Source: an uncultured Bacteroidota bacterium
GTDB taxonomy: Bacteria; Bacteroidota; Ignavibacteria; UBA10030; UBA6906
NCBI GenBank assembly: GCA_963700635.1
Contig: CAVOYH010000002.1
Span: 96,001 to 160,000, forward strand
DNA length: 64,000 bases
Direction of reading: 5' to 3'
Made by a program: the position numbers and the translations under genes. Under the pieces are notes generated by a model. The model was given only the letters and a program-made list of their open reading frames with translations, was not told the origin of the DNA and made no database searches. Shown piece by piece: positions 1 through 64,000 of the stretch (position 1 is its first letter; every line of letters starts with the position of its first letter).

Positions 1-2
1 AA

Positions 3-530
3 TTTTTTGCCAAGTTCTGGCCGGTCCTCCTCGTCATATGGGGCGCATGGTTACTCCTGCGACCAAAGAGCAGTGGGAACGAGGAGATGCGTGCCAGCGG
101 ACCCCTCGCGGATGTCGGCATCGGCCAGCGGATCGAAGATTCATCAGCAGAAAAGACTAAAATGTCAAATGTCTTCGGAGATGTACAGACACGCATCACC
201 TCCACGTCGTTCTCCGGCGGATCACTTTCTACCGTATTCGGGGATGTTGAGGTCAACCTGACCGGGGCAGCGCTTGCCGCCGGAGAACAGGTGCTCAAAC
301 TGGATACGGTGATGGGCGAGATCGAGGTTCGTCTGCCGCGTGAGATGGCGTTCTCTGTCACGGGTGATGCCGTGCTCGGAAAAGTAAAGGCGGTAACGGA
401 AACGCGGAACGGATTCTTTCCGGCGTTGGACTATGCTTCGCCCGGGTACAAAGAAGCATCCCGGCGTATCCGCATTGATGCATCGGTTGTGTTCGGGGAG
501 ATTGTGATCACGTATGGGACGGGACAATAA
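3..530 (+). CDS. LiaF-like cell-wall-active antibiotic response membrane protein (DUF5668 TM + DUF2154), 5'-partial
   Basis: Frame is open from the window start (FFAKFWPVLLVIWGAWLLL). Repeated 'VFGDV/VMGEI/VFGEI' beta-helix motifs typical of LiaF C-termini. Confidence 0.8.
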   Translation, partial: FFAKFWPVLLVIWGAWLLLRPKSSGNEEMRASGPLADVGIGQRIEDSSAEKTKMSNVFGDVQTRITSTSFSGGSLSTVFGDVEVNLTGAALAAGEQVLKLDTVMGEIEVRLPREMAFSVTGDAVLGKVKAVTETRNGFFPALDYASPGYKEASRRIRIDASVVFGEIVITYGTGQ

Positions 531-531
531 T

Positions 532-828
532 ATGCCGATTGTTCGGTTTGTGCCGCTCGGAAAAGAGCGTGAGGTTTCACGGGGCATGAGTATCCTCTCC
601 GCAGCAAACCGGGCAGAAGTGCCGATCGGTCAGTCGTGCAGCGGCGACGGCACCTGCGGCTGGTGCCGCGTGTCGATCCTGGATGGTTTCGAACAGCTGG
701 TTCCGCCGGGAGCGCTGGAGCGGCGCCTGATAGAGGAAAAGGAATTTCTGGCCAATGAACGGGCGGCATGCCTGGCCAAAGTAAACGGCGACATCACCAT
801 CACAACAACATACTGGGGCCATGAGTAG
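532..828 (+). CDS. 2Fe-2S ferredoxin (plant/adrenodoxin type)
   Basis: CSGDGTCGWC (Cx5Cx2C) plus distal RAAC. Confidence 0.85.
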   Translation: MPIVRFVPLGKEREVSRGMSILSAANRAEVPIGQSCSGDGTCGWCRVSILDGFEQLVPPGALERRLIEEKEFLANERAACLAKVNGDITITTTYWGHE

Positions 829-1183
829 ATACAAACGACATATCTTCGTGTGCCTGAATGAGAGGCCGAAGGATCATCCGAAAGGGTGCTGCCTGACAAA
901 AGAATCAGCCGGAGTCCGTGATGCGCTGAAGGCTGAACTCGTCACACGCAAAATCGCAGGGACGGTACGCGTCAACAACGCCGGTTGTCTGGATGCCTGT
1001 GCGTTTGGTCCGTCACTGGTTATCTATCCCGAGGGCATCTGGTACGGCGGCGTCACCAGGGATGATGTGGCTGAGATCGTAGAGCGGACACTCATCAATG
1101 GCGAGGTGATCGAGCGCCTGCTGATCCGTGATGAACGGTATAGACCACCCGGACTGCAGCTTACCCCGCTCGATTCGCTGTGA
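821..1183 (+). CDS. Thioredoxin-like [2Fe-2S] ferredoxin
   Basis: HIFVC...GCC...GCLDACAFGP...YPEGIWY motif. Confidence 0.9.
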   Translation: MSRYKRHIFVCLNERPKDHPKGCCLTKESAGVRDALKAELVTRKIAGTVRVNNAGCLDACAFGPSLVIYPEGIWYGGVTRDDVAEIVERTLINGEVIERLLIRDERYRPPGLQLTPLDSL

Positions 1184-1207
1184 ACTATCGCGCGCGGACA
1201 ACACCGT

Positions 1208-1870
1208 ATGACACCAACCCGTAAATCTGGCAGGGAATCGCAGGAAGCCAGGCAGGAACGTGCGATCCGTATTCTGAAGACGCTTCGCAAGGAATTCCCG
1301 GAAGCACGTACTGCGTTGCTGCATCATTCTCCATTCCAACTCCTCATTGCGACCATCCTCTCCGCCCAGTGCACCGATCAGCGGGTGAATATGGTAACGC
1401 CCATTCTGTTTGACAGGTACAGGACTCCGTCTGACTTTGCTGCAGCCGATCCGGCGGAGCTGGAAGGAATTATTCGTTCTACCGGCTTCTTTCGGATGAA
1501 GACAAAAAACATCATAGCCTGCTCGATTGCTCTGGTGGAACGGTTTAACGGCGAGGTGCCTTCGCACCTGGATGCTCTGGTGACATTGCCCGGTGTGGGA
1601 AGAAAGACAGCCAATGTCGTGCTGGGTCAGGCCTTCGGGATTACGTCGGGCGTGGTGGTGGACACACATGTCCAGCGCCTGGCAAAAAGAATGGGATTCT
1701 CGAGCGAAAAGACTCCTGAGAAAATTGAACTGGATCTTATGGAAGTCTTCCCGAAACGAACCTGGGTCGAGATTTCATCAATACTGATTTTTCACGGCAG
1801 GCGGACCTGTCCCGCCCGGAAACCCAGGTGTGAAGTTTGTTCGATAGAGGAGCTGTGTCCGAAGTTGTAA
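1208..1870 (+). CDS. nth: Endonuclease III
   Basis: LSAQCTD, HhH LPGVGRKTA, VDTHV, C-terminal Cx6Cx2Cx5C Fe-S motif. Confidence 0.97.
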   Translation: MTPTRKSGRESQEARQERAIRILKTLRKEFPEARTALLHHSPFQLLIATILSAQCTDQRVNMVTPILFDRYRTPSDFAAADPAELEGIIRSTGFFRMKTKNIIACSIALVERFNGEVPSHLDALVTLPGVGRKTANVVLGQAFGITSGVVVDTHVQRLAKRMGFSSEKTPEKIELDLMEVFPKRTWVEISSILIFHGRRTCPARKPRCEVCSIEELCPKL

Positions 1871-2049
1871 GATGGACGCTTTCAATTTCGTCGGACTCTC
1901 CCAGCGGATTCTCGGGTGTTGTAATCTTCAACACTCTCGCCAATTTTGCATATATAGGAACAGGTTTCTCCCTCCTTCTCATTGCTGCGAAAAACGATGT
2001 TTGATCGGGGTTCACTCCCTCAACTTTTTGCCCGTTTTGGCCACCGGGG

Positions 2050-2066
2050 TTGGCACACCTTCTGCG
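2050..2066 (+). promoter_or_regulatory. Putative sigma54 (-24/-12) promoter of the hydrogenase operon
   Basis: TTGGCAC-ACCTT-CTGC with correct GG/GC spacing, ~55 nt upstream of the first ATG. Confidence 0.6.
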
Positions 2067-2119
2067 TAAGAAACGTTATCCCCACAATATCCCTCCTACT
2101 TTTCGTTAGAGGTACGTGA

Positions 2120-3241
2120 ATGTTTATTGTAGAACTCAACGATCTTCAGGGACTTATCGATGCGTTACAGACTGGCGGATTCACCGTAATCGGTCCGACG
2201 GTCAGGGATGGGGCTATCACCTTTGATACTCTCAGTTCCGTTGATGAATTGCCGCGTGGATGGACGGACGTGCAGGAGGCAGGCTCATACGGAATCCGGC
2301 AGAGCGGAGATGATGCCCTGTTCAGCTTTACCGTAGGTCCACATTCCTGGAAGAAGTTTCTGTTTCCTGCCCGCCACCGTCTCTTTGCCGCACGGAAAGA
2401 GGGGAAGGGATTCGAAGTGGATCCTGCCCCTGCCGGGGGGTCACCAAAATTTGCGTTCCTTGGCGTACGGTCCTGTGAACTTGCTGCGATACAGATCCAG
2501 GACAAAGTGTTCATGAGTGGCGCGTATGCCGATATGCACTACACAACCCTGCGGAGCACGGTCTGTATCATTGCCATTAATTGCGTGCACGTGGGAGGGA
2601 CATGCTTCTGCGACTCGATGGGTACAGGTCCGCATGCAAAAACGGGTTTTGACCTTGCCCTTACGGAGATACTGAGAGACGGTCGGCACTACTTTTTGGT
2701 ACAGGTCGGGAGTACTCAGGGAAAGGAATTGCTGGACGCGGTAACCCATCGTGAAGCAGCGCAGGAGGAAAAAGAGCACGCGGAGGAGGCATGGAAGTCT
2801 GCGGAAGACCGGATGGGGCGGGTCCTCGAGACGCGTGATCTCCCGCGTACGCTGCAGGAGAACTTCGAGAATCCGCGCTGGGATGATATCGCAAAACGGT
2901 GTCTCTCGTGCGCGAACTGTACCATGGTGTGTCCGACCTGTTTCTGTTCGACGGTGGAGGATGTGACTGATCTGGCAGGAGAACGGGCGGAGCGCTGGCG
3001 GCGATGGGATTCCTGCTTCACATCCGATTTTACCAGGGTGGCGGGAGGCAACATCCGGATGTCAACCCGGACGCGATACCGTCAATGGTTGATGCACAAG
3101 CTCTCTTATTGGGTGGAACAATTCGGGACGTATGGATGCGTCGGGTGCGGCCGGTGTATCACATGGTGTCCAGTGGGAATCGATATCACAGCAGAGGCAA
3201 CGGCCATCTGCGAACACAGCATGTCCACAACAAACGGATAG
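2120..3241 (+). CDS. hydB: Group 3b [NiFe] hydrogenase (sulfhydrogenase) beta subunit, 4Fe-4S dicluster (AsrA-like)
   Basis: CLSCANCTMVCPTCFC and GCVGCGRCITWCPVGI motifs; operon context. Confidence 0.92.
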   Translation: MFIVELNDLQGLIDALQTGGFTVIGPTVRDGAITFDTLSSVDELPRGWTDVQEAGSYGIRQSGDDALFSFTVGPHSWKKFLFPARHRLFAARKEGKGFEVDPAPAGGSPKFAFLGVRSCELAAIQIQDKVFMSGAYADMHYTTLRSTVCIIAINCVHVGGTCFCDSMGTGPHAKTGFDLALTEILRDGRHYFLVQVGSTQGKELLDAVTHREAAQEEKEHAEEAWKSAEDRMGRVLETRDLPRTLQENFENPRWDDIAKRCLSCANCTMVCPTCFCSTVEDVTDLAGERAERWRRWDSCFTSDFTRVAGGNIRMSTRTRYRQWLMHKLSYWVEQFGTYGCVGCGRCITWCPVGIDITAEATAICEHSMSTTNG

Positions 3242-3250
3242 GCATCGAGC

Positions 3251-3727
3251 ATGGAAAAAGAAGATCTCTCTGAAATCATGCGCCAGCATCCTTTCCTGGC
3301 CGGACTTTCGTTCGAGCATATGCAGACCCTGATAGGATGTGCGTCCAACGTGCGGTTTGCTGACGACACGACCATCATACACGAGGGCCAGATCGCGAAC
3401 AAGTTTTATCTCATTCGGAGTGGTCGTATCGCGCTCCAGATGGATGTTCCTGGGAAAGAGGCGCTCCGCATCCAAACTGTCGGTCCCGGCGAGATTCTGG
3501 GCTGGTCCTGGCTGATATATCCGTTCCGGTGGCATTTTAGCGGCATTGTTGTGCTGGAAACCCGCGCCATCGCTCTGGACGGTGAATGTTTGCGGAACAA
3601 ATGTGAGAAGGACAGCGCCTTCGGTTATGAGATGCTCAAGCGCCTCTCGCAGGTGATGGAACGGCGGCTCGACGCGACCCGCCTTCAGTTGATCGATCTG
3701 TATGACGTCACCTCGGGCGGAGTCTGA
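3251..3727 (+). CDS. Stand-alone cyclic-nucleotide-binding (CAP_ED) domain protein
   Basis: IIHEGQ..FYLIRSGRI..GPGEILG fold signature; 158 aa, no HTH. Confidence 0.88.
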   Translation: MEKEDLSEIMRQHPFLAGLSFEHMQTLIGCASNVRFADDTTIIHEGQIANKFYLIRSGRIALQMDVPGKEALRIQTVGPGEILGWSWLIYPFRWHFSGIVVLETRAIALDGECLRNKCEKDSAFGYEMLKRLSQVMERRLDATRLQLIDLYDVTSGGV

Positions 3728-3729
3728 CG

Positions 3730-4590
3730 ATGAGCCGAAAGAACCAGGCCCTCGCGGCGGATGGAATGGATCCCATGACCACGCACCCCGTCATGATCCG
3801 CAAGATTATCTGGGAAAACGACGACACGTTCACCTTGACCCTGGATATGAGCGGATTTTCCGGAGGATTCCGTTTTCTTCCCGGACAGTTCAACATGGTC
3901 TATGTGTACGGCGTCGGGGAGGCGGCGATCTCCATCAGCTCTGACCCCGCCCGTCCGGGAACGCTTGACCACACGATTCACCGTGTTGGACTCGTGACGA
4001 CGGCGCTTGCCCAGAAGAAACGCGGCGATATCATCGGCATACGCGGACCATACGGATCAAGCTGGCCCATCGATGTCGCAGCCCGCAAGGACGTGTGCAT
4101 CACCTCGGGAGGGATCGGACTCGCGCCCCTCCGGCCGGTGATCTACTCCCTCATCAAAAAACGTGAAGATTACGGTCGAATCATCGTCCTCTACGGAGGC
4201 AGGAGTCCACTCGATCTCCTCTACCGGGTGGAACTCGAAAAATGGGCCAACGAGTACAAGGTGGAAGTTCTTGTCACCGTCGACCGGGGTGATTCATCCT
4301 GGAAGGGGCATATCGGCGTGGTGACGTCGCTTTTCCAATATATTAAGCTTGATGCCCGGGAAACGATCACGTATCTGTGCGGTCCGGAAATCATGATGAA
4401 ATACACGATCGACGAACTGGAACGGCGCGGTGTTCCGCAGGATCAGACGTACCTTTCGATGGAGCGGAATATGAAATGTGCCGTCGGATTCTGCGGTCAT
4501 TGCCAGTACGGTCCGACGTTTATCTGCAAAGAGGGTGCCGTGTATCCGCTTCCCCGGATACGCCATCTTCTGGACAGGAAGGAACTCTGA
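3730..4590 (+). CDS. hydG: Group 3b hydrogenase gamma subunit (FAD/NAD(P)-binding, 2Fe-2S)
   Basis: [35 protein letters not shown]. Confidence 0.92.
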
Positions 4591-4591
4591 G

Positions 4592-5368
4592 ATGCCAGCG
4601 AAAAGACCGAAGCTCGCCGTATTCAAGTTCGCATCATGTGACGGATGCCAGCTTTCTCTTCTCGATTGTGAAGATGAACTGCTCGCCGTGGCCGGTGCGG
4701 TGGATATAGCAAATTTTCCGGAAGCATCACGCCGGGTGACAAAAGGCCCGTACGATATCGGACTGGTGGAGGGCAGTATCACTACCCCCCATGATGTGGA
4801 ACGGATCCGGGATATCAGGAAGTCCTGCAAGGTGCTCATCACCATAGGCGCCTGTGCAACCGCCGGTGGTATTCAGGCGTTACGAAACTGGAAGGATGTA
4901 AAAGAGTTCACCCGCCTTGTGTACGCCTCTCCCGAGTACATTTCCACACTGGACCGGTCGATGCCTGTGGGGTCGTACGTCCATGTCGATTTGGAACTCA
5001 GGGGATGCCCCATTAACAAATACCAGCTGCTCGAAGTGCTGAATGCAGCTCTCAACAACCGCAAACCGAACATCCCGACACACAGCGTTTGCATCGAGTG
5101 CAAACTGCGCGGAACCGTGTGCGTGATGGTCGCAAAGCAGATTGCCTGTCTCGGCCCGGTGACGCAGGTGGGCTGCGGAGCGATTTGCCCGGCGTATGAT
5201 CGTGGTTGTTATGGTTGTTTCGGGCCGATGGAAAATCCGAACCCTCCGGGCCTCAGCAAACAGCTCCATGTGCTGGGGAAAGACCGCGATGAGATCATGA
5301 TGATGTACCGTGGCTTTAACGCCTACGCGGAAGCCTTCCGGAAAGAGAGTGAAGTCCATGAAAAATAG
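4592..5368 (+). CDS. hydD: Group 3b hydrogenase small (delta) subunit
   Basis: [20 protein letters not shown]-terminal Cys clusters; start reassigned to ATG 4592. Confidence 0.93.
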
Positions 5369-6641
5369 AGTCATCAAGGTTGACACCCTGGCCCGGGTCG
5401 AAGGTGAGGGGGGTATATACATCAAGATCGCCGACGGGAAGATTACGGATACAAAAGTACGCATCTATGAACCACCCCGGTTTTTCGAGGCATTTATGCG
5501 CGGCCGCAGTTATGCTGAAGCCCCTGATATCACGGCGCGTATCTGCGGCATCTGTCCGGTCGCCTACCAGATGAGTTCGGTGCATGCCATGGAAGATGCC
5601 TTCGGGGTTTCGGTGGATGGCCAGCTCCGCGAATTACGCCGTCTGCTCTATTGCGGCGAATGGATCGAAAGCCATGTCCTGCATATCTACATGCTCCATG
5701 CCCCGGATTTCCTCGGGTATGAAGATGCGCTGCTTCTGGCGAAAGACAACCCTGCAGTCGTAAAAGATGCCCTCCGGATGAAAAAGATCGGGAATGACAT
5801 CGTGAACGTGCTCGGCGGACGCGAAATCCACCCTATCAATGTGAAAGTGGGCGGATTTTACCGGGTTCCGGAGAAACGAGAACTTCAGGGACTGGTGGAC
5901 GAGCTGAAATGGGGGAGGGACAAGGCAATAGATACCGCCAAGCTGACGTCAACGTTTGAATTTCCCGACCTCGAAGTGGACTACGAATTTGTTTCGCTCA
6001 GCCATCCGTCCGAATATCCCATGCTCGGCGACCGCTTTGTCTCGACCCGGGGTCTTGATATTGCGGTGCGGGAGTACGAATTCCATTTCGAGGAACGCCA
6101 TATCGGGCACTCCAACGCGCTCCATTCAATCCTGAAGGGATCCGGACCGTACCACGTCGGTCCGCTGGCACGGTACAACCTTAATGTTGACAAGCTTACA
6201 CCTCTTGCGCGGGAAGTTGCACGCGATGTGAACATTTTGCCGCCAGTTCACAACCCGTTCAAGAGTATCATCGTACGCAGCATTGAAACCATCTATGCCT
6301 TTGATCTCGCACTTCAGATTATTGACGAATATGAACGGCCGGACACGCCTTCCATTCCGGTGTCGCCTGTCCCGGGAATCGGATTCGGCGCCAGCGAGGC
6401 CCCGCGGGGAACCCTGTATCACCGCTACCGCCTGGATGATGAGGGGCTGATCACCGACGCCAAGATCGTCCCCCCGACAGCCCAGAATCTCCCCACTATA
6501 GAAGCGGACCTCCGGAAGTTCGTGACGGCCAATATTGACATGGATCGGGAACAGCTCACGTGGAAGGTGGAACAGGCTGTGCGCAATTATGATCCCTGCA
6601 TCTCCTGCGCCACACACTTCGTCAGGATTGAATGGACATAA
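5358..6641 (+). CDS. hydA: Group 3b [NiFe] hydrogenase large (alpha) subunit
   Basis: RVEGEG, L1 [11 protein letters not shown]2 [10 protein letters not shown] followed by a short cleavable tail. Confidence 0.96.
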
Positions 6642-7150
6642 CGGGACCCATACTGCTTATCGGCGTGGGAAACGAGTACCGCACCGATGACGGGCTTGGC
6701 ATTCTGGCTGCACGGGAGATCCGGAGGCGAAACTACGCCGGCGTGTGTGTGCTCGAAGCAAGCGGTGAAGGGGCCGCTCTTCTGGAATCCTGGAAAGGGT
6801 ACGACCGCGTGCTGATTGTGGACGCGATTTGCTCCGGCGCCACCAAGGGGACGGTGCATCGTATCGACCTGGCGACCAAGAATATTAAGCGCGGGTTCCT
6901 CTCTCACTCCAGCCATAGTTTTGGCGTGGGTGAGGCGGTCGAGATGGCTCGACAGCTTCATCAGCTCCCGCCCATTCTCCTTCTGTATGGTATCGAAGGA
7001 TGCCAGTTTGATGCCGGGTCCGGACTGACAAACGACGTGGTCCGCAGCATCCCGCGATTACTCGGACTCATTGAAGCCGACATCGTCCGGCTTGACACAC
7101 GTTCACTTCCATCAACGGAGAGATCTCATGACACGGCAGGAAGCATTTGA
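6632..7150 (+). CDS. Hydrogenase maturation protease
   Basis: [20 protein letters not shown] motifs; follows the large subunit. Confidence 0.92.
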
Positions 7151-7676
7151 TATTCTCTGCACCTACACGAAGACCGATCCTTTGAGGAAACACGCGCTTG
7201 CCGTTGAGGCGGCAATGGCGGCCTACGCGCAGAAGTTGGGGGAGGATCCGGAGCTCTGGAGTGTTGTGGGACTGCTTCACGATTTTGACTATGAAATGTA
7301 CCCGCAATACCCTGATCATCCTGTAAAAGGCTCAGAAATCCTCAAAGAAAAGGGTCTGGACGAGGCTGCCCGGCGGGTTATCATGTCGCATGTGCCCGAC
7401 ACGAACATTCCGCGTGACACACCCATGGCGAAGGTGCTCTTTGCGTGCGATGAACTCTGCGGATTTATCATGGCGGCAGCAGTGATCCGGCCCAACAAGA
7501 TCGCGGACCTCGAAGTCCCCTCCGTCAAGAAAAAACTCAAAGACAAGGCCTTCGCGCGGGCGGTGAGCCGGGAGGATATCACAAACGGTGCGGCAGAGCT
7601 TGGTGTCCCGCTTGAGGAACACATCGGGTTTGTTATCGCTGCCATGAAGGCCCGGGCGGGAGATCTGGGGTTATAA
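7128..7676 (+). CDS. HDIG/HD-domain metal-dependent phosphohydrolase
   Basis: KHALAVEAAM, GLLHDFDYE, ACDELCG, KKKLKDKAFAR. Confidence 0.88.
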   Translation: MTRQEAFDILCTYTKTDPLRKHALAVEAAMAAYAQKLGEDPELWSVVGLLHDFDYEMYPQYPDHPVKGSEILKEKGLDEAARRVIMSHVPDTNIPRDTPMAKVLFACDELCGFIMAAAVIRPNKIADLEVPSVKKKLKDKAFARAVSREDITNGAAELGVPLEEHIGFVIAAMKARAGDLGL

Positions 7677-7694
7677 ACGGCAGGATTTTCCGGG

Positions 7695-8456
7695 TTACTT
7701 GTCCATCCACTTCTTAAACGCCGCAGCACGCTCCACACTCACAAGCGCCTCCACCCCGTTGGGTTCTCCGGGATGGAGTTCAATCTTGATGCGCGAACGG
7801 GAATACGGAATCATCGTCCGTATCGCATCAAAACTTATCAGCATTTTTCTGTTGATACGAAAGAACTTCTCCGGATCAAGCATCGACTCCAGGGCATCCA
7901 GCGAACAATCAACCGGGTACGTATGGTTCTGCACAGTCGTGAGGAACACCGCCTTTTCTAAAGCGTAAAAGAATGCGACCTCCTCTGTCTGAACCTTCCT
8001 GATCCGTTCTCCGAACTGGATCAGAAACCGCTTCTTGTATTCCACCTGACGGGTGCGCATCACGCTGACCAGCTCGTCTATATCGGGCCGGAGGGAGTGT
8101 CTGAGTCCCTTGAGTTTTTCCAGACTTCCCCGCAACTCTTCCTTCCGGATCGGCTTCAGGAGATAGTCCACGCTGTTCACCTTGAACGCCCGGATGGCGT
8201 ACTGGTCGTATGCCGTGGTAAAAATGATCGGACTCTCCACACGGACCGATTCGAAGATGGAGAAACTCAGGCCGTCGGAAAGCTGAATGTCCAGGAAAAT
8301 GAGATCGGGCCGGTTCTCTCTGAGCCAGCTGACCGCCGAGGAGACCGAGTCAAGTCGGGCCACAACATCAAGTGACGGATCAACGTCTTTCAGGAGACTC
8401 TCGAGCCGCTCTGCTGCCAGCGGCTCATCTTCAATAATAACTGCCTTCATGTTCAT
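7695..8456 (-). CDS. LytTR family response regulator
   Basis: REC domain (IEDE, FLDIQL, FTTAYD, YLLKP) plus LytTR (FFRINR). Confidence 0.95.
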   Translation of the reverse strand: MNMKAVIIEDEPLAAERLESLLKDVDPSLDVVARLDSVSSAVSWLRENRPDLIFLDIQLSDGLSFSIFESVRVESPIIFTTAYDQYAIRAFKVNSVDYLLKPIRKEELRGSLEKLKGLRHSLRPDIDELVSVMRTRQVEYKKRFLIQFGERIRKVQTEEVAFFYALEKAVFLTTVQNHTYPVDCSLDALESMLDPEKFFRINRKMLISFDAIRTMIPYSRSRIKIELHPGEPNGVEALVSVERAAAFKKWMDK

Positions 8457-9493
8457 TCCACCGTTAACAAAGGAAGTTCAGCTACAAATTCGTCGTTCAG
8501 CATGGTGAACCGCGGTTCTCTGCCGCCCAGATGTGCATACCGCCGGCGGAGATTTTCCAACCCGACTCCCCGTGACTCCACGCCATGAGCTTTTCGCTGG
8601 AGGTTGTTGCGTACAACGAGCCTGCCGTCATCAGAGCCGATGCGGACCCGGAGGGGCGCCTCTACGGAAACCCGGTTGTGTTTGAAAGCGTTTTCCAGAA
8701 CCGTCTGAAGTGCAAGGGGGGGGATGTGCCGGCCCAGCAACTGTGTATCCACCTCGATCTCGATCTGCATTGACTGTTCAAACCGGATGGTCTGCAGATA
8801 GAGGTACGACCGCGCAAAATCAAGTTCACGGTGCAGTTCAACAACAGGCAAATCGATCACATCCAGAATATACCGGTATACTGCAGCAAATTCATCAACA
8901 AAGTGCTGGGCGCGGGCTTGATCCTTCTGGATGAGAGAAGAGAGAACATTCAGACTGTTAAAAAGAAAATGCGGGTTCAGCTGCGATTTGAGAACCTCGA
9001 ACCGGATATCGGCGTTTTCTCTCTCAAGATGTTCTGCGCGCTGACGCTCATCCTGGGTGCGCCGATATGCCATCATGGCTTCCAGGCCGGCGGTGACGAT
9101 GATGTTCAGAACCCCCACGATGAGCGCATTATTGATGACGTTCTTCACGAGACCGTCATGGAACGGAGCGATAAAGTGGACCGCCACCGTAAGCAATGCT
9201 CCAAGGATTATTCCGATCACCGCCGCTGCCGGGACCTCCAGCACGAGGCGCAAGGCAAATGATGACTCCCATCTGACATGCCTGTCAAACGTACGAAGTG
9301 CGATTCCATCGAGTGCAAAAAGTGCGATCGCCACGGGTGTGCCCGCAAGAGTGCCAAAGATCAGGCGGGTGAAAAATTCCGGAAGTCCGCCAAGGGGGAC
9401 ATATCCGGTGGCATTGTTGTAGAGGATAACAAGAGTCTCTACGACGGCAGTGAGGGCAATGATGAAGACGATGGTATTTCGATTGAGTTTCAT
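8453..9493 (-). CDS. LytS-type sensor histidine kinase
   Basis: TM helices, LKSQLNPHFLFNSLN, ENAFKH, GVGLEN. Confidence 0.95.
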   Translation of the reverse strand: MKLNRNTIVFIIALTAVVETLVILYNNATGYVPLGGLPEFFTRLIFGTLAGTPVAIALFALDGIALRTFDRHVRWESSFALRLVLEVPAAAVIGIILGALLTVAVHFIAPFHDGLVKNVINNALIVGVLNIIVTAGLEAMMAYRRTQDERQRAEHLERENADIRFEVLKSQLNPHFLFNSLNVLSSLIQKDQARAQHFVDEFAAVYRYILDVIDLPVVELHRELDFARSYLYLQTIRFEQSMQIEIEVDTQLLGRHIPPLALQTVLENAFKHNRVSVEAPLRVRIGSDDGRLVVRNNLQRKAHGVESRGVGLENLRRRYAHLGGREPRFTMLNDEFVAELPLLTVE

Positions 9494-9539
9494 AGTTCAT
9501 CAAATGTCGGGAAAAAATTCCTGAAAAACCGTTCTCCTC

Positions 9540-10157
9540 TCAGAACAGATCCCAGCTTGCCGTAAGACCGACATTTCCATTCCGCAACAATGATTCTGAT
9601 GTGCTCATGAGCCGGATGGGTGATGTGCTTCTATAGCTTGCCGTAAGGCCAAGCCAGAAATTCGTCCCGAGACGGTACTGGATGGAAACGGCCGGTTCGA
9701 TAACAGCAAATGTGGTCTCATCAATCTTTTCTTCGGTCCACACCTTTTCCTGCCGGTACTCATTGTCATATTGGTAATAGATTGTGCCCTGTCCCATCAG
9801 AAGGGAAACCGACCCCTTGAAGTCGGTGCCGAATGAGAAGAACCGTTCCGCATAGATCCCACCATACGCCGCGTACAGGTGGTAGGTTCCGTCGCTGACG
9901 AGTGCGGAGAGTTTCTTGTCAAAGTACAGCCCGGACCCACCGAGTCCGAATGCCCATGTGTCGTCAAGTGTTATTCCCGCCCGGCCCTCCAGGAACCCGG
10001 CGGTCTGCCTGTCCAGCGTGGTGTACTTGCCGGCTATGGTTATTGTGCCGCCGATGTTTTTGTCCCCGATCCCGGGGCCGGACTGACCGGTGGATTCCTG
10101 TGCGAGTGCAGAGAACGTCATCGCCGTGGCGAGTGTGAGAGCGAGCAGACGGTTCAT
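9540..10157 (-). CDS. Small outer-membrane beta-barrel protein
   Basis: Signal peptide, amphipathic strands, terminal aromatic (WDLF). Confidence 0.7.
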   Translation of the reverse strand: MNRLLALTLATAMTFSALAQESTGQSGPGIGDKNIGGTITIAGKYTTLDRQTAGFLEGRAGITLDDTWAFGLGGSGLYFDKKLSALVSDGTYHLYAAYGGIYAERFFSFGTDFKGSVSLLMGQGTIYYQYDNEYRQEKVWTEEKIDETTFAVIEPAVSIQYRLGTNFWLGLTASYRSTSPIRLMSTSESLLRNGNVGLTASWDLF

Positions 10158-10234
10158 GGCTTGTTGTTTTCCTTTCAGAGTGTCTGTTGTGATTGTAGTG
10201 TCCGTGGTGTACGGGTGTTCGAATAACTGAACAC

Positions 10235-10299
10235 AAGATACAGCACGGGATCGTCCAGACGAAATGAAAGAGGATGAGCCGGTATTGCGGAGGGACGAA
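10235..10299 (-). promoter_or_regulatory. Putative LytTR-activated promoter with direct repeats
   Basis: Minus-strand TTCGTC-17-TATCTT (10263..10235). Upstream YTCRTCC direct repeat at 10272-10278 and 10293-10299, 21-bp period. Confidence 0.45.
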
Positions 10300-10335
10300 C
10301 CTGCGGGATTCCGGATAAAGACGAATCCCGCAGGT
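10299..10335 (-). terminator. 13-bp inverted repeat, likely terminator of the CTD-fragment gene
   Basis: ACCTGCGGGATTC...GAATCCCGCAGGT just downstream of the stop at 10349. Confidence 0.6.
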
Positions 10336-10348
10336 CCGTGTGAAAGGC

Positions 10349-11017
10349 CTACTTCTGGAAGATCATACGCTTTGTTACCGCCATACCTTTTGCTTCGAGC
10401 CGGTAGAAGTAGATCCCTGACGCCACCTGGTTGCCCGTCCCGTTTGTGCCGTTCCAGGTTGCCGCATGTGTTCCTGCCTGCACGGTGGCGTCAACAAGCG
10501 TGCTCATCCGCCGTCCCAGCAGATCGTAGACCGCCAATCTGACGTGCACGGCCTCAGGCAGGTCAAAGCGGATGGTGGTTCCGGCATTAAACGGATTCGG
10601 GTAGTTTGTCCAGAGGGCGACGTTGTCGGGCAGGGTGGGGGTAGGGGATGGTTCCTCGGATTCCAGTTGCCGGAGTGAAGCAAGGTCCGGATATGCCTGG
10701 CGGATATACCGCGTGTGCCAGCGCAGGTAATCGATATTCCGGATCCGGTCACCGCCGGCGGCACCGACGATTGCATAGACCACTTCCACGCTGTCGCCGA
10801 TGCCCAGCCCATCAATATCGCCCTGCCCTGTAACAGGGTCTCCCGCATGAATGAAGAATCGGGGGTTTCCGTTTGCGTCTTCCCATGTGCCCAATGGCAT
10901 TGTCGATGGATAGGGCAGATAGCCGCGCATCCAATTGTACATCCGCTTCCCCCCCTCGGCAGTATAGGGAGGGTCACCAAAACTGACTCCTGTGGATTTT
11001 GCAAAGAATGAACTCAT
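10349..11017 (-). pseudogene. Truncated T9SS cargo fragment with FlgD-like/T9SS type A C-terminal domain
   Basis: NYPNPFN..YDLLGR..WNG..ASGIYFYRL CTD. No signal peptide, begins mid-domain, apparent internal deletion after GDPVTGQGDIDG. Confidence 0.6.
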
Positions 11018-11035
11018 CCGCAGTGGGCGTGCCCA

Positions 11036-11923
11036 TTAGCGAATGTCCACGGCAAAACCCATTCCCCAATCATTCCGTTTTACATCGTAGTACTGGTGGT
11101 AGATCTCCGTACCGGCGCGGTAGCTAATGAACAGTCTTATCCCGCTCCCGTCCCATTCCCCGAATTTGATCCCGCCTTCCAGAATGTTGGTTCCGGAGAG
11201 GCGTTCCACCCCGGATAACATAAAATGGTCGGCGATATACAGGTTCGCCGGTTGTCCCCAGACCTGACCCGTCCACTCTGAAGTGTGGGCCACGGCCCCC
11301 TGAAAGGTGTTGAACCGCACCATGTTTCCGGGGCGGGCAAACCAGGCCTGGCTGAATCCGGCGTACAGCATTGCCGACCATGCCTTCGTACCCCACCTGT
11401 ATGCTGCGGTCGCCTCTGCGTGATCGCGTGAGTACGGGCGGGGTAATTGTCCGTCGATCCAGGTCTTTGTCTCCAGACGGAAATGCCCGTCAATAAGATG
11501 TGAACTCAGATGCAGGATCCGCAGGCGCAGCATGGTGGAGGATGTGGCACGCCGGTGGAGATAAACGATATGTGCCCCGAAAAACCCGTCAACGGCATCA
11601 ACCTGGAGATGAAGGCCCTGGTACGATCTGGTCAGGGCATACACGAACATCGCCACTCCCATGTGGAACCGCGCTGCGGTGTCCGATGACGGGTAGAAAG
11701 CGAGGAAGTCATAGGTCGCCCCGATATCCAGCTGCATCCGCATCGACCCGAACTCCCGACGTATGCCGACGCGCGGTTCTTCCGGGCTTGCCGGAAGGGG
11801 AGCAAAAAGAGCCTTGCCGGGTAAGAGGATCATAGCGGAACGCGGGGTAGAAGCATCCTGAGGGAACGCCGTAAACGTGGCGCATGTTAGAGTGAAAGCC
11901 AGGAGCAGGCGGTATGGTGTCAC
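11036..11923 (-). CDS. DUF1207-like outer membrane protein
   Basis: Signal peptide, FAPLPASPEEPR, RILHLSSHLIDG motifs. Confidence 0.72.
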   Translation of the reverse strand: MTPYRLLLAFTLTCATFTAFPQDASTPRSAMILLPGKALFAPLPASPEEPRVGIRREFGSMRMQLDIGATYDFLAFYPSSDTAARFHMGVAMFVYALTRSYQGLHLQVDAVDGFFGAHIVYLHRRATSSTMLRLRILHLSSHLIDGHFRLETKTWIDGQLPRPYSRDHAEATAAYRWGTKAWSAMLYAGFSQAWFARPGNMVRFNTFQGAVAHTSEWTGQVWGQPANLYIADHFMLSGVERLSGTNILEGGIKFGEWDGSGIRLFISYRAGTEIYHQYYDVKRNDWGMGFAVDIR

Positions 11924-11961
11924 GATCCGTCCAGTGGGCTGTGTAGACGATGTTCTTGATA

Positions 11962-11990
11962 AATATAGAGAAGACACCCCGGACAGTCAA
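11962..11990 (-). promoter_or_regulatory. Sigma70-like promoter
   Basis: TTGACT-17-TATATT on the minus strand. Confidence 0.65.
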
Positions 11991-11998
11991 ACCCATGT

Positions 11999-12027
11999 TT
12001 GAATCTCAGAAGACGGTTTTGTACATT
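11999..12027 (+). promoter_or_regulatory. Sigma70-like promoter
   Basis: TTGAAT-17-TACATT. Confidence 0.55.
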
Positions 12028-12064
12028 AGAGTGTTTTGTTCTCAGACCCAGCCGGAGTAATCGT

Positions 12065-12817
12065 ATGAAGAAACTGTTCAGCATCATCTTCCTGATCCTC
12101 TTGACGGCCTCGCTCTCGCCGGCCCAGGAGGAGCCCATTCCCCCCAGACGTTCCCGCATGGTAAAGATGGGACTGTTCGTTGGATATACACCGGGCTGGT
12201 TGTTCCTTGATGTGAAACCCGTCAACACATTTCTGACTGCCGGCAGGGGTGCAGCGCTGAAAGACGACGGGGTCTTTATGAGCGGGGGCGGCGGTGCTGC
12301 GTACATCATGCTCATCCCGAACGTCCGTCTTGGCGGTGTCTGGATGTCCGGTGCACTCAAGAGTACATCCATCGATGGGGCTGCGATCCGGCGCGATACC
12401 AGGCTGAATGTGAGTCTGAGCGCCGTGACGATAGAGTATGTGGTCCCTATTGTGGAACGGTTCGATATTGCATTCGGGGCGATGCTCGGGTGGGGCGGAC
12501 TTGAACTCACGCTGCGGCAGAGTAATGGTGGCTCGAATACATGGGTGGGAGAGCAGAATCTGTTCTCCTCCTGGACCGCCGGTTCCCCCGGCAACATGAC
12601 ACGCACGCTGACAGGCTCGTATTTCCTCTGGGCACCGACAGTGAATGTGGAGTATGCATTCCTCAGCTGGCTCGGGGCACGGATCGGTGTCAGTTATGTG
12701 GGAATGTCATTCCCCTCATGGCAGGTGGACGGGCACTATGAGTTGCTCGGTGTGCCGGGCGACATCTCGGGCAAGGGTCTGATGATTCAGGCGGGGCTGT
12801 TCGTAGGAACGTTCTAG
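12065..12817 (+). CDS. Outer-membrane beta-barrel protein
   Basis: MKKLFSII signal peptide, Gly-rich amphipathic strands, C-terminal F. Confidence 0.72.
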   Translation: MKKLFSIIFLILLTASLSPAQEEPIPPRRSRMVKMGLFVGYTPGWLFLDVKPVNTFLTAGRGAALKDDGVFMSGGGGAAYIMLIPNVRLGGVWMSGALKSTSIDGAAIRRDTRLNVSLSAVTIEYVVPIVERFDIAFGAMLGWGGLELTLRQSNGGSNTWVGEQNLFSSWTAGSPGNMTRTLTGSYFLWAPTVNVEYAFLSWLGARIGVSYVGMSFPSWQVDGHYELLGVPGDISGKGLMIQAGLFVGTF

Positions 12818-12940
12818 CGCCGGGTATAAGAAAAGGCCCTTCGCACAGGCGTGGGAAAGACCAACCGGGATTCCGGCCGTTTGCAACGCCGGCGTGTTAT
12901 GCCTCTTCGAGGGGCTCCGGCAACCTCTGGGCCTGTTGTG

Positions 12941-14290
12941 CTACTGTTGTTTTCCCACCACGAAGTAGAATTTCCTTCCCTCCCCATCATACATAAAGAA
13001 GCCTTCGTCTCCAGTCCGTAACCAGCCTCCGCGGAACACTCGTTCGGTGGAAGCGGGGTCGGCATCATAACCGCACATGATGTTGTGACCGCGAAGAACG
13101 ATCTCGCCACGCTGGCCTTCTTCCATTTCGTTTCCTTCCGCATCCTGTATCGTCATATCGTTCGCCGAAATGGGCATTCCGACGGATGGAAATTCATGAC
13201 CGGAAAGCCAGGATTTGTGTTCGCCGGGGGGAAGGTCCAGCGGTACGAAACAGGAGCATGCAGTCGCCTCTGACAACCCGTACCCATGGATCACCCGTCT
13301 CTTGAATGTGATCTCGAACTTTTGTGCAAGATCAACCGTGAGCGGCCCGGCGCCACAAATGAGGTGGCGGAAATGCGCGAGTTTGTACATATCGACAGAA
13401 AGTTTGGCCTTAATCAATGACTGGAGCAACGCGGAGTCGATACTCACCACGGTGATACGATCCGCGGCAATACGTTCAAAAAACTTCTCTGCGTTAAACG
13501 TTTCGTTCAACACCACACCACCCCCGGCGGCAAGAGGAGTGAGCAGGGTCAACACGATCCCCTTGACATGATGAATCGGAAGGATACACATAAGCCGCTG
13601 GTCATCGGACAGGCGGTGCCACTCCGCAATGCTGAGTGCTTCTGCGATGAGGTTCACATGCTCGAGCACCACACCCTTTGGACTGCCCGGCACCGTGCAT
13701 GAGTACATCACAAGCGCTGTATCGTTCAGGTTCACCGGTACGGGCGGACGAAATTGCGTACTCAGCCGGACTGCGTCTGTCTCCAGGTGAGGGAGATCGG
13801 GTTTCAGACGATGTCCGACCTGGACCACCATCTTGAGGTCCGGGGCTTGAGCCCGGAGCGAGAGGATGCGGTCCACATACCTGTCCCGCACGTACACCAC
13901 TTTCGACCTGGAGTGCTTCAGGATACATGCTATCGTACCGTCGTCGTCAAGCGGGTTTATCGGGACAAGGGCTGCACCCAGCAGGAATGCCGCAAAGTAC
14001 TGTATGACCACGTCAGGATGATTATGCGAAACCGTTGCAACACGGTCGCCGTGCCGGATCCCCACTGACTGAAGATGGTTCGCTGTCCGGCATGCTTCTT
14101 CAAGAAATTCCCTGTAGGTGATTTCACGGCGTTGCCCCTCGGTACTGTAATAAATGAGAAACACTTTCTGCTCGTGCTGGTCGACCTGGTCCTCCAGGAG
14201 GTGACCGAGACTCCGGTATGGAAGGGATGGGTCCGTGATCGGCGCGCTGTGAAGGCTGCGTGCCTGAGCGATGGTCTGCGGCGTGGTCAT
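12941..14290 (-). CDS. ANL-family acyl-CoA synthetase homolog, C-terminally truncated with degenerate P-loop (pseudoenzyme or pseudogene)
   Basis: GYGLSE and WLRTGD retained. P-loop reads YSCTVPGSPKG. The ORF stops at the hinge (FVVGKQQ*). Confidence 0.75.
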   Translation of the reverse strand: MTTPQTIAQARSLHSAPITDPSLPYRSLGHLLEDQVDQHEQKVFLIYYSTEGQRREITYREFLEEACRTANHLQSVGIRHGDRVATVSHNHPDVVIQYFAAFLLGAALVPINPLDDDGTIACILKHSRSKVVYVRDRYVDRILSLRAQAPDLKMVVQVGHRLKPDLPHLETDAVRLSTQFRPPVPVNLNDTALVMYSCTVPGSPKGVVLEHVNLIAEALSIAEWHRLSDDQRLMCILPIHHVKGIVLTLLTPLAAGGGVVLNETFNAEKFFERIAADRITVVSIDSALLQSLIKAKLSVDMYKLAHFRHLICGAGPLTVDLAQKFEITFKRRVIHGYGLSEATACSCFVPLDLPPGEHKSWLSGHEFPSVGMPISANDMTIQDAEGNEMEEGQRGEIVLRGHNIMCGYDADPASTERVFRGGWLRTGDEGFFMYDGEGRKFYFVVGKQQ

Positions 14291-14917
14291 TTACTTTCCC
14301 CGAAATTCCGTGTCGATGATGTCGATTTCTCCAGGATATGTAAGCGGACCGTACTCCGTGCGCATGGTTGGTTTTGCGCGGAGCGTCACGCGGCTGGCCG
14401 AGCCCTGTGCACCACCAAGTGCAAGGGCGAGATTCAGGATTTTATCGTATCCTCGGTCGTTGAAGAACTTCATCAAATCAAGGTTCATGCGGAGCGGGAT
14501 AACCGCTTCCTGTCCCGTGCCGGGAATGGTGATGGGTTCGGGGATATCACCGGAGATGGTGGGTGTGTCATCAATGCGCAGATTCCACGCGAAGCTGGTA
14601 AGCGTCGCGGCCGATGCCGGCGTACCCCCCGTTCCGTCATTGGGATTCTGAGCGGCCACTCGTAACGTGAAGCTCGCCGGGAGCTCCCCGCGGCTGAACG
14701 CGGCGATGGCGGTTGCGGCATCGCCCAGACCAAGGGCCGTTTTGCCTGACAGGGAGATCCCTGCAACCTGGAAATCGCTGATACCGGCCAGCTTGAAGGA
14801 ACAACGTGACAGGTTGGTGACTGCCTGACCGAGTTCCTTCACGACGTTGCAGGAAGCGAATAGCATGGTGGACAGCATACCCACCAAAACGTAACGGGCT
14901 ATGGTTCGCCGGATCAT
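14291..14917 (-). CDS. LEA type 2 (WHy) domain lipoprotein
   Basis: Lipobox LFASC, NPN motif, beta-sandwich pattern. Confidence 0.7.
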   Translation of the reverse strand: MIRRTIARYVLVGMLSTMLFASCNVVKELGQAVTNLSRCSFKLAGISDFQVAGISLSGKTALGLGDAATAIAAFSRGELPASFTLRVAAQNPNDGTGGTPASAATLTSFAWNLRIDDTPTISGDIPEPITIPGTGQEAVIPLRMNLDLMKFFNDRGYDKILNLALALGGAQGSASRVTLRAKPTMRTEYGPLTYPGEIDIIDTEFRGK

Positions 14918-15349
14918 CTTATCGGTCCCCACTTTTTATTCTTTTCACTATTTTTTTGTCGTCTCAAGCGCGTCAACAAGCAACCGTGTCTGAGGTCGTG
15001 TGCCGTGGGGGAATACAGGTGATTGACGGTTCCTTGGCATGAGGGAGTGCCCCGGCGGAGCGAAGAGCAATTCCGTGCTCTGTCGCAGGCGCTGGTTTGC
15101 CGGTGTGAAATGGAAACAGGAGAATGTCAGATGCCCCAAATCCGCGGTGGAGTGCGGCATGAGGCCTGCCGGGCTTGAAGGGCGTGATGGACCCACTATA
15201 TGGAGGAACTGGGGGCAAAGTCAGAAGCCGGGACAAGTGCTCATTAGTCTGAAAAAAGGTACACAGGATGGGAGGGAAAAGCAAGGCCAAGCGTACCCCT
15301 GTGCCACGATCCACAGATCCGCCTAATTTCCTTGAGGATGCCTGGTACA

Positions 15350-17653
15350 TCAGGGAATCAGGCCGGTTTCCACATCCATGACCTGTATATCCTTCAGGCG
15401 GGAGTGCGGCAGTACGTTCAGATGCTCAATCTTCCCGGCGCGCACTCTGGCTTCGATGACAGTCTCCCGAGGTGCATGGAGCCGGAAATCTACATCCCAT
15501 CCCCCTGGCCAGGCAGGGAGGAGTAGGATCGTATCTCCCTCATACTGGACCAGCATCCGTTGCAGAGCAATCGCGGCTACTGATCCATGATCCTGGTCCG
15601 GCGTCCAATCGTAGTTCGGACCCCAGAACGCCGGAAACCGGCAGAGGGAGTCCCATGTTGCAAAGTTCTCCGCGACCAGGCGCGCCGACTCTCCGGCAAG
15701 TCCGAGGTACGCGGCCTGGATGGCGTGTTGCGCCCAACCCCCATTCATTGTGTTGATCCGATGCGCGTAGGTGCGCCTCGCAAGGTCAAGGCCCGGCTTA
15801 TCCACGCCATACAATCGAAATGGAAACACGGCATAGAGCTCCGGGTTCTCGATATTTGCCGATGTGCCATACTCAGTTGCGGGGGCAAGGAGTGTGTCGC
15901 CCCGCACTACGTGTGTTGGCAACGGAGGCAATGATGAGAGCAGTTCCTTCCATTGAGCACGCTGGTCAGGCCCGGTGAGATTGTGCGGTAACGCGAACAT
16001 CCGTTCTGCCACCGCGCGGATTCCGGCAATGTCCGGAGCTGGATTTACGACGGCATGGTACGTCTCGAGTGCCTGTGCGGGTTCAAACCGGATGATGCCG
16101 GCTTTGTCGCGAGGCCAATGCCGGTCAAAAAACGTGAGCACCGCGGAAGCAAGCGGCACGAGTGTTTGAGAAACGAATGTTTCGCTCCAATGGAATTCCG
16201 AAAAATCCAGCATCATCAGAGAAAGCTCGAGACCGGCGGTCCAGTAGTATCGAATGTAGGTGTTTGATGTCAGCCCGTCGGGCATTCCGGTTCGTTGTCG
16301 GCCATAGTTTTCGTCTGTGTAGGTACCCCAGAAGTTCATGACCTCTGGAAAAAAAGCCCCGTCGTGGTTGTAGTACCGTTGAGTAGCTCGAGCACGAAGG
16401 GGGAGTACGCTGGAGTACATGTCAAAGAGCGGCTTCATCATGTCGGAATCGCCGGCTTGTAGCATAGACCAGTAGGGGAGGCGCGTATTCTGGAACCAGT
16501 ACGGCCCACCCCACCGGCGGTAGTCAGAGTCAATCCCCCTGGAAGGAGCGTTCCGATCGTACGTGTCGACCGTGAAAAGGGAACCGTTAAACTTGATCGG
16601 CATCGCCCCCCGCCCTCCACAGGCATTGACGAACCGCTGGAGCATGTAGCCGCGCGTTACCGCGGAAGTCACGGCCTCCCGGACTGAATCTGGAGCTGAC
16701 ACAAGGATGCTGCTCCGTTCCCAGAACGTGTTCCACCATGCGCGGTGTGTTTCAAATCTTTTTTCAAGGGGTATGGCAGATATCGTCCGGGCTCGTTCGC
16801 CCACCCCGCCGAGCCACTGTTCTGGAGTATCGTGAATGGAAGTGTGAGGATAGATGGAGATCTGTATGTCTTTCTGCGGATGGGTGGTCTGCAGGACGGT
16901 GTCCGCGACGGCTTCAAGTCCGTTCCCCTCGATTATACCGCCGAATGTCCGTTGGAGCAATGGATCGGATATTGAAATTGTTTCTGCTGCGAGTCCTTGC
17001 AGGGAAAGGTTGTCTTTCCAGACCGATCTCCGGTTTTGGTGAAACCAGGCAAGCCGATTGTTGGTGTGGGGGAGGATCAGATCAGGTTCTACGAACACCG
17101 GGGGACCGTCGGCGCCATGAAGTCCGTAGGCGGATTCGATTTCTTCGGACCGGAGCATTTGCCGGCGATCCTTCCGCCAGAGTTCAAGAGTGAGACGTGC
17201 CGTAACCGGGATGCGGCTTTGAATCTCGCAGATGATGGCCGGATTCAGCGCATCGACCCAGAGTCGGGCACTCATGCTGTGTTCTCCCCGTCCGGCGGAC
17301 AACGTGATACAGCCGTCCCGCAGACTCAATTCCTGGCGGAACGAAGCACTATCTGCAAGCAGAGCGGGGGAGAGCGACACCCGCACTTTGCCAAGCTTCA
17401 GAAGTCGGCCGTTCTCCGACCACGCGTCCGATTTCGCAATATAGAAGAGCAAGTCTCCGTTTTTCTCCACCCAGGCGTTCAGACCGATATCGCCGTTTCC
17501 GAGGGGGACGGAGCCCAGTGAATTCAGGCCGGGAGAATACCAGACGAGGATCTGGTCTCTGGAGGAAAAGACATCCTCCCCTTGTGCCCGGGAGGACCCG
17601 GGAGAGAGAAGCGAGACGGCAACGAGAAGTGCAACGACGAAGGTTCTTGCCAT
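15350..17653 (-). CDS. Secreted GH95-like glycoside hydrolase (DUF5703)
   Basis: PLGNGDIG, PIKFNGSLF, DYRRWG..YWFQNTR, ENPELYAVFP, TPDQDHG, LLPAWP. Confidence 0.85.
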   Translation of the reverse strand: MARTFVVALLVAVSLLSPGSSRAQGEDVFSSRDQILVWYSPGLNSLGSVPLGNGDIGLNAWVEKNGDLLFYIAKSDAWSENGRLLKLGKVRVSLSPALLADSASFRQELSLRDGCITLSAGRGEHSMSARLWVDALNPAIICEIQSRIPVTARLTLELWRKDRRQMLRSEEIESAYGLHGADGPPVFVEPDLILPHTNNRLAWFHQNRRSVWKDNLSLQGLAAETISISDPLLQRTFGGIIEGNGLEAVADTVLQTTHPQKDIQISIYPHTSIHDTPEQWLGGVGERARTISAIPLEKRFETHRAWWNTFWERSSILVSAPDSVREAVTSAVTRGYMLQRFVNACGGRGAMPIKFNGSLFTVDTYDRNAPSRGIDSDYRRWGGPYWFQNTRLPYWSMLQAGDSDMMKPLFDMYSSVLPLRARATQRYYNHDGAFFPEVMNFWGTYTDENYGRQRTGMPDGLTSNTYIRYYWTAGLELSLMMLDFSEFHWSETFVSQTLVPLASAVLTFFDRHWPRDKAGIIRFEPAQALETYHAVVNPAPDIAGIRAVAERMFALPHNLTGPDQRAQWKELLSSLPPLPTHVVRGDTLLAPATEYGTSANIENPELYAVFPFRLYGVDKPGLDLARRTYAHRINTMNGGWAQHAIQAAYLGLAGESARLVAENFATWDSLCRFPAFWGPNYDWTPDQDHGSVAAIALQRMLVQYEGDTILLLPAWPGGWDVDFRLHAPRETVIEARVRAGKIEHLNVLPHSRLKDIQVMDVETGLIP

Positions 17654-17707
17654 AGAATGATCTGCAAAGGTGAACGTTGTACCCGCTTGTGGCTACGACC
17701 GGGCTCC

Positions 17708-19195
17708 TCAGCGGTTGACCGGCTTATCCATTCGCACCGTGACCTTTGTCCAGCCCTTGTCACCGGCCTTGACGTTGTCCAACAGCACCGTCCGGTATCC
17801 CGGCCTGGATACGATAACGGAATGTGAACCGGGCCTCAAGAGTCGGTACAGCACACCGGTTTGCGGGTGACTTGTACGGCGGGCGATGTCTTCGGTTTCG
17901 ATTGCAGGGAACCACACAGTTGCTTCGAGCGGGGAGCCTGTCTTCGCATCCACGACGCGTATGACAAGACCGGGTCCTTCAGTGCGATTGAGCATATAGC
18001 GGATACCTTTGAGATTCGCCCGCACGATTCCATCGACTTCATAGGGAGGGAATATGCCGGCACCTTTACCCGTTTCCACCACAAAATCGAAAGTGCCGAG
18101 GGTTCCGTAGAGCCAGGGGTAGGATTGTCCGACAAGCCCTGCTCCATATTCTGCTTTGTAGGAGGTATCTCCACGCATGGTCGGAATACTGCCGGCGAGT
18201 CCATGTGCAATGTCCGTCAGGAGAACATCATCGGGGGCTTTGCGCCCCGCCCAATTCCAGGGGTAGAAGATGACCTCACCCTGACTATGGTAGGTCAGGG
18301 AGAGAAGGAATCGTTTTGACCGGGCGAGATCGGCAAGGGCCCGGGGTTCTGATTCGGAAAACGGGAACGCCCCGCGGTACCGGCCGCTTGTCGGATCTCC
18401 GCTGCCGCCGTGCGCCCAGTTAAAGTCGTAATTCCGGTTAAGGTCGATTCCATCCGGATAATTCAGAACCCCGTTGGAGTCTGTGTCGCGGGTGTTTTTC
18501 CGCCATCGTGGATCCCGGCCGGAGGTGACCACATCATGGCCGTCAACGTTGAGCACCGGGATGATGTAGATCTGAACGTTGTTCACCCATCGGGTGATAT
18601 CGGGATCCTTGCCGTACTGTTCCACGAGTTCATGGAGCGCGGCCATGCATATCTCTGCGCCGAGGACTTCATTACTATGGTGGCACCCGTTGATGAGCAT
18701 GGCCGGACGGTCATCGTCTTTTTTGACGTTTCGGGAGACTTTTACCGCGTAGATGGGTTGTTGAGTCCGCGATGTGGCACCTATCTGGAACCGATGCACC
18801 AGGTCCGGGAAGGCCTTTTGCAGTGACTCTACCTCTCGAAGAATATCGCTGTACGTATGGTATGGTTTCTCGAGCTTGAATGTCGGTCCGTACACTGCCC
18901 GGCGGATAAGCGTCAGCTCGCTGGAATCCTCCATGACCGTTTCGCATTGGAGGCCCCTCTCGCGAAGGAGATTCAACTCTGCGGGAGTAACGAGGATGAG
19001 CGCCGTATCACGGACCATGGAGACGATGCTCCGGGATTCATATTCATCGAACGTCAGGATACCCTGTTTGAAAAGAACCTCCGGTTTAACGTTGTCGATG
19101 CGGATGAGGATCGTCCGCCGGCGGTCCGTTTGTGCAAAGAGCATCGAAATGAAGAGGAATGGCAGTAGAACGGTAAGGAAGCGCAATGTCCGCAT
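17708..19195 (-). CDS. M14 zinc carboxypeptidase with carboxypeptidase-regulatory domain
   Basis: HxxE (HHSNE), PVLNVDG, WRKN, GIDLNRNY, FSESE, YHSQG. Confidence 0.92.
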   Translation of the reverse strand: MRTLRFLTVLLPFLFISMLFAQTDRRRTILIRIDNVKPEVLFKQGILTFDEYESRSIVSMVRDTALILVTPAELNLLRERGLQCETVMEDSSELTLIRRAVYGPTFKLEKPYHTYSDILREVESLQKAFPDLVHRFQIGATSRTQQPIYAVKVSRNVKKDDDRPAMLINGCHHSNEVLGAEICMAALHELVEQYGKDPDITRWVNNVQIYIIPVLNVDGHDVVTSGRDPRWRKNTRDTDSNGVLNYPDGIDLNRNYDFNWAHGGSGDPTSGRYRGAFPFSESEPRALADLARSKRFLLSLTYHSQGEVIFYPWNWAGRKAPDDVLLTDIAHGLAGSIPTMRGDTSYKAEYGAGLVGQSYPWLYGTLGTFDFVVETGKGAGIFPPYEVDGIVRANLKGIRYMLNRTEGPGLVIRVVDAKTGSPLEATVWFPAIETEDIARRTSHPQTGVLYRLLRPGSHSVIVSRPGYRTVLLDNVKAGDKGWTKVTVRMDKPVNR

Positions 19196-19273
19196 GGAGT
19201 CCACCGTGGAATAATGACAGGGGAACGAGCTTCCGGAAGTGATAACCGGGATTGAGCGATCGGGCTCGTCCAC

Positions 19274-19302
19274 AACATATTCATGATTGATGAGAGAATC
19301 AA
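19274..19302 (-). promoter_or_regulatory. Sigma70-like promoter of the M14 peptidase
   Basis: TTGATT-17-TATGTT on the minus strand. Confidence 0.55.
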
Positions 19303-19357
19303 ACCGAGATGCTCCGTTTTATGATAGAGGAGAACCGTGCGGTGGGGGGTGATTGGC

Positions 19358-19386
19358 TTGACAATGGGTGGGTAAAATGTTATATT
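19358..19386 (+). promoter_or_regulatory. Sigma70 promoter of tRNA-fMet
   Basis: TTGACA-17-TATATT ending 16 nt before the tRNA. Confidence 0.8.
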
Positions 19387-19402
19387 AAAATGCTGTCATG
19401 AT

Positions 19403-19475
<73 letters not shown>

Positions 19476-19488
19476 CTACACATACAAG

Positions 19489-19543
19489 TACCCGATGGAA
19501 CAAACAGAGCACTCTAGGCCTGTTTCACCATCGGGTATTTTTC
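19489..19543 (+). terminator. Rho-independent terminator after tRNA
   Basis: TACCCGATGG...CCATCGGGTA followed by TTTTT. Confidence 0.6.
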
Positions 19544-19574
19544 TTGGGTGAAAAGAGAACCACACGGAGACCTT

Positions 19575-21044
19575 ATGATACGATCACGAATTTTTGTACG
19601 CATGGCGACAATGTTGGTAGCCGGACTGCTGGTGTTCGGTACTGCCGGCGCTCAGGATGTCAAAAAGGAGTTGTTTGACGAGACTGACAATCTGGTGCGG
19701 CAGGCAAAGGAAAAGAACGCCCATCTGTACTCCCCGGGCGCATATAAAAAGGCGATGGAGTACTACAATGATGCCGATTCGGATTACAAGAAGGGGCGCA
19801 ACCTGGAAGATATCCGTTCAAAGCTCAAGGGAACCCGCGCGTTTCTTCACAAGGCGATGGAAGGCGTCAAAATGGGCGAGGTGACCTTCTCCGCGACCAT
19901 GGCCGCGCGAAGCGATGCCCTGAGCGCGGAGGCAAGGACGTTTTCGGCCGCCACCTGGAAAAAGGCTGAAGAACAGTTTACCTCCGCTGCGGAGCAACTG
20001 GAGGACGGCGATGTGAATGATGCAAAATCGGAGGCCGGTGAAGCGGAGGGCCTTTATCGGGCTGCGGAACTTGAAGCCATCAAAGGCAACTATCTGAATC
20101 CGGCACACGCTCTCCTGAAGCGCGCGGAGGATCTGGGCGTTGATGATACAGCGCCAAAGACGATTGCGAAGGCCAAACAGCTTGCGCTGAGCGCTGAAGC
20201 TCTGTTGCAACAGAACCGGTACGATACGGATGAGGCCCGGCAGATGGCGCAGGAAGCAAAATATGAAGCGGCGCATGCAATCTACCTCCACAAGACCTTC
20301 ACCGCAATGGACAAGGCGGACAAGGGCCTTGAGGATCTCCGGCTGGCTTCCGAGAAGACCATGCAGCGAATCTCCGGAAGTCTCGACTTGCTCGCGCGAT
20401 TTGATAACGGCCTTGACGATGAGGCCGATCGGATCATCAAGGAACTCAAAACGCGGGAGAATAAGAGCGCTGATCAGGCCAGAACAATTGCGAGCCTGAC
20501 CGATCAACACAACACCCTGAAGCGGCAGGTTGAAGCCATGACAAGCCGGCTCGGGACCCTGACGAAGGCGGAGAAGGATCTTCAGGAAGACCTGACACGG
20601 AAGCGTGAGGAGGATGCGCGCATTGCGGAGGTCAGCAACCTCTTCAGCGACGCCGAAGGAAAGGTTCTGCGCGATGACCAGAACATTATTACCCGTCTTT
20701 ACGGACTCTCGTTTGCTGTCGGCAAGAGCGAGATTGAGCCGCAGCACTTCTCACTCCTGACAAAAGTCCAGCAGGCGATCAAAAGTTTCCCGGGATGCCA
20801 GGTCGTCATCGAGGGACATACGGATTCGCAGGGAAGTGACGCGGTCAATCAGCGCCTGTCAGAAGAGCGCGCACGCGCAGTGGAGGAGTATCTCCGCGCG
20901 AATATGGGGTCGAGCCTGGTAGTTTCCTCTTCTGGCTACGGCGAAAGCCGGCCGATCGCCAGCAACGATACCGTCGAGGGCAGGGCAAAGAACCGGCGGA
21001 TCGATGTTGTCATTGTTCCCGCATACTCACTCATGAACAAGTAG
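19575..21044 (+). CDS. OmpA-family peptidoglycan-binding protein with long N-terminal helical/coiled-coil region
   Basis: Signal peptide; [31 protein letters not shown]. Confidence 0.9.
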
Positions 21045-21078
21045 AAAACATCGGGATAGCTTCCAGGAAGGACGGACG

Positions 21079-21114
21079 ATGATGGAGGGACCCTTGAGTC
21101 CCTCCATCATTTTT
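21079..21114 (+). terminator. Rho-independent terminator (target of the IIC intron)
   Basis: 13-bp stem ATGATGGAGGGAC/GTCCCTCCATCAT plus T-run. Confidence 0.85.
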
Positions 21115-22630
21115 GTGTTGTGAGGAGCGAGGCAAAACGCTGGCCTGACGAACAGGAAGCACATACGAGGCGACCGTAGCGGATGAGAAGGCCAATATCT
21201 TCAAAGTCCAATACCTGCACGGCAGCTACGGGCGTAGATGTGACAGGCATAAGCGGGAAAGTGGGTGCGCATTACCCGGGGAGATCTGCTCTCTGGCCAT
21301 GAGCTACCGTCGTTGCAAGGCGATGGGAGAGGAGAGCAGAAGTCAGCAAAGGGCATAGTAGGTCATGCGACCAGTGGCTGAAGGCCCGAACATAAAGAGG
21401 AAGGCAAGATCCTTCCCTTTCGATGACGCAGGAGACGCAGACAGTATGACTGAGAAGTCCGAGGCCGACTATCGCAATACTCGCCGGAAGCGGGGTGAGC
21501 GGAGTGCTGGCGCGTCAAACGTCACGGCAAGGGAAGAAACGTCGAGCCCAGAGGGGACGGCGCTCATGGAGGCAGTAGTCGCGCGGAAGAACATGACGCG
21601 GGCGTATGCCCGCGTGATACAGAATAAGGGAGCGGCTGGAGCGGATGCGATGACGGTGGAGGAGCTGCAACCGTATCTGCGAGATCACTGGGAAGGCATT
21701 AAGAAGGAACTGCTGGAAGGGAGCTACAGACCACAGGCAGTACGGAAGGTGGAAATCCCCAAGCCCGGAGGCGGCACAAGGATGCTTGGGATACCGACCG
21801 TTGTGGACCGTCTCATCCAGCAGGCGCTGCATCAGGTGATGACGGCAATCTTTGACAGACACTTTTCCACGTCGAGCTATGGCTTCCGCGAGGGCAGAAG
21901 CGCGCACCAGGCGGTAACACAGGCGCGACGCCACGTGGCAGAAGGGAAGCGGTGGGTTGTAGACATCGACTTGGAAAAGTTCTTCGACCGTGTCAACCAC
22001 GACGTGTTGATGTCGAGAGTAGCCCGCCGGGTACAGGACAAGCGCGTGCTCAGGGTGATACGGCGCTATCTGCAAGCGGGGATGATGTCCGATGGGATAG
22101 TGGCAGTGCGCACGGAGGGGACACCGCAAGGAGGTCCACTCTCACCGCTGTTGTCGAACATTCTGCTGGACGATCTGGACAAGGAACTGGAGAGACGCGG
22201 TCACGCGTTCTGCCGGTATGCCGACGACTGCAACGTATACGTGCGGTCACGGATAGCCGGAGAGCGTGTCATGACTTCGCTGAAACAGTTCCTTGACAAG
22301 CATCTCCGATTACGGGTCAACGAAGCGAAGAGCGCTGTCGGACGTCCATGGCAACGGACGTTCCTTGGCTACTCCATGACCGTCCATCGGAAACCGAGGC
22401 TGACTGTGGCCGCGAGTTCACGAGATAGGCTCAAGGAGAAGGTCCGGGAACTCTTGCGCCGGGGGCGTGGACAGAGCGTTGGGCAGGTCATCAAGGAACT
22501 CCAGCCACTTCTTCGGGGCTGGATCGCGTACTTCAAGCTTGCGGAGGCAAGGAAAACCTTCGAGGAACTCGATGGATGGATACGGCGGAAGCTGCGCTGT
22601 GTGTTATGGCGGCAGTGGAAGCGGGTCTAC
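21115..22630 (+). mobile_element. Class IIC group II intron remnant, truncated at both ends
   Basis: IIC-like ribozyme segments (GGCAAAACGCTGGCCTGACGAACAGGAAGC; TTACCCGGGGAGATCTG...CAGAAGTCAGC...CATAGTAG...GAAGGCCCGAAC) directly after a terminator. No GUGYG start and no domain V/VI. Confidence 0.85.
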
Positions 22631-22699
22631 CCACCTGCTAAACGTAACCTCGATATCAATGACGGTTGGCATCAACTGCATCCCGACACACCCCCATGA
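21446..22699 (+). pseudogene. ltrA: Group II intron reverse transcriptase/maturase, C-terminal part of domain X lost
   Basis: KGAAGAD, IPKPGG..RMLGIPT, DLEKFFD, GTPQGGPLSP, YADD. Homology ends at RQWKRVY, followed by an unrelated tail. Confidence 0.9.
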
Positions 22700-22786
22700 A
22701 CTCTGCAGCCTCTCCTCGTGTTGTACTGTTTTCTGCATGTCTCTACTGAGTGGCTTCGCCTCCAGGATGGTATGTCATTTTGAAAA

Positions 22787-24079
22787 TTAAAAGAACACTC
22801 TCATCCACACTTCAACTTTCTGTTGAAACGATTTACTGCCATACTCCGTATTCCCACCTCCTGTTATAAGAGTGGACCAGAGGATGAACTCAGCGTTGGT
22901 CACGGGCTTGTAGCTCACGGTCATAGACAGTAGGACACTCCGGTCAGCAAGGTTATAGATTGTAAACAGCGACGGCGTAAAGTACAATAGATCGAATGGC
23001 TCGGGCTTGGTCAACTTGAGATACAAATAATCCTTCATCAAGTTGCTGGCGCGAAAATACGTTTGGTTCACCTTAGCCACTTGCTGAAGTCGTATCGGGT
23101 CATTGTCCTGTGTGCCCGAGGTGAGAAATCTGTGGTACGAGTCAAACTCGGAGGCGCTCAATCCGATGTCGTTGTGGTAGTACTCGACAATGAGCGTGGC
23201 GTTTGATTCGTGCAAGTATCGAATGCCTGCGAGATATGAAGCGCCATTGACGGAACCCGACGCGAGGGCATTGTCCCTGATAGTGAACCGCTCAACATTC
23301 ACATTGTAGCTCAGCTCACCATGCACTTCCAGATTGTCGGAAAGGTTCCGAGCGATATCCATCCCCACGCGCCTGGGGTTTCGAATACTATAGAAACCCA
23401 TCATGTCAATATCGGTGTCCCATAGAAGGAAGGAGGTTTTGAGTGCAAGATCGGTGTGTTTCAGCTCACCAAACCGAGAGGTTGTGTTGCCGGATGAAGG
23501 TATGACAACGAAGATGAATGATATGTTCTGCAGTGCTTCGGAAGAGAAACTTTTCACATATTCGACATTTGCAGAGAGCACACCTGCCTGCGCAAGCTCC
23601 GGATTTTCCGGGTCTTTCAATGGGTTGACGTAGCCTACGGGATTGAACGCGTATCCCTTTCCCCAATTGTACAATCGTTTTCCCGCTTGCACGGTTGTAT
23701 TGAATGATGGATTGATATTGCCGTACGCCTCGAACATGTCCACTGATGCGTCAGCATCGCTGAAGTATGTTGCATGAGTCCTCAGGAAAACGCCAAGGTC
23801 GCTTGTCCTGTATTCAGCATTCAGGTATGGTTCAAAACGATATTGTGCAAGCAACGATGTCGAGGGTTTGTCCACAGGGAATTGCAGCATGTATACTGGA
23901 GAGTTATCGCGCATGTGGAAGAGTGTGTACTTCACGTCGAGATTGCCGCTCCAGTCGATCGTCTTTTCTGGAGGAGGCGTCAGTACCTCATCTTGCGAAG
24001 ACGATATGGTTGGGACAGTCAACAACATCAATACGAATAGAATGAGCGCCTTCTTCGTAACAGTGTGTCGTGTCATCAT
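22787..24079 (-). CDS. Outer-membrane beta-barrel protein associated with the Lol-like ABC module
   Basis: Signal peptide, GKRLYNWGKGYAFNP motif, C-terminal VWMRVFF. Confidence 0.75.
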   Translation of the reverse strand: MMTRHTVTKKALILFVLMLLTVPTISSSQDEVLTPPPEKTIDWSGNLDVKYTLFHMRDNSPVYMLQFPVDKPSTSLLAQYRFEPYLNAEYRTSDLGVFLRTHATYFSDADASVDMFEAYGNINPSFNTTVQAGKRLYNWGKGYAFNPVGYVNPLKDPENPELAQAGVLSANVEYVKSFSSEALQNISFIFVVIPSSGNTTSRFGELKHTDLALKTSFLLWDTDIDMMGFYSIRNPRRVGMDIARNLSDNLEVHGELSYNVNVERFTIRDNALASGSVNGASYLAGIRYLHESNATLIVEYYHNDIGLSASEFDSYHRFLTSGTQDNDPIRLQQVAKVNQTYFRASNLMKDYLYLKLTKPEPFDLLYFTPSLFTIYNLADRSVLLSMTVSYKPVTNAEFILWSTLITGGGNTEYGSKSFQQKVEVWMRVFF

Positions 24080-24085
24080 CAGTAT

Positions 24086-24609
24086 CTACCACTCCCATAA
24101 TATTGCGAGTATCCGCACCTCCGTGTTAGGGAGAAACAAATCTTTCCAACGCACATTCTCGTCCCTCAAGAGCGGATGGAGCACCCCCCCCCGCCTCCTA
24201 TCACCAGAAAGTCTATCCCATGCCCCTGAAAATGTTCGAACGCATGAGCGTGCCCACTGAGAAACACTTTGCAATAGGTATCCATCTTTTGCCATTCGGC
24301 TTCACTAGATCCTATTGTAGTTACATCGCCAAGATGAAAAAGGGCCGCAACGTCGCGCTCCTGGACAAGCGCGTTAAAAATCGCTGCTGTGGCCTCTTCA
24401 TTCCGGTCGCTCTGTAACCTGATCGTTTCAATCCAGAGTGGATCTTGTGTGTCGCTGACAAAGGCAAGGACGGTTTTGGATGCTTCGGGCGCACGTGGTG
24501 CCGTTGCCGAGGAGTCGAGACTGTTGTAGGAATCAAACGCCGGGACTGCACCGCCGAGAAGAAGAAACTTCAGATGGAACAGAGTGTGTGCGATCAGGAA
24601 AATGGTCAC
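24086..24609 (-). pseudogene. Metallophosphoesterase remnant (internal deletion plus frameshift)
   Basis: SDTQ and HLGD motifs run straight into SGHAH, with GNH(D/E) missing. Frameshift at the G9 tract (24184-24192). Confidence 0.7.
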
Positions 24610-25334
24610 CGCAATTCTCCAAGTCGCTTCATGTACGTAAGCGTAAACACTTCATCGGGGAATTGCCGCTTCGTAATGGTCTGATAAATCATGAGCGATC
24701 TGAAGCCTTTGTACAGCGGACTGTACGTTTCAATGACAGAAGGGCGAGTCAGTCCGCCCCCGAAGTGCTTATCTTCTTTGAATTCCAATGTCTTGATGAG
24801 CATGCCGCTTGCAGAGTATGCCTCCACCTTGCGGAGTATCTTTTTATCTTTTGTAATCCACATCTTCAGGCGGTCGTACGCCACTCTTTTGTTCTTCGCT
24901 TTCAAGTCGAGGAGATACTCTTTGTCTGTTCCCTCGGAATATGTGGCGTCGTACTCCGTCGAATATTCTAACTGCATAATGTCCGCATTATTGAAAACGC
25001 CCCCCACAACGGACTGCAGGCTCGTGATGCGTATGGGCCTGTTCGCGCTCGGGATGAAGAGCCACATGTTCTCGCCGAGACGAAGCGTCGAACGGCCCTT
25101 TTCACTTGCAGGCAAAAGATACAACATCGCAATCTTGTCTTTCCCTTTCTTCACGGTGTAGAATGTGAACTCTTTCTTCGATCCGTCAGGTTCTTCATTG
25201 ATGAGTTTGCGATTTGCCTCATACGATTCGGGCATGAGATTGTCGTCAACTTCCTTCAAGAGCTTGTTGGCGTCCTGTGCCGTGACAGTAAGAGCAAACA
25301 ACACCGTGAGGATGTATACTGATAGACTTTTCAT
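24606..25334 (-). CDS. LolA-like outer membrane lipoprotein-sorting protein
   Basis: Signal peptide; PASEKG..L..GENMWLFIP, FNNADI, FPDEVFT motifs. Confidence 0.85.
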   Translation of the reverse strand: MKSLSVYILTVLFALTVTAQDANKLLKEVDDNLMPESYEANRKLINEEPDGSKKEFTFYTVKKGKDKIAMLYLLPASEKGRSTLRLGENMWLFIPSANRPIRITSLQSVVGGVFNNADIMQLEYSTEYDATYSEGTDKEYLLDLKAKNKRVAYDRLKMWITKDKKILRKVEAYSASGMLIKTLEFKEDKHFGGGLTRPSVIETYSPLYKGFRSLMIYQTITKRQFPDEVFTLTYMKRLGELR

Positions 25335-25610
25335 ATCTTTCTTACCTCTCGTATTCTGGTACTTGGCCCTTAGATTCTCTTCGATGATGATCTTCTTCGA
25401 AGAGTATGACATGGAAAAGTCTTGCGTTGGCGCAGTCAATACCTTCAATCAGGTTGATGACGCCGCATCCGCTTCCATCTACGTTGACAGAAGTCGTTAC
25501 GTAGTTCTGCATCGTTTCTCATCCCGCCGTTGAGATTGTTTCAGCTCAAAAAGGGAATCATGCAATGATGCGATAGCAGATTGTATGAGCATCCTGATAG
25601 ACGACATGGT

Positions 25611-26843
25611 CTACACGTGTCCCAGCGCATCCACAGGTTCCATCTTTGATGCTTTATATGCTGGTTGGAATCCGGCGAAGAGTGACACGAACATGACGAT
25701 AAGTGCGACCCACAAGATTTCAACCGCCGGGATGCTTGGCGAGAGCGACACGTCCATTTGACCGAAGGTAAATTCAATCTTTGTTGTGTTCATGACCCAC
25801 AAGATGCCAAGTCCGATGACAATACCTGCAACCGTGCTCAGCAATCCCATCGCAAACCCTTCGATCAGGAAGAGGGAGAGAATCCGGCGTGGTGGTGTTC
25901 CGATTGCTGCGATAGTGCCAATTTCGCTGATCCGCTCATACACCGACATCGTCATGATGTTGAGGATACTCACGAGTACGATGGTAATCAAGATGAACTT
26001 GACGACGAAGATCAGGATGTCAACGATATGTGCGATGCTCGCGAACGGTGAAAGTTGTTCCCACGTATGTACTTCGAATGGCACTTGCGACGCAGTGGAT
26101 GCGTTCTTCAGCTGTGCGAATACCGTGCTGAGTTGATCGAATCGTTGTAAGTGAATCGCGATTTCCACTATTTCCGACTGATCCATTCTTAAAAGTTCTT
26201 GTGCATCCCGGATATGGATATAGCCGTCCTTGCCGGACGGACCGAAGACATTCTCCGTGACCGCGGCAATGCGTACCGTAACGGCATTGACCGAGCCTTC
26301 TTTATTCGTCGCGACCAGAACAATCTCATCTCCTATCTTCAGCGAAAGGCCATGCATGAGGTTCTCGGGAACCAATATTTCTCCTGGCGTGAGAAATGTG
26401 TCAGGATCGGGCACGTGCCCTTTAATCCGTTTCACAAATTCCGGCACCGTGCGATTCTCCATTTCCGGGTATACGGCGCTCAACCGGATGTTCGATGTTT
26501 GCGCATAGTTACTGATCATCGCTCCAAACTTGATCCGCGGACTGTACGCTGCGACTTCAGGGATGCCTTTCAGCTGCGTTTCGACCTTCTCGAGCTCCGC
26601 TCCAGAAAGTGTGAGGTTCAGTGGTAAGTTATCGATAGACGCGACATATCCCTTCTTGTGGATTTGCAGATCGCCCATCGCTGTGTTCGTTAGTACGCCC
26701 ACCATTTGTGATTTAAAGGAAATGGCAAGCCCTCCAAACACGACCACGAGGATTACGCCAAACGCAATGAGTGATGAAGTAAGAAGCGTCCGTCGTTTGT
26801 TTCGAAACAAATTGCGGAGTGCAATCATGATGAGATTTCTCAT
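25611..26843 (-). CDS. ABC transporter permease, LolC/E-FtsX (MacB-type) family
   Basis: ALRNLFRNKRRT, VYERISEIGT, PAYKASKMEPVDAL. Confidence 0.92.
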   Translation of the reverse strand: MRNLIMIALRNLFRNKRRTLLTSSLIAFGVILVVVFGGLAISFKSQMVGVLTNTAMGDLQIHKKGYVASIDNLPLNLTLSGAELEKVETQLKGIPEVAAYSPRIKFGAMISNYAQTSNIRLSAVYPEMENRTVPEFVKRIKGHVPDPDTFLTPGEILVPENLMHGLSLKIGDEIVLVATNKEGSVNAVTVRIAAVTENVFGPSGKDGYIHIRDAQELLRMDQSEIVEIAIHLQRFDQLSTVFAQLKNASTASQVPFEVHTWEQLSPFASIAHIVDILIFVVKFILITIVLVSILNIMTMSVYERISEIGTIAAIGTPPRRILSLFLIEGFAMGLLSTVAGIVIGLGILWVMNTTKIEFTFGQMDVSLSPSIPAVEILWVALIVMFVSLFAGFQPAYKASKMEPVDALGHV

Positions 26844-26846
26844 TGA

Positions 26847-27542
26847 TCATCTTGCCTTTCTGTGTTCCGTGCTGACGATGATGCCGTCTTCCAGTGTATG
26901 TATGACTTCTGCCTCTCCAACAATTTTAGGGTCATGCGTCGAAAAGATGAACGTTGTCCCAAATTCGCTCGTCATCTCGTGCATAATGTTGATGACGGTG
27001 AACGCGGTGGCACGGTCGAGATTGGCAGTTGGCTCGTCTGCAAGAACAATCTGCGGATTCGTCACTAAGGCGCGGGCAACAGCCACGCGCTGTTTCTGTC
27101 CGCCAGAAATTTGGTTCGGATATTTGTCCTTTTGGTCGGTCATTCCGACCTTAGCCAGCAATCGTAGCACGCGGTCACGGCGTTGCTGTGAGGGAAGCCG
27201 GTCGAGCATAAGGAGGGGGTATTCAACGTTTTCAGACACGGTCAGGACGGGAATGAGATTGAAATTCTGGAACACGAAGCCGATAGTCTTTCCACGAAAC
27301 GCTGCTGCGGCGGCTCTGTCGAACGTGTTCACATCCGTCCCGTTGACGAGGATCCTGCCTTCCGTCGGTTTGTCCAGAACTCCGATGAGGTTCAGCAGCG
27401 TTGACTTACCGCTGCCTGAAGGACCGATGAACGACACAAAAGACTGTTTGTTGATCTTCAGCGAAATTCCCCCCAGCGCCTTCACCGAAACTTCACCGGT
27501 CTGATACACCTTCGAAACGTTCTCTAATTCGATTAAATTCAT
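26847..27542 (-). CDS. ABC transporter ATP-binding protein, LolD-like
   Basis: GPSGSGKST, ISGGQKQRV, LADEPTANLD, STHD. Confidence 0.95.
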   Translation of the reverse strand: MNLIELENVSKVYQTGEVSVKALGGISLKINKQSFVSFIGPSGSGKSTLLNLIGVLDKPTEGRILVNGTDVNTFDRAAAAAFRGKTIGFVFQNFNLIPVLTVSENVEYPLLMLDRLPSQQRRDRVLRLLAKVGMTDQKDKYPNQISGGQKQRVAVARALVTNPQIVLADEPTANLDRATAFTVINIMHEMTSEFGTTFIFSTHDPKIVGEAEVIHTLEDGIIVSTEHRKAR

Positions 27543-27635
27543 CCTCTCCTCGTTTTCAGTGGATTGGTCAACACCCTGTTAGATGCAGCGAAACGTAAAA
27601 GGAGTTTCAGCATTTGCCAAGATAACCGACGAATC

Positions 27636-29915
27636 TCAAAATTGCGCAGACAGTCCGAGAATCGGCAGTATTCCAAAATCGTATCTCGGCGTTTCCGTGA
27701 TAATACCATTGGAATCTACTTTGTAAGAATAGTCGAGGACGTTTTCCCGGTTATACACGTTCCAAAGATCAAGGTATGCGGTTAACGTCCAAGAACCAAA
27801 CACAAACTTCTTGTCGAGTCGGACATCAAGTTTGTGGTAAGCGGGAAAGCGTGCTGAGTTGTAATCATCGTCAACCACATAGTACGTGTTGTTCTTCTGC
27901 GTCGCACCCACAACCGGGGTATAAGGATTGCCGGATGCGTATTGAAATTTTACTCCAAGCTGCCAATTATCACCGAGTTCCATGCCCGCAATGAAATTCA
28001 CAATGTGTGGTCTGTCGAATTCGAAAAAATATTCAGCGCTTCCGTCCGCATCACATCGCTTCGATTCGGAATATGTGTACGAAGCCGTTCCGACGAATCC
28101 GTCGGTAAACTTTTTCTGGAGCGAAAATTCAATACCTCGCGCAAAACCGGTTCCGGCATTGTAGAGAATATCGTTTGTGTCGCTTCCCACGATAACGTTC
28201 GATAAATCTTTGTAGTACACTTCGAACGTACCGCGGAGATCATTGCGTAAAAGCTGGTCTACGCCAAAGATATAATGCGTCGCGCTGCTGCTGCGAAGCT
28301 GTCGGTTGATCGGGTCGAGGGCAATGTGGTACGACGCTGGCGTTTGATAAAATTGTCCATACGCTATATTGAATGCTGTTTGATCTGTCAATTGATACGA
28401 CGCCGACAAACGCGGGCTAAGGGTCGCTTCTTTTGTAAATGAAAAATAGTCATAACGTGCGCCGGCGGTTAAGGAGAGCTGAATCCATGGTTTCCATGTG
28501 CTTTGCAGAAATGCTGACGGTTTGTTGCTGACTTCGGGAAGATACGAAATGGACGATGCCGGAATAATTTGCCCGACACGCGTCGTGTCGGCGGGCTTCC
28601 AAGATAGCTGCTTCGATTCTATGTAGCGAATCTGCGCGCCCGCTTTGACGTCAACATACGGATTGATGTGATACGTGATTTCATTTTTCAATGTATAGCT
28701 CTTTTCAAGTATGTCCTCTCCGATTAAGTCTCGTGCTGTTTCAGTCCCGCGAAGTGTGTTCCAGCCATTACCGGAGTACGACAGCGTAGTTAAGCTGTAC
28801 GCTTCGGGCGATATGAGGTAGCGCCAATTCACGCCGAACGCTGTCCCGTAGTCGTCACGAGTCAAGTAACTATACTTGCCGGTATCGCTTGAGCTTTTCA
28901 TCCTGTCAGCGCCTTCACGGTCAATCTGATCAAGATAGTAGAATCCGACAATACTTAATCGGTTCTTTGCGTCTATGTCGTACGTGACTTTTCCAACTGC
29001 ATCATAATAGCTTGGGGCAGCGGGACGATTGAGCAGCGACGTGAGCAAGTCCAAAAACCCTCGGCGGGCAGAAAATACGACTGAACCATTGTTGAATATC
29101 GGACCATCTACCATTGCACCCAGTCCGGCTAGGTTAGCGTTGATGTCGATGTTGTGCACTTCCTTGTTTCCATCCACCATCGTCATATCGAACACCGACG
29201 ACATTTTGTCTCCATACATTGCCGGGAAACCTCCCGTTAAAAATGTTACTTCTTTCAGTAATGACGGATTTACGATGCTGATGATACCCATCGATTCGCC
29301 CGTTCGCGCAAAATGGATAGGATTGTAGATCTCGATATTATCGAGTAGCGTAAGATTTTCATCAGGGCTTCCGCCGCGGACGATCAACTGCGCGCTTTTA
29401 CCGCCTGCGGTTGCAACACCGGGCAGCGATTGCATGACGCGAAAAATATCTTCCGCCGAGCCTGGTGATCGTCGAATTTCTTGAGGTGAAAGGGTACGAT
29501 AGCTAACAGTGCTCTCAGCCGGTTTCCGAAAATAGCTACCCGTCACAGTTGCTCCTTCCATTTCAATCTGAGTCGGCGTGAGTTCAATGTGAGCCGTTGT
29601 GTTGCGAGACTGGATAACAGAGATGTCTTCTTGAGCCGTGGGCTGGTAGCCGATGTATGAGATTGTCAATTGGTACGTTCCCAGAGGAACGTTCTTGATA
29701 ACGAAGTAGCCCTTTTCGTCCGTAGCGGCGCCACGTTGAATACCAAGGACGACCACGTTTGCGCCGGGGAGAGGCTGTTTGGTTATTGCATCGCGAACTT
29801 CGCCGGAAATGGTCCCTGTGTTTTCCTGTGCGAAGAGAGGCATGGCGACAAGTGCGACCAACCATACAATGTGAAGTTGGTTGATCAATGTTGAAATGCG
29901 AGACAGCATTGCCAT
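27636..29915 (-). CDS. TonB-dependent receptor with carboxypeptidase-like N-terminal domain
   Basis: ISGEVRD..PLPGANV, VRGGSPDEN, GGFPAMYGD, C-terminal LSAQF. Confidence 0.92.
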   Translation of the reverse strand: MAMLSRISTLINQLHIVWLVALVAMPLFAQENTGTISGEVRDAITKQPLPGANVVVLGIQRGAATDEKGYFVIKNVPLGTYQLTISYIGYQPTAQEDISVIQSRNTTAHIELTPTQIEMEGATVTGSYFRKPAESTVSYRTLSPQEIRRSPGSAEDIFRVMQSLPGVATAGGKSAQLIVRGGSPDENLTLLDNIEIYNPIHFARTGESMGIISIVNPSLLKEVTFLTGGFPAMYGDKMSSVFDMTMVDGNKEVHNIDINANLAGLGAMVDGPIFNNGSVVFSARRGFLDLLTSLLNRPAAPSYYDAVGKVTYDIDAKNRLSIVGFYYLDQIDREGADRMKSSSDTGKYSYLTRDDYGTAFGVNWRYLISPEAYSLTTLSYSGNGWNTLRGTETARDLIGEDILEKSYTLKNEITYHINPYVDVKAGAQIRYIESKQLSWKPADTTRVGQIIPASSISYLPEVSNKPSAFLQSTWKPWIQLSLTAGARYDYFSFTKEATLSPRLSASYQLTDQTAFNIAYGQFYQTPASYHIALDPINRQLRSSSATHYIFGVDQLLRNDLRGTFEVYYKDLSNVIVGSDTNDILYNAGTGFARGIEFSLQKKFTDGFVGTASYTYSESKRCDADGSAEYFFEFDRPHIVNFIAGMELGDNWQLGVKFQYASGNPYTPVVGATQKNNTYYVVDDDYNSARFPAYHKLDVRLDKKFVFGSWTLTAYLDLWNVYNRENVLDYSYKVDSNGIITETPRYDFGILPILGLSAQF

Positions 29916-30051
29916 TCTTGGACTTCCTATAGACAATGGATTGGGTTCTCTCGTGTAATGTTCGATAGCAGAGAAGGAGTTTTGGACAGACAGTGGCGAC
30001 GCTAAGGCCGTCGCCCCCGTCTGTTGACGGCATTATGCGCAGGGCATCTAC

Positions 30052-30150
30052 TCAACAGATTCCGAGGCCCCGGTCGAAGGCGCTCAGATGGTTCTGCGTT
30101 CCTCTGGGCAGATTGCTGTATACGAAGCTGATGTCGCGATCTTCTACACC
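30052..30150 (-). pseudogene. Remnant of DUF2202 (ferritin-like) protein C-terminus
   Basis: Minus frame reads VEDRDISFVYSNLPRGTQNHLSAFDRGLGIC*, resembling DIxxVYxNLxRGSxNHLRAF. Confidence 0.5.
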
Positions 30151-30228
30151 GTATTGATGATTTGCGCGAAAAAACACGAAGGGCAGTTCGATCGTCTTCC
30201 AATCCTATGTATATGCTGCCATGCTACA

Positions 30229-30264
30229 ACACAAAGGCCCCCGGAACACCGGGAGTCTTTGTGT
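30229..30264. terminator. Inverted repeat / probable terminator at the island edge
   Basis: ACACAAAGGCCCCCGG-AACA-CCGGGAGTCTTTGTGT. Confidence 0.55.
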
Positions 30265-30376
30265 GATTGTGGCAGAATTTCTGAACGCAGCAAGTGCAGT
30301 GTGGATCCCGCGTACCGTATCCCTGTCGGCACAGGTCTCGCCATCAAATCTAATGCCGTGAGGCGAAACGTGAGTG

Positions 30377-31396
30377 CTATCTTTGACTCTCTTCTCGATT
30401 TCGTGGCATGGGTTTTAACCATCCCATCTTGTAACACCAGGTGATGGTATCGCGGATACCTTCTTCCAGTCCAATCTCCTGCTCAAATCCGAACTCCTGC
30501 TTGGCCTTTGAAGAGTCGCACGTCCAATAGTCCTGCACCATGTCCCGCGCCTTTTCGTAGTTGATCAACGCGGGTTTTTTGCTGAAGAGGGCGAAGAATT
30601 CAGCAAACGTCGCAACCACGTACACTCCGGCCTCGGGAATACGAATGGTGAGGGCCTTTCGCCCGATGATGTTCCGGGTCACAAGTCCGATCTGCTTCCA
30701 GCCGTAGATCTCCTTGCTTGAGAGAAAGTACGTTTGGCCCTGTGCCCTGGCGCTTTCGCCTGCAAGGATAGTGCCGCGGACGACGTCTCCGACATGCAGG
30801 AGGCTCACGTACTTTTCCCCGAACCCGACCACGGGTTGGAGTCCGTTCCGCATCGTTCGGAAGAACTCGAAGACGTCTTTGTCACGGGGTCCGTACACAG
30901 CCGGAGGGCGAACGATGGTGACCGGCAATCTGTCTGCCACCTTAAGGCATTCGGTTTCGGCTTGCAGTTTGGACCGGCCATAGGTTGTGATGGGGGAGCC
31001 GGAGAGCTCTTCAGTGATGGGGGTGGGGCTCGGGCTGGGGCCGGCGACGGTCTGGCTGCTCACCTGCACGAACCGCCGGAGATTCGGCGCATACCGGAGG
31101 GCAGCGAGGAGAAGATTTTTCGTCCCCACGGCATTTGCGGCAAAGTACTCCTCACGGGTTTTGGCCTTTGTGAGTCCGGCAGAATGGTAGATGTAATCCA
31201 TCCCGCTCACGGCCTGCGCCAGCACCGATTCGTCGGATACATCACCATACACAAATTCGACGTTCAGGTCCTTTAACCATGCCGTACTGCTTGTTTTCCG
31301 GAGCAGGCAGCGCACGGAATACCCCTTTGTGAGGAGTTGTTCCACAATGTGACTGCCTATAAATCCACTACCGCCTGTAACGAGGGCTTTTTTCAT
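30377..31396 (-). CDS. NAD-dependent epimerase/dehydratase (extended SDR); candidate ceramide reductase CerR
   Basis: [21 protein letters not shown]; divergent from spt. Confidence 0.85.
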
Positions 31397-31408
31397 GTTG
31401 GGGCTCAA

Positions 31409-31458
31409 TTGACTTTCAGAGGTTGGTAGAGTATATTAAAATACTTTCATCTAATCAA
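31409..31458. promoter_or_regulatory. Bidirectional sigma70 promoter with overlapping -10 elements
   Basis: Plus strand: TTGACT(31409)-17-TATATT(31432). Minus strand: TTGATT(31458)-17-TATACT(31435). Confidence 0.7.
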
Positions 31459-31491
31459 ACCCCCTTTTGTGAGCATCCCAAGAGAGCACTG

Positions 31492-32751
31492 ATGACATCT
31501 CCAGAGACCAGAGCTGCGTCTACATTTACTCCCTCCGACGGCGAGGCAAAAAAACCGGTTGATCTCTTTCAGAAATGCAAAGCGTTTACACGTGCCGACG
31601 AGATTAAAGCTGCCGGATTCTATCCGTATTTTCATTCCATCGAAGAAAATGAAGGTCCTGTAGTGACTATCGAGGGGCGCAAGGTCATCATGGCCGGTTC
31701 GAACAACTATCACGGCCTCACTGCAGACCACAGGGTCAAAGAGGCCGCGATCAAGGCCGTGGAAAAATACGGTTCCGGCTGTTCCGGATCACGATATCTG
31801 ACCGGGACGCTGGATTTGCACATTGAACTCGAAAAGCGGATAGCACAATTTTTCGGGCGGGAAGACTGCCTTCTGTACAGCACCGGTTACCAGACCGCGC
31901 AGGGTATTATTCCGACTCTCGTGCAAAAAGGAGAGTACGTTGTTTCCGACAAGGACAACCATGCCTGCATCGTGGCCGCTAACCTCATGGCGAAGGGGGC
32001 GTTCGCGGAGTTTGTGCGGTACAAACATAACGACATGGATGATCTTGAGCGGGTGATCAGCAAGCTGCCCGCAGAAGCGGGAAAGCTGGTTGTCTCCGAT
32101 GGGGTCTTTAGCACGACCGGCACCATCGTGGAGTTGCCCCGGCTTGTAGCAGCGGCGCGCAGGCACAATGCCCGTGTCCTGATTGATGATGCCCATGCGA
32201 CAGGGGTGATTGGCAAGGGAGGGCGCGGGACCGCGAGCCATTTCGGCCTCGAACAGGAAGTGGATATGACGATGGGAACTTTCTCCAAGACGTTTTCGTC
32301 TCTGGGCGGGTTTGTCGTCGGCGATGCTGTCGTGATCAACTATCTGAAGCATCATGCCCCTGCTTTGATTTTTTCGGCGAGTCCGACTCCCGCCGCAGTG
32401 GCCGCTGCGCTTGCGGCGCTGGATATCATGGAAAAGGAGCCGGAACGTATGGATCGCCTGATCCGGAATGCCGACAAGATGAGGAAAGGGTTCAAGGCGC
32501 TGGGATTCCGCGTTCTCGATTCGCAGACCGCGATCGTCCCGGTCATCATCGGTGAGGACATGCCCACGTTCGTTTTCTGGCGTGAACTTTTTGAGGCAGG
32601 CGTGTTCGTCAATGCATTCGTAAGTCCGGGTGTTCCTCCGGGCATGGCCATGTTACGCACAAGCTATATGGCAACCCACGAGGACCATCATCTGGACACG
32701 ATTCTGGAGACGTTTGCCGTGATCGGAAAGAAACTCGGCATCATCCGATGA
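31492..32751 (+). CDS. spt: Alpha-oxoamine synthase, probable serine palmitoyltransferase
   Basis: [33 protein letters not shown]; adjacent bCerS-like gene. Confidence 0.75.
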
Positions 32752-32855
32752 GCATCACCCCCGGGCAGAGAGCCGTCCGGAATCCGACGTAACCCAAACA
32801 ACCCGCCGTCCCCGGTTGTGATCTCCCGTTCCCGAACCTGAGAGGCCCTACGCAT

Positions 32856-33974
32856 ATGAGCTCTGTAACCGTCCGCGTCGTCCGCACGAAACGCGACGTG
32901 AAGACGTTCATCAAGTTTCAATGGAAACCGTATGAGGGAAATCCATACTGGGTGCCGCCTTTGTTAATGGATCGGCGCAAGCTGATGGATCGGGAGTCGA
33001 ACCCATTCTACAAGCATGCTGATGCGGAATTTTTTCTTGCCGAACGGGATGGTGAAGTGGTGGGACGGATCGGTGCCATCATCAATCATAACCACAACCG
33101 GGAGCACGATGAGAATATCGGGTTCTTCGGTTTTTTTGAATGTTTTGACGATCAGGCGATTGCCGACGCACTTTTTGACACCGTGAAGTCGTGGCTGCGC
33201 GCCCGGGGCGTCACAGCTGTACGCGGACCCGCAAGTCCCTCCGTGAACGATGAGTACGGTATGCTGGTCGAGGGTTTTGACCGGACTCCGACCATCCTGA
33301 TGGCGTACAACCCGCCCTACTACCCGAAACTGGTTGAGGCGTATGGATTTGTGAAAGCCAAAGATCTGTATTCCTGGCATCTGCACAAGGACAAGGTGTT
33401 TACGGAAAAGCTGGTGCGGGTGTCTGAAGCCGCGAAGCAGAGGCAGGGGCTCGTATTCCGGACGATCAACATGAAGGATTTTGACAACGAAGTCAAAAAG
33501 ATACAGGAGATCTATTCGCGAGGCTGGACGCGGAACTGGGGTGAAGTGCCGCTCACCGATGAAGAGTTCGCGTGTATGGCGCGGGATCTCAAACCGATCG
33601 TCAACCCGGCCTTTCTTATTATCGCCGAATCAAAAGGCAAAGCCGTGGGTTTCGGGCTGACGCTGCCCGATTACAATATTATCCTCAAGAAGAACAAACG
33701 GGGATGGCTCATCCCCGCGATGATCAGAATGCTGCTTTTCAAGAAGAAGATTGATAACTCCCGGATCATAATCCTGGGCGTGTTGCCCGAATACCTGAAT
33801 TCCGGTATCGGCGGAATACTTTTCTATGAAACCGCCAAGCGTGTCACCGATACCGGTATCAACAGAGGGGAAGCAAGCTGGGTACTTGAAGACAACGTGA
33901 TGATGAACCGGGGCGCACAGCTTATGAACGGTGAACTGATCAAGAAACACCGTCTCTATCAACTCCCGATCTAA
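32856..33974 (+). CDS. GNAT-fold protein of the bacterial ceramide synthase (bCerS/YghO-like) family
   Basis: FIKFQWKPYEGNPYWVPPL, GFFGFFEC, RGPASPS, YNPPYY, NWGEVP, WVLEDN. Confidence 0.75.
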   Translation: MSSVTVRVVRTKRDVKTFIKFQWKPYEGNPYWVPPLLMDRRKLMDRESNPFYKHADAEFFLAERDGEVVGRIGAIINHNHNREHDENIGFFGFFECFDDQAIADALFDTVKSWLRARGVTAVRGPASPSVNDEYGMLVEGFDRTPTILMAYNPPYYPKLVEAYGFVKAKDLYSWHLHKDKVFTEKLVRVSEAAKQRQGLVFRTINMKDFDNEVKKIQEIYSRGWTRNWGEVPLTDEEFACMARDLKPIVNPAFLIIAESKGKAVGFGLTLPDYNIILKKNKRGWLIPAMIRMLLFKKKIDNSRIIILGVLPEYLNSGIGGILFYETAKRVTDTGINRGEASWVLEDNVMMNRGAQLMNGELIKKHRLYQLPI

Positions 33975-33997
33975 CCCAACCCCAGAACGAGGTCCGT

Positions 33998-34924
33998 ATG
34001 CCGGTCAAGAAGGTAGAAAAAATCTGGATGAACGGTACGCTGGTAAACTGGGATGATGCGAAGATCCACGTGCTCTCCCACGTCGTCCATTACGGCACAA
34101 GCTGGTTCGAAGGAATCCGGTGTTATGATACTGCGAAGGGCCCTGCGATCTTCCGGCTTGACAAGCACATCCGCCGTCTTTTTGATTCTCTGAAGATTTA
34201 CCGCACACCGCTCAACTATAACGAGGCACAGGTCGAAACAGCGATTCTTGAAACCATCCGGGCAAACAAGATGCGCGCCTGTTATATCCGTCCGGTCGCG
34301 TATCGTGGCTACGGTGATGTCGGGGTGAATCCGCTGGGATGCCCGGTTGATCTGACGGTGGGCGTCTGGGAGTGGGGAACCTATCTGGGTCCCGAGGCGC
34401 TTGCGAACGGGATTGATGTGTGTATTTCTTCCTGGAACCGCCCGGCGCCGAATACGTTGCCGACGATGGCAAAGGCGGGTGGAAACTATATCCTCTCGCA
34501 GATGATGAAACTCGAAGCTGTGCAGGCTGGATTTGTCGAGGCGATTGCGCTGGATGTCCAGGGGAACCTCAGCGAAGGAAGCGGGGAGAACCTCTTCCTC
34601 GTGTACGATGGAGTTCTGTTTACGCCGCCCCTGTCTTCCTCGCTCCTCCCCGGCATCACGCGTATGTCTGTTATTGAGCTCGCCCGCGAGATGGGGTTTG
34701 AGGTGAGGGAAAGCGTGGTGCCCCGGGAACTGGTGTACATCGCCGATGAAATGTTTTTCACCGGAACAGCGGCGGAAATCACGCCGATCCGGTCAGTCGA
34801 CCGTGCCACCGTGGGGAACGGCAAGCCCGGTCCGAAAACCGTTGCTTTACAGAAGGCATTTTTTGATATTGTAAAGAACGCCAATGATCCTCATCACTGG
34901 CTGAAGTTCGTGTACAACACCTGA
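33998..34924 (+). CDS. ilvE: Branched-chain amino acid aminotransferase
   Basis: HYGTSWFEGIRCY, AKAGGNY, EGSGEN, LPGITR, TGTAAEI. Confidence 0.96.
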   Translation: MPVKKVEKIWMNGTLVNWDDAKIHVLSHVVHYGTSWFEGIRCYDTAKGPAIFRLDKHIRRLFDSLKIYRTPLNYNEAQVETAILETIRANKMRACYIRPVAYRGYGDVGVNPLGCPVDLTVGVWEWGTYLGPEALANGIDVCISSWNRPAPNTLPTMAKAGGNYILSQMMKLEAVQAGFVEAIALDVQGNLSEGSGENLFLVYDGVLFTPPLSSSLLPGITRMSVIELAREMGFEVRESVVPRELVYIADEMFFTGTAAEITPIRSVDRATVGNGKPGPKTVALQKAFFDIVKNANDPHHWLKFVYNT

Positions 34925-34952
34925 TCGTCCTCACAAACGCGGGAGGTGTGCG

Positions 34953-35504
34953 ATGAAGGCTTCACCGCGAAAACCAGCAAAACGACGCACAGTATCGCGA
35001 CCGAAGAAAAAGGTCACTCAACGTCGGCCAACTCGTGTCCCTCGTTCCCCTGCAAGCGCTCTGGGAATCCGTTCCATCCTTGTGCCAATCGATTTTTCGG
35101 TCCATTCCAAAAATGCGCTCAAGTATGCGGTTCCGATGGCCAGACAGTTCGGTGCCTCGCTCCACCTGATTTACGTAGTGGAGCCGACGATTTATCCGGC
35201 AGACCTTGGATTCGGGCAGGTGGTGTTGCCCGGCGTAGAAGAAGAATTGCGGCAGAAGGGTGCAAAAGAACTGCAGGTGCTCATTGAACGGGAAATAGGC
35301 AACAGGGTCCGTGCCACATCATCAGTGCGGACGGGAAATCCGCATCATGAGATCCTGAACGAAGCCGAGGATTTGGATATCGATCTTATTATCGTGGCCA
35401 CACACGGCCATACGGGGGTCGAACATATGATCTTCGGGAGCACCGCCGATCGGCTGGTACGGCATGCGCGATGCCCGGTCCTGACGATCCGCCCTGCCGA
35501 CTGA
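34953..35504 (+). CDS. Universal stress protein with basic N-terminal extension
   Basis: ILVPIDFS, DLIIVATHG..GSTADRLVRHARCPVL. Confidence 0.92.
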   Translation: MKASPRKPAKRRTVSRPKKKVTQRRPTRVPRSPASALGIRSILVPIDFSVHSKNALKYAVPMARQFGASLHLIYVVEPTIYPADLGFGQVVLPGVEEELRQKGAKELQVLIEREIGNRVRATSSVRTGNPHHEILNEAEDLDIDLIIVATHGHTGVEHMIFGSTADRLVRHARCPVLTIRPAD

Positions 35505-35527
35505 CTCAAAGAGCGAGCAGCGAGGTG

Positions 35528-36499
35528 TTACTTTTCCCGGTCCACCACAAAGTCTGCAAACGCGATCAGCGATCGGCGTGACGGCGAATCAGGAAAGGTA
35601 GCCAGGCGCTGTTGTGCCGATCGCGAGAATTCCCTGGCACGCTCCGTGGCATAGGTAATCCCACCAAACCGTTCCACAAACGCTACGATCTGACGTACGT
35701 TTACTTTTTTTCCTCCCGACCGGATCATTCCCAGAATCTCCTTACGTTCAGCCGCCGGGGCCTGTGCCAGCGCGTGAACGAGAGGGAGAGTAAGTTTCTT
35801 CTCCGACATGTCAAGACCGGTCGGTTTTCCCGTGATACTTTTCCTCCCGGTATAGTCCAGGATATCGTCACGGATCTGAAAAGCAAGACCGACATCTTCG
35901 CCGTATTCCCTCAGGAGACGGTGATAGTCCGGGTTGTCGGAAGTGCTGACCGCCCCGATCTCACAGCATGTGGAGAGCAGGGACGCGGTCTTGTCGCCAA
36001 TAATCCGGAGATAGGCAGGTTCATCCATGTCCAGTTTCCTGCTCCGGTGAATCTGATGAAGTTCCCCTTCACTCATTCGGCGAACCGCCGTGGAAGTGAT
36101 TTTCAGAAACGCGAAGTCGTTGTGCTCCAGCGAAAGCAGCAGACCCCGGGAGAGGAGGTAGTCACCCATAAGAACCGCGATCTTGTTCTTCCAGACCGCA
36201 TTAATCGATGCCAGTCCGCGGCGTGTGTCGGCATTGTCGACGACATCATCGTGGACCAGTGTCGCCGTATGGAGTATCTCGACAAGCGTCGCACCCCGGT
36301 AACTTTTTTCATTCACGGTACCGCACACATCGGCGCTTAACAGCACAAGGATCGGACGAACCTTCTTTCCTTTCTGTCGGACGATGTACTTTGTGATGAG
36401 TTCCAGAAGTCCCACTTTGGAGCGGAGGGCTTCACGGAAGACGCGGTCAAACACAGGCACGTGGTGCTGAATGGGGAGAGCAATGTCGTGGAGGTTCAC
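35528..36499 (-). CDS. Polyprenyl diphosphate synthase
   Basis: GKKVRP, HDDVVD..RRG, KTA, FQIRDDILD. Confidence 0.94.
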   Translation of the reverse strand: MNLHDIALPIQHHVPVFDRVFREALRSKVGLLELITKYIVRQKGKKVRPILVLLSADVCGTVNEKSYRGATLVEILHTATLVHDDVVDNADTRRGLASINAVWKNKIAVLMGDYLLSRGLLLSLEHNDFAFLKITSTAVRRMSEGELHQIHRSRKLDMDEPAYLRIIGDKTASLLSTCCEIGAVSTSDNPDYHRLLREYGEDVGLAFQIRDDILDYTGRKSITGKPTGLDMSEKKLTLPLVHALAQAPAAERKEILGMIRSGGKKVNVRQIVAFVERFGGITYATERAREFSRSAQQRLATFPDSPSRRSLIAFADFVVDREK

Positions 36500-36528
36500 T
36501 GCGTACCTATGCTCGGGATAACAATGCG

Positions 36529-37323
36529 TTATGATGCCAGCTCGGCATCCCTCTTCCGTGTTGCCCAGGCCGAGATGAAAATACTGACCTCGTACAGCAC
36601 CAGAAGCGGAACCGCCAGCAGGATCTGACTTACCGGATCCGTTCCGGGTGTCAGGAACGCGGCAAGGATAAAAATCGCCACGATGGCGTGGCGCCGGTAC
36701 TTGCGCATAAACCGGGGAGTAAGAATGCCGAGTTTCGAGAGAAACCAGGATACCATGGGGAGTTCGAAGACGACGCCCGCGGCCAGCATCACGCTGATAA
36801 TAAAGCTCATATATTCGGTTATGGCGATATTGTTTTCGATCGTACTGCTGCCGAACGTCGAAAAGAACCCGAGCGAAGCGGGCAGCATCACAAAATAGGC
36901 AAATGCCACGCCGCCGAGAAAACAGACCGAGGAAAATGCCACGATCGCCCGGATGTGATTACGCTCTTTGGCAAGAAGTCCCGGTGAGATAAATGCCCAG
37001 ATCTGATACAGAATATTCGGGAGACTGAGGATTGCCCCTCCGATGATGGCAACCTGCATGTAAAGAAAAAGCTGTCCGAATGGCTTGAGATTTTGCAGGC
37101 GGATAGGCGGCTGGCCGGGAAGAAGTTTTTCGTTCACCTCCACAATCGGCCGCAGCATGACGGTATCCATGATCCAGTCGATAAACACCCAGCAAATGAT
37201 CATGCCGAGCACGATGCCGATAATCGCTTTGATAAGGCGCCAGCGAAGTTCCTCGAGGTGATCGAGAAACGACATCTCTTGTGATGTCTCCTGATCCATT
37301 CCGCTGTCCGGTTTTTCCGCCAA
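36529..37323 (-). CDS. tatC: Twin-arginine translocase subunit TatC
   Basis: MSFLDHLEELRWRL, FISPGL, FELP, AAFLTP..D. Confidence 0.96.
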   Translation of the reverse strand: MAEKPDSGMDQETSQEMSFLDHLEELRWRLIKAIIGIVLGMIICWVFIDWIMDTVMLRPIVEVNEKLLPGQPPIRLQNLKPFGQLFLYMQVAIIGGAILSLPNILYQIWAFISPGLLAKERNHIRAIVAFSSVCFLGGVAFAYFVMLPASLGFFSTFGSSTIENNIAITEYMSFIISVMLAAGVVFELPMVSWFLSKLGILTPRFMRKYRRHAIVAIFILAAFLTPGTDPVSQILLAVPLLVLYEVSIFISAWATRKRDAELAS

Positions 37324-37346
37324 GGCTATTGTCCGTTATGCTTCGG

Positions 37347-38645
37347 TTAGACCTGCAGTTCGGGGTAAAGGGGGAATTTCCGACAGAGCTGCTCCACGTC
37401 AGAACTTACGCTTGCGTACACCTTTTTGTCGCCCATGTGTGTGAGCACCCGGTCGATAAGGCCTGCAACCTGCTCCATTTCAGCTTCCCGCATCTTTCGT
37501 GTCGTCAGTGCCGGCGTCCCGATCCGAATACCGCTGGTAATGAGGGGACTTTTATCATCGAACGGGACGGCGTTTTTGTTGACGGTAATGCCTGATTCGT
37601 CGAGCGCCTCCTGAGCGTCTTTTCCCGTAAGACCCCTGTTCCGCAGATCGATAAGCATCAGGTGGTTGTCGGTGCCTGAAGAAACGATGTTGTATCCGCG
37701 GGCAAGCAGTCCGGCCGCAAGCGTCTGTGCATTGCTGATCACCTGGCGTGCATAGGTTTCAAAGTCTGGTTGCTGGGCCTCCCGGAACGCCACAGCTTTT
37801 CCAGCAATCACGTGCATCAGCGGCCCACCCTGGATGCCGGGAATGACCATGGAATCCAACAGTTCCGACATCCTCTTTGTACGTCCCGATTTTGGTGCAA
37901 CCAGGCCGAAGGGGTTGTCAAAATCTTTCCCCATCAGAATGAGGCCGCCACGTGGACCCCGCAGGGTCTTGTGCGTCGTTGAAGTAACCACATGGCAGTA
38001 GGGAAGAGGGTCGTTGAGAAGCCGGCGGGCGATCAGTCCGGCCGGGTGTGCTATGTCTGCGAACAGAAACGCGCCAACCCTGTCGGCGATTTCGCGAAAC
38101 CGCTTATAGTCGATATTCCGGGAGTACGCGCTTGCGCCAACCGTGATCATTTTCGGGCGTTCTTTTTTTGCAAGCCGCTCAACGTCATTAAAGTCTATCC
38201 GCCCTGTTTCGCGATCTATACCATACGGAACAAACCGGTAAAACTGCCCTGAAAAATTAACGGGAGAACCGTGCGTGAGATGTCCTCCGTGCGAGAGATC
38301 CATGCCCATGAGGGTGTCGCCGGGTTTTACGAAGGTGAAGTACACCGCCATGTTTGCCTGTGAACCCGAATGGGGTTGGACGTTGGCGTACTCCGCACCA
38401 AAAAGTTCCTTGACACGGTCACGCGCAAGATCCTCCACGACGTCGACATATTCACACCCGCCATAGTAACGCTTTCCGGGATACCCCTCGGCGTATTTGT
38501 TTGTGAGCGGGGAGCCAACGGCTTCGAGGACGGCCAGACTCACAAAATTTTCCGAGGCGATCAGTTCGAGTTTTGTATTTTGCCGGCTGATTTCGTTGCG
38601 TGTGGCGGCGCTCACCTCCGGATCCTGCATGTGCAAGGCGTTCAT
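37347..38645 (-). CDS. glyA: Serine hydroxymethyltransferase
   Basis: [33 protein letters not shown]. Confidence 0.98.
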
Positions 38646-38646
38646 A

Positions 38647-39909
38647 TCAGTCCTCCTCAAATCGGGAAAACCAGAGTTCGCTGATCGTGATCGATGCCGA
38701 GAAACGGATGATGTTGTCTTTGATCAGATTCTTCTCGGTTGTTCCGCGACTGCCATACTCGAGAGCCAGGTTCAGCCGTGTGTCCGCACTGACGGGAATG
38801 CCCAGTCCTGCCGTCACGGCCCAGGCGTTTACGGGTTCGCCCTTGGGGGCGTAGTACGTCGCGTGATACATTGCACCAAATCGGTAGGCGATGCGGTCAA
38901 GAAGGGGCTGCCCCGCTTCGCGGGCGGGAACGCGCTCGAACCCGACACCCACCATGGTCGAATTACGGATGCCGTCAAAGGATTTTCCCCGGTACTCCGA
39001 TGAGGCCCACGCCTGGGTGGTGATATCCGCGGCGATCAGAATACGTTCGGAGGGCCGGTACGTGAGGCCGAATCCCAGTGCCGCGGGGAAGACCAGAGTG
39101 CCCCCGGTTTCGTCCGTCGTATCCCTCAGGTCCGTGAACAGGTATGTATAGCGGTGGGTGGACGAGAGGGTGGAGCGGGTTGTAAGGGAAATACCGAATG
39201 AGAAGGGTGCGAGGAACGGCGTCACACCGCCGAGGCTGTCCAGCACCGCACTGAACGTAAAGGCAGTTCCGTTCATTGTTGTCTCTTCGTTCTGCGTTCC
39301 TCCTGCATAGCCCGTTGCGTGCGGGATGATCTCGCTTGCTTTTTCAAGCGTGCCGAAGAGGTAGTTAAAGCCGACACCAAGCGCGAGAGAGCGTGATGGT
39401 GTGTAGGAAATGCCGATCAGACCCTTGCTGACACCTCCGCGGCCTGTATGGTTGATACTGTACGCCATCGTGTCCGTCGGGCCAGTATATGTGTTTGCCG
39501 TGAACGTGTTGTAGTCCACTTTACTGTACGGCGTGAAGCCGGCACCGACGACGATACCGTTGGCTGGTGAGACCGGTATCGCCAGCATCGCGCCGGAAAA
39601 ATCCGCCCGGGCCAGAAACCGCGACGTGGATGTATTGCTCGAATTGAGCCCTTCATACAGCAGACTTCCCTCGATGCGAGCGCGGTCGATCCGGGACCAG
39701 GTTGCCGGAGAGAGTGTATTAATGTAGTGCGGGCCGGAGATTGCATAACCTGTATAGCCCATCCCTGCCGCGCGGACATTCGGGGCGAGGCGAAGATCAC
39801 CGATGCCCAGCACGGAATAGATTGACGCTCCGCTTCCTGCGAGAACGGAAGTGGCAGGAAGGAGCAGTGGAACGATCAGCAGAATAACAAAAAACCTTCT
39901 CACGCTCAC
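38647..39909 (-). CDS. FadL/OmpP1-like outer membrane protein
   Basis: [17 protein letters not shown] plug, EYGSRGT..LIKDN, ELWF terminus. Confidence 0.75.
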
Positions 39910-39917
39910 CTCACCGG

Positions 39918-41114
39918 TCAGTTTTGTGGAATGGAATACAGTATACGGACGCGCGGACGCTGCGCGGCGTTAGCAGCGCTGGTATTGTAAAACGTCAGGA
40001 GATCAAAACTCCGGAATTCCTGCTCGCCGGCCACACGAAGGAGCAGGCCATAATTCGGTCCGCGAACCCATGACTGTACAACGTTACGTACGTCGGCCGA
40101 ATAGGTGTCGGGTGTACCGGATTTGAGCGACCCGGTTGTTGATCCCGATTGGAACGATCCTTTGATCGAGTCCTCGAGTAAGAGATGCGCACTCAGACTT
40201 GCATCCCCTGAAAATCTGTTTAGCCGGCTGGTGAGAGGATCACGCTGCAGCGTCAACTCAGCCAGGTGGATAGCGGACCCTTTGGGGATAAAGCTCACAT
40301 CGAAGCGCAGGGCACTCCGGTAAACGATCCCGGCCTGAAGATAGAGGAGATCCGGCCGGCTGATAAGGCTTTCGTTGTTGCCGAAGAAGGTGTCGATCCC
40401 GAGCGCGAATGAAGAAGTGTCACGGACCGTGCCTGAGGCATTACTGGCGATGATCTCCAGAGTGGGCACGTCCTTAGTGGAATCTGCCTCGAATGAATAA
40501 AAACCCCGTACAACGTTCGTGCCTGCCGTAGGGACGAGGACAATGCCGAATTTTGTGTCCGTGTTGTCTGTGCCGGATGTGCGCAGCCATTCACGGACCA
40601 TGGCGGTGTCAAGCTGGACTACGATGCGCATAGAATCGGCACCAACAGCACCGCTGAATGTCCCGCGGATGGGGGAGGGATCGTAAAAGCCGGTTTGTAC
40701 TGTGTCCCACGTCGCCGCACCGGAAGTCCATGACCGGTTAATCCGGTGAACGGTGAATCCGAACGGCGCGATAGAATCACCGAAGAACGAAGCAGCCCGC
40801 AGAGAGAGCCGGGCTTCCATCACATTGACGGTATCGCGGATCGGGAAGTAGTTGGAGTAAAACGCAAGAGCTGTGATTGCGGTGTAGTTACCCGATCGGC
40901 CGACAAGATTGATGTTGCTGTTCATCGGATAATACTGACTGAAGGGGGTGCCGCTCACGGCGGTGATGGTAGTTTCCTGGACCGCTACACCCAGGAAGGG
41001 GAGGGGCGCCAGCAATGCGTTGTCTTCTGTTGGATCCTCGCTGCACGATACAAGGAGTGCTGCAAGGATCAAGGGCAGCCACCGTTTTTTCCCGTCAAGC
41101 ATGATAATGGACAT
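39918..41114 (-). CDS. DUF4270-like lipoprotein
   Basis: Lipobox LVSC; two beta domains ending in (N/K)(Y/F)G.L...P.L.I; glgA neighbourhood. Confidence 0.6.
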   Translation of the reverse strand: MSIIMLDGKKRWLPLILAALLVSCSEDPTEDNALLAPLPFLGVAVQETTITAVSGTPFSQYYPMNSNINLVGRSGNYTAITALAFYSNYFPIRDTVNVMEARLSLRAASFFGDSIAPFGFTVHRINRSWTSGAATWDTVQTGFYDPSPIRGTFSGAVGADSMRIVVQLDTAMVREWLRTSGTDNTDTKFGIVLVPTAGTNVVRGFYSFEADSTKDVPTLEIIASNASGTVRDTSSFALGIDTFFGNNESLISRPDLLYLQAGIVYRSALRFDVSFIPKGSAIHLAELTLQRDPLTSRLNRFSGDASLSAHLLLEDSIKGSFQSGSTTGSLKSGTPDTYSADVRNVVQSWVRGPNYGLLLRVAGEQEFRSFDLLTFYNTSAANAAQRPRVRILYSIPQN

Positions 41115-41694
41115 CTCCTTCGGACTGTTGCAGGATGAATTCCACAGCTTCGACGACGGACGGCCTCACGGCGTCCGGCGTGAGGCCGGTTGATTGGCAC
41201 TCCTGGAGTGCCGATGGGCCGTACCCGGTGAGCACGAGCACAGTGCGTGCGCCTGCCGCGAGACCGGCCTTCATATCCGCCACTTTATCCCCCACGACAA
41301 ATGCCCGGCGGGGGTTCACCGGAAAATCCTCCATCGCCCGGCGGAGCATGCCGGTCTGCGGTTTGCGGCATTCGCAGCTCATCGTGTACGGCGATTTGCC
41401 AATGGTCGGGTGGTGGGGGCAATAGTAAATCCTGTCGAGGCGGGCGTGGTCACGGGCCAGCTCAGTCTCCAGGCGCTGATGGATCGGAACAAGGTCCGCT
41501 TCGCTGAAGAGTTCGCGTGCGACACCGGACTGATTCGAAACCACAAAAACAAGAAAGTCGCGCTCGTTCAGGGCACGGATCGCCTTTCCGGCGCCGGGGA
41601 TCATCTGGAGGCCCGCGGCATTCCGCAGGTACCCCACATCTTCGATCAACGTTCCGTCTCTGTCAAAGAAGACGGCAGCACGTCCATCCCTCAC
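41095..41694 (-). CDS. gmhB: D-glycero-D-manno-heptose 1,7-bisphosphate phosphatase (HAD)
   Basis: FDRDGT, SNQSG, CPHHP, CECRKP, VGDK; GTG start overlaps the glgA stop. Confidence 0.88.
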   Translation of the reverse strand: MRDGRAAVFFDRDGTLIEDVGYLRNAAGLQMIPGAGKAIRALNERDFLVFVVSNQSGVARELFSEADLVPIHQRLETELARDHARLDRIYYCPHHPTIGKSPYTMSCECRKPQTGMLRRAMEDFPVNPRRAFVVGDKVADMKAGLAAGARTVLVLTGYGPSALQECQSTGLTPDAVRPSVVEAVEFILQQSEGDVHYHA

Positions 41695-43175
41695 TTTCGT
41701 GCGAGGCTCCTGTACAGCTGAATATACTTGCGGGCCGATGCTTCCCACGAGAAGTCTTTGGCCATGCCGTTTTTTATGAGCTTGCGCCATGCGGCGCTGT
41801 CTGCGTAGAGTGCGACGGCACGCTGCACAGTCTTCAACAGCGCGCTCCCCTCGTATTCGGTAAATTTGAATCCGGTGCCGGTACCCGCCGCCGGGTGAAA
41901 CTCCTCAACCGTATCATCAAGTCCGCCTGTCGCCCGCACGACGGGTGCAGTGCCGTACCGCATGCTGTAGATCTGATTAAGGCCGCACGGCTCATAACGG
42001 GAGGGCATAAGAAACATGTCGCTTCCTGCTTCGATGAGGTGGGCCAGATTGTTGTCGAATGTCAACGAGATGCCGACCTGCTGAGGATATTTCCGGGCGG
42101 CCTTTTCAAAGAGCACATGATACTTCTTTTCCCCCGTTCCCAGTACAACCAGCTGGACCTGCAGCTTCATCAGGTCATCAAGAGTCTCCCCGATAAGATC
42201 AAACCCCTTCTGATCCGCAAGTCGGGAGATGATGCCGATCACCGGCGTACGTTCCTGAAACGGGAGTCCGACTTTTGTGAGCAGGGCTTTTTTGTTTTCC
42301 ACCTTCAAGTCGATGGACCGGGCATCATATCGTTGAGGGATCAGCGTATCCACAGCCGGATCCCATACGGTATAGTCGGCACCGTTGAGGATGCCGGTGA
42401 GATCATGTTTTCGTTTTTCGAGGACCCCCTGAAGCCCGCAACCGAGCTCATCGGAACTGCGGATTTCCTTGGCGTAGCGTTCGCTCACGGTCGTCAGGGC
42501 GTCCGCGTGGATCAGACCCGCCTTGAGGAAATTCAGACTTCCATGAGCCATCACCCCGTGCTCTGTATGTTGCTCTGCGGGGAGAAGGGTGTGTGCAAGT
42601 GAGGCACGGGGAAAGACTCCCTGATACGCCATGTTGTGAATCGTGAAGACGGTTTTCGTGTCCTTGTAGAAGGGGTCGTCCTTGTAAAGCGTCTTGAGGT
42701 AGGCCGGAACCAGCCCTGTGGGCCAATCGTTGCAGTGAATGATGTCCGGCTGCCATCCAAGCTTTTTGAGAACCTCGAGTACCCCGCGGTTGAAAAAGGT
42801 GAAGCGGACGTCGTTGTCCGGAAAGTCCTTGTTTGTGTCGGGGTGCACATACAGCCCCTGCCGGCCAAAAAGCGTCGGGTTGTCAAGGAGATAGGTCTGA
42901 ACCTTGATCTGAGCGTTCGTAAGGAATGAAGATTTGACATTGGCGGTGAAGTGGCGGGTTCCCACCGGGATCTCAATATCCTTCAGCCGGATCATGTCAT
43001 GAAGCCGTGCCTTGCGTTCGTTGATGCTTCCATACCGGGGGAGCATCACACGGATTTCGTGATCAAGCTGGCGGATAACCTGGGGGAGTGCGCTGGAGAC
43101 GTCGGCCAGACCACCCGTTTTTGCGAATGGTTCCACCTCACTGGAGATGAATAGGACGTTAAGAGGACGGGGCAT
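41691..43175 (-). CDS. glgA: Glycogen/starch synthase (GT5)
   Basis: KTGGLADV, HCNDW, TIHN, SRLADQKG, PSRYEPCGL. Confidence 0.95.
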   Translation of the reverse strand: MPRPLNVLFISSEVEPFAKTGGLADVSSALPQVIRQLDHEIRVMLPRYGSINERKARLHDMIRLKDIEIPVGTRHFTANVKSSFLTNAQIKVQTYLLDNPTLFGRQGLYVHPDTNKDFPDNDVRFTFFNRGVLEVLKKLGWQPDIIHCNDWPTGLVPAYLKTLYKDDPFYKDTKTVFTIHNMAYQGVFPRASLAHTLLPAEQHTEHGVMAHGSLNFLKAGLIHADALTTVSERYAKEIRSSDELGCGLQGVLEKRKHDLTGILNGADYTVWDPAVDTLIPQRYDARSIDLKVENKKALLTKVGLPFQERTPVIGIISRLADQKGFDLIGETLDDLMKLQVQLVVLGTGEKKYHVLFEKAARKYPQQVGISLTFDNNLAHLIEAGSDMFLMPSRYEPCGLNQIYSMRYGTAPVVRATGGLDDTVEEFHPAAGTGTGFKFTEYEGSALLKTVQRAVALYADSAAWRKLIKNGMAKDFSWEASARKYIQLYRSLARK

Positions 43176-43227
43176 GCCGCGCGAAAGCGAGTGGTCTGAT
43201 AGTGTGATTTTTCATTTTGAGCGTTGC

Positions 43228-43256
43228 AATGTAGCCATTTCCGTGCTGAGAATCAA
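43228..43256 (-). promoter_or_regulatory. Sigma70-like promoter of the glgA operon
   Basis: TTGATT-17-TACATT. Confidence 0.6.
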
Positions 43257-43283
43257 ATGATGTGTGCGTGAGCACATGACAAC

Positions 43284-43312
43284 TTGACAATTATGTGGGC
43301 AATGGCTATATT
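43284..43312 (+). promoter_or_regulatory. Sigma70 promoter of the porU leader
   Basis: TTGACA-17-TATATT. Confidence 0.8.
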
Positions 43313-43318
43313 GGTGCA

Positions 43319-43497
43319 GTACGATACACTACACATTGTGGAGCGCAGCCTATAGAGGTGTTTAGTTAAAGGTTGATGTACGAACTGTACGCAGGACGCG
43401 GGATCCTTTAACAGACATTCTATAACACGCTGGCGGCTCCATAAACATAGACCGCCGCCGAATGTTATGGAAGCAAAATAACGTTCGGTTTTTTTTT
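43319..43497 (+). ncRNA. Candidate structured leader RNA / attenuator (or sRNA) upstream of porU
   Basis: Rod-like hairpin 43336-43444 with G-U pairs, alternative antiterminator, and intrinsic terminator. Confidence 0.65.
43458..43497 (+). terminator. Intrinsic terminator between the promoter and porU
   Basis: CCGAATGTTAT/ATAACGTTCGG 11-bp stem plus T9. Confidence 0.85.
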
Positions 43498-43521
43498 GTT
43501 TACAGGAAGGGCAGTCAACAC

Positions 43522-46500
43522 GTGCGCGTAACGGTTTCCTGGATGGACTGGCGGTGGGTATGTGTGGCGGCGTGTGTTGTCTTCATGGTGGCAGGCACGG
43601 GAACCGTGTCGGGCGGTGAAACACCGGGCGACCTTGCGCAGTCACAACGGGGCGAACAGGACACCCGCATCCTTTCATATACCGCGCGGTCTGTGGTCCT
43701 CGAGTACACTCCTCTGTACACACACACGGATACCGTTCAGACCGGTCAGAAAACCTTTGTCCGTTTTGCCTTTGCTGGCTCCGTTGACGCCATGTCTCCC
43801 GAACGTGCGGGAGCGCCAGATCTCCGATATCGCCTTCTCCCCCTTGCCTTCCCCTCGGCCGGCGTGCATCAGGTGCGGCTGATCTCTTCTGATTATGAGG
43901 TCCTGGGCAACATCGACCTGCTTCCGGTTCCCAGAGTGCGGGTAAGCGACGGCATGTTCGAGGTCGCCGGGTACGAAACTGACCCCCAGCTGTACGGTCG
44001 CCCGGGTTTAATCCCGGACAACCCTGCGGACCTGACCGCACCGCAATTGGTGCGGAGCCTCCTGCTCGGCGGTGTTCGGCTCTGGCCTATCCAGTACGAT
44101 CCGGTTTCACGCACCGTGCGTCGCTCCTCCCGGATGGTGGTGGAAATTGAGTTTGCGCCCGGTACCGCGGTGCAGGTGGATGATCAGGATGTTCGATTGC
44201 TGGGGCCGTCCGTTGTAAACGAAAAAACACTCTTGTCCCTTCCGCGCCGCGGGCAGGTGTTTGCAAAATCGGCTCAGGTTTCAAGTGTGCTTGCTTCCGG
44301 GAATTGGTTCCGCATCCCGGTGACCGAGGAGGGGATCTACAGAATTGACGCCGCGTATCTTTCTGCGGCAGGTATTGCAGTCAGCAGCCTTGATCCACGC
44401 ACAATTCGCATCTATGGTAATGGTGGAGAGGAGCTGCCGGAAAATGTCACAGCCGCCAGACCGGTGGATCTTGTGGAGAACGCGATCTACGTTGAAGGTG
44501 AGGCCGACGGTCAATTTGGAACCTCCGACTACGTGCTTTTTTATGGCCGGTCACCGCGCGGATGGAAGTACGATGGCAGCGCGAAGACATGGCGGCACTT
44601 TATTAACCGCTACACGGAAACAAACTACTACTGGCTGACCTTCGGCGGCGCGAGCGGAAAACGTATGGCTGATGTACCATCGTCCACGGCACCGGCTTCA
44701 CTGGTCGTCGAGAAGTTTACCGACGGGGTCTTTGTCGAAGAAGAAAAAGTCAACAAACTGAGCTCCGGCAAAGACTGGTACGGTCAGTCGATCAGCGGCC
44801 CGAGTGGATCGTTCACGCACGTGAACATCCTTCCCGGTCTCGTGCCGAATGATATCATCAGGTACCGGTACACGCTCGTCGCCCACGATGAAACAACTCC
44901 CCGGTTTACCGTGACGGATGGCAGTACGACACTCGGAATCCACACGCTCCCATCCTCCTCCATGGCATATTATCTGTATTCGACCGCGGGGACCTTCGAA
45001 GCCACCGGGACGTCGAACGTGAACGCGAATACGAGCCAGTTCCATGTCGCCTACACCTCCGGCAGTGCCGCCTCAGAGGCGTGGATCGACTGGGTGGAGA
45101 TCCTGTATCCGCGCATGTTATGGGGTGTGAACAACAGTTTGCGGTTCCGCACGCCTGACGCGGATGGTATCGCGGAATACCGCCTGCAGCAGTTTACCTC
45201 GCGTCCGATGATCTTCCAGGTAACCGATCCCGCCAACGTGCGCCTGGTCTCCGGCGTAACCGGTTCGTATGCGTTCCGGGACACCCTGGTGGCCGGACGT
45301 GTATCGGACTACTGGGCAACAGCTGTGGGGGCCTGGAAGACTCCCTCTGCAGCTCAGAAGATTTCCAACCAGGATTTGCGGGGGTACAGTGCCGGTGCCG
45401 ATTTTATCATCCTCACGAGCTCGGAATTCCGTTCGCCGGCGGACCGCCTCGGGGCATTTCGTGAAAAGCCGGAGAATGGCGGCCTCAAGACACTCATCGT
45501 CGATGTCGCCGCGATCTACAACGAGTTTGGTGGCGGTTTGCCGGACATCACGGCGATCCGGGACTATCTGAAATATGCTTACGATACGTGGTCCCCGCGT
45601 CCGACGTTTGTCCTCATGTTCGGCGGCGCCTCTTTCGACTATAAGGGGATCCTTGGCGCCAAGTCAAGCTATGTTCCGACCTGGCAGAGTCCGGAGTCGC
45701 GTCACGACATCAACAGCTATTGTTCGGACGACTTTTTTGCGAAGTTTAATCTCGGAAATGCGCCGTCGCTGGTGCTTGGAAGGATCTCCTCGCGGACAGT
45801 CGCCGAAGCGAACATTGTTGTCGACAAGATCATCCGGTACCAGCAGGAGAGTGTGAATGACGCATGGAAGATGCGCATGCTCTATATCGGGGATGATTCT
45901 TGGACAACCGAAGGCGGCGACTTCCAGGATGGCACATTGCACAGCGATGACGCCGAAACGCTCAGCCTCCCGTTTTTCACGCCGGAAGAATTTGAGAAGC
46001 GCAAGATTCATATCGCGGAATACCCGACGGCGTTCACGGCACAGGGACGCCGGAAGCCGGGAGCGGCACAGGAAATTATTGACCTGGTAAATCAGGGGAT
46101 TCTGGTTCTTAACTACTCCGGCCACGGCAATCCGAACGTCTGGGCCCATGAACGGATCTTCGAAGTCACGACGTCCATCCCCCCGATGACAAATCGGAAT
46201 CGACTGGCCCTGTTTATCCTGGCGACCTGTAATTTTTCCCAGTTTGATGATCCGCGCAGTTATACGGGCGCTGAACTCCTTATGAACAAGTCCGATGGCG
46301 GAGCAATGGGCGTGATCTCCGCCTCCCGAAAAGTGTACGCTTCCAGCAATGCAAAGCTGAATCAGGGTACCTACCGGCGTCTGTTCTCGCGGGACGCCTA
46401 CAATCGTGTTGTGGTCGAACGACCGGCGACGGCGCTGTTCATGTACAAAGCGACCGGTGGAAATGACGACAACGATCAGAAGTTTTTCTTTATGGGCGAC

Positions 46501-47622
46501 CCGACAGTCCGCCTGGCCTATCCGCAGGGATACGCGGTGATTGACAGCATCAACGGAGAACGGGTCGACAGTGTCGGCGGAGTTCCGCGTCAAACCCCCA
46601 TTACCCTGAAAGCGCTGAGCCGCGTGACCGTGAGTGGTACCGTTCGGGATGCCAACAACACAACGGACGCCGGCTTCAACGGCGTGTTGCAGTTGCGGGT
46701 GAACGATGTCACCCGGCAACAGCTGATCGTCAACTTTTATCCGGGACGCAACTGGTCGTATACTTCAACCGGAGGGACAATCTACCGGGGCGACAACTCC
46801 ATAACGCAGGGGAAGTTCCGCGCAACCTTCGTCGTTCCGAAAGACATTTCGTACGCCGATACCACGGGGCGCGGACGTGTAGTCGGATATTTTTCAAACG
46901 GAGCCGCCGATGGCGCGGGTTTTACCGGACTGCTTCGTATCGGAGGGACTGATTCAACCGCTGCCAATGACGGCGAGGGGCCGCGTATGCGGATCTATCT
47001 GGGAACCCGCGGTTTCAGACCCGGTGATGTCGTCACCGAAAAACCGACATTACTTGTAGACCTACAGGACTCGAGCGGTGTGAACACATCGACAGCGGGT
47101 ATCGGGCACCGGATCGAGGCGTGGATTAACAGCAGCATTCAGAGTAAAGATCTGACCGAATTTTATACAAGTACACGGGACGATTTCCGGGAGGGTTCGG
47201 TACAGTATCAACTTGCGAATCTGCCCGCCGGACGCAATACGATCAGGGTCAGAGCATGGGATTCCTATAACAACTCGTCGGTCGAGGAAACCTATTTTGA
47301 TGTGGCCTCCTCGGACCGGTTGAGCGTCAGCAACGTGTTTAACTACCCCAATCCGTTTTCGGGCGAAACGTTGTTCACGTTCCGGCAGAATCTCAGCGCT
47401 CCGCTCGATGTGGAAGTAAAGGTGTATACCCTTGCAGGCAGGTTGATCCAGTCGATTCAAACGATCGCAAACGGAGAGCCTATGGTGCGGGTTCCGTGGG
47501 ATGGAAGGGATAGGGATGGCGATCTGCCGGCAAATGGTGTATATTTGTACAAGCTCATAGTACGAACAACGGACGGCAGGTTCGCCAGTGAAGCACTCGG
47601 CAAGCTGACGGTCCTGCGGTGA
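43522..47622 (+). CDS. porU: T9SS sortase PorU (C25 gingipain family)
   Basis: SSVLASGNWFRI, YGNGG, IYNEF, NYSGHG (His), ATCNF (Cys), AWDSYNN, NYPNPF CTD. Confidence 0.93.
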   Translation: MRVTVSWMDWRWVCVAACVVFMVAGTGTVSGGETPGDLAQSQRGEQDTRILSYTARSVVLEYTPLYTHTDTVQTGQKTFVRFAFAGSVDAMSPERAGAPDLRYRLLPLAFPSAGVHQVRLISSDYEVLGNIDLLPVPRVRVSDGMFEVAGYETDPQLYGRPGLIPDNPADLTAPQLVRSLLLGGVRLWPIQYDPVSRTVRRSSRMVVEIEFAPGTAVQVDDQDVRLLGPSVVNEKTLLSLPRRGQVFAKSAQVSSVLASGNWFRIPVTEEGIYRIDAAYLSAAGIAVSSLDPRTIRIYGNGGEELPENVTAARPVDLVENAIYVEGEADGQFGTSDYVLFYGRSPRGWKYDGSAKTWRHFINRYTETNYYWLTFGGASGKRMADVPSSTAPASLVVEKFTDGVFVEEEKVNKLSSGKDWYGQSISGPSGSFTHVNILPGLVPNDIIRYRYTLVAHDETTPRFTVTDGSTTLGIHTLPSSSMAYYLYSTAGTFEATGTSNVNANTSQFHVAYTSGSAASEAWIDWVEILYPRMLWGVNNSLRFRTPDADGIAEYRLQQFTSRPMIFQVTDPANVRLVSGVTGSYAFRDTLVAGRVSDYWATAVGAWKTPSAAQKISNQDLRGYSAGADFIILTSSEFRSPADRLGAFREKPENGGLKTLIVDVAAIYNEFGGGLPDITAIRDYLKYAYDTWSPRPTFVLMFGGASFDYKGILGAKSSYVPTWQSPESRHDINSYCSDDFFAKFNLGNAPSLVLGRISSRTVAEANIVVDKIIRYQQESVNDAWKMRMLYIGDDSWTTEGGDFQDGTLHSDDAETLSLPFFTPEEFEKRKIHIAEYPTAFTAQGRRKPGAAQEIIDLVNQGILVLNYSGHGNPNVWAHERIFEVTTSIPPMTNRNRLALFILATCNFSQFDDPRSYTGAELLMNKSDGGAMGVISASRKVYASSNAKLNQGTYRRLFSRDAYNRVVVERPATALFMYKATGGNDDNDQKFFFMGDPTVRLAYPQGYAVIDSINGERVDSVGGVPRQTPITLKALSRVTVSGTVRDANNTTDAGFNGVLQLRVNDVTRQQLIVNFYPGRNWSYTSTGGTIYRGDNSITQGKFRATFVVPKDISYADTTGRGRVVGYFSNGAADGAGFTGLLRIGGTDSTAANDGEGPRMRIYLGTRGFRPGDVVTEKPTLLVDLQDSSGVNTSTAGIGHRIEAWINSSIQSKDLTEFYTSTRDDFREGSVQYQLANLPAGRNTIRVRAWDSYNNSSVEETYFDVASSDRLSVSNVFNYPNPFSGETLFTFRQNLSAPLDVEVKVYTLAGRLIQSIQTIANGEPMVRVPWDGRDRDGDLPANGVYLYKLIVRTTDGRFASEALGKLTVLR

Positions 47623-47674
47623 GACAGAACGAATTCACAGGCAACATATTGTTTGATCAGGAGGATTTTTTCAC

Positions 47675-48793
47675 ATGAAGACCAAGAATGTATCCAGCGC
47701 CATCGTACCGTTGCTGCTGACCATACTCCTCGTTGCCGGAGTCTGCGGTGAAGCGCGCGCACAGGGGGAGTCGGCCGTTCCGTTTCTGCTCATCGCGCCG
47801 AATTCCCGCGCTTCCGGGATGGGAGAATCAGGGACAGGCGTCGTAGACGATGCATCGGCGATATTCTGGAATCCCGCCGCCCTCGCATTTATGAAAGGGC
47901 AGGAAGTCAGCATCACGCACGCCAACTGGCTCCCGCAGTTTAACCTCCCGGATCTGTTCTATGATCATCTGAACTACCGGATGGATATTGATGCAATCGG
48001 AGGCACGATCGGCGCCAGCGTTACGTATCTGAGCCTGGGTGAATTTGCTGTGACGAATTCGTCCGGACCGACCGTGATCGACAAGTTTAAATCCTTCGAG
48101 TATGCCGTGACGGCCGGCTACGCCACAAAGGCCACGGATGATCTCGGGGTGGGGATGAATGTGCGGTTTATCCATAGCGCACTTTCGCCCATTGGGACGG
48201 AATCCGAACAGGGTAACGGAATCGCGTCCACGGTGAGCTTTGACCTTGCGATGATGTACCGGCCGCAAACGTTGAATGTTCCGCTGCTCGGCGATCTTGG
48301 CAAACGGTTCAGCTTCGGTGTGAACCTCTCCAACCTCGGACCAAAAGTCACCTACGTCGATGCGGATCAGGCGGATCCCCTGCCGACAAACCTGCGCGTC
48401 GGGATGGGATACAAGGTTCTGGATGATGAATACAACAGCCTGCAGATGGCGGTGGACTTCAGCCGCCTTCTGGTTCGCCGGCGCGAGGACCAGACCTCCG
48501 ATCCGTTCTACAAGGCGCTGTTCACCGCATGGAGTGACGGGAGCGGCATCCGGAAAATCATCGTAAGCGGCGGGGCGGAATACTGGTACGGATCACCGCG
48601 GCTCATCGCGCTCCGCATCGGATACTTCTACGAAAGCCCGAGTTTCGGAAACCGGAAATTCCTCACCTTCGGAGCAGGCATCCGGTACGATATCTACGGA
48701 TTCGACTTCAGCTATATTTCGGCGTCGGATAATCATCCACTTTCAGACACCATCAGATTTTCCCTCCTCATTGCCTGGGGAGGGACGGAGTAA
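47675..48793 (+). CDS. porV: T9SS outer membrane shuttle PorV
   Basis: AVPFLLIAPNSRASGMG, FWNPA, SNLGPK, PTNLR, GNRKFLTFGAG, HPLSDTIRFSL. Confidence 0.92.
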   Translation: MKTKNVSSAIVPLLLTILLVAGVCGEARAQGESAVPFLLIAPNSRASGMGESGTGVVDDASAIFWNPAALAFMKGQEVSITHANWLPQFNLPDLFYDHLNYRMDIDAIGGTIGASVTYLSLGEFAVTNSSGPTVIDKFKSFEYAVTAGYATKATDDLGVGMNVRFIHSALSPIGTESEQGNGIASTVSFDLAMMYRPQTLNVPLLGDLGKRFSFGVNLSNLGPKVTYVDADQADPLPTNLRVGMGYKVLDDEYNSLQMAVDFSRLLVRRREDQTSDPFYKALFTAWSDGSGIRKIIVSGGAEYWYGSPRLIALRIGYFYESPSFGNRKFLTFGAGIRYDIYGFDFSYISASDNHPLSDTIRFSLLIAWGGTE

Positions 48794-48801
48794 GAATGTA
48801 G

Positions 48802-51800
48802 ATGACCCGACTCTGTGGCGTCCTTCTCGCCCTGTCAATACCCTTGACGTTGGTGGGGCAGTTTCTAGATCACGCGCTTATCAGTTCACCTGCCGACGTG
48901 CCCAGCGCACGTCGGTCGTTTTCCGCATTACCGGATACGATCGACGTTCTGGCGGTGATGGTGCAATTCCAGCAGGATACCGACTCCCGATCATCAGGAA
49001 CCGGACAGTTCGACCTCTCCACCGTCACCACGGCTGACGTTCCCATCGATGCCCCGCCGCGCAACGCCGCGTATTTTCATGACCATCTTGACTTCCTCGC
49101 GTCGTATTATAAGCAGGTCTCAAAAGGCAAGGTAATCATCCGCGCTACGCTTATCCCGGACGTGATCACGTTGCCCTCGGTGATGGCACGCTACAGCCCG
49201 GTAAAAAACGGGCCGAATACTCCCGTGGCCGACCTCGCCCGCGACACCTGGCGGAGGGCAGACTCGCTCGGAGTGATAACGGGTATTGAGACATTCGAAG
49301 CCTTTATCGTTTTCCATGCGGGCGTGGGGCGCGATATTGACCTTGTCGGCGCCCTCGGATACGATCCGGCGCCTCTTGATATCCCTTCGCTCTACCTCGG
49401 CGCCGGTGCCTTTCAGGAAGCGCACGGTTCGCCCGGCATCCCCGTGCGGGGGGGCTCTTTCCTCGTGCCCAATTCGCTCATCATCCCCGAAACGGAAAGC
49501 CGTTCAGTCCCCGGCCTGACGGGAGACGTGTTTCTTGAGTACGGAATCAACGGTCTCCTCTGCGCCTCCCTGGGAAACTATCTCGGTCTTCCGGATTTGT
49601 TCGACACAAAAACTGGACGGTCAGGCATCGGTGGGTTCGGACTTATGGATGGCCAGTCGATTTTCAGCTTCAGCGGCGCCTTTCCGCCGGAGCCGTCGGC
49701 CTGGGAAAAATACTGGCTCGGCTGGATTGAACCAATTCAGGTTCAACCCGGCTCGACACTGCTTTCACTTCCTGCCGTTGCGCTTGCCGATTCGATCTAC
49801 CGCGTGCCTATCGGTGCCCGGGAATACTACCTCGTGGAAAACCGCAACCGCGATCCACGGCAGGATGGTCAGCGTATTACCATGGTCGTCAATGGTGCAA
49901 CGAAAACACAATCCTTTGCGCGCGACACGGCCGGTTTTAATGCTTTTGATATCTCGGCACTGGAGGGTTCCGTTACTGCAGTCGAAGATTTTGACTGGAG
50001 CCTTCCCGGCGGTGTGGATAACGCCGGAACATTTTATGATGGCGGCATCCTGATCTGGCACATTGACGAAAGCGTGATCGCATCGGACCTTGCAACAAAC
50101 ACGATCAACGCCAACCCCTCCCGGAGGGGCGTTGACGTTGAGGAAGCTGATGGATCCCAGGATATCGGGCAGGAGTATGGATTCCTTTCGGCAGGGGGCG
50201 GGAGTGAAAACGGAACTGCGCTGGATTTCTGGTACCAGGGGAATTCCTCCCCGGTGAACAAGAACACGTTCGGTGCGAATACATATCCCCCGACCCTGAG
50301 TAATGACGGCGCTCTTGCTCATGTGACAATGCAGGAGTTCAGCGCACGCGGCCCCCGTATGTCGGTTCGCGTGATAGTCGGGGATGAGCAGATACAACCT
50401 CTGGCCGGATTCCCGAAGGAAACGCGGCGGCAACTCCCGCCCCATGCGCTCACGGTTGCACCTCCGGGGCCGACATCCAGTCCGGGTATCTTTGTGACAA
50501 CTGTAACCACGGCATCGCCTCCCATCCGCGGAACTACAAGCGCATCAGCTCCCGCCGAGGCCATCGGGTTCGGTTGGAGAATTGACGGCAAGCCGGTTCT
50601 TGGTACCGGGAGAGGGGATGGAACACTTTTGCAGGGTGACGGAGCCCGTTTCCTGTCCGGCACATCAGTCACAGATCTGAACGCCGATGGCGTGGCGGAC
50701 ATCCTGGTTGGAGCTTCCGGAGTGGGAGGGTTTGCCCGGGGTTACACGCTCCAGGATACAAACAGCGACAGTCTGGCTGATCCTCTCTTTTCTCTTCAGC
50801 TCACGGCCCCTTCTGGTATGCCCCCGCTCCCGGAGCCAGATCACCAAACAGGCCTTTCTGCATTTCCGCCCATTCCGGGTCCGACATTGCTTGCGGTGGC
50901 AGGTGACAGCGGCAGCGTTCGTTGGGTCACAAAGGGCGGGGTGTTTATAGCCACTGAACGTGTTCTGGCCGATGCCACGGCCTCCGTCGCCGGCATCAGC
51001 CGGTTCGCGAGCCTGCATTCATTTATCATCACAGGAACGGACGGTACTGTTGCGATACGATCCAGAATGTTTCCGTCCGGTGCTATTACTGGTGACCCCC
51101 GGCGGACGCTCGGGCAATCCATTGCGGGTCCGGCGGCGAGCGGCACGTTTGGTTCGGCTGTACGCATCGCAGTTGGGACGACGGATGGCTGGGTCTATCT
51201 CCTGAATGACATGCTGGAGACAGTGCCGGGATTCCCGGTAAAGGCCGGAACCCGGCTCAGTGATCCGCCTGCCATCGCCGATGTTGACGGTGACGGGCAA
51301 CGTGATATCGTGGTCTTCTCCGGCAACCGTATCCTGGTGTGGAATGCCGCGGGAGTGCTGGCAGATAATTTCCCCGTGATCCTCCCAACGGAAGACGCTC
51401 TTTTGTCGGCCCCGGTTGTGGGGGATGTGAATGGAGACGGTCTTCCTGATATCGTCGGTGCAACGGAGCGGGGACTTCTTGTTGCCTACGACAGGACCGG
51501 GAAGCCGGTTTCTGGTTTCCCTCTGCTCGCGGGCTCGGGCCGCCACTCGGTTGCCATTTTCACCGCGACAGACTCTATTATTGTGGCTGCCGCGTCGGGT
51601 GAAGACGGATCTGTGTCCGCCTGGCTGACAGGCAGAGCTACGCTTCCCGTGCAGGCGAGCCGTTATCCATGGCCGCAGTTCCAGCGCGATGCGGCGCATT
51701 CGGGCCTGGATACGACGCGGATCACCGGAACGTCACCGTCCACCGACTTTTTCCCCCCGTCAAGGGCCTACAACTGGCCCAACCCGGCGTATGATGGGAA

Positions 51801-52029
51801 GACGATGATCCGCTATTTCGTACGCGAGACCGCCGCCGTGCAGATCAAGATCTATGATATGGCCGGTGATCTGGTTACGTCTCTGGTTGGTCCGGGAATT
51901 GCCGGGCTGGACAATGAGGTTGTGTGGGATCTCTCGCAGGTGCAGAGTGGCGTGTATTTTGCCCACATTGAAGCTTCTGCAGCGGTAGGAAACGGATCTA
52001 CAGTCATCAAAATCGCCGTCGTAAAATAG
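48802..52029 (+). CDS. M6/immune inhibitor A-like domain (zinc motif lost) + FG-GAP repeats + T9SS CTD
   Basis: FHAGVG, LGLPDLFD, LMDG, AWEK..LGW, EYYLVENR, ILIWHID; DLNADG/DVDGDG repeats; YNWPNP..SGVYF CTD. Confidence 0.8.
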   Translation: MTRLCGVLLALSIPLTLVGQFLDHALISSPADVPSARRSFSALPDTIDVLAVMVQFQQDTDSRSSGTGQFDLSTVTTADVPIDAPPRNAAYFHDHLDFLASYYKQVSKGKVIIRATLIPDVITLPSVMARYSPVKNGPNTPVADLARDTWRRADSLGVITGIETFEAFIVFHAGVGRDIDLVGALGYDPAPLDIPSLYLGAGAFQEAHGSPGIPVRGGSFLVPNSLIIPETESRSVPGLTGDVFLEYGINGLLCASLGNYLGLPDLFDTKTGRSGIGGFGLMDGQSIFSFSGAFPPEPSAWEKYWLGWIEPIQVQPGSTLLSLPAVALADSIYRVPIGAREYYLVENRNRDPRQDGQRITMVVNGATKTQSFARDTAGFNAFDISALEGSVTAVEDFDWSLPGGVDNAGTFYDGGILIWHIDESVIASDLATNTINANPSRRGVDVEEADGSQDIGQEYGFLSAGGGSENGTALDFWYQGNSSPVNKNTFGANTYPPTLSNDGALAHVTMQEFSARGPRMSVRVIVGDEQIQPLAGFPKETRRQLPPHALTVAPPGPTSSPGIFVTTVTTASPPIRGTTSASAPAEAIGFGWRIDGKPVLGTGRGDGTLLQGDGARFLSGTSVTDLNADGVADILVGASGVGGFARGYTLQDTNSDSLADPLFSLQLTAPSGMPPLPEPDHQTGLSAFPPIPGPTLLAVAGDSGSVRWVTKGGVFIATERVLADATASVAGISRFASLHSFIITGTDGTVAIRSRMFPSGAITGDPRRTLGQSIAGPAASGTFGSAVRIAVGTTDGWVYLLNDMLETVPGFPVKAGTRLSDPPAIADVDGDGQRDIVVFSGNRILVWNAAGVLADNFPVILPTEDALLSAPVVGDVNGDGLPDIVGATERGLLVAYDRTGKPVSGFPLLAGSGRHSVAIFTATDSIIVAAASGEDGSVSAWLTGRATLPVQASRYPWPQFQRDAAHSGLDTTRITGTSPSTDFFPPSRAYNWPNPAYDGKTMIRYFVRETAAVQIKIYDMAGDLVTSLVGPGIAGLDNEVVWDLSQVQSGVYFAHIEASAAVGNGSTVIKIAVVK

Positions 52030-52041
52030 CCGGAACTCATA

Positions 52042-55000
52042 GTGCCTTTTCAGCAACGCTTCTCGCTCCTTATTCTACTCATTCTGTTCTTCCTCCCGTG
52101 TTCGTTCAGCCAGGAAGATGCCCCCCATCCAGAGCTCGTCTGGCATACTCTGGATACTCCTCATTTTTTCGTGCACTATCACGAGGGCGCCGAACGGACG
52201 GCCCGGGTGATCGCAAAAATCGCGGAAGACATTTACGGGCCGGTTACCTCGTTTTACCAGCACGAGCCTGACAGCAAGGTTAGTTTTATCGTCAAAGATC
52301 ACGACGATATTTCCAACGGCGCGGCGTATTTCTACGATAACAAGATCGAAATCTACGCTTCGAGCATGGATTTTGAATTACGCGGGACGCACAACTGGCT
52401 GCGGAACGTGATCACCCATGAGTTCACGCATATCGTTCAAATACAGACATCAATGAAGTTCGGCCGGAAAGTGCCGGCGATCTATCTACAATGGCTGGGC
52501 TATGAGTCGGAACGCCGCGTGGATGTCCTCTACGGTTATCCGAATATCGTCGCATCATATCCGCTGTCCGGCTTTGTCGTACCGGCGTGGTTCGCGGAAG
52601 GGGTCGCACAGCATAACCGGGCTGAATTGCAGTACGATTCCTGGGATACCCACCGTGATATGATCCTGCGATCGTATGCCCTTGACAGCACCATGCTGAC
52701 ATGGGAACAAATGGGCGTGTTCGGAAAAACCAGTCTGGGAAACGAGTCTTCGTACAACGCAGGATTTGCCTTTGTCCAGTATCTGGCGGAGCGTTATGGT
52801 GAGGATGTGGTGCAGAAGATATCGCGTGAACTCTCCAGACTGACCGCTGTCACCATTGACGGCGCCATTGAACGGGCGGTCGGAAAAAATGGACGCCTGG
52901 TGTATGACGAATGGCGGACGTATCTGATGCGGGATTATGCCGAGAGGGTTGCTCGGATGCGCCCCGCGCTGCACCAGGGGACTCCCTTTGTGACAGATTC
53001 GTTGTATGAAGTGATCGATCCGGGAGAGCTGTTGAAGATCGAAAGTATGCACCACCCCGATGTGCATCTCCGCGTGGCCCCCGCTCAGGCAACGGTGGGA
53101 TTCGCCAACCTGTATCCCGCTTACTCTCCGGATGGCACAAAACTCGCATTTACGAGTGCCAAGAACGGCGACTACTTCGGGCTCTCTTCACTCTTCATCT
53201 ACGATTTTACGACAGAGCGGGAGCGGCTTGTACAGCCCGGCGTGAAGAGCGCCCCCGCATGGTCTCCGGATGGGACAAAGTTATATTACGGAAAGCTCAC
53301 GCGCGACAACCCTCACTGGTCCCTGCAGTTTGATATCTATGAATATGATCTCACCGCTGAGTCGGAACGAAGAGTGTCAAAAGGGCGGCGGGCACTCAAT
53401 CCGGCACTTTCACCGGAGGGTGACAGAATCGTGTGCGTCACCACACGCGACGGGACTTCGAACCTGGCGGTGATGGACTTGGATGGCAACAACTACCGGG
53501 AACTCACCCCCTATGCATCCGGAGAACAGGTGTACAATCCGGCATGGAGCCCCGACGGCGCACGTATCGTCTTCGACTACTCGGTCAAAGATGGGCGAGA
53601 CATCGCCTGGGTGAGGCCGGACGGAAGTGACCTGGAGTTCATCGTGACGGAAGGTGATGACGCCCGGTCAGCCAAATTTTCGCCCGATGGAAAGTCACTC
53701 TGGTACAGTTCTGACAGGACGGGGATCTTCAATATCTACCGGCTGGATCTGGCCCGAAAAGTGACAGAACAGATAACCAACGTACTCGGGGGCGCATTTT
53801 ATCCCACGGTGAACAGCGCCGGGGATCTTCTTTATGCAGCATACACTTCACGCGGATATAAACTCTATCACTACCGGCAGCCAACCGTGCTTGCTGAAGC
53901 GACCCCTCAGTACGAACGGAAAGCGCCCTATTCGTCCCGATTCGCACCTGTGCTGGCATCTGCAGAGAGCGGCGTTACGACGTACAATTGGGACGCCCTT
54001 CGCGGATACGACGACACACAGCTCTCCCCACTCGCATCCCGTCCGTACAAAAGCACGTTCACAAGTCTCACCGTGGTGCCGGTCATCCGGCTTGACAATT
54101 ATAATCCGAAGAGCAAGGGCACCGACGTCATCAAAGTGGGCGCATACGTCTTCTCCAGCGACGTGCTTGACAGAACAGGTTTTTTTGCGGGCGCGACGCT
54201 GAACGCAAAACTGGAACGGGACCTCTTCCTGCAGTTCACCTACCGGGGCCGTTTGCCTCTGTTCTATGAACTCGGCCTGGAGCCGGTGACGTCGCTGGAG
54301 ATCTACAACATCACCCGTAAAACCGACAATATCATCAGTCTTCCGGCGTCCACGATCCCTGTGGATGTTGCCTATGACCTGCTCGAATTTGATATTGCCC
54401 TCACCCAGCCGCTATTTTCACGGTTTGTGGACGCGGAACTGCGATTTATGCACAGCCGGTACACATCCATTATCGAATCGTTCATCAACCCCGAGACCAC
54501 GCCGGCATCACTGGTGGGCAGCTCGAGCGATTTATATCTTATTGCAAACGATCTTTCGCTGACACTCAAAGTAAACGCAGTGTTACCGTCCCGCACGCAG
54601 GAGATCAACCCCGTTGGCAGGAAGCTCAAGCTGCGCATCGGGCGCGAATGGAATAAGTTCAACGGTGATGGGGAATATGAGATCACTTCTACAGGTCTTC
54701 ATCCCCTCTACAAGGATGTAAATTTTACCCGTCTCGAGCTTAACTGGAAAGAACATCTCCCGTTCTTTTTCAGGAATCACACGCTTTCACTGAGTGCCCG
54801 TGGCGGATCTATACTTGGTCCGCCCGTGGATGAATTTTTCGATTTTTATGCAGGCGGACTCGTGGGGATGAAAGGATATCCGTTTTATGCCATCGGGGGA
54901 AACGAGATGGCCGCATTCGGCGTGAACTACCGGTTTCCTCTTGTCCATAATATTGATCTCCGGATTTTTCAACTTTACTTTGACAAGTTGTATGCCTCGG

Positions 55001-55248
55001 TCTATGCCGACGCGGGGTACGCCTGGACTGACTTCAAGCCCCGGTGGAAGGACATGAAAAAAGACATCGGGATCGAGTTGCGCCTGGAGGCCTTCTCGTA
55101 CTATGCCTATCCGACGCGTATTTTCCTGAATGCCGCATATGGGTTTGACAGTTTTGAGCGATACATCCGGAGCCGGGATCAGACCGTGCGGTACGGCAAA
55201 GAATGGCGTATCTACTTTGGTGTACTGTTCGGGTTTGACCTGGATTAG
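52042..55248 (+). CDS. Gluzincin (peptidase MA-like) + PD40/TolB propeller + Omp85-like barrel fusion
   Basis: ITHEFTH..WFAEG, SPDG repeats, GMKGY (loop 6), YRFPL, C-terminal FGFDLD. Confidence 0.8.
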   Translation: MPFQQRFSLLILLILFFLPCSFSQEDAPHPELVWHTLDTPHFFVHYHEGAERTARVIAKIAEDIYGPVTSFYQHEPDSKVSFIVKDHDDISNGAAYFYDNKIEIYASSMDFELRGTHNWLRNVITHEFTHIVQIQTSMKFGRKVPAIYLQWLGYESERRVDVLYGYPNIVASYPLSGFVVPAWFAEGVAQHNRAELQYDSWDTHRDMILRSYALDSTMLTWEQMGVFGKTSLGNESSYNAGFAFVQYLAERYGEDVVQKISRELSRLTAVTIDGAIERAVGKNGRLVYDEWRTYLMRDYAERVARMRPALHQGTPFVTDSLYEVIDPGELLKIESMHHPDVHLRVAPAQATVGFANLYPAYSPDGTKLAFTSAKNGDYFGLSSLFIYDFTTERERLVQPGVKSAPAWSPDGTKLYYGKLTRDNPHWSLQFDIYEYDLTAESERRVSKGRRALNPALSPEGDRIVCVTTRDGTSNLAVMDLDGNNYRELTPYASGEQVYNPAWSPDGARIVFDYSVKDGRDIAWVRPDGSDLEFIVTEGDDARSAKFSPDGKSLWYSSDRTGIFNIYRLDLARKVTEQITNVLGGAFYPTVNSAGDLLYAAYTSRGYKLYHYRQPTVLAEATPQYERKAPYSSRFAPVLASAESGVTTYNWDALRGYDDTQLSPLASRPYKSTFTSLTVVPVIRLDNYNPKSKGTDVIKVGAYVFSSDVLDRTGFFAGATLNAKLERDLFLQFTYRGRLPLFYELGLEPVTSLEIYNITRKTDNIISLPASTIPVDVAYDLLEFDIALTQPLFSRFVDAELRFMHSRYTSIIESFINPETTPASLVGSSSDLYLIANDLSLTLKVNAVLPSRTQEINPVGRKLKLRIGREWNKFNGDGEYEITSTGLHPLYKDVNFTRLELNWKEHLPFFFRNHTLSLSARGGSILGPPVDEFFDFYAGGLVGMKGYPFYAIGGNEMAAFGVNYRFPLVHNIDLRIFQLYFDKLYASVYADAGYAWTDFKPRWKDMKKDIGIELRLEAFSYYAYPTRIFLNAAYGFDSFERYIRSRDQTVRYGKEWRIYFGVLFGFDLD

Positions 55249-55269
55249 CAGAAGGAAACGAATGCTGAT

Positions 55270-56193
55270 ATGAAGAGTACAACTCAACACATGCTGAGTG
55301 CTCCGTTGGCCATGCTCACCGCGGCTTTCCTGGGGGTGATGACACTCCTGACCATGCCTGCCTACGCAGGGGCTGAGGGTGATCGTGCAGATCGGCCAAC
55401 GGGGAACCTTCAGGTGGACCTGTTCGGGATGAAGGAACTGCACAATGGACCCGTGCTCCAGGAAGGTGTTACTCCGCAGCCGATGCCATCAACACGGTCT
55501 CTGTGGCTGGCGGCCGGTCTGTCGGCGCTCATTCCAGGGGCTGGTGAGTTTTACGCCGAGAGCTACTGGAAGGCGGCATTGTTTTTCGCAGTCGAGCTCA
55601 CGGCTCTCGGTATTGCGTACTCGAATGACCGGCGGGGAGACCAGCAGACCGACAGATACAAGGACTTTGCGAACCAGCACTGGAGTGTCGTGAGATATGC
55701 AAAATATGCCGAGACCCTTTCGCCGGGGAAGACATACAACTGGCGGATCCCGGGCACCGAGGGGATGGGTGAGTTTGACCGGCCCTGGACGCAGGTCAAC
55801 TGGGCAGAGCTCAATCGCCTGGAACGGGATATCGCAGGGTATTATTCGCACACGCTTCCGGGGTACGGAGAGCAGCAGTACTACGAACTCATCGGCAAGT
55901 ATCCACAGTACAATCAGGGGTGGAATGATTCGCCTGCTTCGTTTAACTATGGCGACCCGCTGACATCCAACTTCCTCTACTACTCCGGCGAACGGGGAAA
56001 GGCGAACACCTACTACACAAATTCATCACGCTGGGTCACCATTGCGATTATCAACCACATCCTCAGCGCAGTGGACGCGGCCTGGTCTGCGAGTCTGTTT
56101 AACCGTGCCCAGGCTACAGTGGGTATGCGGGTGATGCCGACACAGGAGGGGTATACGACCGCGGGGCTGTTGAAGGTCCACCTTGAATTCTGA
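55270..56193 (+). CDS. Hypothetical exported protein with LSALIPGAGEFY (DUF5683/TM2-like) motif
   Basis: Signal peptide, motif, QQYYELIGKY, SAVDA; co-oriented with porU-porV. Confidence 0.7.
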   Translation: MKSTTQHMLSAPLAMLTAAFLGVMTLLTMPAYAGAEGDRADRPTGNLQVDLFGMKELHNGPVLQEGVTPQPMPSTRSLWLAAGLSALIPGAGEFYAESYWKAALFFAVELTALGIAYSNDRRGDQQTDRYKDFANQHWSVVRYAKYAETLSPGKTYNWRIPGTEGMGEFDRPWTQVNWAELNRLERDIAGYYSHTLPGYGEQQYYELIGKYPQYNQGWNDSPASFNYGDPLTSNFLYYSGERGKANTYYTNSSRWVTIAIINHILSAVDAAWSASLFNRAQATVGMRVMPTQEGYTTAGLLKVHLEF

Positions 56194-56205
56194 TGGGTGC
56201 TCCGC

Positions 56206-57291
56206 TTACTTTGGCACCCTGAACATGACCACTGATGCCGCAATCAGGAAGATGATATTGGCGGACCAGGCTGTGAGAAGGGGATTGATGTCGCCGTTAT
56301 AGCCGAAGACCTGACTCACTTTCATGAAGATCAGGTAGACAAAACAGATGAGGAGACTGACGCCCAGCTGCACGCCGACGCCTCCTCTGCGGCGGAATGA
56401 GGAGAAGGGGACCCCGAAGAGCACGACGATGACCGTTGCAAACGGAAACGACACCTTGCTGTAAAAATCCACCTGCCACCGCGCTACATCCTGTCCGGCC
56501 CTCTGCTGGTTTTCAATAAACTCCTGCATGTCGTAGTAACTCATTTCGTCGGGCTTCTGCTGTTTCTTCCGCAAATCATCCGGGTTGAAGTGTAATGTTC
56601 CTGCAGGCTGGACGGCGAAGTCATCGATCCGTTCACGCCCGTTGGCAAACCAGCGCCGGCTGCCGTTGTTCAACATCCACCGGCGGGATGTGGAATCCCA
56701 CACCATGGTCACCGCGTCCACCCGTTCCACCATCACGGTAGGGTCGGCGATGCTGAAGTCCTGAATGCTGACGCGCGAAGCGATGTTTCGCGTATCGTCG
56801 AAATATCCCAGCGAGAGAATGCGTGTGGGACTATCCTGCACATAGATGTTTGCCCCGGATGCATTTACGATGTCTTTGTGCAGGTAGACGCGTTCAATGG
56901 TAAACTTCTTTTTGTTTGCATACGGCACGATCCATCCGTTAAAGTAGACGGAGACCGCGCTCACCAGGATGGCGACGGTGAGGAAAGGAAAGAGCAGCCG
57001 GTAGAGGCTGATCCCGCTTGATTTGAAGGCAGTCCATTCACCCTGCGTGGAGAGGCGGGCGGTGACGAACAGACTCGCAAGGAGCATTGCGACGGGGATA
57101 ATGAGTTTGATGATCTCGGGGACAAAGTAGACATAGTAGAGTGCAATAACCTCCATCCCTGCCTGCTTGTCGATGAAGTCATCCATCTTCTCCATCGCAT
57201 CGATGATGATGAATATGACAAGCACGGCGGCGAGCGAGAAGAGAGCGGTGACCAGAAACTGCCGGACAATGTAGCGATCGATCAGCTTCAT
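56206..57291 (-). CDS. lptG: LPS export ABC permease LptG
   Basis: IDRYI, P..MLLA, EWTAFKSSGIS, PLLTAWSAN. Confidence 0.88.
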   Translation of the reverse strand: MKLIDRYIVRQFLVTALFSLAAVLVIFIIIDAMEKMDDFIDKQAGMEVIALYYVYFVPEIIKLIIPVAMLLASLFVTARLSTQGEWTAFKSSGISLYRLLFPFLTVAILVSAVSVYFNGWIVPYANKKKFTIERVYLHKDIVNASGANIYVQDSPTRILSLGYFDDTRNIASRVSIQDFSIADPTVMVERVDAVTMVWDSTSRRWMLNNGSRRWFANGRERIDDFAVQPAGTLHFNPDDLRKKQQKPDEMSYYDMQEFIENQQRAGQDVARWQVDFYSKVSFPFATVIVVLFGVPFSSFRRRGGVGVQLGVSLLICFVYLIFMKVSQVFGYNGDINPLLTAWSANIIFLIAASVVMFRVPK

Positions 57292-58685
57292 ACCGGAATC
57301 CGGGGGGTGGAGGGAGCGTCGGGCAGGACAGTACGCCAGCGACGGGGAATCAACCGTTCGAAGATACTCCAGTCAATGAGAATCGTCTCACGCCCGACGC
57401 GGAATGTCAGATACAGCCCCATGGCACCGATGAGAATGTTCGCTCCCCACATTCCCCAGAATGGAGGGAGGATGGAGCGATCCGCGAGTTTTTCGCCCCC
57501 GATGAGAAAGGCCCAGTAGAGCACGAAGAATCCGAGACTCAGGGTGGCGGCGATGCCGAAGCCGCCTTTGCGGGCCATAATGCCGAGAGGGGCGCCGACG
57601 AGCACAAAGATGATACACGCCGCCGGGATGGCGTACTTCTTATGGATCTCCACCCAGTACTGGTTGATCTGTTTTTCGAAGGCGTCAATACGAAAGCCCG
57701 CCGTAGCCAGATTCATGGTGAGAGTCCGCGCCTTGACCAGGGCGGACGAGGCCTCCGGTCCGACGCTCATGCCGTCCATGGAGGTGGTCCGTGTCCACTC
57801 TCCCCGCAAGGCACCATCCATCTCTTTCTGCATCATCATGCGTACCTCGGCCACCTGGCGGTCACGCAGTGCGGTCAGACTGTCCACGACGTGCAACATG
57901 GCCGGCGCACTCAGCTCCCGGTCGCCCCTGGTGAAGGCGCTGGTGGCAGACCGTTCGAATTCGAAGCCCTCCACATCCATGGCAATCCGGTGCTGATCAA
58001 ACCGTACCTTCCGGTACGTTGTCATCTCCTGAAGGTCCAGTTCATGGATCTCCCCCTTGTGGAGGAACATGATGATCTTCCGGAAATCGGGGGAGAACGA
58101 AATCGTGCCCCGCTCCGCAGTAATCAGAATATTTTTCGTGGGATTTGAATAGTCGTACAGCGTAACGCCTTCCAGGTCGTTCGAATTGGGGACGGTCTTC
58201 CGGACCAGAATACTGTACCCGGGCAGGTCCTGTGAGAAGACACCATTCACGAGCGCAATGGTGGGTTTTTTCCGGCGGATGTCCGTTGTGAGTGCCTTCA
58301 GGCGATGATTGGTCTCAGGGAGCACGCTGTTGTTAAACCACACCATGATCAGGGCGACGCAGGCCCCCCCGATGAACACCGGAGCCATCATCCGGTAGAT
58401 GCTGATGCCCCCGGCCTTCATCGCGGTTATTTCGTTGCGCGAGGAGAGGTCCCCGAATGCCATGAGGATGGCAACGAGCACCGACATCGGCACGGCGAGG
58501 ACGAGCATCCAGGAAAGGCTCAAGGCGACAAGTTCGATGATGACCCACGCGGTCAGACCCTTGCCCACAAGCTGATCTATAAACTTCATGACGAATTGAA
58601 GGAGGAAGACAAACATGAGGGTGACAAGGGAGAAGACAAACGGACCGGCATGTGCGCGGAGGATATATCGGGGAAGCAGGAACAT
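57288..58685 (-). CDS. lptF: LPS export ABC permease LptF
   Basis: LVGKG, LAVPMSVL, NEITAMKAGGIS, VEIHKKY, GAPLG. Confidence 0.88.
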   Translation of the reverse strand: MFLLPRYILRAHAGPFVFSLVTLMFVFLLQFVMKFIDQLVGKGLTAWVIIELVALSLSWMLVLAVPMSVLVAILMAFGDLSSRNEITAMKAGGISIYRMMAPVFIGGACVALIMVWFNNSVLPETNHRLKALTTDIRRKKPTIALVNGVFSQDLPGYSILVRKTVPNSNDLEGVTLYDYSNPTKNILITAERGTISFSPDFRKIIMFLHKGEIHELDLQEMTTYRKVRFDQHRIAMDVEGFEFERSATSAFTRGDRELSAPAMLHVVDSLTALRDRQVAEVRMMMQKEMDGALRGEWTRTTSMDGMSVGPEASSALVKARTLTMNLATAGFRIDAFEKQINQYWVEIHKKYAIPAACIIFVLVGAPLGIMARKGGFGIAATLSLGFFVLYWAFLIGGEKLADRSILPPFWGMWGANILIGAMGLYLTFRVGRETILIDWSIFERLIPRRWRTVLPDAPSTPRIPV

Positions 58686-58691
58686 GAGCAT

Positions 58692-58720
58692 AATATAGCG
58701 TTCACGGCTTGATTTTCCAA
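58692..58720 (-). promoter_or_regulatory. Sigma70-like promoter, probable leaderless lptF transcript
   Basis: TTGGAA-17-TATATT ending 6 nt before ATG 58685. Confidence 0.5.
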
Positions 58721-58740
58721 GTTTCGGGGGCGTGGGGGAG

Positions 58741-58769
58741 TTGCTATTTTCATCCGTTTTCTCTATGTT
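58741..58769 (+). promoter_or_regulatory. Sigma70-like promoter of sprA
   Basis: TTGCTA-17-TATGTT. Confidence 0.45.
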
Positions 58770-58871
58770 GAGCTCACTGCACACAGTGAGGAGTCCAATA
58801 TCGATTTTGTTTGGTAATAGTTATGCGCGGGGTCGTGGGGATTTCGGTGAATACACCGTGCGAGAATCGAA

Positions 58872-61800
58872 TTGAACTCCAATCGTCTCTATCATACGCC
58901 TTATCATCTGGTGCCTCCTACACGTTGGCTTTTCCCCCTTGCGGGTCTCCTTATCACTCTCCTGGTGTGCGTATTTTCTCTTGAAGGTTCAGGAGTTCCC
59001 CCGGGCACCCCGGCACAAATACTCCCGCAGGACACGATCCGTACCCGCTTCCCGGGACAATTCCCCGGTCAGGGCCTGCCTGGCAGCTTCGGTCTCGCCG
59101 ACACAACACGCCGGGATTCTCTGGGCTTCACCCTAGACTCTCTCGGAGTCTGGCGGGATTCCCTCGGCAACTATCTCGACTCCCTCGGAGTCTGGCGGGA
59201 TTCTCTCGGCCTCCGCAGGGATACCACCGGCATCCGTCTCATCAAAGACAGCACGTATGTTGTTTATCTGGACTCCACCTCGCGCCTGCGCCAGTTTAGA
59301 GCTTCGCGGACGGATCCCGTGTACACAAAATTTTTTCCCGAACGCAACTATCCGCTGTTCGGCTCCCGGAAGGTGGCGGGGTATCGACGTGAGGTGACGC
59401 TCGACTCAACGGGGCGCACCATCCGTTTTCGTGAAACCGTCGGCGGCGAGGCAGTGAAAATACCGGTCAGCATGCCGTTGCGTGACTACGTTGAGGCGCG
59501 TCAGAAGGAGGAGTTCCGCCGGATTCTGGCCGAAGAAGCCCGAAAACCGAAGGCGCTTGTCGCACGCAACGATCTCGGCGAGCTTCTGAGCTCGATCACG
59601 CAGATTCATATCCCGATTCCTCCCAACCCGATATTCAGCATTTTTGGGAAACCCGAGATCAAGCTGAATATCAGCGGCGCGGTGGATATCAAAGCGGGAT
59701 TCAGGAATACACAGACCGATCAGACAACGATTTCGCGCCTTGACCAGAGCCGCAACGAACCTGACTTCAGCCAGGACGTCCAGGTGAATGTCAACGGCAC
59801 CATCGGTGACAAATTGCAGATCCAGGCCGACTGGAATACCCAGCGGACGTTTGAGTATGAGAACCAGCTGAAGATCAAGTATACCGGATACGAAGACGAA
59901 ATCGTCCGCTCGATCGAAGCAGGTAACGTGTCGCTGCAGACTCCATCCGCATTTATCGGCAGCAGCCAGGCTCTGTTCGGCGTGAAGGCACAGTTTCAAA
60001 TGGGGCCTCTCGTTCTGACGGCACTTGCATCCCAGAAAAAGGGACAGATTAAAGAAGTGGCGGTCTCCGGCGGCGCGAAAGAACAGACGTTTGAGATGCG
60101 CGCCTACGAATACGCCACAAACCACTTTTTTGTCGACACCGCGTATATCAAGGAGTACGAACCGTATTATCAGAACGAACCACCCCTCGTCAACAGCAAT
60201 TCGCAGATCGTGGAAGAGGAAGTCTGGATTCAGAGACAGGGCGGCATCCCGGATCCTAATGAGCGGCTCGGCGTTGCTTCCGTCAGCCTTCCCCTGCGAC
60301 CCACGAGCGGCTACAGCGAGTCCTTCAGGGATGCCATCGATGACCCCGGCAAGATCGAGACCGGGCCTTTTATCCTTCTCGACCGCTCTCAATATGAACT
60401 TGACGGGGATGGTTATCTTGGGGTGCTGTCGCTCAATGCGAGCGTGGGCGACCAGCAGATCGTCGCCATCGCCTATCGCACCGCAGATGGCAGACAGTTC
60501 GGAGAGCTGACGCGTAATGTGGGCTCGGACAGCGTGTCGGTGAGCAAACGCCTGGTGCTGAAGATGGTGAAACCCAAAAACCTGCTTTCCAACGGGCCAT
60601 CCTACCCGACTCCCTGGAAGATGTTGTTGAAGAACATCTACCCGATACAGGGAATCGGCCGCAACGTAAAGAAGACAGGCTTCTCCCTCGATATCTTTCG
60701 TCGGGTTCCCGGCGGTGAAGATCAGAACAGCGTTCTCAATGAGCCCCTGCTCCGGGTCTTTGGTCTCGACAAATACAACAGTGATGACACACCTGCGCCG
60801 GACGGTGACGGGCAGTTTGACTATCGGCCGGGGCGGTCCATCAATCAGGCCCGCGCGGAAATAATCTTCCCCACTCTCCGTCCGTTCGATACCGGAGTGC
60901 GCCAGTATTTTCTGGACAAGGGTACGAGTCTTGCGGACACGTCGGAGTTCCTCTATCAGGAAGTCTACGATACCACCCGCACGTTCGCCGAACAGGCTCT
61001 TCGAAACAGATATGTCATTCGTGGCAAAGCAACCGGAGAAGCGACGTCCCGGTATTCTCTGGGCTTTAACGTTGTGGAGGGGAGCGTGCAGGTGCTGCTG
61101 GATGGGCGGACGCTTCTTGCGAATGTCGACTATACGGTGGACTATATCATCGGCGAGGTTGTGATCAAGAACGATCGCGCACTTGTGCCGGGTGCCAATC
61201 TGCAGATCAAGTACGAACAGAACGACCTGTTTCAGCTTGCCTCAAAAACCCTTCTGGGAGCCCGCGGAGACCTGCGACTTGGCCAGAACGTGAACTTCGG
61301 ATTCACCATCATGAATCTGAACCAGGAGACACTGAGCGACAAGGTGCGCCTGGGTGAAGAACCGAACAACAACACCATCTTCGGCATGGACGGATCGACA
61401 ACACTTAATCTTCCGTTCCTCACCCGTGCGCTTGATGCTCTTCCGATTTTCGAGACACGCGAACCTTCACAACTAAAGATCTCCGGGGAAGCGGCATACA
61501 TGCTTCCCGATCCCAATACAAAAAAGAGCCCGATCCCGAGTGACAACGCCGAGGGCATCGCCTATATCGATGACTTTGAGGCAGCGCGCCGCTCGATCCC
61601 TGTGGGCATCTCCTATGCCGCATGGACGCTGGCCAGTCCGCCGGCCGATAACTTTTTCTTCCCGGGGGTGCCGGATACAACAAAAATGTTCTCCCGCGGG
61701 CAGATGCACTGGTTTAACCGTCTTCCCACGGACGTTGCGTTAACGGACATCTACCCCCGGAAGCTTCCGGGGAACGCGGCAAATGACCTCGCAACCGTGC

Positions 61801-64000
61801 TGGATTTCCGGTATTTCCCGAAGCAGCGGGCGAGATACAACTACAGCCTTGATCTGGAAAATACCCTCACGGCAACCAAGAACTGGGGTGGTGTCATGAA
61901 ACCACTCTCGGTCTCTGCCATTAACCTCTCCAGAGAGAACATTAATTTTATTGAACTCTGGATGCGTGTGGACCGTGCTCCGATGGGTGCTACGATGGTT
62001 ATTGATCTGGGTGCGATCAGCGAGGATGCTATCCCCAACCGGACGCTGAATTCAGAGGATCTCGTTCTCAGTTCGTATCCCAACGGTGTGCTGCAGGAGG
62101 GCGAGGATGTCGGTATTGACATGCTCGCGGACGATCAGGAGCGTCTGCGATTCGCCGCGCTGATCGCAAAGTATCCGGCACTGGCAGCGGATCCGAGTGG
62201 CGACAATTACGCGTTCAGCAATGCCACCGTAAGCAGCGCTTCGGAAGACTTCTCGCGCATCAACGGAACGGACGGGAACAAGGATGGCCCGAGCGGGAGA
62301 ATTCCGGATACGGAAGACCTGAACGCGAATGGCGTTGTGGACCTGGCGAATTCGTACTTCCAGTATGAGCTCCTGCTTGACACAAGCAGCATCCGGAATC
62401 CGCGCATCGTGGGCGGCGGGAACAAAGGGTGGTATCAGTTCCGGATCCCCGTTCGTGAGTTCGTACGCCAGGTCGGAACCCCGTCTCAGGAAAACATCGA
62501 GTTCGTCCGGGTCTCGTTCATCAACGCACCCGACACCATCGCGGTGCGTATCGCGGACTTCAGCCTCGTAGGAAATCAGTGGCAAAAGGCACAGACCGAT
62601 CTGGCCGACACGACATTCGAAGTGACCGTGGTGAACGTCGAAGACAATCCCACGTATCAGAGTCCGCCCGGCGTAATCCGGGAACGTGACCGCACACGGC
62701 CCGAAGAGGAAGTGTACGCAAATGAGCAATCCCTCGCGCTGGTGCTCAAAAGTCTTCCCGTTGGTGAAAACCGTCAGGCGGTAAAATTTTACACCTACCG
62801 CGCACTGGACCTCTTCAATTACAAGACCATGAAGATGTTCGTTCACGGCGATGCTGCATTCCGATACGTTGATGAAAATCGTTATGATGCCGAGTTCTTC
62901 TTCCGGTTCGGTCTGGACAGCCTGAACTTCTATGAGTACCGTTCTCCTATTCGTCCGGGATGGGATCAGCTGAATGAAGTGCTCATTCAATTCGAGGAAC
63001 TGACAGCGGTAAAACAGGCCAGGGATTCCACCAATCGGATATCACCCCCCATTCCGGTGAAAGATGGACCCCCTGGGTCGGTGTACCGGGTGCTGGGAAA
63101 CCCGTCGCTCACCCAGATTGTATATCTCGCCGTTGGCGTAGAGAATCCAGCAGGAAAAGGATCAGGCCTGCCCCTGGCGGGAGAGATATGGGTGAACGAA
63201 TTACGGCTGACCACGGTGGATGATACCCCCGGCTGGGCATACCGGTTTGACACCCAGCTGAAACTTGCAGACATCGGTGCGGTATCGTTTAACTACTCAC
63301 GGGTGGATCCGAACTTTCATACCCTCGAACAGCGGTTTGGCTCCCGCCAGTTGAGCACCAATTGGGCCCTGAGTGCATCCGTTCAGGCGGAAAAGCTGCT
63401 GGATGAAGACTGGGCAGGGACGAGCCTGCCCCTATCCTACTCGCATACCGAAAGTATGGCCAAACCACGGTATTTGCCGAATTCCGATGTGCTGGTCGAC
63501 GAAGCCGCGGAGCAGATCAAAGCAAAGGTTATCCGTTCAGGCGGGACCGAGGAGGAGGCGCAGAAAGAAGCAGATCGGGTGATCCTTGATTCGGAGACCC
63601 GGCGTGTCACCGACACGTATGCGGCGCCGAACTTCCGGATCAACATTCCGGCGGACGCATGGTATATTCGCGACACATTTAACAAATTGAATTTCGGGTT
63701 TTCCTACACGCGTTCGACCGAGCGCAGCCCGGCCGTTGTGAGCAGGATTTCCTGGTCCTGGAATGCACGCATTGCGTACGCAATCACACTTCCAACGGAT
63801 TATTTTATCCAGCCTTTCCGGGATCTGTTTGAAGGATTGTGGCTCCTCGATGAATACAAAGATATGAAGATCTACTATACGCCGACGAATCTGGCGTGGT
63901 CCGTGAATGCGGTCCGGTCCCGTGACAACTCGCTCCAGCGCGCAGCCGGCGCCCAGGAGATCATCTCACGCAATTTCTCGGCATCGCGGCAGTTCGGATT
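58872..64000 (+). CDS. sprA: T9SS translocon SprA/Sov, 3'-partial (absent from the ORF track because it runs off the window)
   Basis: Open frame from TTG 58872: IFGKPEIKLNISG, VNGTIGDKL, FEYENQLKIKYTGYEDEI, IEAGNVSL, LFGVK, DYTVDY..GEV, LGEEP, YIDDFE, DLGAISED, DTEDLN, WVNELRL. Confidence 0.93.
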   Translation, partial: MNSNRLYHTPYHLVPPTRWLFPLAGLLITLLVCVFSLEGSGVPPGTPAQILPQDTIRTRFPGQFPGQGLPGSFGLADTTRRDSLGFTLDSLGVWRDSLGNYLDSLGVWRDSLGLRRDTTGIRLIKDSTYVVYLDSTSRLRQFRASRTDPVYTKFFPERNYPLFGSRKVAGYRREVTLDSTGRTIRFRETVGGEAVKIPVSMPLRDYVEARQKEEFRRILAEEARKPKALVARNDLGELLSSITQIHIPIPPNPIFSIFGKPEIKLNISGAVDIKAGFRNTQTDQTTISRLDQSRNEPDFSQDVQVNVNGTIGDKLQIQADWNTQRTFEYENQLKIKYTGYEDEIVRSIEAGNVSLQTPSAFIGSSQALFGVKAQFQMGPLVLTALASQKKGQIKEVAVSGGAKEQTFEMRAYEYATNHFFVDTAYIKEYEPYYQNEPPLVNSNSQIVEEEVWIQRQGGIPDPNERLGVASVSLPLRPTSGYSESFRDAIDDPGKIETGPFILLDRSQYELDGDGYLGVLSLNASVGDQQIVAIAYRTADGRQFGELTRNVGSDSVSVSKRLVLKMVKPKNLLSNGPSYPTPWKMLLKNIYPIQGIGRNVKKTGFSLDIFRRVPGGEDQNSVLNEPLLRVFGLDKYNSDDTPAPDGDGQFDYRPGRSINQARAEIIFPTLRPFDTGVRQYFLDKGTSLADTSEFLYQEVYDTTRTFAEQALRNRYVIRGKATGEATSRYSLGFNVVEGSVQVLLDGRTLLANVDYTVDYIIGEVVIKNDRALVPGANLQIKYEQNDLFQLASKTLLGARGDLRLGQNVNFGFTIMNLNQETLSDKVRLGEEPNNNTIFGMDGSTTLNLPFLTRALDALPIFETREPSQLKISGEAAYMLPDPNTKKSPIPSDNAEGIAYIDDFEAARRSIPVGISYAAWTLASPPADNFFFPGVPDTTKMFSRGQMHWFNRLPTDVALTDIYPRKLPGNAANDLATVLDFRYFPKQRARYNYSLDLENTLTATKNWGGVMKPLSVSAINLSRENINFIELWMRVDRAPMGATMVIDLGAISEDAIPNRTLNSEDLVLSSYPNGVLQEGEDVGIDMLADDQERLRFAALIAKYPALAADPSGDNYAFSNATVSSASEDFSRINGTDGNKDGPSGRIPDTEDLNANGVVDLANSYFQYELLLDTSSIRNPRIVGGGNKGWYQFRIPVREFVRQVGTPSQENIEFVRVSFINAPDTIAVRIADFSLVGNQWQKAQTDLADTTFEVTVVNVEDNPTYQSPPGVIRERDRTRPEEEVYANEQSLALVLKSLPVGENRQAVKFYTYRALDLFNYKTMKMFVHGDAAFRYVDENRYDAEFFFRFGLDSLNFYEYRSPIRPGWDQLNEVLIQFEELTAVKQARDSTNRISPPIPVKDGPPGSVYRVLGNPSLTQIVYLAVGVENPAGKGSGLPLAGEIWVNELRLTTVDDTPGWAYRFDTQLKLADIGAVSFNYSRVDPNFHTLEQRFGSRQLSTNWALSASVQAEKLLDEDWAGTSLPLSYSHTESMAKPRYLPNSDVLVDEAAEQIKAKVIRSGGTEEEAQKEADRVILDSETRRVTDTYAAPNFRINIPADAWYIRDTFNKLNFGFSYTRSTERSPAVVSRISWSWNARIAYAITLPTDYFIQPFRDLFEGLWLLDEYKDMKIYYTPTNLAWSVNAVRSRDNSLQRAAGAQEIISRNFSASRQFG
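59115..59231 (+). repeat. 21-bp tandem repeat encoding (DSLGxxx)5-DTTG in the SprA N-terminus
   Basis: Units start at 59115, 59136, 59157, 59178, 59199 and 59220; near-identical 42-bp dimer. Confidence 0.85.

Follow-up and report, generated by a model that had tools for sequence, protein, structure and literature searches.

The window analysed here, a stretch of 64,000 nucleotides, contains glgA and porU separated by an intergenic region (43176-43521) that holds a promoter, a rod-shaped RNA element and a terminator hairpin. The coordinates of these features are collected in Table 1 together with those of the neighbouring genes. The gene porU, which probably starts at the GTG codon at 43522, is the first gene after the leader. 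On the 3' side of porU lie porV, next after it on the same strand, and a gene for a T9SS sorting domain protein. The promoter that had been claimed for this region in an initial annotation, TTGACA-17-TATATT, is present as placed and matches 11 of the 12 consensus positions; it was the sole promoter-like site returned by a promoter scan of 42900-43800, and it looks constitutive. From its position, transcription of the leader is predicted to start near 43318-43320.

Table 1. Coordinates of genes and leader features in the window.
Feature	Position	Strand	Remarks
glgA	41691-43175	minus	matches Glyco_transf_5
Promoter	43284-43312	+	sigma-70-type; -35 TTGACA 43284-43289, 17-nt spacer, -10 TATATT 43307-43312
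P1/P1b 5' strand	43336-43349	+	from the MFE fold; includes conserved GGAG at 43340-43
Middle helix 5' strand	43350-43363	+	conserved (C)UAUAG(A) block
P2 5' strand	43365-43372	+	GUUAAAGG; most conserved block of the element
Variable apex	43373-43404	+	30-130 nt among relatives; sequence unconserved
P2 3' strand	43405-43412	+	CCUUUAAC; CCUUURAC across the order
Middle helix 3' strand	43413-43427	+	43418-27 is UUCUAUAACA
P1/P1b 3' strand	43430-43444	+	GCUGGCGGCUCCAUAA; from the MFE fold
Rod-terminator linker	43445-43457	+	
Terminator	43458-43497	+	5' arm 43458-68, 9-nt loop 43469-77, 3' arm 43478-88, U9 43489-97
porU	43522-47622	+	Peptidase_C25 with propeptide; PF01364, E 3.3e-85
porV	47675-48793	+	PF19572, E 5.7e-37

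The plus-strand RNA of 43320-43500 folds with a minimum free energy (MFE) of -55.9 kcal/mol (z -3.59), a value that none of 200 shuffled sequences reached, and the minus strand of the leader folds less stably (-48.7, z -2.36). The MFE structure recovers the rod of about 110 nt (43336-43444) with the stems that had been listed for it: 43336-44 with 43436-44, GCAGC with GCUGGC, the UAUAGAG helix, and GUUAAAGG with CCUUUAAC, followed by the terminator. An apical TGTAC/GTACG hairpin, listed as well, can be drawn by eye, but it is absent from the MFE structure, which picks a different fold. The 11-bp terminator was correctly located, with its run of nine T residues ending 24 nt before the GTG of porU. 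An automated terminator scan called no terminator in the leader, its loop limit of 3-8 nt excluding the 9-nt loop present here.

A blastn search with the intergenic region matched 14 of 41 relatives, all belonging to family f1 and all with the match flanked by glgA and porU; the promoter spacing was exactly 17 nt in all 14. In the alignment of relatives, conserved blocks are broken by the apex. RNAalifold, applied to a MAFFT alignment of 14 sequences, independently predicted both the rod and the terminator, with 35 pairs, 10 of them compensatory. A covariance model, R1, was built from these sequences. When 96 distinct sequences were aligned to the model, 92.3% of the cells formed standard pairs, compared with 81.6% for column shuffles (0 of 500 reached the observed value) and 33-48% when the partners were slid by 1-3 columns; having been fitted to the model structure, this alignment is biased towards it, and related genomes do not count as independent samples, yet the distance to the slid controls is large. 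Changes on both sides were seen for 26 of the 34 pairs in the 96 sequences, and for 9/9 pairs of P1/P1b in the model alignment.

By helix, 88.1% and 88.7% of the cells were paired in P1/P1b (helices 1 and 2 of the model alignment), 94.6% in P2 (helix 4) and 95.9% in the terminator (helix 5), whose pair 303:358 occurs as UG 44, UA 29 and CG 19 times. The terminator stem sequence is kept across genera and carries a conserved U.G wobble compatible with the plus strand only. Many other conserved G.U pairs likewise correspond to A-C mismatches on the opposite strand, in line with the original proposal that the G-U pairs favour the plus strand. The most conserved parts are GGAG, UAUAG and UUCGUUAAAGGUU in the 5' strand, CCUUURAC in the 3' strand, and the terminator stem, and the apex varies freely among relatives. 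Conservation and covariation, which the initial annotation had named among the checks on its leader, are found for both rod and terminator. Since relatives show the same overall architecture, and with covariation, a chance fold is unlikely, and the comparisons support the view that the leader is a structured RNA of the plus strand, with a conserved promoter on one side and porU on the other.

In its own genome R1 has one match, the element being single-copy. The model matched 60 of the 68 genomes of the family, two genomes having two copies, and 78 of 151 genomes of the order; by family, the matches in the order were 22/32 (f5), 7/11 (f2), 11/32 (f7), 5/31 (f8), 2/3 (f9), 1/4 (f6) and 0/3 for each of f3 and f4. 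At the level of the class 11 of 151 genomes matched, and at the level of the phylum 7 of 151, one of which lies outside the class and is weak. These large R1 searches were run with strict filters and missed real cases; the distribution beyond the order was drawn from R1, a pattern scan and inspection combined. The gene porU itself was found in 143 of the 151 genomes of the class, and in 44 genomes of this set the sequence ahead of porU, or ahead of its preceding gene, was inspected directly. The element was recognised in this way in three genomes that R1 had missed (G096, G089 and G029), in f17 (4/4 inspected) and in another f19 genus, and variants of it were seen in f27 (5/5 inspected), f12 (3/3) and f21 (4/4). 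The 5' module only was present in f22 (four genomes) and f28 (three), and two f13 genomes have diverged rods. Direct inspection upstream of porU revealed nothing recognisable in f11, f14, f15, f20, f25, f29 and f30. A DNA-pattern scan of 185,579 species genomes returned 105 stretches; R1 gave 62 matches among the 80 listed, and those listed come mostly from Ignavibacteria, Ignavibacteriales, Ignavibacteriota or unclassified Bacteroidota MAGs.

The genomic context of the element is fixed, in that it was always located ahead of the T9SS attachment operon. A tblastn search for porU at the R1 loci was positive in 62/65 and 18/20 cases, and three of the five loci where porU was not matched (L055, L073 and L080) lie at contig ends. 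In the fourth (L077, f9) the leader is followed by a gene for a Wzx-like polysaccharide flippase (PF01943) and then by porV. The fifth (L084) is a 77-nt partial match of doubtful meaning. In f18 the gene behind the leader is Wzx-like and extends as far as porU. The first gene after the leader is therefore porU, a porU paralog, or a Wzx-like flippase gene followed by porU or porV. Moreover, a porU paralog follows each of the second copies in G058 and G059 and each of the f19 copies located between tandem porU genes. The element is also present in several families where glgA does not lie next to it on the upstream side, which indicates that the element tracks porU and not glgA. The PorS protein of Porphyromonas gingivalis is a Wzx-like flippase that handles the anionic LPS, the molecule onto which PorU loads cargo; if this holds, the set of genes headed by the leader (Wzx-like, porU and porV) is a coherent one.

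Of 84 loci, 82 have a TTGAY-17-TAYNWT promoter at a distance of 10-40 nt on the 5' side of the element, and the two loci that lack it are second, paralog copies. The first possible start of a long open reading frame lies between -5 and +78 nt from the end of the element (median 12) and within 41 nt in 81 of 82 loci. This distance leaves no room for a promoter after the terminator, so that transcription of the operon must pass through the terminator. A porU promoter downstream of the terminator, the arrangement that the initial annotation had named as incompatible with its proposal, thus finds no place there. The element is accordingly located as the 5' leader of an attenuator would be, on the strand of the gene and between the promoter and the first gene.

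An intrinsic terminator before the start codon was found, with exceptions in six f1 sequences and in f27. Terminator stem energies range from -5.6 to -19.6 kcal/mol and are -8 or stronger in all but one sequence. In the five f27 genomes inspected a separate terminator is missing, and the basal stem of the rod directly abuts the U-tract, which implies that the rod itself is the terminator in that family. In the six f1 sequences the hairpin sequence is kept and the U-tract is broken, and the hairpin may thus have a role other than termination. The 5' modules of f22 and f28 retain only GGAG..UAUAGAG..UUUG, without P2 and the terminator; the (C)UAUAG(A) block is therefore kept across families, including those that lack the rest of the element. 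Taken together, these variants suggest that the 5' module is the part that is recognised and that formation of the rod is the terminating state.

Several segments of the leader have more than one possible partner. The antiterminator originally proposed, in which the 3' strand of the closing stem (43436-48) pairs with the terminator's 5' arm and loop (43462-74), does exist in the window, at -9.8 kcal/mol, and reaches -12.2 (z -2.4, p 0.01) with wider flanks in the window sequence. It is not conserved, however: pairing of the closing-stem 3' strand and linker with the terminator arm and loop exceeds that of shuffles in only 9 of 95 relatives, compared with 7 of 95 for a control using the 5' strand. 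A pairing of this type is possible in one other family, f18 (L248), between GGCUCCAU and AUGGAGCC. In the window, GGCGGC at 43432-37 has an alternative partner in GCCGCC at 43454-59, and the P2 3' strand has two, namely the P2 5' strand and the terminator 5' arm with its loop. For the P2 3' strand and the bases that follow it, pairing with the terminator arm and loop (RNAduplex) surpassed shuffles at p < 0.05 in 42 of 95 sequences, with a mean z of -1.87, against 7 of 95 for the 5'-strand control; an earlier version of this test had given 34/75. Within the window's genus the best partners are 43418-27 and 43463-72 (UUCUAUAACA, complementary to UGUUAUGGAA), significant at p < 0.05 in 9/9 sequences (L015-L023), and this pairing lies within the MFE structure (-44.9 kcal/mol) of the window transcript when it is cut at 43477.

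The bases flanking CCUUU change between families together with the bases that follow GG in the terminator loop. Examples of such co-changes are AGACCUUU with AAAGGUCU in f17, CCACCUU with AAGGUGG in f6, GGCCUUU with GAAGGCU in f8 and CCUUUGAC with GUCAGGG in f5. In a swap test, native pairs had a mean energy of -8.62 kcal/mol versus -6.03 for cross-family pairs, and the native combination was the better one in six of nine families (f2, f5, f6, f7, f8 and f9, not f1, f17 and f19). The register of the alternative pairing differs by family, and it is not significant in f1 overall (33% of sequences), in f19 and in part of f17. A fixed helix of seven pairs, joining columns 230-237 to columns 304-310 (CCUUURAC with the terminator arm and loop), was paired in 79.7% of cells, against 30-45% for slid partners and 77.2%, barely lower, for column shuffles; the sole covarying pair of this helix, 234:306, occurs as AU 45, GC 17 and GU 4 times and is unpaired 19 times.

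When transcripts were cut at the end of the terminator loop, at least six bases of the arm paired upstream in only 25 of 75 MFE structures; the proportion among shuffled controls was 22%, and these gained as much energy (-3.9 vs -3.9 kcal/mol). Bistability is thus not apparent from the sequences alone, and the rod is the default fold in most of them. Readthrough would then need the 5' strand of the rod to be withheld or opened. An antiterminator formed by the P2 3' strand is therefore supported statistically, not thermodynamically. A chained constraint, under which segments have to satisfy two partners, would explain why all four segments are conserved in sequence while P1 and the apex covary freely.

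The position of the element, its conservation and its covariation support a terminator-based leader that controls the T9SS attachment operon. We consider it probable that this leader of the cargo-attachment operon is one member of a new family of terminator/antiterminator leaders in Ignavibacteria-type genomes. According to this model, the near-consensus sigma-70 promoter would start a transcript of about 180 nt, which would fold as a long hairpin consisting of a basal P1 (GGAG/CUCC), a middle UAUAG helix, P2 (GUUAAAGG/CCUUURAC) and a variable apex. The intrinsic terminator would end a few bases before the start codon, and every polymerase transcribing porU would have to read through it. The 5' arm of the terminator and the first bases of its loop appear to mimic the 5' strand of the rod and could therefore pair with the rod 3' strand in its place, an alternative that would make the leader a four-segment attenuator. 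With the rod formed, the terminator would form and a short RNA would be released; with the rod 5' strand withheld or destabilised, the antiterminator would form and transcription would continue into porU and porV. That termination is regulated, that the switch works in this direction and that an effector exists are steps we infer from the arrangement of the segments. The putative effector could be a small molecule, a protein, or another binder of the conserved 5' strand.

A more far-reaching proposal, which we regard as possible yet doubtful, is that the 5' module (AAGGAG, UAUAG 5-8 nt further on, and UUCGUUAAAGGUU) is the first RNA-level sensor of a T9SS and reports the state of the attachment pathway. 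Candidates for what it might sense are a lipid-linked or nucleotide sugar of the anionic LPS handled by the Wzx-like flippase, and the small ribosomal subunit, which might be bound via the Shine-Dalgarno-like bases. If this were true, binding to the 5' module would set how much polymerase reads through into the flippase gene, porU and porV, and such a leader would represent a new class of riboswitch or ribo-regulator with a new kind of ligand. The genes associated with the leader, Wzx-like, porU and porV only, suggest no candidate ligand.

Other explanations were weighed against the terminator/antiterminator reading. The element could be a stand-alone small RNA gene, trans-acting or housekeeping, such as a divergent 6S-like RNA, with porU expressed by leaky readthrough; we judge this unlikely. 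Its promoter, kept in nearly all loci, is strong for the gene of a low-abundance outer-membrane protein, in its rod shape and its transcript length of about 180 nt the element is similar to 6S RNA, and the terminator stem sequence is preserved even in the six sequences with a degenerate U-tract. Searches of the whole genome with RF00013 and RF01685 found no 6S RNA elsewhere, but a 6S control search recovered 6S RNA in only 5 of 14 named genomes, and with this sensitivity a missing 6S is weak evidence. Against a small RNA gene, the element keeps its position in front of the operon even where the gene upstream is a different one, and it is duplicated with porU paralogs, and the short distance to the start codon leaves porU no room for a promoter of its own. 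The large central bubble of 6S RNA is lacking, the ends are unpaired, the last 45 nt form a separate hairpin, and relaxing the threshold to E <= 10 still gave no match of a 6S model in the window. The two readings are compatible to the extent that a leader RNA, once terminated, could have a function in trans as well; a genome-wide search for complements of the P2 5' block, as a trans RNA partner would carry, gave background only. Antitermination by a protein is about as unlikely in our estimation. An RNA-binding or NusG-like factor bound to the 5' strand (GGAG, UAUAG and UUCGUUAAAGGUU) or to the hairpin would let polymerase pass the terminator, and the rod would sense no small molecule. This would account for a 5' strand more conserved than pairing alone requires and for the persistence of GGAG..UAUAGAG in f22 and f28, and the rod, as the MFE structure of most sequences, would need an opener for readthrough. 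Furthermore, restriction to one operon is a pattern likelier for protein- or operon-specific control than for a metabolite riboswitch. No conserved regulator gene lies beside the element, however, and no candidate protein was found; protein antitermination is in any case a sub-case of the attenuator reading and does not contradict it.

It is quite improbable that the element serves mRNA stability or translation, with the 5' hairpin protecting the mRNA and the hairpin and U-tract acting as a ribosome landing site or in translational control. The U-tract abuts the start codon, many relatives appear by eye to lack a Shine-Dalgarno sequence, and the six f1 sequences that lose the U-tract keep the hairpin. 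Yet nearly all sequences show a canonical intrinsic terminator, with 9-14 pairs in the hairpin and 6-9 U residues behind it, and the excess complementarity between rod and terminator arm would be left unexplained. Least probable of all, to a point where we give them hardly any weight, are a leader-peptide attenuator based on ribosome stalling and an inverted-repeat operator acting at the DNA level. By eye, GGAG together with the AUA or AUC that begins 5-8 nt after it resembles a ribosome-binding site with a near-cognate start. A conserved short reading frame over the switching segments was not found: the apex is distributed over the three frames as 28/21/26, with no frame conserved, only 18 of 75 sequences have an open frame that connects the P2 5' strand with the P2 3' strand, and the start is unconserved, the AUG of f22 being AAG in f28 within conserved surrounding bases. 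The leader-peptide attenuator was therefore rejected. Conservation of sequence in both strands of the inner helix would suit an operator, but conserved G.U pairs, compensatory changes and a spacing of the arms that varies by 100 nt do not.

Comparison with described RNA families gave no assignment, consistent with the initial view that no known riboswitch class is present. A cmscan search with all 4227 Rfam 15 models at gathering thresholds returned nothing in 43150-43560. At E <= 10 the sole match in this interval was SSRC34_2, with 19.1 bits against a gathering score of 48 and an E-value of 1.1, which is chance level; no Rfam 15 family thus matched at or near its gathering score. Identity with SRP RNA was rejected, the SRP RNA of this genome being located at C2:50214-50311. 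Identity with 6S RNA was rejected on the missing model match, central bubble and paired ends and on the separate 3' hairpin. CsrA-type GGA loops were dropped by eye, as the GGA is lost outside close genera, and a T-box was dropped by eye as well, Rfam giving no T-box match. The initial annotation had also stated that no RNA attenuator of T9SS genes was known. A literature search, dominated in part by unrelated 'poru' words, found no RNA leader, riboswitch or attenuator for porU/porV or for Ignavibacteria T9SS genes. The supplement of PMC9723704 lists structured 5' regions of a Flavobacterium, a set that could be relevant to porU leaders elsewhere in the Bacteroidota. The leaders thus form a new family within an established type of regulator, and no earlier description of them was found in the literature searched. 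It heads the operon of the Wzx-like flippase, the PorU sortase and the PorV shuttle across a class of mostly uncultured bacteria. Being single-copy, fixed in context and represented by hundreds of natural variants, it is a clean candidate for an orphan RNA, and the variants that lack a separate terminator or retain only the 5' module provide a ready mutational series for the signal that may be sensed.

Among known regulators, the pyr (PyrR) and trp leaders of Bacillus subtilis are four-segment attenuators composed of anti-antiterminator, antiterminator and terminator. The porU leader shares with them its place between the promoter and the first gene, a terminator just before the start codon, and a chain of segments each with two possible partners. 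In contrast to the pyr and trp leaders, it precedes secretion genes instead of biosynthetic genes, the register of its alternative pairing varies by family, no leader peptide is evident, and it has no relation to them in sequence or in Rfam. OFF-type transcriptional riboswitches resemble it in having a conserved, covarying domain with conserved internal-loop bases and a terminator that overlaps the alternative pairing. They differ in that the porU leader is a simple rod with a variable apex and no multi-helix junction, is tied to one operon only, and in general does not display two near-equal states in the thermodynamic test. With 6S RNA (RF00013; 6S-Flavo RF01685) it has in common the length of about 180 nt, a mostly double-stranded rod and a strong promoter. 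Apart from the missing match to these models, the differences are its small internal loops, unpaired ends and separate 3' terminator, and its strict linkage to the start of the porU operon, together with which it is duplicated.

In Porphyromonas gingivalis, the T9SS is regulated by the PorX/PorY-SigP circuit. In Flavobacterium psychrophilum, porU is listed with a promoter motif of the ECF type, and its expression is raised by high osmotic pressure (PMC9723704); the part of that T9SS transcriptome study covered here reports no RNA leader for porU. Expression of porU or of the T9SS is therefore a regulated property in those organisms, as it would be in the genomes described here. There, however, control is exerted by proteins at promoters, whereas the candidate control at the locus in this window is an RNA leader with a terminator, which would add a further layer to the promoter-acting proteins of T9SS genes.

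The conserved leader RNA, comprising a promoter, a long hairpin (the rod) and an intrinsic terminator upstream of the T9SS attachment genes porU and porV, was also found ahead of Wzx-like polysaccharide flippase genes (PF01943) in two families of relatives. In family f9 (locus L077 with L245) the leader is followed by the flippase gene and then porV, and in f18 (L248 with L215) by the flippase gene and then porU. Since the leader precedes the Wzx-like gene in both families, its association extends beyond porU: it stands at the start of an operon of flippase, porU and porV genes. Genomes G252 and G243 (loci L082 and L083, f19) and G058 and G059 (f1) contain two porU paralogs and carry a separate leader copy for each; the f19 paralogs are arranged in tandem, separated by a leader.

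Leader variants lacking a separate terminator hairpin were observed in three families. In f27, the U-tract directly follows the basal stem of the rod and the terminator hairpin is absent (five out of five inspected; L209, L225-L228). The short porU leaders of f22 (L219, L234-L236) and f28 (L220, L241, L242) are preceded by the same kind of promoter, have no terminator, and retain solely the 5' module (GGAG..UAUAGAG..UUUG). This module can be read as a 12-codon ORF in two f22 sequences, the start codon of which is not conserved across the inspected f22 and f28 leaders.

Rfam matches elsewhere in the window, at 21114-21386 (+) and 19403-19475 (+), correspond to group II intron domains (RF02001, 102.8 bits; RF01998, 58.7 bits) and a tRNA. 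A search of the window's genome with RF00013 and RF01685 detected no 6S RNA; an SRP RNA is present. Finally, the divergent gene glgA is preceded by a promoter-like site that scores below the threshold of the promoter scan and belongs to a block kept in 14 intergenic regions of relatives, as read by eye.

Coordinates of the glgA promoter-like site (window positions) and of the SRP RNA
Feature	Position	Strand	Basis
Promoter-like site of glgA (-35 TTGATT, 17-nt spacer, -10 TACATT)	43228-43256 (-35, 43256..43251; -10, 43233..43228)	minus	sequence
SRP RNA of the window's genome	G000:C2:50214-50311, outside the window		RF00169, 58.6 bits
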